DNA of 64,000 nucleotides, taken from an uncultured Methanosarcinales archaeon (GTDB lineage Archaea; Nanobdellota; Nanobdellia; Woesearchaeales; DSVV01). Each line of letters opens with the position of its first letter. Positions within the stretch are counted from its first letter, which is position 1. The notes below the pieces were generated by a model. That model was not told where the DNA came from. It did no database searches and was given only the letters and a program-made list of their open reading frames with translations. Location of the stretch: the NCBI GenBank assembly GCA_964452935.1, contig CAYVNO010000005.1, positions 8,558 to 72,557 of the forward strand, given 5' to 3'. The translations under genes and the position numbers were made by a program. Shown piece after piece: positions 1-64,000 of this stretch.

Positions 1-1
1 A

Positions 2-1579
2 TTTTTAGAGGATTATGCAGGAGAAAGAGCAAGAAAATCCATAGCCTCACTTTTGAAACTTGCACCAGAAATTGCTACAGTTATGAAAAAAGGTGTAGAA
101 ACAATAGTTCATGTGCATAAAATAAATGTCAATGATATTATTATAGTTAAACCAGGAGATAGAATACCTCTAGATGGCATAGTAATTAACGGAGGATCAT
201 CAGTAAACCAAGCTCCAATAACTGGGGAAAGTATGCCTGTTGCCAAAATAAAAGGAGATAAAGTATTCGCAGGAACAATAAATGAGGAAGGCTATCTAGA
301 AATCAAAGTAACTAAAAAATCCAATCAAACTATTATTTCTAAGATTGTAAAACTTGTTGAAAAAGCACAAAAAAAGAAATCAAAAACAGAAGTTTTTATT
401 GACAAATTTGCAAAGTATTACACCCCCATTGTTATTATTTCAGCATTTCTTTTAGCGACAATCCCACCACTTATATTTGGTTTAAAATTTAATGAATGGT
501 TCTATAGATCATTAGTTTTACTTGTAATTTCATGCCCTTGTGCTTTAGCAATATCAACACCAGTATCCATGGTTTCTGGAATTACATCTGCTGCAAGAAA
601 TGGAGTTATAATAAAAGGGGGCGATCATCTAGAAGAAATAAGAAAAACAAAAGTAATGGTCTTTGATAAAACTGGAACACTTACAGAAGGTAGACCTGAA
701 GTTTCAGATATTGTCGCTTTGAATAAATACTCAAAAAAAGAACTTTTACAAATAGCTACTAGTTTAGAATCAAAATCTAAACACCCTATAGCAAAAGCAA
801 TAATCCAAAGTGCTGAAAAAAGAAAAGTCAAGTTGACAAATATATCTGAATTTAAATCTATTGCTGGAAAGGGATTAAAAGGAAAGATTAAAAGAAAGTG
901 GTTTTATATCGGTACTAAGAGTTTCTTTAATGATGTTAAAATCAAATTTCCAAAAAAGTTAATAGAAAAATTTGAAAATCAAGGGAAAACAATTGTATTA
1001 ATTGGTAATAAAGATCATATTGTTGGTATAATTACATTAATGGATAAGATAAGAAGAGGTTCACGTAAAACCATCAATGAACTGAAACATAAAGAAATCA
1101 AAACAGTAATGCTTACTGGGGATAATGAAAGAGCAGCAAAGGCAATTGCACAAAAATTAAAAATCGATGAATATTATTCAGAACTTCTACCTGAAGATAA
1201 AGTAAAAATAATTGATCAACTACGAAAAGAACATGAACATATTGCCATGATTGGTGATGGAGTAAATGATGCTCCCGCTTTGGCTAAAGCCCATGTGGGT
1301 ATAGCAATGGGTGCTGTTGGTTCAGATATAGCAATTGAAACAGCTGATATTGCCCTAATGCATGATGACATATCAAAAGTAAATTATCTTATTGATTTAA
1401 GCAATAAAACAATGTCAGTTGTAAAACAAAATGTAACTCTTTCAATATTAGTAAAAAGTTCTTTTGTAATTTTAGCAGTTCCAGGAATAGTTACATTATG
1501 GATGGCTGTTGCTTTTGGGGATATGGGTTTAAGTTTAGCAGTTATATTAAATGCATTGAGGATTGGAAGGAAAAAATGA
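2..1579 (+). CDS. Heavy-metal P1B-type ATPase (Zn/Cd/Pb-like subtype), N-terminus cut by window edge
   Basis: The frame is open from nt 2 ([18 protein letters not shown] precedes the first Met at 53). Motifs: CPC ([11 protein letters not shown]), DKTGTLT phosphorylation site, [11 protein letters not shown] motif, [10 protein letters not shown] hinge, Asp in the last TM (GDMG). Confidence 0.9.
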
Positions 1580-2238
1580 GAGTGCCAAAATACTATGGAA
1601 CGGAATTTGAAAGTTTTCTTGCAGATATTTATGATGCTTTTTTTAATGTAGCAACTTTTTTCCAAATTAAAAAACTAAGAAAAGAAGCAATAAACAAATT
1701 ACGATTAAAGAAAGGGCAATCTGTTTTGGATTTCGCCTGCGGAACTGGAGGCATTACAATAATAATAGCAGAGAAAGTCGGGAAAAAAGGCAAAATTGTT
1801 GGCATTGACTTATCTCAAAGAATGTTGAATATTGCTATTAAAAAATCTAATCAATATCCTCAAATTAGTTATTTGAGGCACAATTTTGAACATGTGCATT
1901 ATAAAAATATTTTTGATGCTGCTGTTATTGGTTTTGGAGCGCATGAAGTTCCTTCAAAACCAAGACATAATCTTTATAAACAAGCGTATATAGCATTAAA
2001 ATCCAAAGGTAAACTATTAGTATTTGACTATGCATCAATAAATAATAAATTCCTTAAACTATTATATAAGTTATATTTAAAAACAATAGAACATCCTAAT
2101 GGCTGGGAATATGTGAATGAAGATCATCAAAAAGTATTAAAGGAAGTGGGTTTTAAATTAATTAATCATCAAAGAATTGCTTATATGTTTGATATTGCCA
2201 TATATAAAAAAGGTGGAAGATGGACAACAAAAAAATAG
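1576..2238 (+). CDS. Class I SAM-dependent methyltransferase
   Basis: Motif [11 protein letters not shown]. The likely start MRVPKYYG at 1576 forms an ATGA overlap with the ATPase stop. The longer 1498 start lies inside the ATPase gene. Confidence 0.75.
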
Positions 2239-2720
2239 GATTAATAATAATTGGAATAAGTATAATATTTAGCTTCCTTTTATGGGGATTTAATAGCCAG
2301 ATTAGTAAACTTGAAACTGACTCATGTGCTTGTACTAATACTTGTGATGCAACCCATGAACTTTCTTTTGTTACTCATGCTGGAATTGCTATTGTATTTG
2401 CCACTTTAAGTCTTGGAGCTTATTTGTTATTTTTTGAAAAATCACATCAAACTTTGCTTAAGAAATTAAAAGAGGACTCATCCTTAAAATCCAAGGAGGA
2501 AAAATTTAATTTCATATTGATGGGATTAAATAAGCATGAAAAAAAAGTGTTAAGTGCAATTAAGGAACAAGATGGCATTACTCAAAGTACATTAAGTATC
2601 AGAACTAATTTACATAAATCAAAACTTAGTATTATAGTAGGGATTCTTGAAGAGAAGGAATTAATTAAAAAAGAAAAAAAGGGTAAAACAAATCAACTAT
2701 TTCTTAGAATAAAATTATAA
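2220..2720 (+). CDS. Membrane-anchored winged-helix (MarR/ArsR-like) transcription regulator
   Basis: Two N-terminal hydrophobic helices flank a Cys/His loop (DSCACTNTCDATHE). The C-terminal wHTH-like segment is KKVLSAIKEQDGITQSTLSIRTNLHKSKLSIIVGILEEKELIKK. Confidence 0.55.
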   Translation: MDNKKIGLIIIGISIIFSFLLWGFNSQISKLETDSCACTNTCDATHELSFVTHAGIAIVFATLSLGAYLLFFEKSHQTLLKKLKEDSSLKSKEEKFNFILMGLNKHEKKVLSAIKEQDGITQSTLSIRTNLHKSKLSIIVGILEEKELIKKEKKGKTNQLFLRIKL

Positions 2721-2830
2721 ACAAAATGGCTTTATAAACAGTCTAAAGCAAGAATCTGGGGGTTTCAGCCTAATTCTATACAACAGTTTAGGGGCTAAGT
2801 TATTTATAATACTCTCTCTTTGTAGAACAA

Positions 2831-2911
2831 ATGAACTTTAAGATTGAATATATTTTAGGGGCTTTAGGGATATTTTTGGTTTTGGTATTAATATATTTTA
2901 TCTTAAGATAA
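2831..2911 (+). CDS. Possible 26-aa hydrophobic micropeptide (MNFKIEYILGALGIFLVLVLIYFILR)
   Basis: Read by hand. It lies just upstream of the AGGAGG-type ribosome-binding site of the next gene. There is no other support. Confidence 0.15.
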   Translation: MNFKIEYILGALGIFLVLVLIYFILR

Positions 2912-2925
2912 AGGAGGAGAAACAA

Positions 2926-3945
2926 ATGGAAAAACATGAGCATTCAATTCATAGAAGCAATAAAAGAAAAATAAAGAAAGTAAGAATATGGCAAGCATCA
3001 ACAGCTATTTTAGGAATTCTATTGATTATTTCAATTTTTATGGGGGGATTTACTAAATCAGGGCTTAATGAAATGAGTGGGCAGACAGTAGCGGATAAAA
3101 CCATTGATTTCATAAATCAAAATTTGTTACAAGGTCAAGAAACGGCAACTTTGGAGGATGTTGAAGAGTCTAATGGACTTTATAATCTAAAATTGAGTAT
3201 CAGTGGACAGGAGATGGATTCTTATGTGACAAAAGATGGAAAATTACTCTTTCCTCAAGCAATTAATCTGGATGAAACACCAGAAATATCCTATGAAGAA
3301 GAAACAACAGAAGTAGAAAAAAGTGATACGCCTGTTGTTGAGCTTTTTGTAATGTCACATTGTCCTTATGGAACACAGATGGAAAAAGGAATATTACCTG
3401 TTGTTACTGAATTAGGTGATAAAATTGATTTTGAATTGAAGTTTGTTAATTATGCAATGCATCCTACACAGGGAGAAGTTGAAGAACAATTGAACCAATA
3501 CTGTATTCAAAGAGATTACAATGATAAATTTATTGAGTATTTAGGAAAGTTCCTTGAAAATGGTGATGGTGAAGAAGCACTTATCGCAGTCGGACTTACT
3601 GAAACAGATATAAGTGGATGTATAGAAGAAACAGATGAGGAATTTGATGTTATTGCAAATCTAGAAGATGAGTCTTCTTGGGCTAGTGGAAGATTCCCTC
3701 GGTTCTTAATACACGATGCTGACAACCAAAAGTATGGTGTACAAGGCTCACCAACCTTAGTAATAAATGGTCAACAAGCACAATCAGGAAGAGATGCTCA
3801 AAGCATACTTAACACAATATGTGGTGCTTTTACAGATGAACCAGAAGAATGTAACACAGATATGACTTCATTTGGTAACCCTGCACCAGGATTTGGTTTT
3901 GACACACAAGGAGGTTCTGCAACTGCAGCTGGTTGTGGAGTTTAA
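2926..3945 (+). CDS. Membrane-anchored DsbA/thioredoxin-fold thiol-disulfide oxidoreductase-like protein
   Basis: N-terminal TM anchor, CPYG redox motif (MSHCPYGTQ) and GSPT cis-Pro-loop-like motif (VQGSPTLVINGQ). It is a paralog of the domains in 29054..30757 and ends in AAGCGV. Confidence 0.65.
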   Translation: MEKHEHSIHRSNKRKIKKVRIWQASTAILGILLIISIFMGGFTKSGLNEMSGQTVADKTIDFINQNLLQGQETATLEDVEESNGLYNLKLSISGQEMDSYVTKDGKLLFPQAINLDETPEISYEEETTEVEKSDTPVVELFVMSHCPYGTQMEKGILPVVTELGDKIDFELKFVNYAMHPTQGEVEEQLNQYCIQRDYNDKFIEYLGKFLENGDGEEALIAVGLTETDISGCIEETDEEFDVIANLEDESSWASGRFPRFLIHDADNQKYGVQGSPTLVINGQQAQSGRDAQSILNTICGAFTDEPEECNTDMTSFGNPAPGFGFDTQGGSATAAGCGV

Positions 3946-3978
3946 TTTTTTTCTTTTTTTTGAAAAGGAGAATATAAG

Positions 3979-4455
3979 ATGATATGTTTAATAGCTTTGG
4001 TAGTCTTTGGAATTTTAGGAATATTTAGTGTGACACATAGGCAGATTGCAAAGGAAGCATTTGACTGTGTGTTTAGAAGAGTTACCTTAAGAAAATGTGA
4101 GACAGGTCTTGATAAAAGATTAAAGAGCCAAATAACTGGCAAGTTAATGAGAAAATCTCCAAGAATTGCAGGTTTTACTTTTAAACATTTTGAAGCAATT
4201 TCATGGTTTTTTACAATTCTTATGATAGTAAGTCTTGTCTACTCAGGAATTGGAGGTTATAATTTTATTATGTATGGCAACTGCAATGGCGAAGATTCAC
4301 AAGAAGTATGTGTCTATAATGGATTAAGTGGAGTTTTTACTGCTGATTGTGAAAGCACTTTATGTGAAAATGAAGACTGCGAATGTGAAAATGAAATTGA
4401 TTGTGAAGAAAATGAAGACGAAGAATGCAAACAAAGTTGTTATGAGGATGGTTAA
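3979..4455 (+). CDS. Two-TM membrane protein with CX9C loop and acidic Cys-rich tail, function unknown
   Basis: TM1 is LIALVVFGILGIFSV and TM2 is ISWFFTILMIVSLVYSGIGG. FDCVFRRVTLRKC lies between them. The tail carries about 10 Cys (CESTLCENEDCECENEIDCEENEDEECKQSC). Confidence 0.55.
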   Translation: MICLIALVVFGILGIFSVTHRQIAKEAFDCVFRRVTLRKCETGLDKRLKSQITGKLMRKSPRIAGFTFKHFEAISWFFTILMIVSLVYSGIGGYNFIMYGNCNGEDSQEVCVYNGLSGVFTADCESTLCENEDCECENEIDCEENEDEECKQSCYEDG

Positions 4456-5652
4456 ATGGTTTTGAATATAGAAAAGATAAGACAAGATTTTCCAATCTAT
4501 AATAAACAGATAAATGGAAAGCCCATAATCTATATGGACTCAGCATGTGTTACCTTAAAACCCATTCAAGTTATGGATGCAATGAATAAGTATTATCAAG
4601 AATTTCCTGCTTGTGCGAGTAGGAGTGCCCATAAATTGGGAAGGCGAGTTACAGAAGAAGTTGATAATTCAAGAAAGATTATTCAAAAATTTATAAATGC
4701 TAAAAAATCAAATGAGATAATATTTACAAAAAATACAACAGAAGGAATTAATCTTATTGCTAATTCTTTAGATTTAAAAGAAGGTGATACAGTTCTAACT
4801 AGCGATAAAGAACATAATAGTGGATCAATCCCATTCCAATTGTTGAAAAGAAAAGGAATTAATCATAAAAAATTTAGATTTGGGGATTTGGATGATTTTC
4901 AGAATAAGCTTGATTCTAATGTTAAATTAGTTTCAACAGTTCATATTTCAAATCTAGACGGTACAAGCAACCCAATTAAAGATATTATAAAACGTGCACA
5001 TGAGAATAAAAGTTTAGTTTTAATCGATGGAGCTCAATCTGTTGCACATAAAGAAATCAATGTCAAAAGATTAGATGCAGATTTTTTGGCTTTTTCTGGA
5101 CACAAAATGCTCGGTTCTAGTGGTACTGGAGTTTTATATGGTAAATCTCATTTATTAGAAGGATTAAATCCTTTCATTGTTGGTGGAGATACTGTAAAAA
5201 ATAGTACTTATAATAGTTATGAAATTGAAGATATTCCTAAAAGATTTGAAGCAGGATTACAAAATTATGCTGGCAATATTGGTTTTGGAGAGGCTGTGAA
5301 ATATTTATCAAAGATTGGGATAAGAAATATTAAAAATCATACAATAAAATTAAACAAAATAATAAGTGAAGAGTTTTATGATTTAGGTATAGAAATCTTA
5401 GGTAATAAAAACCCTGAAAAAAGAAGTGGAATAATTAGTTTTAACATTAAAGGAATTGATCATCATGAGATTTCAGGAGTTTTAAACGAAAGCTCAAATA
5501 TTATGGTAAGGTCTGGAATGCATTGTGTTCATTCATGGTTTAATGCCCATAAAATAAATGGTTCTGTAAGAATATCATTATATTTATATAATACAGAAGA
5601 GGAGTCTGAAATTCTTATCAATGAAATTAAGAAGATTAAGAGATTCGTATAA
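4456..5652 (+). CDS. Cysteine desulfurase (class V aminotransferase, SufS/CsdA-like)
   Basis: PLP-lysine motif FSGHKMLG and catalytic Cys loop RSGMHCVH. The length is typical at 398 aa. Confidence 0.85.
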   Translation: MVLNIEKIRQDFPIYNKQINGKPIIYMDSACVTLKPIQVMDAMNKYYQEFPACASRSAHKLGRRVTEEVDNSRKIIQKFINAKKSNEIIFTKNTTEGINLIANSLDLKEGDTVLTSDKEHNSGSIPFQLLKRKGINHKKFRFGDLDDFQNKLDSNVKLVSTVHISNLDGTSNPIKDIIKRAHENKSLVLIDGAQSVAHKEINVKRLDADFLAFSGHKMLGSSGTGVLYGKSHLLEGLNPFIVGGDTVKNSTYNSYEIEDIPKRFEAGLQNYAGNIGFGEAVKYLSKIGIRNIKNHTIKLNKIISEEFYDLGIEILGNKNPEKRSGIISFNIKGIDHHEISGVLNESSNIMVRSGMHCVHSWFNAHKINGSVRISLYLYNTEEESEILINEIKKIKRFV

Positions 5653-5661
5653 AGATTTTTA

Positions 5662-6171
5662 CTACCATATCTTCTGAAAGTCCTCAATAACTCTAGCTCC
5701 TGAGTAGTTTAGGTACATATCTGTGGTAATCAAGCTACTATGCCCTAGGATCGCCTGCAAAGCCCTAATGTTGCCTCCTTTGTGGAGATATACAACTGCA
5801 AATGTGTGCCTTAATACATGGGGGCTTACAGGTTTCATTATCCTAGCTCTATCTGCTACAACTTTCACATACTTCTGTATTGTTCTCATGGCTAAAGGAA
5901 TTGTAGATTGGTGAGAGAAGCATTGTGTTAGATAGAATCTCACAATATTACTCATAGGAACAACCCTTCTCTTTCCACCCTTGCCTATTAAAGTCATACA
6001 ATTCCTCTGCCATGAGATATTTTCTTCTCTAAGGTTTGCAAATTCACTTACTCTTAATCCTGTTTCAAGTAAAACATTAACAACTAGTTCTTCCTCAAAA
6101 GTCTTACATGACTTTTTCATTGTTTGAATTTCATAATCTTCTAGAGGTTCTCTTTTGTATGTTTTTACCAT
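5662..6171 (-). CDS. Tyrosine recombinase/integrase, catalytic domain only (169 aa)
   Basis: Catalytic residues lie in order: ETGLRVSE (Arg), GKGGKRR (Lys), HVLRHTFA (His-x-x-Arg), LGHSSLITTDMYLNY (His, Tyr). There is no N-terminal core-binding domain. Confidence 0.8.
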   Translation of the reverse strand: MVKTYKREPLEDYEIQTMKKSCKTFEEELVVNVLLETGLRVSEFANLREENISWQRNCMTLIGKGGKRRVVPMSNIVRFYLTQCFSHQSTIPLAMRTIQKYVKVVADRARIMKPVSPHVLRHTFAVVYLHKGGNIRALQAILGHSSLITTDMYLNYSGARVIEDFQKIW

Positions 6172-6227
6172 ACTTACTTAGAGTTTATGATGTTTAATAA
6201 CCGCACTTCATAATTTGGTATTGTTAG

Positions 6228-6243
6228 GTATTACCTTCTCCGA
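6228..6243 (+). promoter_or_regulatory. Copy 1 of GTATTACCTTCTCCGA element, upstream of TATA-like CTATTAAT and the methylase start
   Basis: Exact 16-mer. It lies 36 nt before ATG 6280 in the divergent integrase/methylase spacer. Confidence 0.6.
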
Positions 6244-6279
6244 GTTTTCTCTATTAATCATTGTAATCTTTAGGTTTAC

Positions 6280-6987
6280 ATGTTAAACAAAATCTACTGC
6301 ATGGACAATCTGAAATATCTTAAGAAAGTAAAAGATGATTCTGTTGATCTTGTGGTAATTGATCCTCCTTATAATGTCAGCCAAAAGAATAATATTAATT
6401 GCAAGAAAATAAAGGTTGTAAAGAATTTTGGTTCTTGGGATTATGGCTTTGACCCAGTTCCTGTTTTGAAGGAATTGAAGAGGGTTTTGAAACCTAATGG
6501 ACAAATTTACATATTCTGTGCTACTAAACAAATTCCAATTTATATGAAAATACTTGAAGAGGAGTGGTTTTTTAGGAATTTATTAGTTTGGTATAAGACA
6601 AATCCTGCTCCTAGGTTATCGAAGACTAATTATGTCTTTGCTAATGAGTACATTCTTTATGCAATTAACGAGAAAGTTAAACCTTCCTCAGCAACATTTA
6701 ACTTTTTGGGGCAGGTTCAAATGCATAATACAATTATTACCTCTGCTCTACAGGGGAAAGAAAGATTGAAGAAAGATGGCAAGGCTTTGCATCCGACTCA
6801 GAAGCCATTGTCAGTGTTGAAGAAGTTGATCTCTGTATCAAGTAATGAAGGCGATGTTGTTCTTGATGTGTTTATGGGTGTTGGTTCAACTGCTGTTGCT
6901 TGTAAGGAACTAGGTAGAAATTTTATGGGATGTGAGAGTGATATCCAATATTATCATTCAGGAATAGAAAGATTATCAAAGAATTAA
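6280..6987 (+). CDS. DNA methyltransferase, beta-class N6-adenine/N4-cytosine type (DPPY)
   Basis: Motif IV VVIDPPYNV precedes C-terminal motif I FMGVGSTAVACKELGRNFMGCE. Confidence 0.85.
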   Translation: MLNKIYCMDNLKYLKKVKDDSVDLVVIDPPYNVSQKNNINCKKIKVVKNFGSWDYGFDPVPVLKELKRVLKPNGQIYIFCATKQIPIYMKILEEEWFFRNLLVWYKTNPAPRLSKTNYVFANEYILYAINEKVKPSSATFNFLGQVQMHNTIITSALQGKERLKKDGKALHPTQKPLSVLKKLISVSSNEGDVVLDVFMGVGSTAVACKELGRNFMGCESDIQYYHSGIERLSKN

Positions 6988-8094
6988 CTATCTATTCATA
7001 ATCTCAAAATTTGTTGGATTATCTAAGAACCAATGTTGAGTTTTTTTATTAAGTAAACCTCTAACTTTAATTTTATATCCTTCTCGGTATGCATTACATG
7101 CATTTCTATGGTCTTCATCATTAAGATACAAGTAAACTTTTCTTTTTAATGCTGGAACATCTATCGTGATTAGTTTTCTTTCAGTATTTTGATCTACTTT
7201 TTGTCTTTGCAACTTTTTAATGATGCCCATAATTGTAATAGTTTCTTCTTCAGGTATTTTCTTCAAATAATTTGCCATTTTATTAAACTTTTTAAAATAC
7301 TGACTTGACTTTATCTCAGCTTCAATAGGCAATTCTTGATCCGATAATTCTGTGCTATCCCATTTCACTAAAAAATTAACATTAAATCCATTTTCATCTT
7401 TAAGTAAATTAGCTATTGCTTCACAAACATTCTTATTTAATTTCTTATTATAATCATTTCTAAATACATTTTCATCTTCAACTTCTAATTCTTCAACTTC
7501 CTTAATTCCTTGAATTAATCTTGCAACAGTTTTACGCCCAAGATCATTTAAATAACCATTATCATCATCAATTTCGATAAGATATGTTCTTCCTAAGGGT
7601 ACTTTTATTGAAATTACAAAACTACCTGCTTCTGTTTGAGCAAATTCGCAGTTTTCAACTAATTCTTTTGCGTCGTTAAATGGTTTTCTATATTGACTTT
7701 TTTCTTGAATTTCTGAACAAGCCCCAAATGTAATCATTTTTTTAACATTATTCATAACTCCTATAAAATCATTAAGTGGTATTGTACCACCTTTTGTGTT
7801 ATTTGCCACAAATCTAATCTTCATAAGGTCATAACCTTTATTTTTTATTTCTTCTTGAATATCTTGTGGATTTCTATTTTCCAATACTGCTAAGGCTTCA
7901 ATCAAATCCTTAATTCTAGAAGAATAGTCTATAAGATCTTCAGTGTTAGGGATTAGTAAATTTATTTGTTCTTCAAATTGTTTATTTATTTTTATAAATT
8001 TATCTTGAGAAGAGATAAAATTCCAGTCATGTTTACTTAAATAGTTTTTTATGTTATCAAGTTTTAATTTAAAGGTCATTAATCTCACCTCCAT
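6988..8094 (-). CDS. Hypothetical protein, last gene of the DUF2779/DUF4365 operon
   Basis: A 368-aa ORF with no motif I recognise. It overlaps the DUF4365 gene end by 26 nt, and its stop abuts the methylase stop with zero gap. Confidence 0.6.
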   Translation of the reverse strand: MEVRLMTFKLKLDNIKNYLSKHDWNFISSQDKFIKINKQFEEQINLLIPNTEDLIDYSSRIKDLIEALAVLENRNPQDIQEEIKNKGYDLMKIRFVANNTKGGTIPLNDFIGVMNNVKKMITFGACSEIQEKSQYRKPFNDAKELVENCEFAQTEAGSFVISIKVPLGRTYLIEIDDDNGYLNDLGRKTVARLIQGIKEVEELEVEDENVFRNDYNKKLNKNVCEAIANLLKDENGFNVNFLVKWDSTELSDQELPIEAEIKSSQYFKKFNKMANYLKKIPEEETITIMGIIKKLQRQKVDQNTERKLITIDVPALKRKVYLYLNDEDHRNACNAYREGYKIKVRGLLNKKTQHWFLDNPTNFEIMNR

Positions 8095-8590
8095 TTTTAA
8101 CTTGAGCTATAAGATTATTCAATTGATCTATATTAAATATATTTTCTGTAGGTATTTCTAATGTGGTACTACTATCTTCATTATCTTTTCTCTCTTTTCC
8201 CTTTAGACATATCCAATATGCACATTTCTTAACCATCAAAGAATTGACATCTTGAGTTAACCATGAATCCCTATCTTCAGGCAACATCAATACTACAAGT
8301 ATCCTCTGAGTCCCAGCATTTGGATCTCTAAGATCATTAAAATTTTTATTACGCAAACTATATTTAATGTGTGATTTTGTTAAAGTGCATCGTGTACTCG
8401 CCTTTACTTGTATATCTATATTATATCCTGAGGGGCAATACTTTCCTGAATCTCTTCTAATAATATCTTTTACAGTGATATCAAAACCATAATCTTTTGA
8501 ATCCTCTCCATAAATATATCCTGCCATTCCACAAACTGCTTGAATATATGCTATGCTTAAAGCTTCTTTGATATCATTATCTTGTAACAA
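8069..8590 (-). CDS. DUF4365-like PD-(D/E)xK (restriction-endonuclease fold) protein
   Basis: N-terminus EALSIAYIQAVCGMAGY, then DYGFDITV and NIDIQVKAS (D...Q-x-K core), as I recall for DUF4365. Confidence 0.65.
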   Translation of the reverse strand: MLQDNDIKEALSIAYIQAVCGMAGYIYGEDSKDYGFDITVKDIIRRDSGKYCPSGYNIDIQVKASTRCTLTKSHIKYSLRNKNFNDLRDPNAGTQRILVVLMLPEDRDSWLTQDVNSLMVKKCAYWICLKGKERKDNEDSSTTLEIPTENIFNIDQLNNLIAQVKNGGEINDL

Positions 8591-8615
8591 ATTTCTTACC
8601 TCAAATTCATTTTAT

Positions 8616-10058
8616 TTAATTTGTTATTTCTTTTAATTTATCCACAATCCATACCATACTTTCTGTATCTAAACAGCAGTATTTTAATAGGTTTGCTCTT
8701 ATTTCTTCCTTATTATCAAGTTTAGGTTTAATATGACTATAAAAATAAAGCATACTTGCATCTCCACCATTGCTTATTTCTAGTTCAGAATAACCTTTTT
8801 TTCCTGTAATTGCAGGAAGAACTTTTTTAATGGAATATGAACCTTTTTGTGATGGATTGTAATAATAAAATGCTCTAAATGGATCAGCCAAATCAACAAT
8901 ACGATTTATTGCTTGTTCAAGCCAGTCTTTATGTTCTGGGAAATCTTCAGCCAATTTTTTCATAACATTAATCTCAAATGATTTGTTAAATACTATTATG
9001 TCTCCTTTTCCATCTAAATCATTTTTCATTTGTTCAAGTAAAGCAGGTCTAGGATCTCCTTCTTCTGAAAGGAATTCTTTATGTTCTACTTTGCCATCTT
9101 CATGTTGGATGTGTAAACTGTATTGAAAAGGTATCTTTTGATATGGTCTTGAATTGTCAAACAAAGGAACTGCAGTATCCAATGTTTCAAAGTCAAAGTT
9201 ATACAATGGATAATTTAGTGATTTGAGAAAGTGTTTGATATGTTCTTTAGATATCATAACTTTGTTTTCATCAACTGCTTCTTTTATTATTTGGTCTTTA
9301 ACTGTAAGTTTTGTTCCTTCTGGGATGTCTTTTATGGCTTTTATTCCATTTTCCATTAATTTCCAATACACTCTCCAGTTAGTTAGTTGTAATACATTAT
9401 TTTCTGGTAAGGTTGACCAGCATTGTTCTTTTAATGCACATGGATATGGTTTATTACATTTCATTGAAATATGCATATCTGGGGCTGTTTCTTGGTTAAT
9501 TATTCTTAGAAATGTTTTGGCATTGGTTTCTATATTATTAATTAAATCTACCTTTTCAGTAACTTCTTCCATCAAAATTAGTTCTTCAGGCTTGATTTCT
9601 CCTTTTTTCACATATTCTTTGTTTAAGTATATTACAAAACATTTATTTATCTTCAATCCTATTTTTTCACAGACATATTTTTGAAAAGCTAAATCAGGAA
9701 TATGTTGTTCTTTGACTTTTGTAGTGGATTTGATTTCATATAAATCCCAACCATTTTTAGAAGGTTTAATCAAATCTGCTCTAATAAATAGATTATCAAC
9801 CATAAATCCAGCTTCAAATATTGTTTTATTTTGCTCTACTGCTTCTTTAGTCTTTTCAAGATTTTCTTTAAATTCTAAACCATTTAAATCGATAGATTCA
9901 GGAAAGAGTTTCTTAACATATTCTTCAAAATCATGACCTTGTGAGAATTTATGTTCATCAAAAAGAGTAATCTCTGGAAGTTGTTTTCTATCTGCAAACC
10001 ATAATAATCTGAGACATTGCAATCCATTCATGTATTTTGATTTAGTTAGTTGAGTCAT
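8616..10058 (-). CDS. DUF2779-family protein (N-terminal Cas4/RecB-like PD-(D/E)xK nuclease plus DUF2779 domain)
   Basis: SKYMNGLQCLRLLWF N-terminus, RADLIKP...LYEIKST nuclease core, and DFETLDTAVPLF...IPFQYSLHI in the C-terminal half. Confidence 0.75.
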   Translation of the reverse strand: MTQLTKSKYMNGLQCLRLLWFADRKQLPEITLFDEHKFSQGHDFEEYVKKLFPESIDLNGLEFKENLEKTKEAVEQNKTIFEAGFMVDNLFIRADLIKPSKNGWDLYEIKSTTKVKEQHIPDLAFQKYVCEKIGLKINKCFVIYLNKEYVKKGEIKPEELILMEEVTEKVDLINNIETNAKTFLRIINQETAPDMHISMKCNKPYPCALKEQCWSTLPENNVLQLTNWRVYWKLMENGIKAIKDIPEGTKLTVKDQIIKEAVDENKVMISKEHIKHFLKSLNYPLYNFDFETLDTAVPLFDNSRPYQKIPFQYSLHIQHEDGKVEHKEFLSEEGDPRPALLEQMKNDLDGKGDIIVFNKSFEINVMKKLAEDFPEHKDWLEQAINRIVDLADPFRAFYYYNPSQKGSYSIKKVLPAITGKKGYSELEISNGGDASMLYFYSHIKPKLDNKEEIRANLLKYCCLDTESMVWIVDKLKEITN

Positions 10059-10195
10059 TTTAATTAATAATCATTTAAAATAATGTGAGCCCCTATAAAA
10101 AGATTGCCTCTTTGTTTAAAAAATCTTACTATTAGTAATATACTTCAAATATAATAGTAAAATTTATAAATCCTGAATCTTTAGGGATTAAGATA

Positions 10196-10342
10196 ATGCC
10201 AAGAATTAAGCTGGAGGGTTACTTTTGTACAAGGTGCGGTCATAAGTGGGTTCCTAGAGATAATAATGAAAAACCAACAGTTTGCCCTAAATGCAAAAGT
10301 CCGTATTGGGATAAGCCTAGAAAAAATGAAAAAAGTCTTTAG
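10196..10342 (+). CDS. 48-aa zinc-ribbon protein (not in the supplied ORF track)
   Basis: Hand translation gives MPRIKLEGYFCTRCGHKWVPRDNNEKPTVCPKCKSPYWDKPRKNEKSL, with two CxxC pairs. It overlaps the proposed dcm start by 17 nt. Confidence 0.5.
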   Translation: MPRIKLEGYFCTRCGHKWVPRDNNEKPTVCPKCKSPYWDKPRKNEKSL

Positions 10343-11324
10343 AACTATAGACCTATTCGCAGGAGTAGGGGGTGTTAGATTAGGATTTGAAAGAGCTGGT
10401 TTTAAAACTGTTTTTGCCAATGATTTTGACAAGACCTGTAAACAAATTTATAATATTAATTTTAAAGAGCCCAAACTTATTATTGAAGATATCTGGAAGG
10501 TTGAAATATCAAAACTTCCTAAATTTGATATCCTTTTAGGAGGATTTCCCTGCCAAGCATTCAGCATTGCAGGGTATAAAAAAGGCTTCAAAGATGAAAA
10601 GAATGGGGGAAATTTATTTTTTAGAATTGCTGAAATATTAGAGGAGAGAAAGCCTGAGGCAATCCTTCTTGAAAATGTTAAAAACCTAAAAACACATGAT
10701 AAAGGGAAAACTTTCAAAATTATTAAAGCGACATTAAAAAAATTAGGATATCATATTAAAACAGAAGTGTTAAACAGTATGACTCACGGCAATGTGCCTC
10801 AGAATAGAGAACGAATTTTTATTGCAGGATTTCTCGATAAAAATAAAGCAGACTGTTTCAGATTTCCAGAGGAGATTCCCTTAACTATATCGTTTAGAGA
10901 ATTGGTGGCAGAAAGAGCAGATAATAAATATTATTACAATGATAAGCCTCTATACAAAAGAATTAAAGATGACATAAATTCAGAACATACTGTTTACCAA
11001 TGGAGAAGGAAATATGTAAGAGCAAATAAAAAAGGAGTCTGTCCTACACTTACAGCAAATATGGGAAGAGGAGGGCATAATGTCCCAATTATAAAAAATA
11101 GTAAGGGGATAAGAAAGCTGACTCCTAAAGAATGTTTTCTTATTCAAGGATTCCCTAAAAACTTTAAACTTCCCGAAGATCTATCTGACAGTAATTTATA
11201 TCATCAAGCAGGAAATAGTGTGACTGTTCCTGTAATTGAAAGAATCGCTTTTAATATGAGAAATGTTCTGCTTGGAAAAGTCAAACCAAGAAAAGACATT
11301 TTAACATCATACATAGATAATTAA
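10326..11324 (+). CDS. dcm: DNA (cytosine-5)-methyltransferase
   Basis: Motif I DLFAGVGG, motif IV GGFPCQAFS, motif VI ENVKNL, motif VIII QNRERIFI, motif X GNSVTVPV. The start is chosen at MKKVFRTIDLFAG; the track ORF starts at 10266. Confidence 0.92.
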   Translation: MKKVFRTIDLFAGVGGVRLGFERAGFKTVFANDFDKTCKQIYNINFKEPKLIIEDIWKVEISKLPKFDILLGGFPCQAFSIAGYKKGFKDEKNGGNLFFRIAEILEERKPEAILLENVKNLKTHDKGKTFKIIKATLKKLGYHIKTEVLNSMTHGNVPQNRERIFIAGFLDKNKADCFRFPEEIPLTISFRELVAERADNKYYYNDKPLYKRIKDDINSEHTVYQWRRKYVRANKKGVCPTLTANMGRGGHNVPIIKNSKGIRKLTPKECFLIQGFPKNFKLPEDLSDSNLYHQAGNSVTVPVIERIAFNMRNVLLGKVKPRKDILTSYIDN

Positions 11325-12373
11325 ATTTGTTTTCTTATTTTCTCTATATATTGCTTTGGACTCTCAATTATTACATTATTTAGATTCCTTTGTGCGATCC
11401 AGATATTGTTTCTTTTTAAAGAAGGGTTCATTCCCACAGTAATAAACCAGCATTCATACACTTTGCCTTTTTCCAGATCAAAAGTACCAAGCACCTTATT
11501 TTTAATGACAGCATTATTTTTTGCATGAATATACAATCTTTGAGAAGATAATTTCCCATTTTTATAATTTTTCTTTAGATAAACATCAATATCTCCTTTA
11601 TAATCAAAAGAACCAAACTCCTTTGGTTTAGGCAGATTATTACTCATTATTACAGGAAATTTTCCTGATTTAAGAGATAGTTTTTCAAAAGGATTATCAT
11701 CAGATAATATTTTTTTAGTTGTCATACCACTTGCTTCTTTTATTAGTTCTGTTTCATAGAGATATGAACCTTGATTAAACGGAACTCCATGTTTTTGTAG
11801 ATCATTTCCTGTGATAATGTATTGGACTTTAACAATTAAATCTCCGACTTCACAGAATTTTTTTAATAAGTCTAAATCTATTTTTGATTTTAGATAAACA
11901 CCCAATGGATCAATATCACCCTCTTTGTTTTTTGTCAATAAAGTTGCATAAATGAGTATAACTTTTTCAGTTTTGTTGTCTACAAGTCTATCAGAAAGAA
12001 TAGTATTAAATTGTTCTGCAGTCAAACCAATCCATCTGTCAGCCTCAGAAATATTTTTTATTTCGACATATAGATTAGGTTCCCTTAAATTATTATTCTC
12101 AACAATTTTGACAATATCTGGATCGGATATATTGTCTTTGCTTAATTCATGAATATCAAAATCTAAAATGCATTTTTTCTTGGTTTCCTTTTCAATAATC
12201 TTTGCTACTCCAATCTCAATTAATTTTCCTATAACAAAGCTGTCAAATATTCCTCCAAGCCCTCTATATTGACCTGTAGTTCTATTTGCAGCCATCTTAG
12301 TTTTATCTAAATGATATTCAACTGCAAATTTAAAACATTTGTCTAAATCTTCTTCTTTTATTTTGTATTCCAT
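11321..12373 (-). CDS. Probable type II restriction endonuclease partner of the m5C methylase
   Basis: It converges on dcm with a 4-nt overlap and is co-oriented with vsr. It has a PD-(D/E)xK-like core, SDPDIVKI...LYVEIKNI. Specificity is unknown. Confidence 0.55.
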   Translation of the reverse strand: MEYKIKEEDLDKCFKFAVEYHLDKTKMAANRTTGQYRGLGGIFDSFVIGKLIEIGVAKIIEKETKKKCILDFDIHELSKDNISDPDIVKIVENNNLREPNLYVEIKNISEADRWIGLTAEQFNTILSDRLVDNKTEKVILIYATLLTKNKEGDIDPLGVYLKSKIDLDLLKKFCEVGDLIVKVQYIITGNDLQKHGVPFNQGSYLYETELIKEASGMTTKKILSDDNPFEKLSLKSGKFPVIMSNNLPKPKEFGSFDYKGDIDVYLKKNYKNGKLSSQRLYIHAKNNAVIKNKVLGTFDLEKGKVYECWFITVGMNPSLKRNNIWIAQRNLNNVIIESPKQYIEKIRKQI

Positions 12374-12374
12374 C

Positions 12375-12776
12375 TTAATCTGCTTTTTTTACTATTTTAT
12401 TAACAACCTTAACCAAATCTGCTTTTATTTGGTGCTCCCACAATGTTAATATTTTAAAACCTGATTGTTTAAGTATTTTTTTGTTTCTAGCGTCTCTTTT
12501 CACATTCTTTTCTAATTTGGGAAGCCAGTATTCCTTCTTGCTTTTAGGTTCTTTATAGCATTTTGGACACTTATGCCAGAAACAGCCATGCAAAAAAACA
12601 ACAGTATTGGTCTTTGTTAAGAGAAGGTCTGGGTTTCCATGAATAGAAGGATGCATCTTATGTTTGATTTTTCTTCCTTTTAAATAATTATGAATCTTTT
12701 TCTCTTGAGCAGTCCACTTGCTTCTAATTCTAGACATACATTTTGATCTTTGCTCTTTTGTCAAATTATCAGACAT
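12375..12776 (-). CDS. vsr: Very-short-patch repair endonuclease
   Basis: RSKCMSRIRSK, GNPDLLL, FLHGCFWHKC, EYWLPKLEKNVKRD and LTLWEH are collinear with E. coli Vsr. Confidence 0.9.
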   Translation of the reverse strand: MSDNLTKEQRSKCMSRIRSKWTAQEKKIHNYLKGRKIKHKMHPSIHGNPDLLLTKTNTVVFLHGCFWHKCPKCYKEPKSKKEYWLPKLEKNVKRDARNKKILKQSGFKILTLWEHQIKADLVKVVNKIVKKAD

Positions 12777-12817
12777 TTACTATATATAATAATCTTCTAT
12801 TTAAAGTTTTTTCCCCA

Positions 12818-12833
12818 GTATTACCTTCTCCGA
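12818..12833 (+). promoter_or_regulatory. Copy 2 of GTATTACCTTCTCCGA element, upstream of TATA-like CTTTACATAT
   Basis: Exact 16-mer. It lies 39 nt before in-frame GTG 12873 and 48 nt before ATG 12882. Confidence 0.6.
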
Positions 12834-12881
12834 GCTCCTTTCTTTACATATCGCACCCTTAAGGTTGATAGGGTGAATGGG

Positions 12882-13037
12882 ATGCAATGTATGATATGTG
12901 AAAAGGAACTCAAAACCAAAGAAGCAGTAATGTGTAAGACCTGCTTAGATTTCTTTGAATGGAAATACAAGAGCTTTGAGAATTTCCAAACTTCCCGTAA
13001 TAAAGCCCTTAAATCTAATGGAGGTAAAGGAAAATGA
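12882..13037 (+). CDS. Small zinc-finger protein (51 aa), first gene of the pilus-like operon
   Basis: MQCMICEKELKTKEAVMCKTCLDFF has CxxC...CxxC. Its stop overlaps the next start (ATGA). The start could instead be GTG 12873. Confidence 0.5.
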   Translation: MQCMICEKELKTKEAVMCKTCLDFFEWKYKSFENFQTSRNKALKSNGGKGK

Positions 13038-13288
13038 CTGAGGGAACATTGTTTGAGATATTTATTGCTTTGCTCTTTGTTGATTTAATACTAGCTCTTG
13101 CTGTGATCATTAAATTGAAACTCAAGAAACCAAACAAGTTAAAGAAAGCACAGCAGAAGCTCTTGATTTCAGTTTCTGAGCTAAACAATGAGAAAGAAAT
13201 GCTCATCAAAGAGATTGATGAACTAGAAGAGCAGATTGACACAAAAAACCTAGCATTCAAAAAACTGTTTGGGGGTGAAACACAATGA
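13034..13288 (+). CDS. Single-TM protein with coiled-coil tail
   Basis: TM segment FEIFIALLFVDLILALAVII followed by a charged heptad-like tail. ATGA overlaps occur on both sides. Confidence 0.55.
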   Translation: MTEGTLFEIFIALLFVDLILALAVIIKLKLKKPNKLKKAQQKLLISVSELNNEKEMLIKEIDELEEQIDTKNLAFKKLFGGETQ

Positions 13289-13620
13289 AAATACTGCCTT
13301 TGCTGTTTTTGATGCTGTTGACAATAACTCTAGCAACACCACTTGTACTAGCGACAATTGACTTTGATCAAGGTCTTACTCAAGATGAGGAAGACATGAT
13401 TGATGAGATTTTAGCTCCAGTAATGAAAGTCTACAACTTCATAAAATATGCAGCTACTGTTGCTGGAGTATTGATGCTGGTCTTTGCAGGAATAACCTTT
13501 GTCACAGCAGGAGGAGACACAGGACAAAAAGAGAAAGCCAAAAACATGGCTGTGGGTGTAGTCATTGGATTAATCATAATCTGGGTCGCACCTTTAGTAG
13601 TGGAGTTTATCTTCACATGA
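13285..13620 (+). CDS. TrbC/VirB2-like pilin candidate
   Basis: 111 aa. It has a signal peptide (LTITLATPLVLA), then two hydrophobic helices (AATVAGVLMLVFAGITFV and VGVVIGLIIIWVAPLVV) joined by a short GGDTGQKEKAKN loop. This is the VirB2/TrbC architecture. Confidence 0.6.
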   Translation: MKILPLLFLMLLTITLATPLVLATIDFDQGLTQDEEDMIDEILAPVMKVYNFIKYAATVAGVLMLVFAGITFVTAGGDTGQKEKAKNMAVGVVIGLIIIWVAPLVVEFIFT

Positions 13621-15659
13621 AAAAAACAATTTTTATTTTAGTGACAGCAGTTTTACTGCTGTCCAATTTTGTTTATGCTTTTGATTGTAGTTTAACCTAT
13701 GATGAAGACTACTGTAATGAAATCCTAGAATCCGAATTAAATGAAACTGAAAAAGATTTGTTATTCTCTACTTTGCTCTATCAAGATAGTACTTTCCCTG
13801 ATCATGAATTTATTGAAGATTATAATCTTAATTTTTATGTAGACTCTCCTCCAGATAATACAACATACAGTTCAACACAAATAAAGAATGCTTGGCTCTC
13901 TTTCTTAGCAGTATTTCCAGCTGTATATGAAAATAACACCTTGTATGTTTTTGAAGAATTGAAAGCATTAAGTGAATACAACTATGATGTCCAAATACCA
14001 ACAGAAACAAAACCAAATGACTGCAAAACTGAATATACTTTAGTTAATGATCAAGCTCAATTGAATTATTATCTTAATGGCAATTACAAAGAGGATGATA
14101 AACTTGCTTTGTTGTACATTGATCAAGATGGCACTTTAACAGCAGAATTAGAAATAAACACAAATGTTGAGGTTGACCATTATGAATGGTATTACTACTG
14201 CTGTGCTTGGGGTAAAAAAGGACAATGTACTAAATATTGTAAGAAATGTAAATATGCTTACACTGATTATGAATATGATAATTTAATAATTTCTGAGGAC
14301 AAAGAGATAGAACTCTATACAGAAGAACCAACAGCAGATTTAATAGTAGTAAATCAATACCAAAATACAACTAAAGGGATATTTACAGCTGAGAATTATA
14401 GTTTTTTCAGATTAAGCTTTGAAGATTCATACTTAACTAAACAAAACTACTATTATGACTTAGTATTTGAAAAGAAACCTTATCACTTTGCATATCTTAG
14501 AGCTGTTCCTTATGAAGATACAAAAATAAAAAACATTTTTGTAAACAATGATACATTCTTTGTAAAGAATACAAACAACTGTTCATTAACTGCTTACAAT
14601 CACTTTTATAACTTCACCTCTGGTTGTGATCTAATTTTATATCAGGAAAATATAGAAGAATTAAGCATAGAAACAGATGATATTGACTTAAGTATATTAC
14701 TTTATGTTTTAGTATTTTTAGGAGTTATTTACATAATTTATAGGTTATTAAAATCACAATACAAAAAGATAATACTGCCCATATTATTTATTATCTTATT
14801 CATACCTTTTGTATCAGCAGATGATTCAGAAGAATGTGGAATAACTAATTTAGCTTCATGTCTGCCAGAGGCAATATATGAATACTTTTTGTATTTGATT
14901 AACTTGCCTGTTTTACCTTTCCTTGCAGGAATTGAAGCAATGTTAACAGCAGATATTGCAATTGATTTATTTTTTGGAGTATGGAATGTGATAAGATACC
15001 TCTTAAGTTTCTTTTATGTATTCTTATTGATCTATGTAGGATATGTTTTCATTACCTCGAACTCTAACCCAATAAAAAGAGCTCATGCTAAGGATATGTT
15101 AAAGAATATTTTTTTAATGTTAATATTAATACAAGGATCATTTTATATCTATGGCTTGGCTTTGGATATTAATGCGGTATTAACTGATGCAATATTATCA
15201 ATGATTGATCCTACCTTCTTTTTGATTACAGTTGACAATGTAGCTAACGTAGCACTGGAAGGAGTTTATTTATCCACTTATTGTTTTACTTTATTTATTA
15301 CATTACTGATGTTGGTATTTAGATATGTTGTTGTTTGTTTGGGTGTGATAATTTTCCCTATTGGAATATTTTGCTATTTTATCCCTCCCTTGAAAGGTTA
15401 TGGCAAGTTTATCATCAATGTTTTAGCTATTTTTATCTTCATTACATTTTTGGATTTGTTGATTGTGTTATGTTGCTCAATGATAGTTGAGCTTCCTTTA
15501 TTTGAGAATATCAAGATTTTAATAATGATAAATTGCTTTTCAATGATAATTTACTCAATGTGGCTTGCAATAAGATTTGCAATGAGAATGTCCACTAACA
15601 CTTCATTGAAAGACGATTTGAATCAAGCTGTGAAATATATAGCTATGGTTGCTGTTTAA
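13617..15659 (+). CDS. VirB6/TrbL/CedA-like polytopic membrane protein with large secreted N-domain
   Basis: Signal peptide, about 350-aa extracytoplasmic domain with a Cys cluster (YYCCAWGKKGQCTKYCKKCKY), then 8 or more TM helices. It directly follows the pilin-like gene. Confidence 0.5.
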   Translation: MKKTIFILVTAVLLLSNFVYAFDCSLTYDEDYCNEILESELNETEKDLLFSTLLYQDSTFPDHEFIEDYNLNFYVDSPPDNTTYSSTQIKNAWLSFLAVFPAVYENNTLYVFEELKALSEYNYDVQIPTETKPNDCKTEYTLVNDQAQLNYYLNGNYKEDDKLALLYIDQDGTLTAELEINTNVEVDHYEWYYYCCAWGKKGQCTKYCKKCKYAYTDYEYDNLIISEDKEIELYTEEPTADLIVVNQYQNTTKGIFTAENYSFFRLSFEDSYLTKQNYYYDLVFEKKPYHFAYLRAVPYEDTKIKNIFVNNDTFFVKNTNNCSLTAYNHFYNFTSGCDLILYQENIEELSIETDDIDLSILLYVLVFLGVIYIIYRLLKSQYKKIILPILFIILFIPFVSADDSEECGITNLASCLPEAIYEYFLYLINLPVLPFLAGIEAMLTADIAIDLFFGVWNVIRYLLSFFYVFLLIYVGYVFITSNSNPIKRAHAKDMLKNIFLMLILIQGSFYIYGLALDINAVLTDAILSMIDPTFFLITVDNVANVALEGVYLSTYCFTLFITLLMLVFRYVVVCLGVIIFPIGIFCYFIPPLKGYGKFIINVLAIFIFITFLDLLIVLCCSMIVELPLFENIKILIMINCFSMIIYSMWLAIRFAMRMSTNTSLKDDLNQAVKYIAMVAV

Positions 15660-15716
15660 CTTTCTTAAGAATCTTTAGAAACAATATGCCCATAATTTAT
15701 TGTTGATTAAGTTGTA

Positions 15717-16604
15717 TTAAAAATGAGTGGGATATCTTTGTCTCAATCTTTCTCTAGTTACTGCCATATTTTCTCTATATCTTGCATTAGCTTCACTAAT
15801 TTGAGAATCTTGAATACCATTTAGTCTTGCATCACACCTATCAATACCATCACCACCCAAATCAATAACTTCTATGGGTCTTTGAACAGTTAACTCTAAT
15901 GGATTAGCTCTAGAAATGTCAGTAATAACAAATTCAAATACATGGGAAGTTTCATCATAAGAAAATGATGAATATCTCCCTTCTGGTGCATCTGTAATTG
16001 TTAAAGTTGCATCATATCCCTTTCTATGTACAAAACCAACATTTCTAATTCTTTCTAAAGTTTCATCATCAAAAACAGCACTAAATGTCCATTTAGGTCT
16101 ATACTCCCATTCTTGAGTTTTTCTCCATTTCTCATTAAACGCTCTTAACTCATCAATCTGAGTTTGGGTTTCAGAATCTCCAGAACAATTCTGAGGCCAA
16201 GCTTCTAAGATTTCAGGATGTGTAACAGTGATCCTTTTGAAAAGAGCTCCGTAAGTATTAGCTCCATTTAAACTTTGATTCAAAACAGTATTTAAGAAAT
16301 ATCTATCACCTATATCCGCAGAAGTCATTTCATCTTCATTCATTAATTCAGCTGCAAATTCATAAGCTTCTGTGTAAGCTCTGACAAAGGCTGGTAAATC
16401 TTTATCTGATAATGCCTTATCCATAGCCTCATAAGCTAAATCAAATTGTTCATGAATATTAGAAGAAGCTTCTCTACTTTTCAAGAGTTCATCAACAGAC
16501 ATTTTGGTATTGTCTGCACTATCATCATCACCTTTATTACAAGCAACTCCCCCCCCCATTATCAGTAGGGTGGTTAATAATGCTAAATCATGATATCTTC
16601 TCAT
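15717..16604 (-). CDS. Lipobox-bearing secreted protein, paralog A
   Basis: Signal peptide ending GGGVAC. It is Lys-poor and acidic. The C-terminal block DLGGDGIDRCDARLNGIQDSQI is shared with 16660..17580. Confidence 0.7.
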   Translation of the reverse strand: MRRYHDLALLTTLLIMGGGVACNKGDDDSADNTKMSVDELLKSREASSNIHEQFDLAYEAMDKALSDKDLPAFVRAYTEAYEFAAELMNEDEMTSADIGDRYFLNTVLNQSLNGANTYGALFKRITVTHPEILEAWPQNCSGDSETQTQIDELRAFNEKWRKTQEWEYRPKWTFSAVFDDETLERIRNVGFVHRKGYDATLTITDAPEGRYSSFSYDETSHVFEFVITDISRANPLELTVQRPIEVIDLGGDGIDRCDARLNGIQDSQISEANARYRENMAVTRERLRQRYPTHF

Positions 16605-16659
16605 AATCTATTTAGAATTGGCCTTAGCTTATATATTTTATTATTTTGAAGTCTTCTCT

Positions 16660-17580
16660 TTATATTCCTGGAAAGAACCCAGTTCCTTCATATCTCTCAT
16701 GAAGTTTATCCCTAGAAGTATGTAAACAAGAATCATATTGGGAATTAGCAGAGTCAATTTGTGATTCTTGAACTCCATTTAATCTTGCATCACATCTATC
16801 AATACCATCACCACCCAGATCAAGAACATCACATTCTCTAGTTACTGAGGTAGCTATTCCATTATTTTGAGTAGTAAATAAGCTAAATCTAATGAAAGAT
16901 GCATCTTCATACCAATCTATTCTTGTAAAAGTTCCAGGAGTTAAGTATCTTGAACTATCATTCATGGAAGCTCCATGAGGAAGATTTGCATTTCTTGTTA
17001 ACTCTAAAGTTCCATCATCATGTATGGTCATCCACTCCCACATATCAATCTGAATACCTTCATCTCTTCTTTTATTATTAACAAATCCCACCATATCACC
17101 AATCATTGATTTAGCATCAGAATATTCATCACCACAATCACTTGGCCAATCTCTCAACATTTCAGGATTTGCCATAATTTGTGCAAAAATCTGGCCATAA
17201 GTACCTCTACTGGTGTCATAAAAAGTCTCATGCCAAGCAGCATCAGTTACTAAGCCCATTTCTCCAATCTCTTCCATAAATTCACGAGTATCTCTATATG
17301 CGTCGACAAAAGCAGGTAAGTCTTTTTGAGCTAAAGCATCATCCATTTCTTTGTAGTGTTCATTTCTTTTTTCAAAATACTCTTTTTGCATCTCAGCCAA
17401 TTCCTCTATAATTTGAGTTCCCACTACTTCAGTTATTCTAGTATTTCTACTTGAAACAGTTACCCTATCTTCTAATTCTTCAGATAAGGGATCTTTAGGA
17501 TCTTCACAACCAGCTAGAAGACTAATTAAAGGAACTGTTGCTAACATTGTCCAAAGTCGATTATAAGTCATAAATCTCAT
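16660..17580 (-). CDS. Lipobox-bearing secreted protein, paralog B
   Basis: Signal peptide ending LLAGC. It shares KDLPAFV, the WP..C motif and DLGGDGIDRCDARLNGVQESQI with paralog A. Confidence 0.7.
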   Translation of the reverse strand: MRFMTYNRLWTMLATVPLISLLAGCEDPKDPLSEELEDRVTVSSRNTRITEVVGTQIIEELAEMQKEYFEKRNEHYKEMDDALAQKDLPAFVDAYRDTREFMEEIGEMGLVTDAAWHETFYDTSRGTYGQIFAQIMANPEMLRDWPSDCGDEYSDAKSMIGDMVGFVNNKRRDEGIQIDMWEWMTIHDDGTLELTRNANLPHGASMNDSSRYLTPGTFTRIDWYEDASFIRFSLFTTQNNGIATSVTRECDVLDLGGDGIDRCDARLNGVQESQIDSANSQYDSCLHTSRDKLHERYEGTGFFPGI

Positions 17581-17709
17581 GACAGTCTATATTGTTTATA
17601 TATTTTACCAATCTAAATCACCCAATTTATAAACTAATTGCCCTGAAAGTTCACAATCAGTGAATTTAATCTATAAAACCAACTTATTTGGAAATTCATA
17701 AACACAAAA

Positions 17710-17725
17710 GTATTACCTTCTCCGA
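17710..17725 (+). promoter_or_regulatory. Copy 3 of GTATTACCTTCTCCGA element, upstream of TATA-like TTTTATAT
   Basis: Exact 16-mer. It lies 36 nt before ATG 17762, the same spacing as copy 1. Confidence 0.6.
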
Positions 17726-17761
17726 CATCTGCTTTTATATCATCAGAGCCCTGATATTTAT

Positions 17762-20700
17762 ATGAGCTATGACATTCCACCACCATTACAACACAAGGAA
17801 AAGATAATGTTTGGGCTAACTTTCCCTCAACTAGGCTATGCTTTCTTGGCTTTCATAATAATATTTGTAATTATATTCAAGATTAACCTACCAATTGCAG
17901 TAAGTGGAACTATTTCTTTATTTGTCGTATCCATTGCTTCATTCTTCATGTTCTTTGATGGGAGAAAAAGATTAGTTTCTTGGTATAACTACTTAAGAAA
18001 TCCAAAAGTTGAAGTTTTGAGCGATCAATTAAAAAAAATAGTTGACATAAAAAAGATAGAAAACAATTCAATTCAGAAATCAAAATCTAAATTAGCAATA
18101 TTAGAAGTTATTCCAATGAATTTCATGCTAAAGACAGAAGAGGAAAAAGAATCCATCATAATAACCTTCCAGAAATTCCTTAATTCTCTAGATTTTCCAA
18201 TACAAATACATATCTCAAGCAATCCAATCAGCTTAAGTGGACATTTAAAATACACAAATAATCAAGTACAGAAGAAGATAAAAGAGAAAAAAGATAAATC
18301 TTTAAACAAATTAATTGACTCATACTGTAATTTTGTAAACTCTTCTATAAAAGATAACAGCATTCAAAACAGAAACTTTTACATAATAATCCAAGAGAAA
18401 GATAACTTAGACATGCAGGTAGAAGTATGTAAAGATAAATTAACCTCTTTAGGTGTAAAAGTTAGAAGATTAGAAACTCCAGATATCATAAACATGCTTC
18501 ATCAGCAGATAGCAAACAATAAAGACAAGGAGTTTAATAAAGAAGAGATAAAAGATTTGGCACATTTCATGTTTGCTCCAGATAAAGTTAATTTCTTGGC
18601 AGATCATTTCAAAGTAGATGATAAATTTTGCAAGATAATAGCTGTAACTGGATACCCACATAGTGTAGAAATGGGCTTTATGGATAAGATAATCTCTTCT
18701 GGTGATAAGTATGATATTAGTTTACATATTGAACCATTCCCAATAGAAACAACAATGGTTGATTTAAATAGAGATTTACAAAAACAACAATCAGACATAT
18801 ATGCTGATTCAAAAAAAGGCATTCTTAACCAATCATTAGAGATAAAGTTCAAGTCAACAAAGAGAGTTCTTGAAGATTTGCAGAAAGGCAAGCAAAAACT
18901 GTTCAATATTTCTTTATACATCATGTGTAAAGGAGACTCTAAAGAAGATATTGATTTACTAGGAAAGAAAATAAAAGCAGATTTAGATGGCTTAATGATA
19001 CAAAATGCTATTCCAAAATATCAAATGATGGAATCTTACACAAGCACACTGCCTTTAGCAAATAATGTTTTAGATATTAAAAGAAATATACATACAGAAG
19101 GACTTGGAGCATTTTTTCCATTCTCTTCTCCATTCTTAGACATTGACAATGATGGTATAATGCTTGGTTTAAACAAAAACAAAATACCATTAATAAAAAA
19201 CATTTTCAACTTAGCCAATGCAAATGGAATTATACTGGCAACATCAGGCTCTGGTAAAAGTTATTTTACTAAACTTTTGCTCTCAAGACAATATATGAAC
19301 GGCTGTGATGTTATTATCATTGATCCTCAAGGAGAATACTTAGCAATAACAGAGCATTACAAAGGAGAATCTATTACAATCTCTAAAGATTCAAAGACAA
19401 TCATTAATCCATTAGATTTAATGGGGCATGAATATTTAGAAAAAAGATTGTCATTAATGGATTTATTCCCTATAATGTTTGGGGATATTAATGAATTGCA
19501 AAAATCTATACTAGATAGAGCAATAGACATGACTTACAGTAACAGAGGAATTACTAGGGATGATTATGAATCACATGTTCCACCTACAATGGGTGAATTA
19601 TATAATATGTTAAGAAAATTAGAAAAAGATGCAGTCCAGCAGGAAAAAGTAACATACAGGGCTTTGATAAACAGAATTCACATGTATACAAAAGATGGTG
19701 TGTTTGGTTTCTTAGACAGACAAACAGAGATTAATTTTGATAATAATTTTGTTTGTTTTAATATAGGACATATGCCAAAACAAGTAAAGCCTGTTGTAAT
19801 GTATTTAGTTTTAGATTATGTTTTCATGAGAATGAAGAATAGTAATAAAAGAAAATTATTAGTTGTTGATGAAGCTTGGTCAATGCTTCAAACAGCAGAA
19901 GAATCTTCATATATATTTGAAATTGTAAAGACTTGTAGAAAATATAACTTAGGATTATTAATGATTACCCAAGATGTTGCAGATCTTGTGGCATCTAAAG
20001 CAGGGCATGCTGTGTTGACTAACACTTCATATACCTTTTTATTAAGGCAGAAACCTGCTGTAATTCAAAACGTTTCTAAGACCTTCAATCTTAGCCAGAC
20101 TGAAAAAGAGTTCATTATATCGGCTAAATTGGGCTCAGGAATACTAATTATGGAGAATGATCATCAAGAATTAGAAGTTATAGCTTCTCCTGAAGAACAT
20201 AAATTAATCACTACAAATCCAGACGAAATGATTAAGATGGGTGAGAAGAAAAAGCCTAAAGATTCTGGGATAAAAAAGGAAGATGAACAAGCTAACTTAG
20301 ATTTAAACAAAATAGTATTCTCTGGAGAAGGATTGACATTAGTACAAATAAATTTCTTAAATAATAATAGCTATGTTTTCAAGAAAGCTTGTGGATTACA
20401 CAGTAATGTGCCAAAGAAATTTTATGTAAAGGAAAGACCACCAGAATCTATTGATCATACTCTGCTTGTTGGCTTGATTGTTGAAGAATTAAAAAAACAT
20501 ACTGATAAGGTTAATGTTTACCAAACAAAAAAACCAGATATAATTTTCAAAAATAAAGTTGGACAGGAGATTGTTCTAGAAATTGAAACTGGAATTGGTT
20601 TTGACAAGCACAAGAAAAGACTTGAAGAAAAGTTTTCTGAGCTGAAGAAGAAAAAAGGAAAAAGAGCTTACATTGTTTTGACAGAGTTAAAGATCAAGAA

Positions 20701-20824
20701 TAGATACTTGAGGTTTGGTTTGCCCATACTAGGCAGAGCAGATATAGAAAGGTTTGTAATGCAACAATTTAGTGGTAAGAAGAACTCACATATAGGGCGG
20801 GATTTATGCATTACAAATGAATAA
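17762..20824 (+). CDS. VirB4/TrbE/CedB-like conjugation-type ATPase with N-terminal TM (VirB3-like) segment and C-terminal extra domain
   Basis: Two N-terminal TM helices, Walker A ATSGSGKSYFTK, Walker B LLVVDEAWSM and LLMITQDVADL. The roughly 200-aa C-terminal extension contains ESIDH...KKPDIIF...EIVLEIETG. Confidence 0.85.
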   Translation: MSYDIPPPLQHKEKIMFGLTFPQLGYAFLAFIIIFVIIFKINLPIAVSGTISLFVVSIASFFMFFDGRKRLVSWYNYLRNPKVEVLSDQLKKIVDIKKIENNSIQKSKSKLAILEVIPMNFMLKTEEEKESIIITFQKFLNSLDFPIQIHISSNPISLSGHLKYTNNQVQKKIKEKKDKSLNKLIDSYCNFVNSSIKDNSIQNRNFYIIIQEKDNLDMQVEVCKDKLTSLGVKVRRLETPDIINMLHQQIANNKDKEFNKEEIKDLAHFMFAPDKVNFLADHFKVDDKFCKIIAVTGYPHSVEMGFMDKIISSGDKYDISLHIEPFPIETTMVDLNRDLQKQQSDIYADSKKGILNQSLEIKFKSTKRVLEDLQKGKQKLFNISLYIMCKGDSKEDIDLLGKKIKADLDGLMIQNAIPKYQMMESYTSTLPLANNVLDIKRNIHTEGLGAFFPFSSPFLDIDNDGIMLGLNKNKIPLIKNIFNLANANGIILATSGSGKSYFTKLLLSRQYMNGCDVIIIDPQGEYLAITEHYKGESITISKDSKTIINPLDLMGHEYLEKRLSLMDLFPIMFGDINELQKSILDRAIDMTYSNRGITRDDYESHVPPTMGELYNMLRKLEKDAVQQEKVTYRALINRIHMYTKDGVFGFLDRQTEINFDNNFVCFNIGHMPKQVKPVVMYLVLDYVFMRMKNSNKRKLLVVDEAWSMLQTAEESSYIFEIVKTCRKYNLGLLMITQDVADLVASKAGHAVLTNTSYTFLLRQKPAVIQNVSKTFNLSQTEKEFIISAKLGSGILIMENDHQELEVIASPEEHKLITTNPDEMIKMGEKKKPKDSGIKKEDEQANLDLNKIVFSGEGLTLVQINFLNNNSYVFKKACGLHSNVPKKFYVKERPPESIDHTLLVGLIVEELKKHTDKVNVYQTKKPDIIFKNKVGQEIVLEIETGIGFDKHKKRLEEKFSELKKKKGKRAYIVLTELKIKNRYLRFGLPILGRADIERFVMQQFSGKKNSHIGRDLCITNE

Positions 20825-20995
20825 TTCTAGGGGATGGAGGGGCTATATTGGCATTATTATGGATTACAGAGTGCATTACGGGATTTATATATGTTAGGGA
20901 TTGTTGTAAGGCATAGTAGGACAGCTTAATTTGAAAATCCTCGTGCAGAAGTGTTGTTGAGGTAAATTGTCTTTTAAATATGGGAATAAAAAAAC

Positions 20996-21394
20996 TTAAT
21001 TTCCCAGGGATAATTTAACCGCTTCTAAAATTCCCTCTAATTGATCATCCTGAATTTCCTTCTCTGACAACGTACGAATCCTATCTCTTTTTTCTTGGGG
21101 AGGAATCACTTCTCGTTCTATTGGTGCAATTTGAATCTCCTCATCATATCCACATCTATGACGATACTTCGTGTCTAAATCTCCCCACCATCTATTATTA
21201 ACAGTAATTCCTTCGTCTTTGTAGGGAGTAGATGCAGAAAGAGCAGCAAGTCTGGCCGCATAATCCTCAACTTTATTACGAAATGTTTCTTGATCATCTT
21301 TTTGAAACGATAAATGAATTGAACGACGCTCTTTATCTAATTCTAAGTATTCACTAGTATGTTCTAATTCGTAAGTTATTTTTAATTTTCCCAT
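20996..21394 (-). CDS. Hypothetical protein (Lys-poor, acidic)
   Basis: 132-aa ORF with no recognisable motif. Confidence 0.5.
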   Translation of the reverse strand: MGKLKITYELEHTSEYLELDKERRSIHLSFQKDDQETFRNKVEDYAARLAALSASTPYKDEGITVNNRWWGDLDTKYRHRCGYDEEIQIAPIEREVIPPQEKRDRIRTLSEKEIQDDQLEGILEAVKLSLGN

Positions 21395-21482
21395 CTTTTA
21401 GTGGTATTGCTGGTTATTTATATATGTTTCTCCCCCCTAATTGGGGAAAAGTATTTAAATGGCATACTTTTCTATATAAAAC

Positions 21483-22220
21483 ATGATAAAAGAATCATTA
21501 AAGAGAATTGGACTAACAGAAGGAGAATGTCAAGTCTATGAAGCATTAGTACACTTAGGAACTTCAAGCACTGGCAAGATTGTAAAAAGAGCAAATATTG
21601 GGAGTTCAAAAGTTTATGAAGTGTTGCAAAGATTACACAATAAAGGATTAGTCAGTCATGTTGTAAAAAATGGTGTAAAGTATTTTGAAGCAACTCCTCC
21701 AGAAAGACTTATTGATTTTTTAGATGAAAAAAAAGAAGAGTTAACTAATGCTCAAAAAGATATTGAGAAGATCATTCCTCTTATTAAAGCTGAGGAGAAA
21801 AAAGCAGATGAAAAGAATCATACGGTAGTCTATAGTGGAATTCAAGGACCAAAGATTGTTTTGAAAGAGATTTTAGAAGCAGGAAGGAAAGGATTTCCAC
21901 ATTTTGGTTTTGGAACAGATACTGATCCATATGTTAAATATCTTCAACATGATCTGAACAAATATATTGAAGAATCTAAGAAGATTAAATTTACTCAAAA
22001 ATTGATATTTATTAAAAGGTTTAAATCACCAAATACAGAAGCAAAAATAAGATATTTATCTAAAGAATATTTGTTTCCGGTTAGGACAATGATTTATGGA
22101 GATAAAGTTGCGATTGTTGATTTTTCAAAACCAATAACTACAATAGTGATTGAAAATAAACAGATTGCTAATTCTTATAAGAATCATTTTGATTTGTTGT
22201 GGAAAATAGCAAAGCCATAA
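21483..22220 (+). CDS. TrmB-family transcriptional regulator
   Basis: N-terminal wHTH LGLTEGECQVYEALVHLGTSSTGKIVKRANIGSSKVYEVLQRLHNKGLVSHV plus a C-terminal effector-like domain. Confidence 0.75.
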   Translation: MIKESLKRIGLTEGECQVYEALVHLGTSSTGKIVKRANIGSSKVYEVLQRLHNKGLVSHVVKNGVKYFEATPPERLIDFLDEKKEELTNAQKDIEKIIPLIKAEEKKADEKNHTVVYSGIQGPKIVLKEILEAGRKGFPHFGFGTDTDPYVKYLQHDLNKYIEESKKIKFTQKLIFIKRFKSPNTEAKIRYLSKEYLFPVRTMIYGDKVAIVDFSKPITTIVIENKQIANSYKNHFDLLWKIAKP

Positions 22221-22330
22221 TTTTTATTCCCGTCGTTCGTTTTATTTTAGCCCCCGAAAAAATTGAAATTAACTATTTTTATGCAAACCCCATTCTCTAA
22301 ATTTATCCACTGAAAATAGTTTTATTTCTA

Positions 22331-22858
22331 TTAAACATCTTCCATCTTAAACAACTGCTTTGAATACTCTTTGTCTCTCATGAACTTGATCAAATCTTGG
22401 TGAGAACTAGCAGATCTTCCAACATCTTCCAGAACAACCATAGTTTCAGTGTTGCCTATACCTTCAATCTGTGCAATTTTAGTTACAAACCTTTTCAACT
22501 CTCTTATGTCCCTTGCCCTTACTCTCAACAAAATATCATTCTTTCCAGTTAGAGTACTTATACAAGAAATAAAAGGATACTTAGCAAACTGTTTAGCAAT
22601 ATCGACTTGAGTGGTTTGATTTCTTTGTACGTGTTGATAGTGTGTATTTATCAAAACATAAGCAACAACATACAAACCAATTTTTTCATGATCTATCTTA
22701 GCAGAGTAACGTTTAATCACACCTTTCTTTTCCATTCTTTTGATCCTGTTCATTACAGTCATGGTAGGAATATTAGTTATTTTAGAAATATCTCGATGTG
22801 ACATTCTAGCATTGTCTATCAACACTTCCAATATTTTGAAGTCCTTTTCATCTGGCAT
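22331..22858 (-). CDS. Lrp/AsnC-family transcriptional regulator
   Basis: HTH FKILEVLIDNARMSHRDISKITNIPTMTVMNRIKRMEKKGVIKRY plus a RAM-like C-terminal domain. The start overlaps the upstream stop (TAATG). Confidence 0.85.
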   Translation of the reverse strand: MPDEKDFKILEVLIDNARMSHRDISKITNIPTMTVMNRIKRMEKKGVIKRYSAKIDHEKIGLYVVAYVLINTHYQHVQRNQTTQVDIAKQFAKYPFISCISTLTGKNDILLRVRARDIRELKRFVTKIAQIEGIGNTETMVVLEDVGRSASSHQDLIKFMRDKEYSKQLFKMEDV

Positions 22859-23979
22859 TATATTCTCCTCACAAATGCTCTTCTTCCATCTGAAGTTACA
22901 TGTAGATTAATATGGGCATTTTCTCCTCTATCAAGTTGTTTATCAAAAATTTCGTCATCATCTGGAGTGAGTACATCATCACCATCATGAATTATTGACA
23001 CTTGAGGTTTAAACACCTTTGACCTTTGCAAATGTCCAATAGTTAAATCAGATAATAATTTGTCAAAATTACCATGTCCTACCATTTGGACTTTTCTTTT
23101 TCTTGCTACAATCTCAGGAAAGATCACATTATAGTGGAAATCGTATGAACCATCCTCTCCCATAGTATCAAATTCCCATTCCCCTAAATAACAAACAGTG
23201 ATTTTACAGTCAATTCCTTCAGGAGGGGTTGCTCCTCTAACAAAAGGAACTTCAAATTCACCTTTTTCAGGGTCTCTATCTAAATTAAATTCTGAAGGAG
23301 AAAAGTCTCTTGTTCTATGGTATTGTAAAAAATAATTTTTATCACCAGCAGTTATAAATTCCATAATTGGACAATGATTAGGGTCAAAATTATCTAAATT
23401 TCTGATTTGTTCATAAAAATCAACAAGTTGTTGTAATCCATTTCTTTGTTGTTCAGGAAGATATCCAAACATAAGTGTAACATGAGCATTTTCTATTGTA
23501 ACATAACTTCTAACTCTGCCAAATTTTTGTTCATCGTTAGTCATTACATGGTATTTTCCTTTTATTGAAGAATCGGCAACAACAGCTCTACCAAACCCTT
23601 TTAATCTTTCCCAAATTGAGAAACGAGTTTCTTGTTTAAATGATTCCTTATCTATGTCTAGAAGATCACAATATTGTTCAAAATGTGGTGAGTCTTTAGT
23701 TTCTTCATACTGAAAGTATCTACCTTTTATCTCTTCAGCATCTGTTGATCCTCGATATCTTTTTTGTGAGAGTTTTGGACTATCTAATAAACCAGAAACA
23801 CCATCATACTCTTGTGTATGTTCTGATCTTAATAATATTGCTCTATGAGATCTTCTAGCCTCAGCTAAACTATCAAACCTTCTCGTAACAAGTATTCCAT
23901 TCTGTTCTACATAATCAGCAATTGTTCTTTTCGGTTGTCCATTCAACCTACTAGGATCTGCAGTATAATAATCGCCCAT
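22858..23979 (-). CDS. Hypothetical protein, weak resemblance to PEP/pyruvate-binding (PPDK_N, ATP-grasp) domain
   Basis: AILLRSEHTQEYDGVSGLLDS resembles the VRSSxxxED...FAG segment. It is Lys-poor and cotranscribed with the Lrp gene. Confidence 0.55.
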   Translation of the reverse strand: MGDYYTADPSRLNGQPKRTIADYVEQNGILVTRRFDSLAEARRSHRAILLRSEHTQEYDGVSGLLDSPKLSQKRYRGSTDAEEIKGRYFQYEETKDSPHFEQYCDLLDIDKESFKQETRFSIWERLKGFGRAVVADSSIKGKYHVMTNDEQKFGRVRSYVTIENAHVTLMFGYLPEQQRNGLQQLVDFYEQIRNLDNFDPNHCPIMEFITAGDKNYFLQYHRTRDFSPSEFNLDRDPEKGEFEVPFVRGATPPEGIDCKITVCYLGEWEFDTMGEDGSYDFHYNVIFPEIVARKRKVQMVGHGNFDKLLSDLTIGHLQRSKVFKPQVSIIHDGDDVLTPDDDEIFDKQLDRGENAHINLHVTSDGRRAFVRRI

Positions 23980-24520
23980 GGTACTATTCGAGAATGAAGA
24001 ACTAATATAAAAAGATTATGCTTTTATTTTAAAGAAATGTACCAAAATAACCCCTTAATCTGATACAAACTTATCAAATTGTACAAATATTTGACCAACA
24101 GTTATTAATAGTTGTATACCATTATTACCTTTAAAAGAGGGGCTAAAAAGAAGGTGAGACTATAACACTCCTTGCATCAAAAAATGCAAGGAAAGAGGTA
24201 CACCAAAAATGAAAAAACTAAGTTTTATGCCCCACCTAAACAATTCTGAACTGGGAACAACTGCTAAAATAAACAGTCATAAATCGAGTGAACATTTATA
24301 TATTATGAGAACTATTCTTATTATAGGAAAGGTGGAGAATATGACAAAAAACAACTTAAATCAATTCTTGAAATGTATGGTTAGATTGAAGAATGATGTC
24401 CTGAGATGTTTAACTCCATTAAAACGGTACACAGTAAGGGTAGACATCATCTAAAAGCAATAACTAACCAAAATATATTTTATCTTTTTTTAGCATAATA
24501 AATTCGAGGGGGTAATTGAA

Positions 24521-24766
24521 ATGCTAGTTCCAACCCAGTTGGTCACCAAAAAAATCATATCTGTTAATGGAAAAGTCTTTTACAATGATAGAAGACGGAG
24601 AATAGACCTAAAGAGACCTATAAGAGATATGTTTGAAGGAGAGGGTATGGAAATTTTTTATAAGATGGAAATATGTTTGGGTAATAAAAGAACAATTGAA
24701 AGAATTAAGGAATTAGCAGACAAAAATGTCACGCCAATAATAATGTATTTTATGGTGAAAAAATGA
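24521..24766 (+). CDS. Small hypothetical protein translationally coupled to TFB
   Basis: 81-aa ORF. GGGGG/TAATTGAA precedes the ATG, and its stop overlaps the TFB start (ATGA). Confidence 0.4.
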   Translation: MLVPTQLVTKKIISVNGKVFYNDRRRRIDLKRPIRDMFEGEGMEIFYKMEICLGNKRTIERIKELADKNVTPIIMYFMVKK

Positions 24767-25563
24767 ATAAATGCCTAGAATGTGGAAGCAAAGATCAACA
24801 CCAAGTACATACATCTGGGGAACTGGTCTGTAAAAAATGTGGGCTTGTTCTAGATGACATGCCGTTTGAAACTAACCCTTATGTTAGTGATGCAGAGAAA
24901 AGAACAGCAGATATCCCTTATTTAGCTAGAGCTGGAACTCAGAAGATGAATGGAAAATTCATAAAAGACAGCTGGTTGATGTCGACAAGGGAAAAGAACA
25001 TGAGAATTGCTAGACGCAGATTAGGGATAATGAGTTCAAAACTTGATCTATGCAATAAGGTAAAGAAAGAAGCTTATTTCCTTTTCAAGCTTGCAGTAGA
25101 TAGAGAACTAAATGTTGGAAGGGACAATTTAAGTATTTTATATGCTTGTGTTTATGCAGCATGTAAAATTCATCAAATTCCAAAGACTCCGTCCGAGATA
25201 ATCTCATATTCAAGCCTTTCAAGAACTAAATTGTTAAGAGCTTATAGCTTGATTAAGAAAGGTTTAGGGCTTAAAATTGGGATAACTAATATGGATGATT
25301 TTATCCCAAGATTCAGCTCAAGATTAGGGCTAAAACAAACAACAATAACAAAAGTTTATGAGATCATCAATAAATTAGAAGGAAGCCATGTCATTGCAGG
25401 AAAACATCCAAAGACCATTGTAGCTTCAGCTATTTATCTGGCTACAATCATTAAAAAGGATACAAGAACCCAGAGAGAAATAACTAATGCTACTGGAGTA
25501 ATAGAAGTTACAATAAGAAAAAGAAGTAAAGAGATTGCTGAAGAGTTGGGGGTAGAGGTTTGA
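24763..25563 (+). CDS. tfb: Transcription initiation factor IIB (TFB), short form
   Basis: Zn ribbon CLECGS...CKKCG followed by two cyclin-like repeats. At 266 aa it is shorter than typical TFBs. Confidence 0.85.
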   Translation: MNKCLECGSKDQHQVHTSGELVCKKCGLVLDDMPFETNPYVSDAEKRTADIPYLARAGTQKMNGKFIKDSWLMSTREKNMRIARRRLGIMSSKLDLCNKVKKEAYFLFKLAVDRELNVGRDNLSILYACVYAACKIHQIPKTPSEIISYSSLSRTKLLRAYSLIKKGLGLKIGITNMDDFIPRFSSRLGLKQTTITKVYEIINKLEGSHVIAGKHPKTIVASAIYLATIIKKDTRTQREITNATGVIEVTIRKRSKEIAEELGVEV

Positions 25564-25665
25564 TTTTATTAATTTTAATTCCGGTGCTTCTTTCATACTT
25601 TCATTAATGGTAATTAAATGATAGAAACACAAGAGTTATAAATAATTTACTTAACATTTTTAGAA

Positions 25666-26385
25666 ATGGAAATATTTACACTTGTAATTTTAGTAATTGC
25701 AATCTCCTTGGGATTTTTTTTAAGTTCCATGATGGGATTTGCTGCTGCTTTGATAGCTCTTCCTCTCTTATTATATGTTCAAAATATACAAGAAGCAGTA
25801 GCATTGATTTCTGTTTTTGTATTTATTTTTAGTATTATCAAAATTTATCAACTTGGAGCAATTATGGACAAAAAAGTTATTGCTCAAATGCTTATTGGAA
25901 TAATTGGTGGTCTTTTAATTGGTATTTATCTATTAAAATATGGTAATCCTCTCCTACTGAAAAAACTACTTGGTGTTTTTGTCTTACTTTATGTTGGATA
26001 TTCATCTATAAAACAAACTCAAATTAAAATATTTAAAAAATTAGGGATCTTGTTTGGTTTTATAGGGGGAATTTTTTCAGGAATGTTTGCTACAGGTGGA
26101 CCTTTATATGTAACTTATTTACATAACAAATTGAAAAATGTAGAGGTATTTAGAGCAACAGTAATTGGAACAATGGGCATATCCAATTTTATAAGAATCA
26201 TATTATTAACCTATAATGGTTTATTACCCAAAGAAATTTTAATTAATTCTATCTATATATTACCTTTCTTTTTTATTGCAATATATTTAGGGCAAAAAGC
26301 TTATAATAGAACTAATGAAAAAACATTCAAAAAATTAATATTAATTATTTTGGTTATTTTAGGTATTAAATTGATAATATGGTAA
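25666..26385 (+). CDS. TauE/SafE (DUF81) family anion exporter
   Basis: About 7-8 TM helices, MGFAAALIALPLLL and the internal repeat GGIFSGMFATGGPL. Confidence 0.7.
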   Translation: MEIFTLVILVIAISLGFFLSSMMGFAAALIALPLLLYVQNIQEAVALISVFVFIFSIIKIYQLGAIMDKKVIAQMLIGIIGGLLIGIYLLKYGNPLLLKKLLGVFVLLYVGYSSIKQTQIKIFKKLGILFGFIGGIFSGMFATGGPLYVTYLHNKLKNVEVFRATVIGTMGISNFIRIILLTYNGLLPKEILINSIYILPFFFIAIYLGQKAYNRTNEKTFKKLILIILVILGIKLIIW

Positions 26386-26404
26386 TTTCTTTATCATACT
26401 TTTC

Positions 26405-26581
26405 TTAAAAATAATCTTTTCTCTTCGGATCATCTTTCTTCATCTTCTCAAGTATGGCTGTTCTGATGTAATGAGATACTGAAAAGCAATCATTGGTCTG
26501 TTTCTTTAATTCCTTCCATAATTTATTAGGACAATTAAAGCTTCTTCTTTCAGACCTCATTGTTTCATATTCAGTCTCCAT
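26405..26581 (-). CDS. Ribbon-helix-helix (CopG-like) protein
   Basis: The start is chosen at METEYETM. The beta-strand RRSFNCP is followed by helices LWKELKKQT and SVSHYIRTAILEKM. Confidence 0.6.
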   Translation of the reverse strand: METEYETMRSERRSFNCPNKLWKELKKQTNDCFSVSHYIRTAILEKMKKDDPKRKDYF

Positions 26582-26756
26582 CTTGACACACCTTCTCATA
26601 TATTTTATTGATTTTCTCTTCCATGGAGAAAGACATAAACAAAGCAAATCTGATGTAATCAGATTTTTTCATAAATCCAGCAGATTTAGCTTTGGCTATC
26701 AAAATCTGTTCCTGCTCTGGAGATATCTTGACAGTTACAACTTTTGTCTTTACCAT
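26571..26756 (-). CDS. Ribbon-helix-helix (MobC/CopG-like) protein
   Basis: The start is chosen at MVKTKVVTVKISPEQEQILIAKAKSAGFMKKSDYIRFAL. The longer track ORF adds an implausible N-terminus. Confidence 0.6.
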   Translation of the reverse strand: MVKTKVVTVKISPEQEQILIAKAKSAGFMKKSDYIRFALFMSFSMEEKINKIYEKVCQDGD

Positions 26757-27154
26757 ATAGATTATATGGTTGCCATAATAAAAAGGGAGTTTGGTTACAA
26801 AAGAGTACACTTTTTGAGGTACATTTGCGGTAACACAAATGGTAACACAGGCATATGTCACTAAGAAATGGACACGTAGAGAAATGCCCAGATTTTCTCT
26901 ATTTGCTCTGAAATGCCTGAATTTAGCCAGCTCACAGATTGTAGAAAATAAGGACAAGATTTATATAATCCAAAGACCTTAAATCCTTTATAAACAATAA
27001 AAACGAGCTCAAACGCTTGGAAAAGCCATGTGAGCCTAGTTGGTGCTGAGTCCGTGCGTAAAAAGTTTTGATGTAAGATTACGCATTAGGGCTTCTGGGT
27101 GCAGAATTCTAGGGTTTCGGGCTGTTAACCACTTAAAAGGGGTTACATACCGAA

Positions 27155-27829
27155 ATGTTTATATATAGACATATATTACCTTTAAATATGGCAAACGGAA
27201 GTACAACTCTAAAAGATCTTGAAGCAATGATAGGATCATCAGATATGAATAGATTAGACAGAGCTGTAAAAGGCCTACCAGAATCAGAGAGAGAGGAAGT
27301 TTACAGATCTTTCCTAAAACTGGGGGGATTGGTTGAAAAAGATGGTTTAACAGGAGTTTATAATAGACTTAGATTTAACGCAGACTATAAAAGAGAGACT
27401 TCAAGAGTAAAACGAGCAGAAAACAGAGGAAAAGATGTCACACTTATAATGATGGATATTGATAATTTTAAAGATTACAATGATACTCATGGCCATCCAG
27501 CAGGAGATGAAGTATTAAGAAAAGTGGCTCAATGCTTAGATTCGTGTATAAGAGACCAAGATAGTGTTTATAGATATGGTGGAGAAGAGTTTGCAGTTCT
27601 TGCTACAGACACTACAACAGAAGAAGGATTTGCAATCGGAGAAAGATTAAGAGCAGCTGTTGAAGAGCTAAGTTTAGGTACTCTTCCAGGTGTAACAGTC
27701 AGTGTAGGAGTCTCAAACTATAAAGGTACATGCAGCGAACCAGAACAATTAGTAGAATTCGCAGATCAAGCATTATATGCAGCAAAAAATGCAGGAAGAA
27801 ATAGAGTAAGAGTTTATGGCGGAAAATAA
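27155..27829 (+). CDS. Stand-alone GGDEF-domain diguanylate cyclase
   Basis: GLTGVYNR, MMDIDNFKDYND, HPAGDEVL, active-site GGEEF (nt 27578..27592), RDQD at the PleD-like I-site spacing, and ADQALYAAKNAGRNRV. The start may instead be MANGST at 27188. Confidence 0.9.
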   Translation: MFIYRHILPLNMANGSTTLKDLEAMIGSSDMNRLDRAVKGLPESEREEVYRSFLKLGGLVEKDGLTGVYNRLRFNADYKRETSRVKRAENRGKDVTLIMMDIDNFKDYNDTHGHPAGDEVLRKVAQCLDSCIRDQDSVYRYGGEEFAVLATDTTTEEGFAIGERLRAAVEELSLGTLPGVTVSVGVSNYKGTCSEPEQLVEFADQALYAAKNAGRNRVRVYGGK

Positions 27830-27832
27830 TTC

Positions 27833-28183
27833 TTAAAAGCTAAGAACATTTACTCCTAACAACATTAGAGCTATCATAAATGCAGCCACTAACACAAACT
27901 GTAAAACCCACGCTAATATTGCTCTTATCCAACCAATATCAAACATAAATCTATACAATAACAATAATATAATAAAAGAAGCAATTCCAGAGAAGATTCT
28001 TAACTTTGCATCTAAGAAACCATTAACTAAACCCATTAATAAGTTAATAGCAACCACTTTCAACAAAGAACTCCTTCCACCTAATAACTTCACAGCAATA
28101 TTCAGAGGAATAGCAGAAACAACCAAAACAACAACCCACCAAATCATCTGTGTAATATCCATAAGAATTCTAAAAACATTCAA
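27833..28183 (-). CDS. Small 4-TM membrane protein
   Basis: 116-aa hydrophobic ORF. Confidence 0.55.
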   Translation of the reverse strand: MNVFRILMDITQMIWWVVVLVVSAIPLNIAVKLLGGRSSLLKVVAINLLMGLVNGFLDAKLRIFSGIASFIILLLLYRFMFDIGWIRAILAWVLQFVLVAAFMIALMLLGVNVLSF

Positions 28184-28210
28184 TTATAAAAATGTTTTGG
28201 AAAACAATGT

Positions 28211-28993
28211 TTATTTACCCAAAGAAGTCAAATAACTCCATAAACGGGATAAACCAGACTGCTTTTTCTCTTCAACTAGAACTTCTTCCCCTTCAACTAA
28301 AACAGGATCTCTCTTATAATCATCTGCTTGAACTCTTGTAATGGTTGGAATGACTTCCATTCTAGAATTATTATAATTATATTTAACCTCTACTTTAATT
28401 CCATCACCAATGTCATAAGTTCTGAATTCAAACAAATGTGGTTCATGTCCTTCATATTCAACATCAGAATCTTGATACATTTTCTCAAATCCTTGTTTAA
28501 AATTTCCTTCCCCTGTTTCTATTAACCTTTCAAGTATTTTTGCAGTAACTCCAGCATCAGTATACATTATATCTCTATGTTGAACAAAAACTAGTCCTTC
28601 AAGATCTGCAGGTTTATCTCCTATCTGATCACCAATCACAATCATATTTGAAAGAGCCTCATCATCTGAGAATCCAACAGCCTCTGCAACTTTCTTATAA
28701 CTTTTCCCACCAGGAACCTCAGAAACAGTTTCTCCTCCAAAAACATGACTAAAATAATCTGTCAAACCTGTTCTTTCTAAAACAAAATTAGCATAATCTG
28801 TCGAACCTGATGTTGTAATCACATGTTCATATCCCTCGGATGATAATGAGGATAATAATTCAGTTAACCCAAATCTTAAAGAAGTAGGTTTCATCCCTTC
28901 TTCAACTTCTATGCCCATGAACTCATACTTGATTCTGCCAAAATACCCTAATGTTTCATCTAAATCCCAACAAATTACCTTCTTATCCCCCAT
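28211..28993 (-). CDS. HAD-superfamily hydrolase with C-terminal extension
   Basis: Motif I CWDLDETLG, motif II VITTSGS, motif III GGKSYKK, motif IV VIGDQIGD. Confidence 0.7.
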   Translation of the reverse strand: MGDKKVICWDLDETLGYFGRIKYEFMGIEVEEGMKPTSLRFGLTELLSSLSSEGYEHVITTSGSTDYANFVLERTGLTDYFSHVFGGETVSEVPGGKSYKKVAEAVGFSDDEALSNMIVIGDQIGDKPADLEGLVFVQHRDIMYTDAGVTAKILERLIETGEGNFKQGFEKMYQDSDVEYEGHEPHLFEFRTYDIGDGIKVEVKYNYNNSRMEVIPTITRVQADDYKRDPVLVEGEEVLVEEKKQSGLSRLWSYLTSLGK

Positions 28994-29053
28994 ATTTGAG
29001 GGTAATAATACTTATTTTATTAATGTTTTGGAAAAAAGAAATAAAAAAATAAA

Positions 29054-30757
29054 TCAACCACAACTTCCAGCTGGGACACTTTCAACTTCAACATCACTCA
29101 AATCAACATCAGCACATTCTTCAGGAGCTGTATCAAATGAATTACAAAGTCCTTGCATATATCCTTCTGCTGATCTGTCTCCATTAAACTTATCACCATC
29201 AATAAACACAGTTGGTGAACCTGAAACACCAAGTGAATTTCCTAACTCCAATTCAGCAGCTAAAATATCCATTGCTTCGTTTTCTTCACAATCAGATATA
29301 ACAGTTGTATCCAATCCTAAATCACTAGCAACTCCTTCCCAGCACGAATCTGCATTCTGATAATTGCATTTATCATTCATTTCTAAAACAAACTCAAACC
29401 ATTCATCCATTCCCATGTGTTTTGCAACACAAAACTCTCTAATATCTTGGTTTAGTTCTTGTACTCCATGCATTGAACAGTATTTACTCTCATCATCTAA
29501 GCAATAGTCTGGTCCACCACCATTGTAATTACTATAAATTACAAAATGTGGATTAAAGTCTGCACTATTTTTCAAAGCTTGGTAAACAGGTTCAATTGCT
29601 TCTTCTGCAACATTACCATATGGGCAATAACTCATCACAAAGAAATCAATTTGTGGTCTGTTATCTCCCTTTGTAACACCAATTGATTCATAAAATGAAT
29701 TCCTTGCATCTTCACTAACATAATATGAAGCACCAGTTACACTATCCCTTAACTTAAATGCATCACCAACCATCTCAAACGCTCCTCTTAAATCAGGAAC
29801 ACTCTGCCAGGTATCAGTGTTAACCACATTGCCATCAAAGATATAAGCAGGTAATAACGTGATACCTAAAGACTCAACTAACTCTTGTCCTTCTGCATCA
29901 TTTACATCTACCTCTCTCATGTCGAGATTCTTAAAATAACCAGCACTAACAGCAACAATCTGAGTTGTATCACATGATCCGCATTCTTTATCATTCAAAA
30001 CAATAAATTCAACTTCCTCATCTTCAACATAAACACATTCTGAATTCTCACATTTCCCAACTTTATCAGATTCTGCTGTACAATCTGTGTCTGCTGTACA
30101 ATCTGGAATATCATCACAAGCAGGATTTGAGTCCATGTAACTACACAAAGCTCTTATCAAAGATGTTGCATCCCTTCCACCTTGGTACGGTTGTCCATTA
30201 ATATACATTGTAGGACTTCCTCTTGCATTTGCTTGGTTACTTTTTGAAATAGATACTCTCAAAAGTTCTTCTCCTTCATTATCAAAACAATCCATTATCT
30301 TTTCTGCATCCATTCCATTTTCTTCTGCACAACTATCTACAGTGCCTTTTAAATCTTTCATATCTTTATTTTGACAAAAGATAAAGTCAACATATTCATC
30401 AGGATAATATTCCTTTGCACATAACTGAATTATATCTCCATCAATCTCTTGTTGTCCATGCAAACTCTGGAAAACTCCTTCTCTTTCACTTGCAATAAAA
30501 TCAATATCAATCTTGACACTATCACCTAAAACCTCAATAACATCAGGTAACGAATCTTCTACTTGGACTCCATAAGGACACTGACTCATAGCATACAAAT
30601 CAAACTCAACTACATCTCCTTCAACTGCAGTATCACCCATCATTCCAATGAATGCATTAGTAGAATAAATTACATACCCTAAGAATACAACACCAATTAT
30701 AACTCCTATTGTCCAATAGAGAGCACTCTTTTTCAACACTATCTCTTTTTTATCCAC
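29054..30757 (-). CDS. Membrane-anchored protein with three DsbA/thioredoxin-like domains
   Basis: N-terminal TM anchor. CPYG motifs (MSQCPYGVQ, MSYCPYGNV) and three GSPT loops (RGSPTMYINGQ, LPAYIFDGN region, SGSPTVFIDGD). It ends in PAGSCG. Confidence 0.7.
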   Translation of the reverse strand: MDKKEIVLKKSALYWTIGVIIGVVFLGYVIYSTNAFIGMMGDTAVEGDVVEFDLYAMSQCPYGVQVEDSLPDVIEVLGDSVKIDIDFIASEREGVFQSLHGQQEIDGDIIQLCAKEYYPDEYVDFIFCQNKDMKDLKGTVDSCAEENGMDAEKIMDCFDNEGEELLRVSISKSNQANARGSPTMYINGQPYQGGRDATSLIRALCSYMDSNPACDDIPDCTADTDCTAESDKVGKCENSECVYVEDEEVEFIVLNDKECGSCDTTQIVAVSAGYFKNLDMREVDVNDAEGQELVESLGITLLPAYIFDGNVVNTDTWQSVPDLRGAFEMVGDAFKLRDSVTGASYYVSEDARNSFYESIGVTKGDNRPQIDFFVMSYCPYGNVAEEAIEPVYQALKNSADFNPHFVIYSNYNGGGPDYCLDDESKYCSMHGVQELNQDIREFCVAKHMGMDEWFEFVLEMNDKCNYQNADSCWEGVASDLGLDTTVISDCEENEAMDILAAELELGNSLGVSGSPTVFIDGDKFNGDRSAEGYMQGLCNSFDTAPEECADVDLSDVEVESVPAGSCG

Positions 30758-30789
30758 ATTAATCCCCTCCTATTTATATAAAATTATGA

Positions 30790-30889
30790 TCCCCGCGGCC
30801 GGACTTGAACCAGCAACACGTCGGTCTACAGCCGACTGCTCTGCCAATGCTCCTTATCTTGAAACAAGATAAGTTTGAGCTACGCGGGG
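30790..30889 (-). tRNA. tRNA-Tyr (GUA) with about 26-nt insertion (intron) in the D-loop
   Basis: Hand fold: acceptor CCCCGCG/CGCGGGG with C1-G72 and A73, D stem GCUC/GAGC, anticodon arm GUCGG-CUGUAGA-CCGAC, T arm GCUGG-UUCAAGU-CCGGC. The D-loop holds an extra hairpin, CUUAUCUU-GUUUC-AAGAUAAG. A TTTAAATATA box lies about 25-35 nt upstream. Confidence 0.8.
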
Positions 30890-30948
30890 TATTTATATAG
30901 GGACTACTCTGCCTATATTTAAAGGTTTCTAACTATTTTATAAGTGGC

Positions 30949-32373
30949 TCACTTCTTTGTACTTGCTCTATTAGAATAAATCTTAACAAACTTTCCTTTC
31001 TTATTCTTAAACTTAACAATCGTTGATGGCAATTTATAACTGCCAATAACTTCCATCTTAGAATTCAATAAGTAAGTTATTATTCTCTCTTCATGTGGTT
31101 CAAGATGAGCTAACTGCCATCTTATAACAGTTCCTTCTCTTGCATGTCTTATAACTTTCTCTGGTTTTAATGTTCCTACCTCAAACTCTTTCTGTAACTC
31201 AGTTAATTGAGGCAGTTTATCTATAATCCTAACATTCTCAACTAGTTTAGATGTTCTATTTTTTACATGAATTAACACCTTCACCTTGCTTCTCTTCTTT
31301 AAAATCATTGCCTCCTTTTTCACAACAACAGGGCTTCTAAAAACATAATACCCAACAATACCTAATGTAATCAACAATAACGCAATAATTATCGGCCTAT
31401 AATTCCTAACAATCTCAATTTCAACAGATTCATCAGCAGGAATTACTAAGGACCATTTAAAATATCTCTTCCCATTTATCTCAACAACTTCAGGATCTAA
31501 ATTTGTAGAAGATAATAGCTGCTTCAACAGAGTAGTCTCAAATAAAACCTCTTCTTCTGCTTCAATATTCCCATTATTTGTATAAACTAAAATTTCCTCT
31601 ATCTTAAACAAAGACTTTCGTATTTCAGGTAAACTAACAACAACATCTACAAATCCTCCAATCTCAATCTCTTTTCTTAACGGAGAATAAGTTTTAGACA
31701 TTGCTCTTACTGTTATTATCAACATATCTGTAACAGGTTCTTGATCAGAATTATATACAATCTCAAAAACTTCTGTCTTTCTTTCCAAAGGTGCTAAAGT
31801 GGTAACTCTATTTGCTTCAAATAAATCACTCATAATATCAATTTCAAGATCTGTAATATTCAACATATTCCTATTTATCAGATTAACCTTTAACTCAACC
31901 ATACTCCTAGGATCAATCTCTTCAGGAATATCAATATCCATATTCAAAGAAGGCAAATATCCTCCGTATGTAGAACCTTCTGATGTAAATAAAAATGACA
32001 TATTAAACAATGTCTCTTCTCCTGTATTTTTTGATTTAAGCATTACAGTATAAGTGTATTGGGCCCTCGGAGCATCACTTACAGGAGAAATCTTAATAAC
32101 AGATGTCACCTCAGAATTAGCAGGCACATCAATACCAGAAAGATGAGTTAAAGGGTCTGTCTCAACACTCCATCTAGGGTCATCTAAGAATATAATATCT
32201 AACTCTTCAGCACTATAACCAAAATTTACAATATTTACATTAAATTCAGCAGTCTCCCCTAGTTTTATAACATCATTCACAGCCTCAACACTCACACCAA
32301 TCTCTGCCAAAGCTATACTGGAGAATAAACTAATCACTAATAAGAATAACAATATCTGCTTAAAAACCTTCAT
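30949..32373 (-). CDS. Secreted/membrane-anchored beta-sandwich (CARDB/NEW3-like) protein
   Basis: Signal peptide, beta-rich repeats, and an internal TM (IIIALLLITLGIVGYYVF). The function call is weak. Confidence 0.55.
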   Translation of the reverse strand: MKVFKQILLFLLVISLFSSIALAEIGVSVEAVNDVIKLGETAEFNVNIVNFGYSAEELDIIFLDDPRWSVETDPLTHLSGIDVPANSEVTSVIKISPVSDAPRAQYTYTVMLKSKNTGEETLFNMSFLFTSEGSTYGGYLPSLNMDIDIPEEIDPRSMVELKVNLINRNMLNITDLEIDIMSDLFEANRVTTLAPLERKTEVFEIVYNSDQEPVTDMLIITVRAMSKTYSPLRKEIEIGGFVDVVVSLPEIRKSLFKIEEILVYTNNGNIEAEEEVLFETTLLKQLLSSTNLDPEVVEINGKRYFKWSLVIPADESVEIEIVRNYRPIIIALLLITLGIVGYYVFRSPVVVKKEAMILKKRSKVKVLIHVKNRTSKLVENVRIIDKLPQLTELQKEFEVGTLKPEKVIRHAREGTVIRWQLAHLEPHEERIITYLLNSKMEVIGSYKLPSTIVKFKNKKGKFVKIYSNRASTKK

Positions 32374-32428
32374 TAATCCACCTCTTAGCTATATATTCTT
32401 TAATATACTGATATATATAGTTTTTGTT

Positions 32429-34906
32429 TCAAACTAGAACTCTACTATTGTGCTCATTCTTAGTAACTCTAATCACACTATCAACAAAACTCTCTATCTT
32501 ACTCTCATGACTTACAATAACTACTTGTTTCATACCCAACTCTTCAAGCACATCCCTCACCTTGTCTAGCTGGTCTGTGCTAAAACCATCAGTAGGTTCA
32601 TCAAGAATTATAATGCTCTTAGTATTAATTGTTGTAATAAACTCATTAATGACTTTATTTAAAGATAATCTATAAGCTAGCGCAACAGATGTCTTTTCCC
32701 CTCCACTCAAATCTCCCACTAATGTCTCATATCCGTTCTGCACTACTAAAGGGGTAAATGTTTCATCTAATCTAACATTAATAGTCTCATCCTCCATCAG
32801 AATATTAAACCAGTTCATAAATAAATCGTTAAACTCTCTGTGAATCTTTACCATAACATGTTTCTCAATCGTATCCATCAATTTCACAAAGAAATTATCA
32901 ATCCAATTAATCAGTTGCATGATATAATCTAACTCTTCTTTTTGTTTATCCAATTCCACTAGCTGAATCCTTAATCTCTCAATATTCTTCTCAACTGACT
33001 CGCTCTCCTTTAAAATTTCTGCCCGAGATATCTCCAACTCTTTCTCTTTCTTCATTATCAAACTAAACTTTTCCTTAAACTTCTTTACTTTCTCTCCAAC
33101 ATCTCCATAATTTTTTATATCTCTCTTTAAATCATCTCTTTTATTATTACACTCTTCAATATTTTTATTTATCTCTGTTAGCTCTCCAAGAATAGAATTT
33201 TTCAAACCATTTTTCTCTCTCAACAAATTAATTAAATTATTCTTCTCTAACTCTTTTTGTAAGTAATCTCTTAACACCGACAACAACTTTTTATCTTTCT
33301 CAAGTTTATTATTTAACTCATCAATATTTACTTTCTCTAACACATTAATCTCATTCTCTAACCCACTAATCTTCTCATTCACGTCTTTCAAAATCTCTTG
33401 TTTATCTGAAACCTCTTTACTTATCTCCTCAATTCTCATAATCCCAGACTTCAAGACTTCACACTTCTTCTCACATTCAATTATTTTATCTAATTTACTC
33501 TTCACAACACAATGTTTTTCATCTAAATCAGTCTTCTCTTTCTGAAATTTATCTAAATGAAACTTTGCATCAGTTATTTTATTTTCTTCACTATTTTTTA
33601 TTGAAAACTTATGTTCATCATTAACCTCCCTCAAACACAGCGGACATTTTTCCATAGAAGTAATTTTATCTTTTAACTCTGTGGCCTGTTGAATCTTCAA
33701 CCCATACTCACTTACCCCCTTCACAGCGATCTTTAATTTCTCTTCAGTCTCACTAATCTCTCTTAAAATATCTTCTTTATTCTTCAACACTTCTTCAAAC
33801 TCATTTAATAACTTTTTTTTCTCAGAAATATCAGGAATCTTACCTAACTTCATATTAACTTCTTCATCTAACTGAAACTTTTGTTTCTTTAGATGGGCAT
33901 GTTCTTTTCTAACTTCTAAATTTTTCTTATTAAATTCATTTATATCGTCCATAAACCTTTCAACAGACTCCTCAATCTCTTTTATATCTCTCTCAGTAGG
34001 TTTTTCAAGAACAAACTCTGCTAACTTCTCATTCAACTCCCCAATCTCACTATTAATTTTCTCAAGATTCTTATCTTTTGCCTGTTTCTGTTGATTTAAC
34101 GAGTTAATGTTATTATTTTCCACCTCTAACTTATTCTTCAAACTATTCAATAACTCTAATTTCTCCTCCACACTCTTTAATCTCTCCTCTTCTTGTTTTA
34201 TATTATCATTAATCTCTCCTAACTCCTTATTAACTCTCTCTAACCTTTCTTTTGAACTCCCAACATTCTCCTCTAAGCCCTCTTTTTCTGTCTTAAAAAC
34301 ATCATAGTTTACAAGCTTTGAATTAATAATCTTGGCCTTTGTTTTCAACTCCCTCATTATAAAAACAGCATTCTCTCTAGTCCTCTTGTATTTATCAATA
34401 TTAAACACATTTCTTAACGTATCCAACCTTGTGTTTGTATCATCTGTTAATATCTTTTTCATCTCTTCTTGGGGAGTAAAAACAGTATATCTATAAACTA
34501 AATCTTTCCCTTTAGAAACAATATCTGACGGATAACCTAATAACTCTAAAACTCTTGACTTCAATTCAACAGCAGTTGCATCTATCTTTCTTTCATCCAT
34601 TATCAAAAATCCAGAATCCTGTTTAACACTATCTTTTGATCTTTTTAACGACCGATTGATTATAACTTTCTTCTCATTTATCTCTGCAGTTAACTCAACA
34701 AATCCATCGTTTGTTCCATTCCTCAACAACGAAACTCCTGATAAATCTCCCCTCTTTATACCAAACAACGCAAACTCAATAGCTAAAAGAATGGTGGTCT
34801 TCCCACTTCCAATATCTCCTGATAACAAGAGAGAACCATCTGGAAAAACTATTGTTTCGCTTGTATAAGAACGAATATTATAGAGCTTCAAGGAAATTAT
34901 CTTCAT
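32429..34906 (-). CDS. rad50: Rad50/SbcC-type DNA repair ATPase
   Basis: Walker A GDIGSGKTT, long coiled coil with CxxC zinc hook (MEKCPLCLR), signature LSGGE, Walker B IIILDEPT. Confidence 0.85.
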   Translation of the reverse strand: MKIISLKLYNIRSYTSETIVFPDGSLLLSGDIGSGKTTILLAIEFALFGIKRGDLSGVSLLRNGTNDGFVELTAEINEKKVIINRSLKRSKDSVKQDSGFLIMDERKIDATAVELKSRVLELLGYPSDIVSKGKDLVYRYTVFTPQEEMKKILTDDTNTRLDTLRNVFNIDKYKRTRENAVFIMRELKTKAKIINSKLVNYDVFKTEKEGLEENVGSSKERLERVNKELGEINDNIKQEEERLKSVEEKLELLNSLKNKLEVENNNINSLNQQKQAKDKNLEKINSEIGELNEKLAEFVLEKPTERDIKEIEESVERFMDDINEFNKKNLEVRKEHAHLKKQKFQLDEEVNMKLGKIPDISEKKKLLNEFEEVLKNKEDILREISETEEKLKIAVKGVSEYGLKIQQATELKDKITSMEKCPLCLREVNDEHKFSIKNSEENKITDAKFHLDKFQKEKTDLDEKHCVVKSKLDKIIECEKKCEVLKSGIMRIEEISKEVSDKQEILKDVNEKISGLENEINVLEKVNIDELNNKLEKDKKLLSVLRDYLQKELEKNNLINLLREKNGLKNSILGELTEINKNIEECNNKRDDLKRDIKNYGDVGEKVKKFKEKFSLIMKKEKELEISRAEILKESESVEKNIERLRIQLVELDKQKEELDYIMQLINWIDNFFVKLMDTIEKHVMVKIHREFNDLFMNWFNILMEDETINVRLDETFTPLVVQNGYETLVGDLSGGEKTSVALAYRLSLNKVINEFITTINTKSIIILDEPTDGFSTDQLDKVRDVLEELGMKQVVIVSHESKIESFVDSVIRVTKNEHNSRVLV

Positions 34907-34943
34907 TTAGAAATTGGATAATTTATTATTTTATAAAATTTTT

Positions 34944-35708
34944 CTAAGCAACTTCTTCTCTTTTTAAATACAAAGGTCTAACCTCTTCCTTAAACTTCTG
35001 TCTATATGTCTCACTAGGGATGTATTTCCTAGCAAGCCCCTCAATCAACCCATCAATCTCTTCAGGAGCATAATCTCTAACCTTACAAAAAACTCCGTGA
35101 TTATCGTGTAAAAGCGCTTTAACAGCAGCACTACCAATTAATGGAGGATTAGAATACAACGCACTAGCCACAAAACTTCTTGGAGGACTCCATACAAAAA
35201 CATTAAGCATACTACGACAATGACTTCCACTGTAACTTTCTTCAAGATAACTTTCCATAGCTTCTTGATCTCCTTTAAACAAATCAAGCAAAAGCCTATT
35301 CTTCCTTGCAGAATATAATCCTACATGTCTTCCAATAACTCCTTCACTTTCTAAACCATGCATAGAATACTCTTCTCCTTCTATTGCTCTATAAACCTCA
35401 GGATCAACATCTAACATTCCCATACTAAAATCTACACAGTCAAACGCACTAACCCAATCAAAGTCATGATCTATCTTAAACAAACCATTCTCACCATAAA
35501 CAATCGCTGTATGAGAAATTAATGGAACTCTTCTAAGAACTTCATCTTCTACCTTTCTAGAACAAACTTCTGCAAAACTTTGTTGCAAACCTTCTCTTTG
35601 TCTACTAACTAACCCATCAATCACCATATCGAATGGTTCATAATGCCCTAGAACACCAGTTAAATCTTCTCTAAAATCATGGATTTTCCTACCGTCAGTA
35701 AACTGCAT
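34944..35708 (-). CDS. Hypothetical protein (Lys-poor)
   Basis: 254-aa ORF. It lacks the Mre11 phosphoesterase motifs despite its position upstream of rad50. Confidence 0.55.
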   Translation of the reverse strand: MQFTDGRKIHDFREDLTGVLGHYEPFDMVIDGLVSRQREGLQQSFAEVCSRKVEDEVLRRVPLISHTAIVYGENGLFKIDHDFDWVSAFDCVDFSMGMLDVDPEVYRAIEGEEYSMHGLESEGVIGRHVGLYSARKNRLLLDLFKGDQEAMESYLEESYSGSHCRSMLNVFVWSPPRSFVASALYSNPPLIGSAAVKALLHDNHGVFCKVRDYAPEEIDGLIEGLARKYIPSETYRQKFKEEVRPLYLKREEVA

Positions 35709-35740
35709 AGCAACTCTAATAATTTCATCTATGATTCTAT

Positions 35741-36274
35741 CTACACCTCAGGCCCCATATAACCTTTGAACTCTTCACTCTCTTTTATCTCTTTTGGGAA
35801 ATTATCTCCTTTATTTTCCTGCATAACAAATTCATTAATATCAAACTCTTTAACAGAACCATCTTCTTGCCTAGCAATAACTTTAGCAATCTCTCCTTGA
35901 ACAATCATCCTTTTACACATCATACAGGGCACACCATAACAAATCTCCCCTGTTTTTGCGTCCTCCCCATATAAATAAAGTGTAGCTCCTCTTCTTTCAG
36001 TAGGGTCTGCACCTAAAAGTGCGTTCTGTTCTGCATGAAAGGCCTTACATAACTCATACCTTTCTCCAGAAGGAATTTTCAATACCTCTCTCATACATTT
36101 TCCCATCTCTAAACAATCTTTTGCCTTTCTTATCGCTCCATTAAAACCAGTAGAAATAATTTTATCACTCTTTGTAACAATTACTGCCCCAAATCTTCTT
36201 CTCATACATGTTGATCTCTTACAAACCTGTTTTGCAATCCCTAAATAATATTCAATCTTGTCTGGTCTATTCAT
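35741..36274 (-). CDS. dCMP deaminase (ComEB/cytidine-deoxycytidylate deaminase family)
   Basis: Zinc motifs HAEQNAL and PCMMCKRMI. Confidence 0.85.
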   Translation of the reverse strand: MNRPDKIEYYLGIAKQVCKRSTCMRRRFGAVIVTKSDKIISTGFNGAIRKAKDCLEMGKCMREVLKIPSGERYELCKAFHAEQNALLGADPTERRGATLYLYGEDAKTGEICYGVPCMMCKRMIVQGEIAKVIARQEDGSVKEFDINEFVMQENKGDNFPKEIKESEEFKGYMGPEV

Positions 36275-36816
36275 TTTAATACCTCTATTAATTTATTTAT
36301 CTCTTCTTTGAACTTTTCCATTGTTCCCTCATTCATAATCGTGAAATCAGCAATAACAATCGGTCCTGCCTTCTCAATATTCTCAATCTCAGACTTATCT
36401 CTACTCTCAGCTTCACTATTTGTTAAAGGTCTTACATCTCTTATGGCTAATCTATGATGTCTTGTTTTAGGAGAAGCATACACAGCTATAACCTTCAACT
36501 TTTCTCCAAACTTTTCTCTCAAAACAGTGTACTCTGACCAACTATACAACCCATCAATTATCACATTCTTCCCTTGATTTATAAATTCCTCAATCTTTGG
36601 TAAGCTTAACACTGCATAAGCCGCCATTCCATGTTCCTCTCTTAACGACTCTCTAACCATTCTTTCATTTGCTTCATTTATTTCTAAATTTCTTTCTTTC
36701 ATCACTTCCATAGTTATGCCACCAAAATACACTCTTTCATAGCCTAATTTTAGAAATTCATCAGTTACAACACTCTTCCCTGCTCCACACAAACCAACTA
36801 TTGCAACAACTTTCAT
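36271..36816 (-). CDS. UPF0200-type P-loop nucleotide kinase
   Basis: P-loop GLCGAGKS, REEHGMAAYA, IIDGLYSWSEY, and RHHRL...RDKSEIE. Confidence 0.65.
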   Translation of the reverse strand: MKVVAIVGLCGAGKSVVTDEFLKLGYERVYFGGITMEVMKERNLEINEANERMVRESLREEHGMAAYAVLSLPKIEEFINQGKNVIIDGLYSWSEYTVLREKFGEKLKVIAVYASPKTRHHRLAIRDVRPLTNSEAESRDKSEIENIEKAGPIVIADFTIMNEGTMEKFKEEINKLIEVLK

Positions 36817-36919
36817 AAATCTTCAATATCTAAATTATATATAAAGTTAATTGAGGATTAAGCACTAATCTATGAAAAGATTTATATATCCATATATCAA
36901 TCAAAATTTAGGTGATACT

Positions 36920-37333
36920 ATGAAACTTTTGAACATCAGTGATAAAGGTTTAGGAAAAACAAAGTTTTTCCAAAAAAGAATATTAACAATCTTTATGTTA
37001 TTGGTCCTAGTAAGTGTTGTTGCAGGTTGCAGTAAGGATACAGCTGGAGAAGCAGCAGTAATACTAACAGAAAATGAAATAATGGAACAAGACAATACAC
37101 TCCTAATAGACGCTCAATCTCTTATGGAAGCAGGAGACCTAGACGGAGCATTAAATCTATGCAGACAGATCCAAAAGAGCAATGCAGCATGTTATCTATC
37201 ATACATCAGAGCGAAGCATCAAAGCGGAGAGATAGTAACAAGAGATATTTGTGATGAAATCATGGTCGGAGAAGCAACAGATGACATAACAGTGCAGGAA
37301 GTTGAAGCTGTAGAAGTCTGTTATGGGATTTGA
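36920..37333 (+). CDS. Lipobox-bearing secreted protein
   Basis: Signal peptide LLVLVSVVAGC. The start is chosen at MKLLNIS; the track ORF starts at 36872. Confidence 0.55.
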   Translation: MKLLNISDKGLGKTKFFQKRILTIFMLLVLVSVVAGCSKDTAGEAAVILTENEIMEQDNTLLIDAQSLMEAGDLDGALNLCRQIQKSNAACYLSYIRAKHQSGEIVTRDICDEIMVGEATDDITVQEVEAVEVCYGI

Positions 37334-37370
37334 TTTTTAATTCCATTTTCTTATTATTTTAAGAATTCTT

Positions 37371-38633
37371 TTATCTTACTTTCCTTTCAAAAACATAATT
37401 AAGTAAACTACCAAGACCAATATTTCCTTCTCCTACACTATGTCCATTAATCTGATACTCAGATTGTCCATTAGTAGTCTCTCTACCAATTGTACAATCG
37501 ATTCCAAACGGTTCAAATATAAGATGTACAGAATTCCCACTCTGCTCAACACTCATCCCTGGCATAGCTAATTTATAATAATCTGCTAAAGAACCGGCCC
37601 ACTCTTCATCTGTATGATTTACAATTCTAGTTAACTGTAACTCTCCTCTACAACATAAACGATTATGGTCTCTAAGCTGGGAAGGGGTTAACCCTTCATG
37701 TGTTTTCTTTGGATGAAGATCTTCTTTATACTCTGTGACATTATACCTAAAACTAACTTCTGCTACATGTCTACCATCCACTGTTACAGAATAAGTTTGT
37801 TCATCTCCTGGCACTAATCTAACTTCACCATCTCCAACTATTAATCTTGTAGCAAAATTCCTATCTGGTTTTCCATTAGTGTAGTGTAGTAATGATATTT
37901 GTCCATCTTCTCTCAAAACACTTGAATCACGTAACTTGCCATCTCCCCTACTCATTGCAGGCAGTTTCATCTCTAAAGCTTCTTCAACCTTATCAGCATG
38001 ACCCATTGCCGGGAAAAAACCACTATAATTTCCTACCAATAACAAAGAATCTCCTGCCCCATACAAATTAAGTGTATGGTTGGCAGTATCTCTTCCATCA
38101 ATATAAAAATAAGGAATAACTACTTTATAATCATGTCTATGTTCTTCTCCTCCAATTCTATGAGGAACTTCAAACTTAAAAAACACAGGACTATCAGGAC
38201 CTCTTCCATCAATAACAATTCCTTCTTCTGGGATATCCAACCGCGCTTTAAGAGTATGACTAGAGTCAGATAATACACGCATCTGTTGATATCTCAACGA
38301 AGGCATAGCATTATTAACTGCCTCAAGAAAACTCCTTCTTGTCGGACTAAATTCCATATCAGAACGTCTATTCCTCTCAGCATCACGATAATCAACTCTA
38401 AAATGAATTCCGTCATTAGTTGATGCAGGATCTCTTCTTTTTGTTACCCTTTTAGGCTCATTTGATGCAACTATCCTAACAGGATCACTTTCATAACTCC
38501 TTCTACGACCACTTTCGTCAACACCAGGTACTAAAATTTCAAATCTAGGAGCATAACTGATAGTAGAAACACCAAATAACTCATTAACTACCTTAACAAA
38601 GTCTGCATCCAAAACATTACTCTCTAAATCCAT
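37371..38633 (-). CDS. Hypothetical protein (Lys-poor, Arg/Asp/Gly-rich)
   Basis: 420-aa ORF with no recognisable motif. Confidence 0.6.
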   Translation of the reverse strand: MDLESNVLDADFVKVVNELFGVSTISYAPRFEILVPGVDESGRRRSYESDPVRIVASNEPKRVTKRRDPASTNDGIHFRVDYRDAERNRRSDMEFSPTRRSFLEAVNNAMPSLRYQQMRVLSDSSHTLKARLDIPEEGIVIDGRGPDSPVFFKFEVPHRIGGEEHRHDYKVVIPYFYIDGRDTANHTLNLYGAGDSLLLVGNYSGFFPAMGHADKVEEALEMKLPAMSRGDGKLRDSSVLREDGQISLLHYTNGKPDRNFATRLIVGDGEVRLVPGDEQTYSVTVDGRHVAEVSFRYNVTEYKEDLHPKKTHEGLTPSQLRDHNRLCCRGELQLTRIVNHTDEEWAGSLADYYKLAMPGMSVEQSGNSVHLIFEPFGIDCTIGRETTNGQSEYQINGHSVGEGNIGLGSLLNYVFERKVR

Positions 38634-38735
38634 ACAGATGGGATTCTCAATTGATTAATAAATATTTACCTTATCTCAATAATTAACTTTTTAAATTATC
38701 TCATTCTTCTTTTTCTAGCAATAAGGGGTGTAAAA

Positions 38736-40115
38736 ATGAAGATTGAAATTGTAGGTTACTCGAATCATCCGGAAAAAGGATATTTACCAGAAACAATCTC
38801 TGCAGGTTATGCAAGAGTCAGCAGAAGAAAAGAGCCAATCAGCTATCTAGTAGATGAAGCAAAAGGAGATATAGAAAAGTCAAGAAAATCAAATTCTACA
38901 ATCATTTACGGTTTTGGACATAATTCAATAGCAGAACATATAACATTCAACCTAGTCTTTGAAAAAGTCTCTAGATTAATGTCTTTAATCATCATGGAGC
39001 ATAGATTAAATTCCTACATTGAAAAATCACAAAGATATATTGAAATAGACTCTGGTTTTGTAACACCAAAAGAGATAATTAACGCTGGACTAAAAGATGT
39101 ATATGAAAACACATGCAACGAATTATTTAAAGCATATGCATCATTATTTGAAAAACTAAAAAAACATGTCCAAGAAAAACATCCAGACTGGAAACCGATT
39201 CTAATAGAAAACACAGCAAAAGAGGATGCAAGATTTATTCTACCAACATCAACATACACTCAATTCGGTATGACAATGAACGCAAGAAACTATGAATACC
39301 TACTTATGAGGTTAGTATCTCAAGAGCTAGAAGAAGGAAAAGAGGTTGGCCAAAAATTAATTGATTTAGGAACAGAACTCACTCCATCTGTAATCAAATA
39401 CACAGACCCAAATGATTACTTCACTCAAGTCTACAAAAACATAAAAAGCAAAATCAACACAAACATCGAAACAGCAAGCACAGAAGCAGTAAAACTTCTA
39501 GAGTATGATAAAGATGGAGATGATAAGTTAATCGCTGCCCTTATGCACTCAACCACTAACTTGAGCTACAAAGCTATAATGGATAAAATAAGAGAGATGA
39601 GTGATGAAAACAAAAAAGATATTATCTGCACAGCTATGCAAAACTTAAAAGTAATGGACCCAGTAGTTAGAGAGTTTGAATATGTTAACTACACTTTTGA
39701 GATTGAGATGTCTGAATGTTGTTATCATCAATTTATAAGGCATAGGATGAATACTCAATCATACCAAGAAATGACTCCAACTCTAGGACATGTAATTCCA
39801 CCTTTAATAAAAGAAGCAAACCTACAAGATGAATTCAATCAGGCAATTGAAAAAAGTAATAATTTATTCAAGAACTTAAACGGAAACAAAGCAGCAGTTT
39901 ACGCTCTAACAAATGCACACAAAAGAAGAGTTCTAGTGAGAATGAACGCTAGAGAACTTTACCATTTCTCAAGAATAAGAGAAGAAGAATACTCACAATG
40001 GGAAATAAGAGAGATTGCAATGAAAATGAGCGCATTAGCAAAAGAAGTAACTCCATTAACAGTAATGTTAACTGGGGGCAGATCAGAATACAAAAAGGTG
40101 TGTCAAAGTGAGTGA
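38736..40115 (+). CDS. thyX: Flavin-dependent thymidylate synthase, fused tandem ThyX domains
   Basis: First half has HNSIAEHITFNLVFEKVSRL...EHRLNSYIEKSQRY, the ThyX motif. Second half has FIRHRMNTQSYQE. At 459 aa it is about twice a single ThyX subunit. Confidence 0.8.
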   Translation: MKIEIVGYSNHPEKGYLPETISAGYARVSRRKEPISYLVDEAKGDIEKSRKSNSTIIYGFGHNSIAEHITFNLVFEKVSRLMSLIIMEHRLNSYIEKSQRYIEIDSGFVTPKEIINAGLKDVYENTCNELFKAYASLFEKLKKHVQEKHPDWKPILIENTAKEDARFILPTSTYTQFGMTMNARNYEYLLMRLVSQELEEGKEVGQKLIDLGTELTPSVIKYTDPNDYFTQVYKNIKSKINTNIETASTEAVKLLEYDKDGDDKLIAALMHSTTNLSYKAIMDKIREMSDENKKDIICTAMQNLKVMDPVVREFEYVNYTFEIEMSECCYHQFIRHRMNTQSYQEMTPTLGHVIPPLIKEANLQDEFNQAIEKSNNLFKNLNGNKAAVYALTNAHKRRVLVRMNARELYHFSRIREEEYSQWEIREIAMKMSALAKEVTPLTVMLTGGRSEYKKVCQSE

Positions 40116-40638
40116 ACCATTAACAGGAACAGAAAAATTTAATTTAGGATTCATAATAGCAGGTCTTTTACACGACACTGGCCGAGAAAAACTAGAAAAA
40201 TTCTTTGCAACTTACGCAGGAGAACTAATTTTAGCACAACAAGCTCCAGGTATGACTTACCTTCAAGCTGAATATGGCAGAGGGTATTTTATGGATGCAG
40301 TAGATATTATAGACAGAGAAAGAGAAGATGAACCGCAATTTGTTAATAGATCTCATAAATTTGACCCCAAAAGACCTAATGATGTAGCTATCCCTCCTAC
40401 TGAATTTGTTCCGTCAAGATTAATGGCTACACACATTTATACTCCTCTCTTAGAAGGGGCGGAGTATGTTATTGTCGCATCTGAACTATCCAATAATCCA
40501 ATGCCAAAAAAAGATAAAAATGATGGGTTTGGTGATTATTCTTGTATTTTCTTAGCAATCGAAAGAGAGAGACTAAGAGAATTAGATGTTAACGATTATT
40601 CTCCTAGAGAACCTGCATCAGCACCACTAAGACAATGA
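40108..40638 (+). CDS. Hypothetical protein (Lys-poor), coupled between thyX and the flavoprotein gene
   Basis: 176-aa ORF overlapping both neighbours (8 nt and 4 nt). Confidence 0.55.
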   Translation: MSEPLTGTEKFNLGFIIAGLLHDTGREKLEKFFATYAGELILAQQAPGMTYLQAEYGRGYFMDAVDIIDREREDEPQFVNRSHKFDPKRPNDVAIPPTEFVPSRLMATHIYTPLLEGAEYVIVASELSNNPMPKKDKNDGFGDYSCIFLAIERERLRELDVNDYSPREPASAPLRQ

Positions 40639-41141
40639 AAATCCTAGGTATCTGCGGAAGTCCAAGAGATGGAAACTCTGACTGGATGGTTAAACAGTTA
40701 ACAAATAATATCATTTTTCTCAGAAATAAAAACCTAAACTTTTGCACAGGTTGTGATCACTGTTTTAACACAGGTGAGGACTGCATCCAAAAAGATGATT
40801 TCAAAGAAATAAAAAACCAACTAATTGAAGCAGATTTAGTAATATTCGGAACACCAAACTATTTCAGAAACGTTCCAGCCATTCTAAAAAACTTTATCGA
40901 CAGAACAAACTCGTTACTAAAACAAAACACATTAAAGAATAAAAAAGCAATCATTCTCTGCGTAGGAGGACAACCTTTAGAAAACACACAAGTCTGCGAA
41001 GACATAATGAAAAGATTCTGCAAAGACCACAAAATGCAAATAATAGCAACATACAAAACAAAAGCAGATAAAAAAGGAGAAGTAGTAAACAACAAAACCA
41101 AAGAAGAACTAAATATTCTCTCCCAAAACTGTCGCTCCTAA
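40635..41141 (+). CDS. Iron-sulfur flavoprotein / NADPH-dependent FMN reductase family
   Basis: MKILGICGSPR flavodoxin-like start and a compact Cys motif, CTGCDHCFNTGEDC. Confidence 0.7.
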   Translation: MKILGICGSPRDGNSDWMVKQLTNNIIFLRNKNLNFCTGCDHCFNTGEDCIQKDDFKEIKNQLIEADLVIFGTPNYFRNVPAILKNFIDRTNSLLKQNTLKNKKAIILCVGGQPLENTQVCEDIMKRFCKDHKMQIIATYKTKADKKGEVVNNKTKEELNILSQNCRS

Positions 41142-41975
41142 AACACCAGCATTTTCTAACTCACTTTTCACAACTTCACAAGGTTCAACAATCGATCTTT
41201 TCTTAATTTGTTCAAACATTCTCTCAGAGAAATAATCCCATGAACCAGCACATGCTCCACCAATTATAACAATTTCAGGATCAAACGTATTAATTAAATT
41301 AGCAACAGCAATCCCTAAATAAAAACCAAATTTTTCAAAAACTTCTGAAGCTCTTTTTTCTCCATCAACAGCCATCTCTTGTATTTTAATAGCACTTTTA
41401 ATATGTCCTAAACCTAACTCGTCTGCATATCTTTTTTGTGCACTTGTAGAAAGATAATATTCAACTGATCCTCGTATCCCATCTCTGCCTTTTGCATTAT
41501 CAAACTTAATCGTTGTATGACCAAACTCAACAGCATTCCCTTTTCCTTTATACAATTCACCATTAATAAAAACAGCAGTCCCAAAACCTGTTCCTAAAGT
41601 TATGCAAACAACATTTTTCTTGCCTTTACCTCTCCCAAAATTAAACTCGCCAGCACCAAAACAGTTTGCATCATTCTCTAAAACAACTTCAACACCAAAT
41701 TCTTTTTTCAAAGGTTCAACTATATTCATATTCTGAGGAACATTTGGTGTGTTTAACGTCATTCCCTTCTCAAAATCTAACGGACCAGGACAACCAACAC
41801 AGACCATCTCAACTTTATCATTAAAAACATTCTTCACAGCAGTTATTAAATTAAAAATAACTCTCTCTTCTCCCATAAGTGGCTCTGTTTTCAGTTTATA
41901 ACTCTTTAATATCTTCCCACCGTCAACTAGCCCAACATAAATATTGGATCCACCTAAATCAACACCAATCTTCAT
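41109..41975 (-). CDS. ROK-family sugar kinase (glucokinase-like)
   Basis: IGVDLGGSNI, GCPGPLD, ENDANCFGAGE, LGTGFGTAV. Confidence 0.8.
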   Translation of the reverse strand: MKIGVDLGGSNIYVGLVDGGKILKSYKLKTEPLMGEERVIFNLITAVKNVFNDKVEMVCVGCPGPLDFEKGMTLNTPNVPQNMNIVEPLKKEFGVEVVLENDANCFGAGEFNFGRGKGKKNVVCITLGTGFGTAVFINGELYKGKGNAVEFGHTTIKFDNAKGRDGIRGSVEYYLSTSAQKRYADELGLGHIKSAIKIQEMAVDGEKRASEVFEKFGFYLGIAVANLINTFDPEIVIIGGACAGSWDYFSERMFEQIKKRSIVEPCEVVKSELENAGVLGATVLGENI

Positions 41976-42979
41976 TCTTTAAGCATCTCCTTAAGATCTT
42001 CAATTATATTGACTGGCCCAGGATCTAACTCATACTCTAACGCTAAATAATACGAAGTTAAATCACCAATTAACAACGCAGAAAATAATCTTGTTAACTC
42101 ATTTGACCCCTTAACCAGGATCTCAGTAGCAGGAACACCTTTCTGTTTTATCAACTCTTTTGTAATCTTAATTCTTTTATGTATCTTTTCAGAATCTTTT
42201 GAATCTTTTAAGAACACAACATGGAACTCTCCCATCTTTTTTGTAAAACCAACAATCTCATTATGGTTCATCTCAGCTAAAACATGAGTAAATGTATGAA
42301 TCTTAGCGTTTTCATTTAACTCACACTTCCACCTGTAAGCAATACTTGCTAACTTATCTGATGAATAAATTAAAGGAATCTTACCTTTAAGACTAACAGC
42401 CAACTCTCTTGCCATATCATCATAAACAGGTCTTTTTAATGCAGTAATAGTTTCTTCAATAAACTCATTCTGATTTTGGATTAATCTAGAATTTTCTAAA
42501 ACTTTTAACATAACAAAAAACATAAACGGAGCAGCCTGTCTTGGCTGATAACCTTTCTGTAATAATATATGTTCATGATTATTCATTTTACATAACTCTT
42601 GCAATTTTCCACCAGTAGTCAGAGCTAAGATTTTACACCTTCTTCTAACAGCATCCCTATAGGCAGAAATTGTCTCTTCAGTATTACCTGAATAAGAACA
42701 CACAATAACTAACGCTTTTTCATCAACAAAACTAGGCAAAGAATAATCCTTAACAACCTCAATCCTAAAACTTTCCTTTCTCATATATGTCTTTAGAATA
42801 TCTCCAGCAATGCCACTCCCACCCATCCCAACTATCACTATCTTATCAATCACAGGGTCTACTAGCTTAAAATTGCCCGCAGCACTAATAGCATTGCTAA
42901 TCTGCTCTGGCATAGTAAGAATCATCTTTCTTACATTCAATGAGTCTAAGGAGTGCTGAGTTGTCATATACACTGGCAT
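41972..42979 (-). CDS. Bifunctional phosphoglucose/phosphomannose isomerase (SIS domain)
   Basis: IVGMGGSGIAGD and CSYSGNTEET. It overlaps the ROK kinase gene by 4 nt. Confidence 0.8.
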   Translation of the reverse strand: MPVYMTTQHSLDSLNVRKMILTMPEQISNAISAAGNFKLVDPVIDKIVIVGMGGSGIAGDILKTYMRKESFRIEVVKDYSLPSFVDEKALVIVCSYSGNTEETISAYRDAVRRRCKILALTTGGKLQELCKMNNHEHILLQKGYQPRQAAPFMFFVMLKVLENSRLIQNQNEFIEETITALKRPVYDDMARELAVSLKGKIPLIYSSDKLASIAYRWKCELNENAKIHTFTHVLAEMNHNEIVGFTKKMGEFHVVFLKDSKDSEKIHKRIKITKELIKQKGVPATEILVKGSNELTRLFSALLIGDLTSYYLALEYELDPGPVNIIEDLKEMLKE

Positions 42980-43257
42980 TACTCGTTCTTATATAAAATT
43001 TGCCCCAAACAACAGTAACCTTTATACTTTACGTAGTAAAGTCTTATAATCTCGACACAGTCGGGATTATATATACATTCAATAAGCTAATTTCATCGAT
43101 TTATCGGTTAAATTGGCTTTTGGATGTCTAATATTACCGTTTAAAACGGTAATATTTATAAACTCCCTATTTAAACCCCATATAATACTAAGAAATGTGG
43201 GTAATGTACTAGAGCCTCTAGAAGGCCTGGGCAGCCTGAATCTTAAAGGTGAGAAAT

Positions 43258-43773
43258 ATGGGATTATACAAACATCTGCAAAAGTTGTGGAACAAACCAA
43301 AGAAGAATTTAGGGGATCTATGGCAAAAAAGACTCATAGAATGGAGAAGAGAGCCTACAACAGTAAGAATTCTGAAACCAACTAGACTTGATAGAGCTAG
43401 AGCTTTGGGATACAAAGCAAAACAAGGAATAATTGTTGTAAGGCAAAGAGTGCCTCGTGGCGGTCACACAAGACCAAGAATCACAGGCGGAAGAAGGCCA
43501 AAAACAAAAAGGCAAAGACTTTCATTAGAAAAAAGCTACAAAGGAATTGCTGAAGAAAGAGCTTCTAAGAAATACAAGAATTGCGAAGTTCTAAACAGCT
43601 ATTGGGTAGCAAAAGACGGACTGCACTATTGGTATGAAATAATCCTTGTAGATGTATCACATCCAGCAATGAAGAAAGACAAGAACCTGAAATGGATAAC
43701 ACAGAAACAACACAGAGGAAGAGCTTTCAGAGGACTAACAGCTGCTGGAAAAAAGAGTAGAAGGAAACAGTAA
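43258..43773 (+). CDS. rpl15e: 50S ribosomal protein L15e
   Basis: MGLYKHLQKLWNKPKK...LIEWRREPTTVRILKPTRLDRARALGYKAKQGIIVVRQRVPRGG. Confidence 0.92.
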   Translation: MGLYKHLQKLWNKPKKNLGDLWQKRLIEWRREPTTVRILKPTRLDRARALGYKAKQGIIVVRQRVPRGGHTRPRITGGRRPKTKRQRLSLEKSYKGIAEERASKKYKNCEVLNSYWVAKDGLHYWYEIILVDVSHPAMKKDKNLKWITQKQHRGRAFRGLTAAGKKSRRKQ

Positions 43774-43789
43774 TTTTTTTATTTTTTTC

Positions 43790-45361
43790 TTATTCATTCT
43801 CAGCCAATCTATAATATCTAACAATTTCATACAAAAACAATAATAATCCACCAACATAAAAGAACACAGTAATAACAAAAAACAACAATAAATGCAAACT
43901 AAAGAACCATTCTACAACTCCTAATAATTTAATCATCTCAATATAATCAGCAGCCGAATCAATAAAAAAGTAATAAACATACAACGCAAAAAACACCAAA
44001 GAACTTATTATTCCAATATAGACAACCTCTTTTCTAATAAAATGATTCATAGATAAGATTAACACCAAAACTCCAACAAAAACACTTAACATTAACACAG
44101 CAGCTATAGGCAGAATCAACTGTTGCGAACTAATAGACTGTGTCATAACATCAACACCAATTAAACCAGCAGACTCCATTCGTCCTATCTTAAACAAAGG
44201 AATCATTATAAAACAAACAAGAGCCATATAATAAAAAACCTCAAAAAGCCTAGAAACATGCCCTTTATGACGACTAAAGATTGCATACCAAACAAACGCA
44301 GGAGATAAAAACAAAAACATTATGCCAATAATATTAAATAAATAAATAAAACTCATAACAAAGACACCATTCAAATCCTGTTGATGCAAAACATCACTAA
44401 AAAACAAACTCTCTCTTTCTCCTGTGAAAATCTCTTCTAAACTAAACACAACTTCATGTCCTGTCTCAAAATACAAAGGATCTTGTGCAAAATATAATGC
44501 ATCATGTTGAAATATTGTGTAAGGAACAATAAATGTTCCTAAATCAGTTAATAAATGCAAAACAAGCATACCAGAAACTCCTAAAAATATACCTCTCTTT
44601 GTATGAAACAACTCAATGAACTTTTCATAAAAGCTTTCACCAACACCACCTAACTTAAATATCATTGACTCAGCATGGAAACTCTTGTAATGTTTTATCC
44701 AAAATAAAATATAAAAGAACACAGCAACCATTAATAATGGAGCATCCACGGCAATAGCTAACCATTCCATCATTAGATTAAACACAACAACAAAAAATGC
44801 AACAAAGACTAAATACACACTAATAAATCTAATAAAATAACTAAATCTACTCTTTAATTTCCTATCTTCGTGAATAACATGCATCAAACTTGGGGCTTTT
44901 GGTTTGATTCTATAAACAGAATATACTGCTAAAATCAACAACCCAATCCCGCCAATAAAAAATGCTATTTTCTCTAACAGCATAGCATTATCAGCTAAGA
45001 ATGTAATCAAATAAACAACAGGTAAATCAAATACACTAATCTCAGAAACACTACTCACACTCTCATTTATCTCGACAACTGCTGCAAAAGCATAACCAGT
45101 TATCTTATTAAAAATAAGCATAAAATAACTCAAAACCAACATTAAATCAAGATTCTTATTCTTAACACCAAAGAATATTTTAGACAAACTAGCAGAATAA
45201 AGTAAATATCCCAAAGCACCCCATGAAATAATCTTCTTACTATAATCCATACCAGGACCTAACAACTGAAAAAAGTCTAACACGTTAAGTATTATAACTA
45301 ATAATAAAATAATCTCTTCAATTCTTCCACAAATCTTCTCATAAACCTTCTTCATTTTCAA
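43790..45361 (-). CDS. Polytopic membrane protein, unknown function
   Basis: 523 aa with more than 12 hydrophobic segments. It overlaps sppA by 4 nt. Confidence 0.6.
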   Translation of the reverse strand: MKMKKVYEKICGRIEEIILLLVIILNVLDFFQLLGPGMDYSKKIISWGALGYLLYSASLSKIFFGVKNKNLDLMLVLSYFMLIFNKITGYAFAAVVEINESVSSVSEISVFDLPVVYLITFLADNAMLLEKIAFFIGGIGLLILAVYSVYRIKPKAPSLMHVIHEDRKLKSRFSYFIRFISVYLVFVAFFVVVFNLMMEWLAIAVDAPLLMVAVFFYILFWIKHYKSFHAESMIFKLGGVGESFYEKFIELFHTKRGIFLGVSGMLVLHLLTDLGTFIVPYTIFQHDALYFAQDPLYFETGHEVVFSLEEIFTGERESLFFSDVLHQQDLNGVFVMSFIYLFNIIGIMFLFLSPAFVWYAIFSRHKGHVSRLFEVFYYMALVCFIMIPLFKIGRMESAGLIGVDVMTQSISSQQLILPIAAVLMLSVFVGVLVLILSMNHFIRKEVVYIGIISSLVFFALYVYYFFIDSAADYIEMIKLLGVVEWFFSLHLLLFFVITVFFYVGGLLLFLYEIVRYYRLAENE

Positions 45362-46275
45362 ACATTAATTCCAAAATCTCTCTCAAACAACACTGAACCA
45401 ATACCTTTCCCTACAAAAAAGGATTTACCATAACTAATCCCCATTAATTTATCTAAAAATCCTTCTTTTTCTTTAAACACAACCTTTTCAACAGTTATAT
45501 TCAACTCAGTCTCAATATATTTTATTACGTCCTTCTCGCTCCCTAGCTCATCCACAAATCCTAAATCTTTTGCTTCTACCCCCAACATAATAAAACCATC
45601 TGCAACCTCTCTTACATTATCTTCACTTAATCCTCTATTCTCTGCAACCTCTTTGATAAACACTCCATGTATGTAATCTAACTTTTCTTGGAATAAATCT
45701 CTACCTTCCTCAGATAACTCCATAAAAGGACTTCCTAAGTCTTTATTCTCACCAGCAACCAATCTCTCATATGTCACATTATATTTATCTAATAAACCAG
45801 AGAACTGTAAATAAGAACTAATTACACCAATACTTCCTGTCAGACTCAACTCATTTGCAAAAACATAATCTGCACTAGTTGCAATCCAAAACGCTCCTGA
45901 AGCTCCTAACTCTCTAACTAACGCAACAGTTGTTTTATTTGAATCCTTAATCGCATTTGCAATCTCAGAACTTGCAACAGCACTTCCACCAGGAGAATTA
46001 ATATCAAAAACAATTGCTTTAATTGTATCATCCTCATTTGCACTCTCAATATATCTAAGTACTTCTGTTGAAGATGTTTCTGAAGTATCGAAATAGCCTC
46101 CACTAGAATCAACCATAATTGGGCCTTTTATCTCGATAAAAGCAACATTCCCCTTGCTTAAATCTTCAGATACAAAAAACAATGAGATAAATCCAGCAAT
46201 TAAAAAACTGAAAAACGCAAGAACTAATACAACAAGTATAATGGTCAACCATGATTTCTTCTCTTTTTTTACCAT
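45358..46275 (-). CDS. sppA: Signal peptide peptidase SppA (S49 family, 36K type)
   Basis: N-terminal TM, INSPGGSAVAS, and LGASGAFWIATSADYVFANELSLTGSIGV. Confidence 0.85.
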   Translation of the reverse strand: MVKKEKKSWLTIILVVLVLAFFSFLIAGFISLFFVSEDLSKGNVAFIEIKGPIMVDSSGGYFDTSETSSTEVLRYIESANEDDTIKAIVFDINSPGGSAVASSEIANAIKDSNKTTVALVRELGASGAFWIATSADYVFANELSLTGSIGVISSYLQFSGLLDKYNVTYERLVAGENKDLGSPFMELSEEGRDLFQEKLDYIHGVFIKEVAENRGLSEDNVREVADGFIMLGVEAKDLGFVDELGSEKDVIKYIETELNITVEKVVFKEKEGFLDKLMGISYGKSFFVGKGIGSVLFERDFGINV

Positions 46276-46276
46276 C

Positions 46277-46780
46277 TTAAATCCTCCATGCTAACGATTT
46301 TTGAACTGTTTTTGTTTTAGATAATATCTCCATTAATCTTTGTCCTTTCCAGAACATGTAAATCGGATCGATAATCCATAATATTACAAAAGGAAAAAAT
46401 GGAATCAACTCAATATTCCTAACAACACACTGCCAAAGTTTAATTTTTCCATTCAAACTCTCAACATATAATCCTAATATTTTTTTCCCTATTGTCTGTC
46501 CAACTAAATAATCAAGTAATATAAAATACAACAAAGCAAGAATAACAATTGAAATCGAAACAATATTTATAACACTAGAAATATCACGATTTTGCTGTAA
46601 AAAAACTAACGCATTAGAAAACCCTCCTTCTACAGGAATCAAACTGTTTAACACCCTATTAAACGGCCCTAACACTACAATACTCAAAACAACTAAATCA
46701 ATAACTAACGCTAGCACCCTTTTCAATGGAGAAGCATAGCTATTCATTAATTTAAGTCTAGGTACACCTCTCTTTTTCAT
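46277..46780 (-). CDS. RDD-family membrane protein
   Basis: LKRVLALVIDLVV, GQTIGKKILGLYV and QRLMEILSKTKTV. Confidence 0.7.
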   Translation of the reverse strand: MKKRGVPRLKLMNSYASPLKRVLALVIDLVVLSIVVLGPFNRVLNSLIPVEGGFSNALVFLQQNRDISSVINIVSISIVILALLYFILLDYLVGQTIGKKILGLYVESLNGKIKLWQCVVRNIELIPFFPFVILWIIDPIYMFWKGQRLMEILSKTKTVQKSLAWRI

Positions 46781-46868
46781 ACACTAAATTATATAATAAT
46801 ACATTTATAAAGTTTGCTGTGAAATACACCCAAAACATTTATAAATTAAGTATGATTATTTCACAAAT

Positions 46869-47213
46869 ATGTCTAAAAAGAAAGTTGAACAAGCAAAACA
46901 AGAACAAGAACAACTTGAAATAAGAAGAACTAGACTTCCTAGGGGAAGAGAAACATTCGGTATTCTAGAGCAAAGATTAGGCGGAAGTAGAAGTAGAGTA
47001 AAATGCTTGGATGGAAAAACAAGAATATGCAGAATTCCAGGAAGACTAAAGAGAAGACTATGGGTAAGGATGGGAGACATATTATTAGTAGAACCTTGGG
47101 AACAAGGCGGAGATGAAAAAGGAGACATCATCTTCAAATACAGACCAACACAAGTACATTTCTTAAAGAAAAAAGGTTATCTGAAGAGTTTAGATGAGTT
47201 CGAAGAGTTCTGA
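46869..47213 (+). CDS. aif1A: Translation initiation factor 1A
   Basis: [49 protein letters not shown]. Confidence 0.9.
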
Positions 47214-47415
47214 ATCAACATTAACTACAATAACACTGCTACCAAGCGAAGTCCGAGAAATAAGAAGTAAACTTATTATAATTACTAGACTTATTCTACT
47301 AAAATTATAGACACGTAGCGTAGCAGTGTTACATAAGACACTAATGCCAAACAAAGCTAACACTAAATTCCAAAAATCATAAAAAGAAAAAAAGGTTAAT
47401 AAATAAATAAAAAAT

Positions 47416-49308
47416 TTATTTTCTAGCAAACAAAGCTACTAACAATAGTACAACAATTAAAAACACTATTGCACAAAGTCCACCAATCAAATAAACCATA
47501 AAGTCATCTTCTGTATCATCACTAACAGTTGCTGTTGGTGTATAACTTGTTGGTGTTGCACTTGATGTTAACACTTCAACTTCCTCCCCAGGTGTTGAAC
47601 TTGTAGTTGTAGTTGTTTCACTTGTGTAAGTTGTGTATGGAACTTCTGAAGTGCTTGTAGTAGATGAACTCATCTCACCTGAACTTATGTAGTCAAGTAA
47701 TTCATCAATGTCATCAAACAAATCATCAATATCATCTTGATAATCTTCGATGTCATCTTCTAAATCATCTGTTTGTGAGTCGTCTCCGTACAAATCCATG
47801 TATGTGTCTAGATCATCTTCAATTGCTTCTAATTCGTCTTCAAGATCCTTAACTAAGTCTTCTAAATCTTCAACTTCATCTTCAAGATCTTCTAGATCAT
47901 CTTCAGCATCATCTTGATCATCTTCGTCACCATTGTCATAGTCATCCCAGTACTCTTCTGCTTCTTCCCAAAAGTCATCCATATCATCTTCGTAATCTTC
48001 AATCAAATCTTTGACATCATCAAGACTATTTTCTAAGACTTCAAGTTCTGAAAGTGACTCTACGGTTAAAGTAAACTCTTCTGTGTCAACTCCACCGTTT
48101 GCATCATCTGCTGTAACAGTTACAGTGTAAACACCTTCAACTGCTGAACTCATTGAGATATCAAATGTGTTATCTCCATCATCTGTAAATGTAAAATCAG
48201 ATGTAACATCAACACTATCTGCATTCAGAACTGATATACTGAACGATACAACATCTCCGTCTGCATCAGTTGCACTTCCTGATAATGAGAAATCACTTCC
48301 AACATCAACATTTTGATCTGCAATCTCAGTTATTACTGGAACATTGTTTGTGCTTGCTGCACTTACAGTTAATACAAACTCTTCTGTATCTGTGTATTCA
48401 CCATCATCTGCTGTAACAGTTACAGTGTAAACACCTTCAACTGCTGTGTAATCAATTGTAAATGTATTATCTCCATTATCTGTTAATGTGAAATCAGCTG
48501 AAACATCATTACTATCAGCATCTACAACTGATAAAGTAAATGTAACAACATCATCATCTGTTGCATCTCCTGTTAAACTGAAAGCATCTCCTTCAGTTGC
48601 AGTTTGATCTGCAATCTCAGTTATTACTGGAGCATTGTTTTCAGTAACAGTAATTGTAAATTCTTGTGTTACAACATTTCCATCGTTATCTTCTACTTCA
48701 ACAACAACATCAAAATCTCCTAATTCTGTTGGTGTCCATTGGATTAAACCTTCAGAATCCATTGTCATATCTGTAGGATATGTTGAAAGAGAATATACTA
48801 ATGATAATCCATCATTTCCATCTAAATCAAGCGCATTAACATCATATTCATATGTTTCTCCTAATAGAACTGATGTAACTGCTTCTGTGGTTATATAAGG
48901 ATTTGTATCATCGAATAACGGATTAAATACTGGTTCTGCAACTATAAATCCACCTTCTACAGTTAGTGTAAATTCATGAGTCACACAATCTTCATCATCC
49001 ATATCATAATAAAACTCACATGCTGTTAGCTCAATATCAAATGAATCTCCATTTTGATCAACACTTGGAGTCCATTCCAATGTAGCTGAATTTCCATCAT
49101 CATTTGGAACTTGTGACATAGACATACCATCTGGGACCCCAACTATAGTTAATAATACTGGTCCATCAAATTCTACATCAATTAATGCATTGTACTCTTC
49201 CCCTACTTCTACTGTTTCATCTGATGGAAAAACAGAGAATTCAGGTGCAGCCATTACACTAAAAACTAGCATAAGTGCCATTAAAATATATATAAACGCC
49301 TTTTTCAT
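47416..49308 (-). CDS. Surface protein with cadherin/Ig-like repeats, acidic stalk, Ser/Thr linker and C-terminal TM anchor
   Basis: Signal peptide MKKAFIYILMALMLVFSVMA. About 100-aa repeats (NAPVITEIADQTA...VEGVYTVTVTADD), a D/E-rich coiled segment, a T/S-rich stretch, and the C-terminal TM plus RK. Confidence 0.8.
   Translation of the reverse strand: MKKAFIYILMALMLVFSVMAAPEFSVFPSDETVEVGEEYNALIDVEFDGPVLLTIVGVPDGMSMSQVPNDDGNSATLEWTPSVDQNGDSFDIELTACEFYYDMDDEDCVTHEFTLTVEGGFIVAEPVFNPLFDDTNPYITTEAVTSVLLGETYEYDVNALDLDGNDGLSLVYSLSTYPTDMTMDSEGLIQWTPTELGDFDVVVEVEDNDGNVVTQEFTITVTENNAPVITEIADQTATEGDAFSLTGDATDDDVVTFTLSVVDADSNDVSADFTLTDNGDNTFTIDYTAVEGVYTVTVTADDGEYTDTEEFVLTVSAASTNNVPVITEIADQNVDVGSDFSLSGSATDADGDVVSFSISVLNADSVDVTSDFTFTDDGDNTFDISMSSAVEGVYTVTVTADDANGGVDTEEFTLTVESLSELEVLENSLDDVKDLIEDYEDDMDDFWEEAEEYWDDYDNGDEDDQDDAEDDLEDLEDEVEDLEDLVKDLEDELEAIEDDLDTYMDLYGDDSQTDDLEDDIEDYQDDIDDLFDDIDELLDYISSGEMSSSTTSTSEVPYTTYTSETTTTTSSTPGEEVEVLTSSATPTSYTPTATVSDDTEDDFMVYLIGGLCAIVFLIVVLLLVALFARK
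48102..48446 (-). repeat. Intragenic tandem domain repeat
   Basis: An identical 45-mer, catcatctgctgtaacagttacagtgtaaacaccttcaactgctg, occurs at 48102..48146 and 48402..48446, exactly 300 nt apart. Confidence 0.9.
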
Positions 49309-49433
49309 TGTATTTACCCCCAATACATATTTATGAACTATGTGAATATTAAGTGTGGAAATGAACTACTCTATTTAAATCTTTTGCTTCTGTTGCTATT
49401 ATATAGTGAATAAAATAAAAAAAATAAGAGGAT

Positions 49434-52382
49434 TTACCTCTTAACCATTACCAAAGCCGCTAAAACAACCATTAACAGCACCAATAACCCTAAAACCACT
49501 AATAATGGTGTTTTCAAACCTGAGTATTTTGACTCAGTTGTATCAACCACTGTGCTTCCTGTTGGTGTATAATAGTATGTTGTTGGTTCTGGTTCAGTTG
49601 TTGTAGTTGTAGTTGTTGTAGGTGTCTCAACAGTCGTAGTACTTGTTTCAACAGGTTCTTCAACCGGTGTCTCAACAGGTTCTTCTACTGGAGTTTCCTC
49701 ACTACTTGGACCATCTCTGATTAAATCTAAGAGTTCATCTAATTCATTAGTCAACTTTTCAACATCATCAAAGTATTCATCAATGTCATCTTCGAAATCT
49801 TCGATATCATCTTCGTTTTCATCTGTCTCTTCAACATCATCTAACTGATCTTCAAGATCCTCAAGATCTTCTTCTAATTGTTCAACTCTTTCTTCTAGAG
49901 CATCCCATTCATCATCTTCTAGATCTTCTAGATCATCTGATGCATCGTCCATATCATCATCGTCATCTGCTGCAAAAGCTTCATTGAAATCTTCCCAATA
50001 TTCTTCTGCATCTTCTTCAACATCTTCCATTTCATCTTCAATGTCTTCAATCTCTTGTTCTATGTTCTCTAGTTCGATCTCAAGTACATCTAAAACATTT
50101 GAAACAACTAAGGTCATAACTTCAGAATCACTATCACCATAACTATCAGTTACAGTTACAGTTACTGTGTATGTACCTTCAACAGCTGCACTCCATGAAA
50201 CTAAACCATTTGCATCAACAGTCATTCCACTTGGTTCGCCACTTAATGAATAACTAAGTGTGTGCCCTTCTGGATCTGAAGCTGTAACTTGATGACTAAA
50301 AGCTTCATTGTAAACAACAGCTTGTGTACCAATTGCATCCATCACTGGTGCTTGGTTTAATGAAACTGTTAAGGTGAAATCTTCAGCTACAGCATTTCCG
50401 TAAGTATCTAAAACACCCACAGTAATTGTGTATGTTCCTTCAACAGCTACCCACTCAATTAAACCTGTTGCTGAATCAATCGTCATATCTGTTGGTTCTC
50501 CTGATAATGCGTAAGTTAACTCTTCTCCTTCTTCATCAGTTGCCACAACTTGATAACTGAATGTATCGCTAACTATTGCTGTTTGATCACCAATTGTTGT
50601 GATTACTGGAGCACTGTTCTCAACAACAGTAAGGTAGAAACTTTCATATGAAACTCCTCCATTACCGTCATCAACAGCAACTCTTGCATAATCTGTTGTA
50701 CCTAACAATGAAATATCTGGAGTCCATCCTGAAATCTCTCCTGTGGTTGAATTAATTACCATATCTGCTGGACCTAATTCCAATGAATATGTTAATTCAT
50801 CACCATCTGCATCTGTTGCTACAACTTGATATGTGAATTCCATATCAACTTTAACATCTTGATCATCTATTGTAGTAATAACTGGAGCATCATTTCCTGC
50901 TATTACAACAACCAAAAACATTTGGTGAGTTGTTCTTCCGCCATAAGCATCTTCAACAACAACTTCAAGTTCATACATATCTCCTTCTTCACTTGGATCT
51001 GGTACCCAACCTGAAACTTCTCCTGTTGTTGAATCAATTACCATTCCTGACGGAATATAATCGTCTAAACTAAATGTTAATGTGTCCTCATCTGCATCTT
51101 CTGCTTCAAAATCAAATGTAAACTCAACAGCTACTTCTGCTAATACATAATCATTTGCATCAACAGCAGGTACTGAAGTAAACACTGGTGCACTGTTTTC
51201 AACAACAGTAAACACAAATGATTCTTCAACAGAATCATAACCATCTTCTACTAAAACAGTTACATCATACTCTCCGTAATAAGGATCTGCTAACTCAATT
51301 AATCCGTTTGAATCAATTGTCATAGCAGCTGGTCCTGATGTTAACGAATAAGTTAATGTGTCATCATTACCATCTGTTGCATTTGTTTGATATGAAAATG
51401 GATGTTCAACCGCAATTGACTGGTCTTCTATTGCATCAATTGTTGGTACAATATTTGTGTAAACCTCTAAAGCAAAAGATACTTCATCTGTCCCACCAAA
51501 ACCATCATCTGCAGTAACATTCACAGTGTAGTTTCCTTCTAACGGTGATGTCCATGTAATATCAAATGTATTATCTCCGTTATTTGTTATTGTGAAATAA
51601 CTTGAATAATCAACTAAGTTTTCATCTTCAGCACTAAGACTAAATCCTACAATATCTCCTTCAGAATCACTTGCACTTCCAGAAACTGTGAATTCAACAT
51701 TTCTATCAGCTGTCTGATCTGAGATTGAACTTAAAACTGGTGCATCATTTGCTTCTACTGTTAATGTAAAACTTTCATCATCTGTTGCTGAATCATAATC
51801 ATCTGTAACAGTTACAGTTACTGTATATGTACCTTCAACTGGAGTACTATAAGTTACTGTTCCTGTTCCATCTCCATTGTCTGTTAATGTGAAATCTGAT
51901 GTTACATCAGCTAGACTTTCATCTAATACTTCTAAACTAAATGCTAACCCATCTCCATCAACATCTGAAGCACTAATATCTACTGTAAAAGCATGTCCAT
52001 CATCAGCTGTCTGATCTGCAATATCATCCATAACTGGAGCATTGTTTAGAACTTCTATTTCAAACGAAACTTCTTCAACTTCCCCTTGATCATCCTCAAC
52101 ATCAATCTCTACATCATCTGTTCCTCTATCTGACGCTTCAGTTACCCATTCAATGAGTCCTGTTGATTCATCAATTGTCATTGTAGCTGGGCCTTCATCT
52201 ATTTCATAACTTACAATACTCCCACCATCTGCATCATCATTTGCTACAACTTGGTATGAGAAAGTATCTCCTGCATATATTTCCTGATCATCAATTGCAT
52301 CAATAACCGGATCTGTAGCTACAACACTAAAAACTAATAGCATTGCCATCATTATGTACACAAAAACTTTATTCATATTCAA
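49434..52382 (-). CDS. Giant surface protein (982 aa), paralog of 47416..49308
   Basis: It has the same signal peptide type (MNKVFVYIMMAMLLVFSVVA) and about 8 Ig/cadherin-like repeats (APVxxxIxDQ...VEGTYTVTVTVTD). It also has an acidic stalk, a PVEEPVET/T-rich linker and a C-terminal TM plus KR. Confidence 0.8.
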   Translation of the reverse strand: MNMNKVFVYIMMAMLLVFSVVATDPVIDAIDDQEIYAGDTFSYQVVANDDADGGSIVSYEIDEGPATMTIDESTGLIEWVTEASDRGTDDVEIDVEDDQGEVEEVSFEIEVLNNAPVMDDIADQTADDGHAFTVDISASDVDGDGLAFSLEVLDESLADVTSDFTLTDNGDGTGTVTYSTPVEGTYTVTVTVTDDYDSATDDESFTLTVEANDAPVLSSISDQTADRNVEFTVSGSASDSEGDIVGFSLSAEDENLVDYSSYFTITNNGDNTFDITWTSPLEGNYTVNVTADDGFGGTDEVSFALEVYTNIVPTIDAIEDQSIAVEHPFSYQTNATDGNDDTLTYSLTSGPAAMTIDSNGLIELADPYYGEYDVTVLVEDGYDSVEESFVFTVVENSAPVFTSVPAVDANDYVLAEVAVEFTFDFEAEDADEDTLTFSLDDYIPSGMVIDSTTGEVSGWVPDPSEEGDMYELEVVVEDAYGGRTTHQMFLVVVIAGNDAPVITTIDDQDVKVDMEFTYQVVATDADGDELTYSLELGPADMVINSTTGEISGWTPDISLLGTTDYARVAVDDGNGGVSYESFYLTVVENSAPVITTIGDQTAIVSDTFSYQVVATDEEGEELTYALSGEPTDMTIDSATGLIEWVAVEGTYTITVGVLDTYGNAVAEDFTLTVSLNQAPVMDAIGTQAVVYNEAFSHQVTASDPEGHTLSYSLSGEPSGMTVDANGLVSWSAAVEGTYTVTVTVTDSYGDSDSEVMTLVVSNVLDVLEIELENIEQEIEDIEDEMEDVEEDAEEYWEDFNEAFAADDDDDMDDASDDLEDLEDDEWDALEERVEQLEEDLEDLEDQLDDVEETDENEDDIEDFEDDIDEYFDDVEKLTNELDELLDLIRDGPSSEETPVEEPVETPVEEPVETSTTTVETPTTTTTTTTEPEPTTYYYTPTGSTVVDTTESKYSGLKTPLLVVLGLLVLLMVVLAALVMVKR

Positions 52383-52637
52383 TCCCCCCGATTGTTTTTT
52401 ATTTTTAATATAACAGTATAATATACGGAAACCATATATCTAATTTTTCAATCAACTGTTTCAACCATAGTATATACTACAGTTTAGACGTAGAAATATA
52501 CCATTATATATAAATGTTATGATAGTTTCACTATTCCCAAGTAGAAAAGAAAAACACACACCTCTCCCAAAAAGCCACCATAAAGTGGTAACAAAACCAA
52601 AAGATATATAAACAGGTGTTTGATCCGTATATGAAAG

Positions 52638-54197
52638 ATGACTTTTCCAACACTAGAACAACTAGCAGAAACAGAAGGCCCAATAGATATTTCTGAATAC
52701 GGCCTTAAAACAGAAGGTTTGATAGAACTAATCAGTGCAATCCCTTTCTTTAGAGAAAGTGAACTATATAATATTGAATATGAAGTTCCTCCTGGATTTG
52801 TTGTTCAAAAAAGTGCAGACCTAACAGATATCACAGAATTAAGAGAATCATATTTTGAATTAGTTAAAGATGAAACAGATTATTGTGTAATTCTGGCAAG
52901 AAGTTCTCATGAAGATGAAGAACCAGGAGAATTTGAAACAATTCCTGTTCTATATGATCCATCAAAACCAGAAGAAAGCTTTGAAAGATTTGTCGAGGCA
53001 GTTAAAACAGTGAGGACCTTTCCTTCAAAATATAATGCAGAAATTGACCCGCAAAAAGCTGTCATTGCTCAAAAGATGTTTGGTGAAGTTGAAGATGTCA
53101 AGGTCAGAACTGATCAAGGAGAGGTAGAAAAAAGAAAAGTAATTGGAGCTACTAATACTGGTTTAACTTGTTTGTCTCATTCTAGAGATAATCCAAAAGA
53201 TGGCGTTATCAACGCCTGCCTTGGACTTACATCAAAATTAGTTAAGAATCCAGATGAGATTAGTATTGTTTATTTTCGTTTAGGTGAATATGAATTTGAA
53301 GGAACTCCTTATCTTTCTGGTCAGATCTCTCCTCCAAAAAATACTGGAAATGATTATACTAACGATAGCGGAATATATGTTCAAGAAGAAGTTGAAGTTT
53401 TTGACATAGAAACTAAACGAATTGTGCCTGTGCATTTGGTAAATAGGAGAATGACTGATTTTCACGATGGGTCAAGTACACCAGCAGGATTGGCTTGGAA
53501 TGGATTTACAATTGCAAAAATAGCATATCATCTCTCTAAAAAACTTAAAGGTTTAAAAGTGGAACTTGAAGCAGCTTCTAATTTTTTGCCTTCTTCTAGA
53601 GGAGGAAGATTATCCATATTTCAGTTAACGTATCTCCCTATTCTTGAAGATGTTATTACAGAAATATCTGAAGTTCCTGAAGAAAGAATTGTTGTTAACA
53701 AAGAAGGATTTAATATGGGATCCATGAATTTCTCAGGTGACATAATATTGTACAATGGCCTATCTACCTCAGATGGATCTGGAGAAGTTGAAGTTAAAAT
53801 TAGGGAATATGATTCTCTAGAAAAATCATTTCTTTTTGTAACAGATAGTTTTAGAGACGATCTATTAGATGATGCTTCTGGAAATAATTATATTATTTTA
53901 GGCAAAAGTGAATTTGTTGCTACCGATTTAGGTTATCATGGAGATGTAATCAGCAATAGGTCTCTTCATATCATTGGTGCAATAGAATCACAATTACACA
54001 AAAGAACAGTAATAGGAGATGATAATGCTTGTTTTATAGATGGTTCATTAGACGATGTTTTCTCTGCTCTAACAGAAAGAGACTTTGGAGCATACTCAGA
54101 TAGAGTTGATATAGATGAAGAACATCAAATAGCAGTCCTAAAAGATGTAACAGTAGAAGCAGTAGGAGGACAATATCAAATTTACTTTAATGAATAA
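52638..54197 (+). CDS. PEP/pyruvate-binding (PPDK_N, ATP-grasp)-like protein, function unknown
   Basis: YGLKTEGLIEL...EVPPGFVV and VILARSSHEDEEPGEFETI resemble the GGKxxxLxEL...VPxGFxI and VRSSxxxED...FAG segments of PEP synthase N-domains. Confidence 0.55.
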   Translation: MTFPTLEQLAETEGPIDISEYGLKTEGLIELISAIPFFRESELYNIEYEVPPGFVVQKSADLTDITELRESYFELVKDETDYCVILARSSHEDEEPGEFETIPVLYDPSKPEESFERFVEAVKTVRTFPSKYNAEIDPQKAVIAQKMFGEVEDVKVRTDQGEVEKRKVIGATNTGLTCLSHSRDNPKDGVINACLGLTSKLVKNPDEISIVYFRLGEYEFEGTPYLSGQISPPKNTGNDYTNDSGIYVQEEVEVFDIETKRIVPVHLVNRRMTDFHDGSSTPAGLAWNGFTIAKIAYHLSKKLKGLKVELEAASNFLPSSRGGRLSIFQLTYLPILEDVITEISEVPEERIVVNKEGFNMGSMNFSGDIILYNGLSTSDGSGEVEVKIREYDSLEKSFLFVTDSFRDDLLDDASGNNYIILGKSEFVATDLGYHGDVISNRSLHIIGAIESQLHKRTVIGDDNACFIDGSLDDVFSALTERDFGAYSDRVDIDEEHQIAVLKDVTVEAVGGQYQIYFNE

Positions 54198-54936
54198 AAT
54201 GACAAACTTCCAAGCAAACCTAAGCACAGCTTACAGAAGAATTGAAGAATTACTATCATCTCACAGAGAACATTATAGAGAATTATTAGAAGAACATCCC
54301 GAATTGACAAATAGACTTTCACCAATAATTCCTCCAGAAGATTGGCAACCAAGTTATAAGGGTAAAAGAAGAGGACAATTACCTTCTCGTATGGTCCTAT
54401 CTCTGGGTGAAGGATATGCTGTTAAAATTAGAGTTACTAAAGGAAGAGGAATTACTTATTTAAACACAAGATTATTACTTAATACAAATCAAATATCAAT
54501 CGAAGAAGATAATGTTAAACAATTAAGAAGACACGGATTCACAAAAGATAAAGGATTCTGGGTTCCTGATCATAAAGTAGTGGGAGTTAATATTGAAGAT
54601 GGTTTAATAAATGTTGATGAAGATAAATACGGATTGACTATAACAGAAGACCTAACAGAAGATGGAGAATACACAGTAACAGATATTGATCCTACTTATT
54701 TTTCAACTCTAGAAAATGCTCAAGAATTCTGGGATGATTATCTAAGACATATGGGTGCTCTTTTAGCATTATGTTATGATCCTGCTATTAATGCAACAAT
54801 CAATAGGCATGAAAGGATTACAGGCAATCCAATTATTCCAATACATAGAACGCTTCTAGCTAGAATCAAAGACAACAGAGGAGAGATTGTTATTGGAGAT
54901 CTTGATAACATTGTCTTTGATGAAATTGAAGAATAA
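54190..54936 (+). CDS. Hypothetical protein coupled to the ATP-grasp-like gene
   Basis: 248-aa ORF that overlaps the upstream gene by 8 nt. Confidence 0.55.
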   Translation: MNKMTNFQANLSTAYRRIEELLSSHREHYRELLEEHPELTNRLSPIIPPEDWQPSYKGKRRGQLPSRMVLSLGEGYAVKIRVTKGRGITYLNTRLLLNTNQISIEEDNVKQLRRHGFTKDKGFWVPDHKVVGVNIEDGLINVDEDKYGLTITEDLTEDGEYTVTDIDPTYFSTLENAQEFWDDYLRHMGALLALCYDPAINATINRHERITGNPIIPIHRTLLARIKDNRGEIVIGDLDNIVFDEIEE

Positions 54937-55005
54937 AACAGATTAATCTTAAACTTTATATATCACTCCAACATCCGTTTTCTCAATATTCAAAAAGGTG
55001 ATACA

Positions 55006-55770
55006 ATGGTAAAGATTGGAATAATTGGTGGATCTGGTTTAGATGATCCAAAAATTCTACAAGATGCACAAGAAAAAATAGTTGAAACTCCTTTTGGAGC
55101 ACCAAGTTCTCCCTTGACACTGGGAAAGATAGAAAACATTGATGTCATATTAATTGCAAGGCATGGAAAAAAACATCAATATCCTCCAACAAAAGTTAAT
55201 TACAGAGCAAATATTCACGCACTAAAAGAAGAGGGATGCACACACATAATTGCAACAACAGCTGTCGGAAGTTTAAAATTAGAAATAGAAAGGGGAGACT
55301 TCATCATCATAGACCAATTTATAGATTTTACAAAACATAGAAATACTACATTTCATGATGTCTTTGAAAATGGAGCAGTTCATACACCAATGGCAGAACC
55401 ATTTGATAAAGATTTAAGAACACTACTAACAACAACATGCCAAGAACTTAATCTAAAACACCATAACAAAGGAACAGTTGTGACAATAGAGGGTCCAAGA
55501 TTCTCAACAAAAGCAGAAAGTCACATGTTTAGAGCATGGGGTGCAGATATTATTAATATGTCAATTGCATCAGAAGCAATCCTAGCAAACGAAGCTGGCA
55601 TACCTTATGCGGCAGTTGCAATGTCAACAGATTACGATTGCTGGAAAACGGATGAAGAACCAGTAAGTTGGGATGAAATACTAAAAGTATTTGGTGAAAA
55701 TGTTAGCAAGGTTATAAAATTGTTAACTACAGTAATTCCCAAAATTGGAGGTAATAACAATGTCAATTAA
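55006..55770 (+). CDS. mtnP: S-methyl-5'-thioadenosine phosphorylase (PNP family)
   Basis: [34 protein letters not shown], and ATTAVGSL. Confidence 0.85.
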
Positions 55771-56287
55771 AGAAAAGATAAGAACAATACCACATTATCC
55801 TAAACAAGGAATAATGTTTAGAGATATAACAACTTTATTAAAAGACGCACAAGGAATGAGAAAAGTAGTCGATGAACTAGTCCAAAGATATACTGGCGCA
55901 CCTATCGATGTCATATGCGGAATAGAAGCAAGAGGTTTTATTCTCGGCGGTGCACTAGCACATCAACTAGGTATGGGTTTTGTGCCAATAAGAAAAAAAG
56001 GAAAACTACCAGCAGAAACAATCTCTCATGAGTATGAATTAGAATATGGAACAGATTGTGTTGAAATCCATAAAGATGCAATAGCTGAAGGAAGTAATGT
56101 ACTGATTGTAGACGATTTAGTGGCCACTGGGGGTACCGCGACAGCTGCAGCAAAACTAGTCGAAAAACTAGGCGGCAAAATTGTAGAACTGTCATTTATA
56201 GTTGATCTCCCAGAAGTTGGAGGCAGAAAAAAACTAGAGGAACAAGGATATAAGGTATTTTCATTGGTAGAATTCGAGGGAGAATAA
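55760..56287 (+). CDS. apt: Adenine phosphoribosyltransferase
   Basis: [21 protein letters not shown] and PRPP motif [13 protein letters not shown]. The start is chosen at MSIKEK. Confidence 0.88.
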
Positions 56288-56803
56288 TTAACTAAGAACT
56301 CCAATAAAATCTAAATCCCTGTGCATTCCTTCATAGTCTAAACCATAACCAACAATAAACTTATCTGGAATAACAAACCCGTTATAATCTATTTTAACAT
56401 CAAACTTTCTTTTATCTTTTTTATCTAATAATGCACAGATCTTAACACTCTCTGCACCACTATCAATCAAATCCTTTTTCAAAACATTCAACGTCAACCC
56501 TGTATCAATGATATCTTCAACAACTAAAACATCTTTTCCTTTCACTCTTTTACTAATCCTTAACTCATAATTTAATTTACCAGTACTCTCTGTTCCTTCA
56601 TAACTACTAACCTTTACAGCAGTAAAATCAACATTAACTCCTTCTTTCTCTAAAGCTCTCCTCAAATCCTTAAAAAAAACAATCGCTCCTGTTAGAACAA
56701 TCAAACAATAAACATTATCACCATAATCCTTTTTTATCTGCAGAGCTAACTCTTTCACTTTCTCCTTGATTTTTTCTTTAGAAATAAACTCTTTTATTTG
56801 CAT
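56288..56803 (-). CDS. hpt: Hypoxanthine(-guanine) phosphoribosyltransferase
   Basis: VSSYEGTESTGK, VLVVEDIIDTGLTL, and FIVGYGLDYEGMHRDL. Confidence 0.88.
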   Translation of the reverse strand: MQIKEFISKEKIKEKVKELALQIKKDYGDNVYCLIVLTGAIVFFKDLRRALEKEGVNVDFTAVKVSSYEGTESTGKLNYELRISKRVKGKDVLVVEDIIDTGLTLNVLKKDLIDSGAESVKICALLDKKDKRKFDVKIDYNGFVIPDKFIVGYGLDYEGMHRDLDFIGVLS

Positions 56804-56840
56804 AAATTCCCAATTATTAATTGATATAAAAAGTTATTGA

Positions 56841-58595
56841 TCAAGGAACCTTTGCAACATATTCTATTGGTCCAACAGGTTCTTCTACACTAGGTTCCTC
56901 ATCCCACTCATCTTCTTCAAACCTACACAACATCTGACTATGGTGTATTGGTGCCCCTCCACCAACTCTAAGTCGTTGAACTCCAGGTCTTCTACTATCT
57001 AAATCTACTACAGAAAATGAATTAGCTCTATGAGTATCTTCTGGCACAGTATAATCTCCTTCTCTACAATAACTAGAATGTGCAAACCCTGTCTCCAACT
57101 CATCACTAATTCTTGAAGGATTTGTCTCAGGAACAGAACTAACTCCTTCTTCAACAGGAGTTAAACCAACACAATCATAATTTAACATCCTAGCTCTCAT
57201 CTCAAATGATAACTCATCCTTACTAGGCAAATAAACATTAGTTGTTTCTCCAGTATATCTTCCATCTCCATCAATAATCATCAAATTAGGTAAATAAACT
57301 CCTTCTCTACCAATAAACTCATCCATAACTCTGACAGCTGCCCCATACTCATCACTAGTCGCCTTCCCTAAGGGTTCATATCCTTCCAAAACATTTCCAT
57401 CCCAAGTTGCTAAAGTTAAACTATGATTATACTCTTCATCAAATATATCTGTTAAACCTGTCGGCGTTAAAACAACTTTCCCACCGCCATGTTTTGCATT
57501 CATTGCATATGTGGGAAGAGCAGTACCTGATAAAACTCCTCTTAACCCTTGCGTTAATCTCTGTCCAAGTTGAACAGGAGTCACAAAATGAGGTAAACCA
57601 GCCTCATTATGACACTGGAAAACATAATAAGGTTTAACACCTGCATCATGAAACAATCTACTTTGAGTTAAAGCTAAAGTTTCAAAATCTGCATTAACAT
57701 GATTTAATAATACTGTCTGATTTAAAACAGAATAACCTCTCATCTTCATCCTTCTAACAGCTCCCACAAAATCCTGAGTAACTTCATGATAATGATTAAC
57801 ATGAGTCATAAAATAAACATTCTTAGGAGAATCAGACGAATAACCAACAGTATTATCAATTATATCCAACATTTCATCTGTTACACTCATCGGTGCAACA
57901 ACCGGAGCTCTAGTCGCAATTCTAACAGACTTAACATGATCGATCTTTCCAATCTCACCTAAAATAAAAGATAATCTCTCCTCACTAACACCAAGAGCAT
58001 CACCGCCAGTTACTAACACCTCTTTAATATTTGGATTAACAGAAATATAATACAATCCTTGTCTAATATCTTTATCACCAACACCATTATTCGCATCAAG
58101 AGAACTCCTTCTCTGACAATGTCCGCAATAAGAATAACATGTCCTATTATCCCCAACAAATAACGCAACCCTATTTGGATATCTTTGATATGCTGCACCA
58201 AAACTTCTATTCTTCTCATCCATTAACTCTTCCATGCCTGCATTTGGTAATAGGGATGGATCTCCTGTGGGTGTAGGAACAGATAACCAAAAGACAGGAT
58301 CTAATTTATCATCCAAAGACTCACCATCAGAATAAGTGGGATTAAATGGATCTTCAGCCATTAACATTGCATAATAAGGAGTTATTCTAAGAAGATGTTT
58401 TCCATCTTTTTTTGCATCATCAACAATTCCATCAACTACTTCTCTTTGATGTTCTGTTAATTTAATAACTTCTGCAAGAGTATCAACATCTGTGATAGAA
58501 TTAATTCTTTGCCATCTTGGATCATTCCACTGTTCTTCAGAAACATCTTTCCATCTAGGAATAGTTTTATAATCTCTTGGTTCAAATAAAGACAT
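56841..58595 (-). CDS. KamA-family radical SAM aminomutase-like protein with long C-terminal extension
   Basis: RITPYYAMLM, radical SAM cluster CYSYCGHCQRR, and VLVTGGDAL. About 200 extra C-terminal residues have no motif. The start is chosen at MSLFEPRDY. Confidence 0.75.
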   Translation of the reverse strand: MSLFEPRDYKTIPRWKDVSEEQWNDPRWQRINSITDVDTLAEVIKLTEHQREVVDGIVDDAKKDGKHLLRITPYYAMLMAEDPFNPTYSDGESLDDKLDPVFWLSVPTPTGDPSLLPNAGMEELMDEKNRSFGAAYQRYPNRVALFVGDNRTCYSYCGHCQRRSSLDANNGVGDKDIRQGLYYISVNPNIKEVLVTGGDALGVSEERLSFILGEIGKIDHVKSVRIATRAPVVAPMSVTDEMLDIIDNTVGYSSDSPKNVYFMTHVNHYHEVTQDFVGAVRRMKMRGYSVLNQTVLLNHVNADFETLALTQSRLFHDAGVKPYYVFQCHNEAGLPHFVTPVQLGQRLTQGLRGVLSGTALPTYAMNAKHGGGKVVLTPTGLTDIFDEEYNHSLTLATWDGNVLEGYEPLGKATSDEYGAAVRVMDEFIGREGVYLPNLMIIDGDGRYTGETTNVYLPSKDELSFEMRARMLNYDCVGLTPVEEGVSSVPETNPSRISDELETGFAHSSYCREGDYTVPEDTHRANSFSVVDLDSRRPGVQRLRVGGGAPIHHSQMLCRFEEDEWDEEPSVEEPVGPIEYVAKVP

Positions 58596-58709
58596 TAGAT
58601 CACCTTCTTTTTTTATATTATTTATATATAAACCCATTAATAAAGACTATACCTAATTTTCTTTGTAAAAACGTAAGTTTTATATAAAACAACTACAATA
58701 ATACAAAGT

Positions 58710-59696
58710 ATGTCCAAAAATCTAAAGAAAACTGAAATTTCAATAATAAAACAATTAGAACTAAATTCAAGAACATCTTTCTCAACTATTGGTAAAAAAA
58801 CAAGAATGTCTCAACAAAGAATTAGTTATCTAACAAACTCGTTAATAAAAAAAGGAATAATACAAAAATTCTTCACATTAATAGACTATTCAAGACTAGG
58901 ATTAATTGGATTCAGAGTTTATTTCAGAATTAATTATATCAACGAAACCGAATTTAATAAATTAATAAAATTCTTTGTCTCTCACCCACACACATACTGG
59001 ATCAAAGGTTGTTCTGGAAGATACGACTTAATTTGTACATTCCTTGCATCAAATGTCTCACAATTTAATAAAATACTAAGAAAAATAATGGAAAAATTTC
59101 CCACTCAACTACAAAATTATACAATCCTAACAACAGTTGTCATAAGATTCTTTGGAAAAAAATACCTATTTGGAGGAATCTCAAAAATTCCTCAAATAAT
59201 CCTTGGAGAAGATCGACCACCTGAAAAAATAGATGAAATAGATCTAAAAATTCTCCATCATCTTTCAAATGACACCAGAATAAGTTCTGTAAAGCTTGCA
59301 GACTCATTATCACTAACACCAAAAACAGTAATCAACAAAATAAACCTTCTGCAAGAAAGAGAAATCATAAAAGGATTTAGAACTTTAATCGACTCAAGAG
59401 ATATACAAAGAATGTCTATGATTCTCTTAATCAAATATCACAACATATCTACTAAACTAGAGAATAAACTAATCAACTATCTAAAAGTCCACCCAAATAT
59501 AACTTGTATTGTAAAGACATTAGGAGAATGGGATATCGAAATCATGATAACAACTAAAGATACACGCCAATTTAGAAAGGTAGAAAGAGAGATAAGACAA
59601 GAATTTGCATTATTAATACAACACATTGAAAGCATTCCAATGGAAAAAACCTACAAATTAAGCTATTTTCCTGAATTTATGTTACAATATCCATAA
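58710..59696 (+). CDS. Tandem-duplicated Lrp/AsnC-type regulator
   Basis: Two HTH plus RAM units: IIKQLELNSRTSFSTIGKKTRMSQQRISYLTNSLIKKGII and DLKILHHLSNDTRISSVKLADSLSLTPKTVINKINLLQEREII. Confidence 0.75.
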   Translation: MSKNLKKTEISIIKQLELNSRTSFSTIGKKTRMSQQRISYLTNSLIKKGIIQKFFTLIDYSRLGLIGFRVYFRINYINETEFNKLIKFFVSHPHTYWIKGCSGRYDLICTFLASNVSQFNKILRKIMEKFPTQLQNYTILTTVVIRFFGKKYLFGGISKIPQIILGEDRPPEKIDEIDLKILHHLSNDTRISSVKLADSLSLTPKTVINKINLLQEREIIKGFRTLIDSRDIQRMSMILLIKYHNISTKLENKLINYLKVHPNITCIVKTLGEWDIEIMITTKDTRQFRKVEREIRQEFALLIQHIESIPMEKTYKLSYFPEFMLQYP

Positions 59697-59832
59697 CCTT
59701 TATAAATGACCTATAATTTGTTGTTTCTACGTGATATGAAGAAAACAAGGCTATAGGTGCTCTATGAGCATGCTGAAATTGATTCCGCGGCCTTTAAAAT
59801 TCATAATAACCTTTAATAGAGGAGGAATAATA

Positions 59833-60450
59833 ATGGTAAAGATTCATGATGCTCCACAGCAGTTATTGATAGAGAATATGGCTGTAGAACTAAGAAAAAC
59901 AGGTAAAATTACTCCACCAGCATGGGCTGATTTTGTAAAAACAGGTTCAGGTAAGGCCAGAGTCCCAGATAGGGGGGATTGGTGGTATGTAAGATCTGCA
60001 GCAGTTCTTAGAAAAGTAGCACTATTAGGACCAATTGGGGTTTCAAAACTAAGAACCAAATTTGGCGGTAAAAAAAGAAGAGGTCATCAACCTCCAAAAT
60101 TTAGAAAAGGTTCAGGAGCAATATTAAGAAAAGTATTACAACAATTAGAATCAGCAGGTTTAGTAAAAAAACAAGAAAAATCTGTATACAAAGGAAGAAT
60201 ATTAACACCAGCAGGTCAAAAATTAATAGATGCAACAGCTAAAACAGTGAAACCAAAACCGGCTGAAAAGAAGCCAGAACCAAAACCAAAGGTTGAAGTA
60301 AAGGTGGAAACAAAAGAAGAAAAGCCAGTAGAGACACCAAAACCAAAAGAAGAAAAACCAGCAGTAAAAGAGGCACCAAAGGTTGAAAAACCAGTAGAAA
60401 CACCAAAACCAGTTGAAGTAAAACCAAATCCAGAAGAAAAAAATGGATGA
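59833..60450 (+). CDS. rps19e: 30S ribosomal protein S19e with Lys/Glu/Pro-rich C-terminal extension
   Basis: VKIHDAPQQLLIENMAVELRK...PAWADFVKTGSGKARVPDRGDWWYVRSAAVLRK. GGAGG lies before ATG 59833. The tail is KPKPAEKKPEPKPKVEVKVETKEEKPVETPKP... Confidence 0.9.
   Translation: MVKIHDAPQQLLIENMAVELRKTGKITPPAWADFVKTGSGKARVPDRGDWWYVRSAAVLRKVALLGPIGVSKLRTKFGGKKRRGHQPPKFRKGSGAILRKVLQQLESAGLVKKQEKSVYKGRILTPAGQKLIDATAKTVKPKPAEKKPEPKPKVEVKVETKEEKPVETPKPKEEKPAVKEAPKVEKPVETPKPVEVKPNPEEKNG
60385..60412 (+). repeat. 28-nt block shared by the S19e and L31e tails
   Basis: gaaaaaccagtagaaacaccaaaaccag is identical at 60385..60412 and 61433..61460. A second near-identical unit, gaagaaaagccagtaga(g/a)acaccaaaa, is present in both genes. 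Confidence 0.9.
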
Positions 60451-60751
60451 GTTAGAACAACTAAGACAAAAACGTTTAGCAGAATTACAACAATCAAAAC
60501 AAACAGAAACACAAAAACAAGCTGAAATGCAGCAACAAATCCAACAGCTTGAACAAATAGTTAAACAAAAACTAACAAAAGAAGCATTGTCAAGGTACGG
60601 CAACATAAGAATTGCTCACCCAGATATTGCATTACAGTTAATAGCTGTTTTAGCACAGCTAAACAAAAATAAAATAAATGATGACGAACTCAAGGAAATA
60701 TTAATGAAAGTCATCCCAAAAAAAAGAGAAATAAAAATTAAGAGAAAATAA
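60443..60751 (+). CDS. PDCD5/TFAR19-like dsDNA-binding protein
   Basis: LRQKRLAELQQ...LTKEALSRYGNIRIAHPDIALQLIAVLAQL. It sits in the usual position between S19e and L39e. Confidence 0.8.
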   Translation: MDELEQLRQKRLAELQQSKQTETQKQAEMQQQIQQLEQIVKQKLTKEALSRYGNIRIAHPDIALQLIAVLAQLNKNKINDDELKEILMKVIPKKREIKIKRK

Positions 60752-60752
60752 C

Positions 60753-60773
60753 AAAAAACTCTTTGAGTTTTTT
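60753..60773 (+). terminator. Hairpin plus T-run after the PDCD5-like gene
   Basis: AAAAAACTC-ttt-GAGTTTTTT gives a 9-bp stem ending in T6, starting 2 nt after the stop. Confidence 0.4.
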
Positions 60774-60872
60774 GGGATGTCAAAGGCTCAAGCTTTTGAC
60801 TTACGCATGGAACCAATGTTTCATTGGTAGAATAAGTATATAAAAATTTCGGAGAAATTATTAATAACAAAA

Positions 60873-61046
60873 ATGGCAAGATTCACACACTTAAGCAGAA
60901 AATTAAGATTAGCAAAACTAGGACGAAGAACTAAATGGGCCCCTTTTTGGACAGTTCCAAAAATATATGGCCCAGGAAGAAGAGTTCATCCAGGAAGACA
61001 CACAGCTGTTAAAAGGCACTGGAGAAGAACTAAAACAAAGGCATAA
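60873..61046 (+). CDS. rpl39e: 50S ribosomal protein L39e (not in the supplied ORF track)
   Basis: Hand translation gives MARFTHLSRKLRLAKLGRRTKWAPFWTVPKIYGPGRRVHPGRHTAVKRHWRRTKTKA. An AAGTATATAAAAA box lies upstream. Confidence 0.9.
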   Translation: MARFTHLSRKLRLAKLGRRTKWAPFWTVPKIYGPGRRVHPGRHTAVKRHWRRTKTKA

Positions 61047-61048
61047 AA

Positions 61049-61540
61049 ATGGCAGAGAAAAAAATAGAAAGAACTTATAATATTCCATTAAGAACTGAAT
61101 TTCTTAAGGTTCCAAAGTATAAAAGAACCAATAAAGCAGTCAGAGCTGTAAGAAATTTCTTAATCAAACATATGAAATGTGAAAAGATTGTTCTAGGACA
61201 ATTTATTAACAAAGAGTTATGGAAACATGGGATTAAGAACCCGCCACATCACCTAAAAGTTAATGTTGTAAAAAAAGATGGTAAAGTTTATGCAGAATTA
61301 TTTGGTAAAAAACTGGAAACAGGAGAAAAGAAAGAGGTAAAGAAAAAACCTCAAACGGCTGTTGATAAAGTAAAAGATGCATTGGCAGGAAAAGAAGAAA
61401 AAACAGAAGAAAAGAAAGAAGAGAAAAAAGAAGAAAAACCAGTAGAAACACCAAAACCAGAACCTAAAGTAGAAAAACCAAAACCAGTTGAGAAAAAAGA
61501 AGAAAAGCCAGTAGAAACACCAAAAACAGCAGACAAATAG
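61049..61540 (+). CDS. rpl31e: 50S ribosomal protein L31e with Lys/Glu/Pro-rich C-terminal extension
   Basis: ERTYNIPLRTEFLKVPKYKRTNKAVRAVRNFLIKHM...NVVKKDGKVYAEL, then a tail of about 75 aa (EEKKEEKKEEKPVETPKPEPKVEKPKPVEKKEEKPVETPK). Confidence 0.88.
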   Translation: MAEKKIERTYNIPLRTEFLKVPKYKRTNKAVRAVRNFLIKHMKCEKIVLGQFINKELWKHGIKNPPHHLKVNVVKKDGKVYAELFGKKLETGEKKEVKKKPQTAVDKVKDALAGKEEKTEEKKEEKKEEKPVETPKPEPKVEKPKPVEKKEEKPVETPKTADK

Positions 61541-61575
61541 AAATCTTTTTATAAACCAACCACTTCTTCTACAGT

Positions 61576-61947
61576 ATGTCAAAAAAAATCATCCTAATCG
61601 CAGATGATGAACCATATATATTAGAATTAATAAGACTAAGTCTTGGCGAAGATGAATATGATTATATGGAAGCTACAAACGGCCAAGAGGTTTTAGATTT
61701 AGTAAAAGAAAAGAAACCAGATCTAATACTTTTAGACATAATGATGCCTGGCCTAGATGGTTACGAAGTTTGCAGAAGACTTAAACTAAATCCAGACACA
61801 GAAAACATAACAATCGCAATGGTTTCAGCTAAAAAAGAGGACCAAGATATCCTAACTGGGATTGATAAGGGGGCCATAGCTTACATTACTAAGCCTTTCA
61901 AACCAATTGAATTACAAGAAAAGGTTAAAGAATTACTAAATGTTTAG
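61576..61947 (+). CDS. Stand-alone CheY-like response-regulator receiver domain
   Basis: IADDEP, phospho-acceptor context DLILLDIMMPGLDG, MVSAKK, and ITKPF. Confidence 0.85.
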   Translation: MSKKIILIADDEPYILELIRLSLGEDEYDYMEATNGQEVLDLVKEKKPDLILLDIMMPGLDGYEVCRRLKLNPDTENITIAMVSAKKEDQDILTGIDKGAIAYITKPFKPIELQEKVKELLNV

Positions 61948-61958
61948 AGGGAATCAAA

Positions 61959-62345
61959 ATGAAGAGAATTATATTTGCACTATTCATGCTTGTCTTACTT
62001 ACAGCATGTACAGTTGAAACACAAACAGAACAAGAATCACAAGACTTCCAAACAGAAGAAGCAGTTGAAGAAATAAGTACAAATTATTTATCACATTCAA
62101 TAAGGATAACTAACAATGGTGTTGATCCAACAAGAATATCTGCAGTTGAAGGAGATCTATTACTTCTAGAAGTAACAAACACAGCAGATGAAGAAATTAG
62201 ATTCCAAATAGAAGCACAAAACATTGACAGGATTATACACAAAGGAAACACAGACACAATTACTATTAGAATGAACAGACAAGGGTCATTTGAATACGGA
62301 GATTTTTCAAAATCATCTGCAAAAGGAAATCTAATTATTAACTAA
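61959..62345 (+). CDS. Lipobox-bearing cupredoxin-fold-like secreted protein
   Basis: Signal peptide LVLLTAC. EGDLLLLEVTNTADEEIRFQIE...GNTDTITIRMNRQGSFEY resembles the cupredoxin_1 topology. No obvious Cu ligands are present. Confidence 0.5.
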   Translation: MKRIIFALFMLVLLTACTVETQTEQESQDFQTEEAVEEISTNYLSHSIRITNNGVDPTRISAVEGDLLLLEVTNTADEEIRFQIEAQNIDRIIHKGNTDTITIRMNRQGSFEYGDFSKSSAKGNLIIN

Positions 62346-62710
62346 GGTGCAGGTAAATTATAAGTTACATCAGGCACAGGAGAAAACATATGACCTGAAA
62401 CAGTTCCATAATGCACATGCACTAAATCTCCTTCTCTTCTTAATAAATCTCTTTTTCCATCTCCATTGATATCTACTTTCTTATCCACACCATCCCAAGC
62501 AGGAGTTGGAATATGAACTTCTTCACCTAACCCATTAAATCTAACGTAAAAATCAAAAAATCCTTCCGCATATCTATCATTAGTAATCCTGTACACATCA
62601 TCAATACCATCTCCATTCACATCTAACTGTATAAGCTCATCTGCTGCAGCTCTCTCAACCCCAAAAGCCGCCATTAAAGCAGCAACAGTTGCACATAATC
62701 TAATTCCCAT
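62342..62710 (-). CDS. Secreted FG-GAP/VCBS-like Ca-binding repeat protein
   Basis: Signal peptide and two DxNGDGxxD loops (DVNGDGIDDV, DINGDGKRDL). Confidence 0.6.
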   Translation of the reverse strand: MGIRLCATVAALMAAFGVERAAADELIQLDVNGDGIDDVYRITNDRYAEGFFDFYVRFNGLGEEVHIPTPAWDGVDKKVDINGDGKRDLLRREGDLVHVHYGTVSGHMFSPVPDVTYNLPAP

Positions 62711-62711
62711 T

Positions 62712-63986
62712 TTAACAAAATTCCCCCAAACCAGTCTGTTTTTGTTTTACTTCAACCTTCTCATCTTTTCTTCTATCTTCTTCAGAAAATAAGGGTTCAC
62801 CATAAACACCATCATAACCTGGTTGAACTTCTATCTTCTGTTCTCTATTTTTAATAATAATCTCAGCCAACTTTTCGTCAACAACTCTCTTCAAATCTTC
62901 AAAAGGAACATTCAACAAAATATTATTCTCATTATTAAAACTCTTAATTAATTTATCATATTCTCCCCAAACTTTTTTTGTTGCAATCCCTGCTTTCAAA
63001 AAACCAGCAACACATTCTGATAACGGAATTAAATTCTTAAAATCAGGAGCATCATTCTTAACAAAACCTTCTGGCCTATCAGCTAACTCTTCAATCCTAT
63101 GTGCAACACCAATTGTTAACTGCTTTCCACAAACAGGACACATCTTATTTAATTTCATCGCCTCTTTTGGATCTAAACAAACATTGCACTTTCTATGTCC
63201 ATCAAAGTGATACTTTCCTTCATGCGGCCAGAATTCCATCGTACTCTTTAACCCATCACCTGTTCTTATGGCTTTTAATAAATCTTTATAACTCTCATTA
63301 ATATCAAAAACAGTTGCTTCTCTCCCAATTCTCCAGGGCCAGAACGAGTGCAAGTCGGAGAAACTAACTAATTGGTATTTATCTAACTGACTTAATCTCC
63401 AATTCATTGCAGGATCAGAGCTCAAACCTGTTTCCATCGCATGAATATGTTTTGTCTGATCTTTAAAACAATCCTCAACTTTATTGAATTGATTATAATC
63501 TCCAAATAAAGAAAAGTGTGGTGTCCAAATGTGCGCAGGAATAATCTCAATATCTTCACTTATGTTTCTCATCATCTCAACAAATTCTGGACAAGGTATT
63601 TTAAAAATTGGTCTTCCATCATAATCTATTCTTCCTCTTTTCAGTAATTCATCTGTTATCTGTTTAACAGAATCTAAATCAGGAGCTAAAACAACATTAT
63701 GGATCCTTCTTCCTTTTCCATCTTGAGAATATATTAAAGAAAGCTCTGTTTGTAACACAAAATTAAACCCAGATGGAGTCTTCAAAAAACCACTTCCATC
63801 CTCTTTCAAAAATCCTTTAATCTCTTCGATCCACTTAGGATGTGTAAAATCACCTGTACCTAATAGGTTAACTCCCTTCATTCTAGCATATTTTTCAAGA
63901 TTAGCCAACGTAAGCTCAGTAGAACATCCTCTAGAATATTTCCCATGTATATGTAGATCTGAGACAAATTGCATAAAGAATTGCAT
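62712..63986 (-). CDS. endoQ: Endonuclease Q-like protein (PHP domain plus zinc finger; TIGR00375 family)
   Basis: VSDLHIHGKYSRG, LLGTGDFTHPKW, and Zn finger CPVCGKQLTIGVAHRIEELADR. Its length of 424 aa matches my recollection of the archaeal enzyme. Confidence 0.7.
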   Translation of the reverse strand: MQFFMQFVSDLHIHGKYSRGCSTELTLANLEKYARMKGVNLLGTGDFTHPKWIEEIKGFLKEDGSGFLKTPSGFNFVLQTELSLIYSQDGKGRRIHNVVLAPDLDSVKQITDELLKRGRIDYDGRPIFKIPCPEFVEMMRNISEDIEIIPAHIWTPHFSLFGDYNQFNKVEDCFKDQTKHIHAMETGLSSDPAMNWRLSQLDKYQLVSFSDLHSFWPWRIGREATVFDINESYKDLLKAIRTGDGLKSTMEFWPHEGKYHFDGHRKCNVCLDPKEAMKLNKMCPVCGKQLTIGVAHRIEELADRPEGFVKNDAPDFKNLIPLSECVAGFLKAGIATKKVWGEYDKLIKSFNNENNILLNVPFEDLKRVVDEKLAEIIIKNREQKIEVQPGYDGVYGEPLFSEEDRRKDEKVEVKQKQTGLGEFC

Positions 63987-64000
63987 TTGAGTTAATATAT

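Follow-up and report, generated by a model that had tools for sequence, protein, structure and literature searches.

A stand-alone GGDEF protein, predicted to be a diguanylate cyclase, encoded in the genome of a Woesearchaeota archaeon

The GGDEF gene, its promoter and its neighbors

We identified an intact GGDEF diguanylate cyclase gene in a 64,000-nt stretch of archaeal DNA (hereafter, the window). The source genome is a 1.66 Mb assembly in 49 contigs that is estimated to be 90% complete, with 0.76% contamination. The gene occupies positions 27188-27829 of the window (plus strand) and its product is 213 aa long, plus stop. A first-pass annotation of the window had reported a longer open reading frame, 27155-27829 (plus strand). 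This frame is present and corresponds to a 224-aa form. The second ATG of the frame, at 27188, was chosen as the start by the gene callers in four metagenomes, with an identical 213-aa product. It is most likely the true start, rather than 27155. The in-frame upstream extension (27155-27187, plus strand) is most likely noncoding promoter DNA, because it contains a conserved TATA box (TTTATATATA, 27158-27167, plus strand) and because the sequence shared with relatives, whose downstream genes differ, crosses into it and ends at 27167. The ATG at 27188 lies 21 nt after the TATA box, so the mRNA is probably leaderless. Residue numbers given below refer to the 213-aa form, with Met at 27188.

The TATA box closes a conserved intergenic block (26940-27167, no strand assigned) that is 84% identical to its counterpart on a Woesearchaeota contig of the closest relative genome (L008), a value above that of the flanking coding DNA. 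The block is present in a single copy in its own genome and matches no Rfam family. The 45-110 nt immediately preceding the TATA box recur within the order, in 27 of 401 genomes, as a shared element that fronts unrelated, mostly orphan genes. At 14 loci in relatives this element likewise ends with the conserved TATA box. No tRNA or att site was found upstream of the GGDEF gene, and the 16-nt T4SS promoter element is absent there.

A dyad-symmetry element of the form GGTTTCGG..CCACT-N4-..GGTTACATACCGAAAT (27112-27157, plus strand; sequence GGTTTCGGGCTGTTAACCACTTAAAAGGGGTTACATACCGAAAT) lies directly before this promoter, with the CCGAAA of its 3' arm at the BRE position. The outer arms (TTTCGG and CCGAAA) do not vary among 11 copies; the inner arms show a few two-sided changes. 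We considered an RNA structure for this element, for which pairing is not demonstrated because the outer stem does not vary and the covariation term (+0.36) is unfavorable. The sequence suggests an operator-like palindrome that would overlap the BRE-like CCGAAA. The neighboring ribbon-helix-helix (RHH) proteins are possibly the factors that bind it.

The GGDEF gene is located at the junction of two gene blocks. The left block contains two 81-aa genes, a gene for archaeal transcription factor B (TFIIB/TFB; 24763-25563, plus strand; PF00382 and PF08271) 1.6 kb upstream of the GGDEF gene, a TauE-like gene, two small overlapping RHH genes and the conserved intergenic block. The first RHH gene (26571-26756, minus strand), divergent from the GGDEF gene, encodes a 61-aa NikA-like protein with a weak match to PF21983. 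The second (26405-26581, minus strand) overlaps it and encodes a small RHH-like protein of 58 aa. Neither the intergenic block nor the RHH genes have paralogues in their own genome. The RHH pair and the block recur together in three relatives (L008, G011 and G039). In G011 the genes that come next encode a REC-like protein and a 402-aa GGDEF protein distinct from the 213-aa one, and an HD/HD_5 gene lies 4 kb beyond them. In L008 the slot was considered as the site of an orthologue and rejected, as it holds a DUF2937 gene and no GGDEF gene. At this position, then, the GGDEF gene is not a conserved feature, which counts against the reading that we favor below.

The right block begins with a gene for a 116-aa membrane protein (27833-28183, minus strand) that is convergent with the GGDEF gene, the two stops being 3 nt apart. 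Genes for a HAD phosphatase, a DsbA/GILT protein and others come next, and the block is for the most part syntenic with another genome (G004), where the HAD gene has no match. There, a 55%-identical homologue of the membrane protein lies directly upstream of a different GGDEF gene of 421 aa. Three genomes of the family therefore have GGDEF genes near this junction, each from a different subfamily, a recurrence that may reflect function or chance.

Domain architecture and catalytic residues

The first-pass annotation described an intact GGDEF domain with its motifs at defined positions, and profile searches bear this out. The match to PF00990 (E 1e-43, 149.4 bits against a cut-off of 23.8) covers profile positions 3-161 of 161, and that to TIGR00254 reaches 162.2 bits (cut-off 37.4). 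The catalytic domain extends from DGLTG (residues 52-56) to about residue 208 (27341-27811, plus strand; Pfam limits 62-217 in the 224-aa form). The motif DIDNFKDYND (residues 90-99; 27455-27484, plus strand) includes the metal-binding Asp and the guanine-contacting Asn, and HPAGDEVL (residues 103-110; 27494-27517, plus strand) includes Asp107, the guanine-specificity residue. The active-site hairpin GGEEF (residues 131-135; 27578-27592, plus strand) was located by alignments to solved cyclases. RDQD (residues 122-125; 27551-27562, plus strand) is an RxxD inhibitory (I) site, followed by SVYRY and then G131. It is therefore placed five residues before GGEEF, in the manner of PleD, as had been proposed. 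We take R153, in IGERLR, to be a further I-site Arg, the equivalent of PleD R390. The sequence AKNAGRN is found at residues 199-205.

In phmmer alignments the catalytic and substrate residues are all in register with those of GcbC (5euh), WspR (3bre) and the Idiomarina phytochrome cyclase (6et7). Residues kept relative to these three enzymes are DxLT, D90/D92, N98, D107, RxxD, GGEEF and K200/R204. In a 41-sequence alignment (A3), D52, D92, K95, N98, D99, G106, D107, R122, R129-F135 and K200 are invariant, and D125 is conserved at 90% or more. The rest of DGLTG, D90 and R204 are likewise invariant or close to it among the 41 homologues.

The domain is preceded by a helical region (residues 1-51; 27188-27340, plus strand) in which we found no Pfam match, in agreement with the earlier statement that the protein has no recognizable sensor domain. 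There is also no match to the REC receiver domain (PF00072) in the protein. The AF2 model (mean pLDDT 87.9) has three N-terminal helices (residues 8-17, 20-27 and 32-51) and then the GGDEF fold. Based on the model, the helices are presumed to form a dimerizing stalk; residues 21-208 align with residues 144-335 of WspR (3bre), stalk included. In Foldseek searches against the PDB the top matches were all diguanylate cyclases (GCN4-WspR 3i5c, DosC 4zvf, 3ign, PleD 2wb4 and DgcB 6ttr), and over 50 solved cyclase chains were matched at a probability of 1.00, with an rmsd of 1.9-3 A over ~155-165 residues.

Among characterized enzymes, WspR (3bre, 3i5c), DgcB of Caulobacter (6ttr) and SiaD (7e6g) resemble the 213-aa protein in having a helical segment that leads straight into the GGDEF domain, an RxxD I-site and GGEEF, and they provide the best Foldseek and phmmer matches. 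WspR and PleD have a REC domain, whereas the 213-aa protein does not, and its N-terminal helices are specific to a Woesearchaeal family. Scores against the NCBIfam equivalogs fall far below their cut-offs for both PleD (151.5 bits against 474) and SiaD (142 bits against 290).

Archaeal residence, distribution and origin

The DNA across both gene junctions is identical in four independent assemblies. One of these is a 12.3-kb JGI contig that is 99.99% identical to window positions 21188-33481 and also carries the TFB, TrmB and AsnC-type neighbors. The best match of the TFB in the genome collection, at 85% identity, is from a 'Candidatus Woesearchaeota archaeon' MAG. Base composition and codon use of the GGDEF gene are typical of the host genome. 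GC3 is 0.17 (genome mean 0.24), the gene ranks at the 68th percentile among 1204 genes for synonymous-codon likelihood and AGA is used for 17 of the 18 Arg codons. The overall GC of 37% stems from the amino acid composition. The 2-kb windows that cover the gene have tetranucleotide distances at the 8th-33rd percentile of the genome.

The first-pass annotation had assigned the cyclase gene to an archaeal genome and had raised the concern of a chimeric contig. The assignment stands, given the four identical assemblies, the nearby TFB and the host-like composition. Misassembly and contamination are ruled out by the assemblies together with codon use and tetranucleotide composition. As the genome is a MAG in 49 contigs and bacteria are the typical carriers of GGDEF genes, one might suspect a bacterial fragment that entered the archaeal MAG through faulty joining or binning. 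However, such an error would have to recur at both junctions in four independent assemblies and to have picked a fragment of host-like composition; moreover, the upstream promoter block is kept in other Woesearchaeales and single-contig complete genomes of the phylum also carry GGDEF. We give this explanation almost no weight. Misassembly, misbinning and recent transfer of the gene are thus excluded or very unlikely.

The gene had also been described as Lys-poor relative to its neighbors. The direction of this statement holds (Lys 5.6% of the protein, genome mean 8.8%), but the effect is weak, placing the protein merely at the 24th percentile. The main compositional feature is instead a high content of Arg (8.5%, 96th percentile of the genome).

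We searched for GGDEF domains in related genomes. Matches over the Pfam cut-off were identified in 46 of 61 relatives (same family and order) and, in a sample across the phylum, in 191 of 401 genomes, representing 154 of 281 genera. Genomes with the domain include single-contig, 100%-complete ones, many of the ORFs are ~190-250 aa in length and the domain is often present in multiple copies. Archaeal GGDEF proteins have been reported from isolates and from 20 MAG contigs, mainly of DPANN (Sidorov et al., 2026, Mol Microbiol, PMC13725321). That study remarked on several 'GGDEF only' archaeal proteins and showed cyclase activity of some archaeal GGDEF proteins, short DPANN members among them, heterologously in Salmonella and E. 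coli assays. The view that GGDEF enzymes are rare or absent in archaea, adopted in the first-pass annotation, is contradicted by these counts and by the active archaeal enzymes. Because of the census and the reported activities, archaeal homologues must largely be regarded as common and already characterized, an outcome that the first-pass annotation had itself named as counting against its reading. A stand-alone archaeal GGDEF protein is of a known kind and is not unusual for the Woesearchaeal lineage.

The DPANN 'GGDEF-only' proteins of Sidorov et al. (2026) resemble the 213-aa protein in several respects. They are archaeal judging by flanking genes, and they have a canonical GG(D/E)EF together with the remaining signature residues; at the specificity site they carry Asp and not Ser. 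Their N-terminal extension is short, below the size of a sensor domain, and their models are nearest to PleD, 3ign and similar structures. The likeness is one of description, and the 213-aa protein is apparently outside the published set. The occurrence in archaea was described there as occasional and single-copy, whereas in our census about half of the genomes of the phylum have the domain, often in several copies.

The source of this particular gene is less clear-cut. The best identity to another protein among 5.8 billion proteins is 53%. Identities to the GGDEF domains of 49 relatives are 29-48%, and no orthologue was identified among the 61 relatives. A maximum-likelihood tree of 98 domains places the protein as sister to a group of 15 stand-alone proteins, all short at 179-197 aa (UFBoot 99, SH-aLRT 80). 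A larger clade (support 94/95) contains the protein, these 15 short bacterial proteins and four archaeal proteins from the same family (genomes G010, G012, G023 and G027). That the sister group is the bacterial short cyclases and not the archaeal four is a point against a native origin. Constraining the protein to one clade with those four lowers the likelihood by 8.4 lnL units, a topology that the AU test does not reject (p-AU 0.33).

The short bacterial family, the nearest clade in the tree, has PF00990 with a weak match to PF24898 and is 42-51% identical to the archaeal protein. It shares with it the same domain limits and the helix immediately before the domain. The genomic context was bacterial in all five of the short-protein loci examined, and neighboring genes encode PilZ-PatA_N, secretin, SPOR, VanY and Pkinase-GAF proteins. 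Usually, a PilZ-PatA_N or Pkinase-GAF gene is adjacent, whereas the archaeal genome lacks PilZ. Another difference is that the short proteins lack the first ~45 residues of the archaeal protein (LKDLEAMI...LDRAVKGLPESEREEVYRSFLKLG). This segment aligns with the N-termini of the four same-family archaeal proteins, and in the case of the G023 protein the alignment is full-length (residues 11-210, 38% identity).

It is possible, though in our judgment unlikely, that the lineage made its own acquisition from the short (~180 aa) bacterial cyclases, separately from the GGDEF genes of its relatives. The gene would then have come in as cargo, at the margin of the T4SS/TFB/RHH island. The tree position, the uniformly bacterial contexts of the short proteins and the want of an orthologue in any of the 61 relatives are all in keeping with such an event, as is the variability of the slot, which is taken by DUF2937 in L008, by an orphan gene in G039 and by the REC-like gene with another GGDEF gene in G011. 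However, the best bacterial identity is only 53%, the N-terminal 45 residues align with archaeal rather than bacterial proteins and the AU test does not reject the archaeal clade. Codon and tetranucleotide use are fully host-like, and therefore any transfer must be old. The first-pass annotation had offered acquisition from bacteria as one explanation. The tree agrees with it to the extent that bacterial short cyclases are the sister group, but no homologue exceeds 53% identity. A recent acquisition is contradicted by this value along with the GC3, codon and tetranucleotide data. Our reading is that the protein probably belongs to a family-level archaeal subfamily, with members in at least four genomes, that is sister to the short bacterial cyclase family. 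An exchange between the domains would thus be old, and may have occurred in either direction.

Partner domains, expected product and possible role

We favor, at a probability of roughly 0.7, the reading that the gene is native to a Woesearchaeota (DPANN) archaeon and encodes a stand-alone diguanylate cyclase, with catalytic competence predicted from its sequence. The analysis shows the fold, the catalytic, guanine-specificity and I-site residues, the archaeal residence and the host-like composition. In such an enzyme the N-terminal helical stalk (residues ~8-51) would pair two monomers. Each GGEEF site would bind one GTP-Mg and the dimer would condense both to c-di-GMP, with output limited by binding of the product at R122-D125 (RxxD, with R153). 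Lacking a sensor domain, the enzyme is probably controlled chiefly at the level of transcription. It may be exerted through the BRE/TATA promoter and the conserved operator-like dyad element, beside the divergent pair of small RHH regulators. We infer both the helix-mediated dimerization and the regulation by the RHH pair.

Genes for turnover and readout of c-di-GMP were not identified. The first-pass annotation noted that EAL, HD-GYP and PilZ proteins are absent from the window, and this is confirmed. We found no match to EAL (PF00563), HD-GYP/HD_5 (PF13487), PilZ or MshEN in the window or in the whole 90%-complete genome. The best-scoring candidate for a c-di-GMP-I riboswitch (RF01051) in the genome reaches 21.8 bits, short of the gathering score of 35. 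The search for receptors comprised PilZ, MshEN and the c-di-GMP-I riboswitch. That a cyclase should come with neither turnover nor readout is odd and counts against the favored reading; however, the genome is only 90% complete.

Among the 61 relatives the commonest partner is HD_5, which is over the cut-off in 24 and is sometimes fused to GGDEF. EAL was identified in two, in both cases as a GGDEF fusion, and PilZ and MshEN in one each. Because 25 of the 46 GGDEF-positive genomes lack HD_5, an 'orphan' cyclase is the common state in the order. This census bears on two questions that are left by Sidorov et al. (2026), the co-occurrence of phosphodiesterases and the identity of receptors. More than half of the GGDEF-positive relatives, the genome studied here included, have no recognizable phosphodiesterase. 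HD-GYP is the usual partner among the 61 same-order relatives, and EAL, PilZ and MshEN are almost absent. We consider the census of partner domains a more useful outcome than the single gene. The 213-aa protein, without a sensor, is a compact and clean object for tests of archaeal c-di-GMP, and one of many.

The expected product of the 213-aa protein is c-di-GMP, judging by the residues at its specificity positions. Ser in place of Asp marks the Hypr GGDEFs that make cGAMP (Sidorov et al., 2026), for example GSU1658, in which it occurs at the xxGD motif. The 213-aa protein has Asp at this position (D107, in HPAGD) and also retains Asn98. A different nucleotide product had been suggested for this gene, and synthesis of 3'3'-cGAMP, c-di-AMP or a linear product instead of c-di-GMP could be imagined given that some GGDEF enzymes are of the Hypr type and that the genome lacks a c-di-GMP receptor or phosphodiesterase. 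The retained Asp, without the Hypr Ser, and Asn98 argue against it. In addition, the Ser signature was found in none of the 20 archaeal MAG proteins, and those that were tested acted as diguanylate cyclases (Sidorov et al., 2026). We regard a different product as very unlikely.

A role in anti-virus signaling, either CBASS-like or in another cyclic-nucleotide defense, had also been proposed. The stand-alone, sensor-less form of the cyclase, the variability of the region and its closeness to a mobile-element-like island might suggest such a role, or that of a non-catalytic scaffold or receptor. No PADLOC model matches the cyclase or five of its neighbors, and we did not identify at this locus a CD-NTase or defense cyclase with an adjacent effector. 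None of the adjacent genes is effector-like, as they encode the 116-aa membrane protein, the HAD phosphatase and the DsbA/GILT protein. The catalytic residues are all intact, which argues against a degenerate receptor. Both functions therefore appear highly improbable, the CBASS-like one finding no support in the PADLOC result.

Evidence that archaea make and use c-di-GMP has so far been confined to the heterologous activity of archaeal GGDEF proteins, and a statement in the same paper is that c-di-GMP has yet to be detected in any archaeon (Sidorov et al., 2026), which counts against the favored reading. Since no phosphodiesterase or receptor is recognizable in our genome, downstream signaling would proceed via components of an unrecognized type. 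Absence of PilZ, MshEN and the class I riboswitch is the reason to propose new-type receptors, through which c-di-GMP could be a working messenger under the control of the operator/promoter and an RHH switch, with a link to host attachment or DNA transfer. We consider this extension a long shot. If it were true, the position of the promoter and RHH genes at the edge of the T4SS-like/TFB island would tie the messenger to one of these processes. A role in signaling between symbiont and host, raised in the first-pass annotation, is speculation. The only other GGDEF-like signal in the genome (18.7 bits) is located inside an ORF of 8738 aa.

Dyad element and RHH gene pair upstream of the GGDEF gene

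A conserved dyad-symmetry element was identified at 27112-27167, within the intergenic block (26940-27167) and directly 5' of the TATA box. It has the pattern TTTCGG...CCACT-N4-AGTGG-like...CCGAAA and is present in 27 of 401 Woesearchaeales genomes, where the genes downstream of it are unrelated and mostly orphan. Neither the element nor the block as a whole matched a family in Rfam. In four genomes the element is accompanied by a pair of small, divergently transcribed RHH genes. In the window, two overlapping small genes at 26405-26756 (minus strand) encode a 61-aa NikA-like RHH protein and a 58-aa RHH-like protein, and no paralogues of either were identified in the same genome. The region upstream of this pair contains a direct repeat, GGTAACACA-N3-GGTAACACA (~26829-26849), that could be the operator of the RHH genes.

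Related loci with other GGDEF genes

A relative from the same family (L086, the G011 locus at C12:70000-85000) encodes TFB, the RHH pair and the intergenic module as in the window. Next come genes for a REC-like protein, a 402-aa GGDEF protein, an ArsR regulator and IscS/IscU, and an HD/HD_5 protein is encoded 4 kb away. This locus may be a small c-di-GMP module.

The locus of a second relative (L111, G004:C1:224500-241500) encodes a homologue of the window's 116-aa membrane protein (55% identity); its gene lies immediately 5' of one for a 421-aa GGDEF protein and runs in the same direction. The adjoining DsbA/GILT block is syntenic with the window. Thus, the adjacency of membrane protein and GGDEF gene recurs, with a non-orthologous cyclase in G004.

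Domain fusions and weak GGDEF matches

GGDEF is fused to EAL in relatives G022 (C30) and G034 (C4), and to HD_5 in a single ORF in G025 (C228 and C234). Domain matches in G025 comprise eight GGDEF, five HD_5 and one MshEN; this genome may be a mixed bin, as the assembly has 5% contamination and 290 contigs.

A GGDEF-like or palm-like segment in a giant ORF (8738 aa) of the window's own genome (contig C24:22513-25884, locus L002) scores weakly, at 18.7 bits. Such segments reach up to moderate scores (37-40 bits) in the giant ORFs (9921 and 10066 aa) of relatives G001 (C81) and G009 (C7). Weak GGDEF matches also recur in ORFs of ~340-360 aa in G005, G008, G010, G014, G016, G018, G022 and G025, and span only profile positions 5 to ~100 (E 1e-4 to 1e-9). 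These shorter ORFs may represent a separate conserved palm-domain family within this archaeal family.
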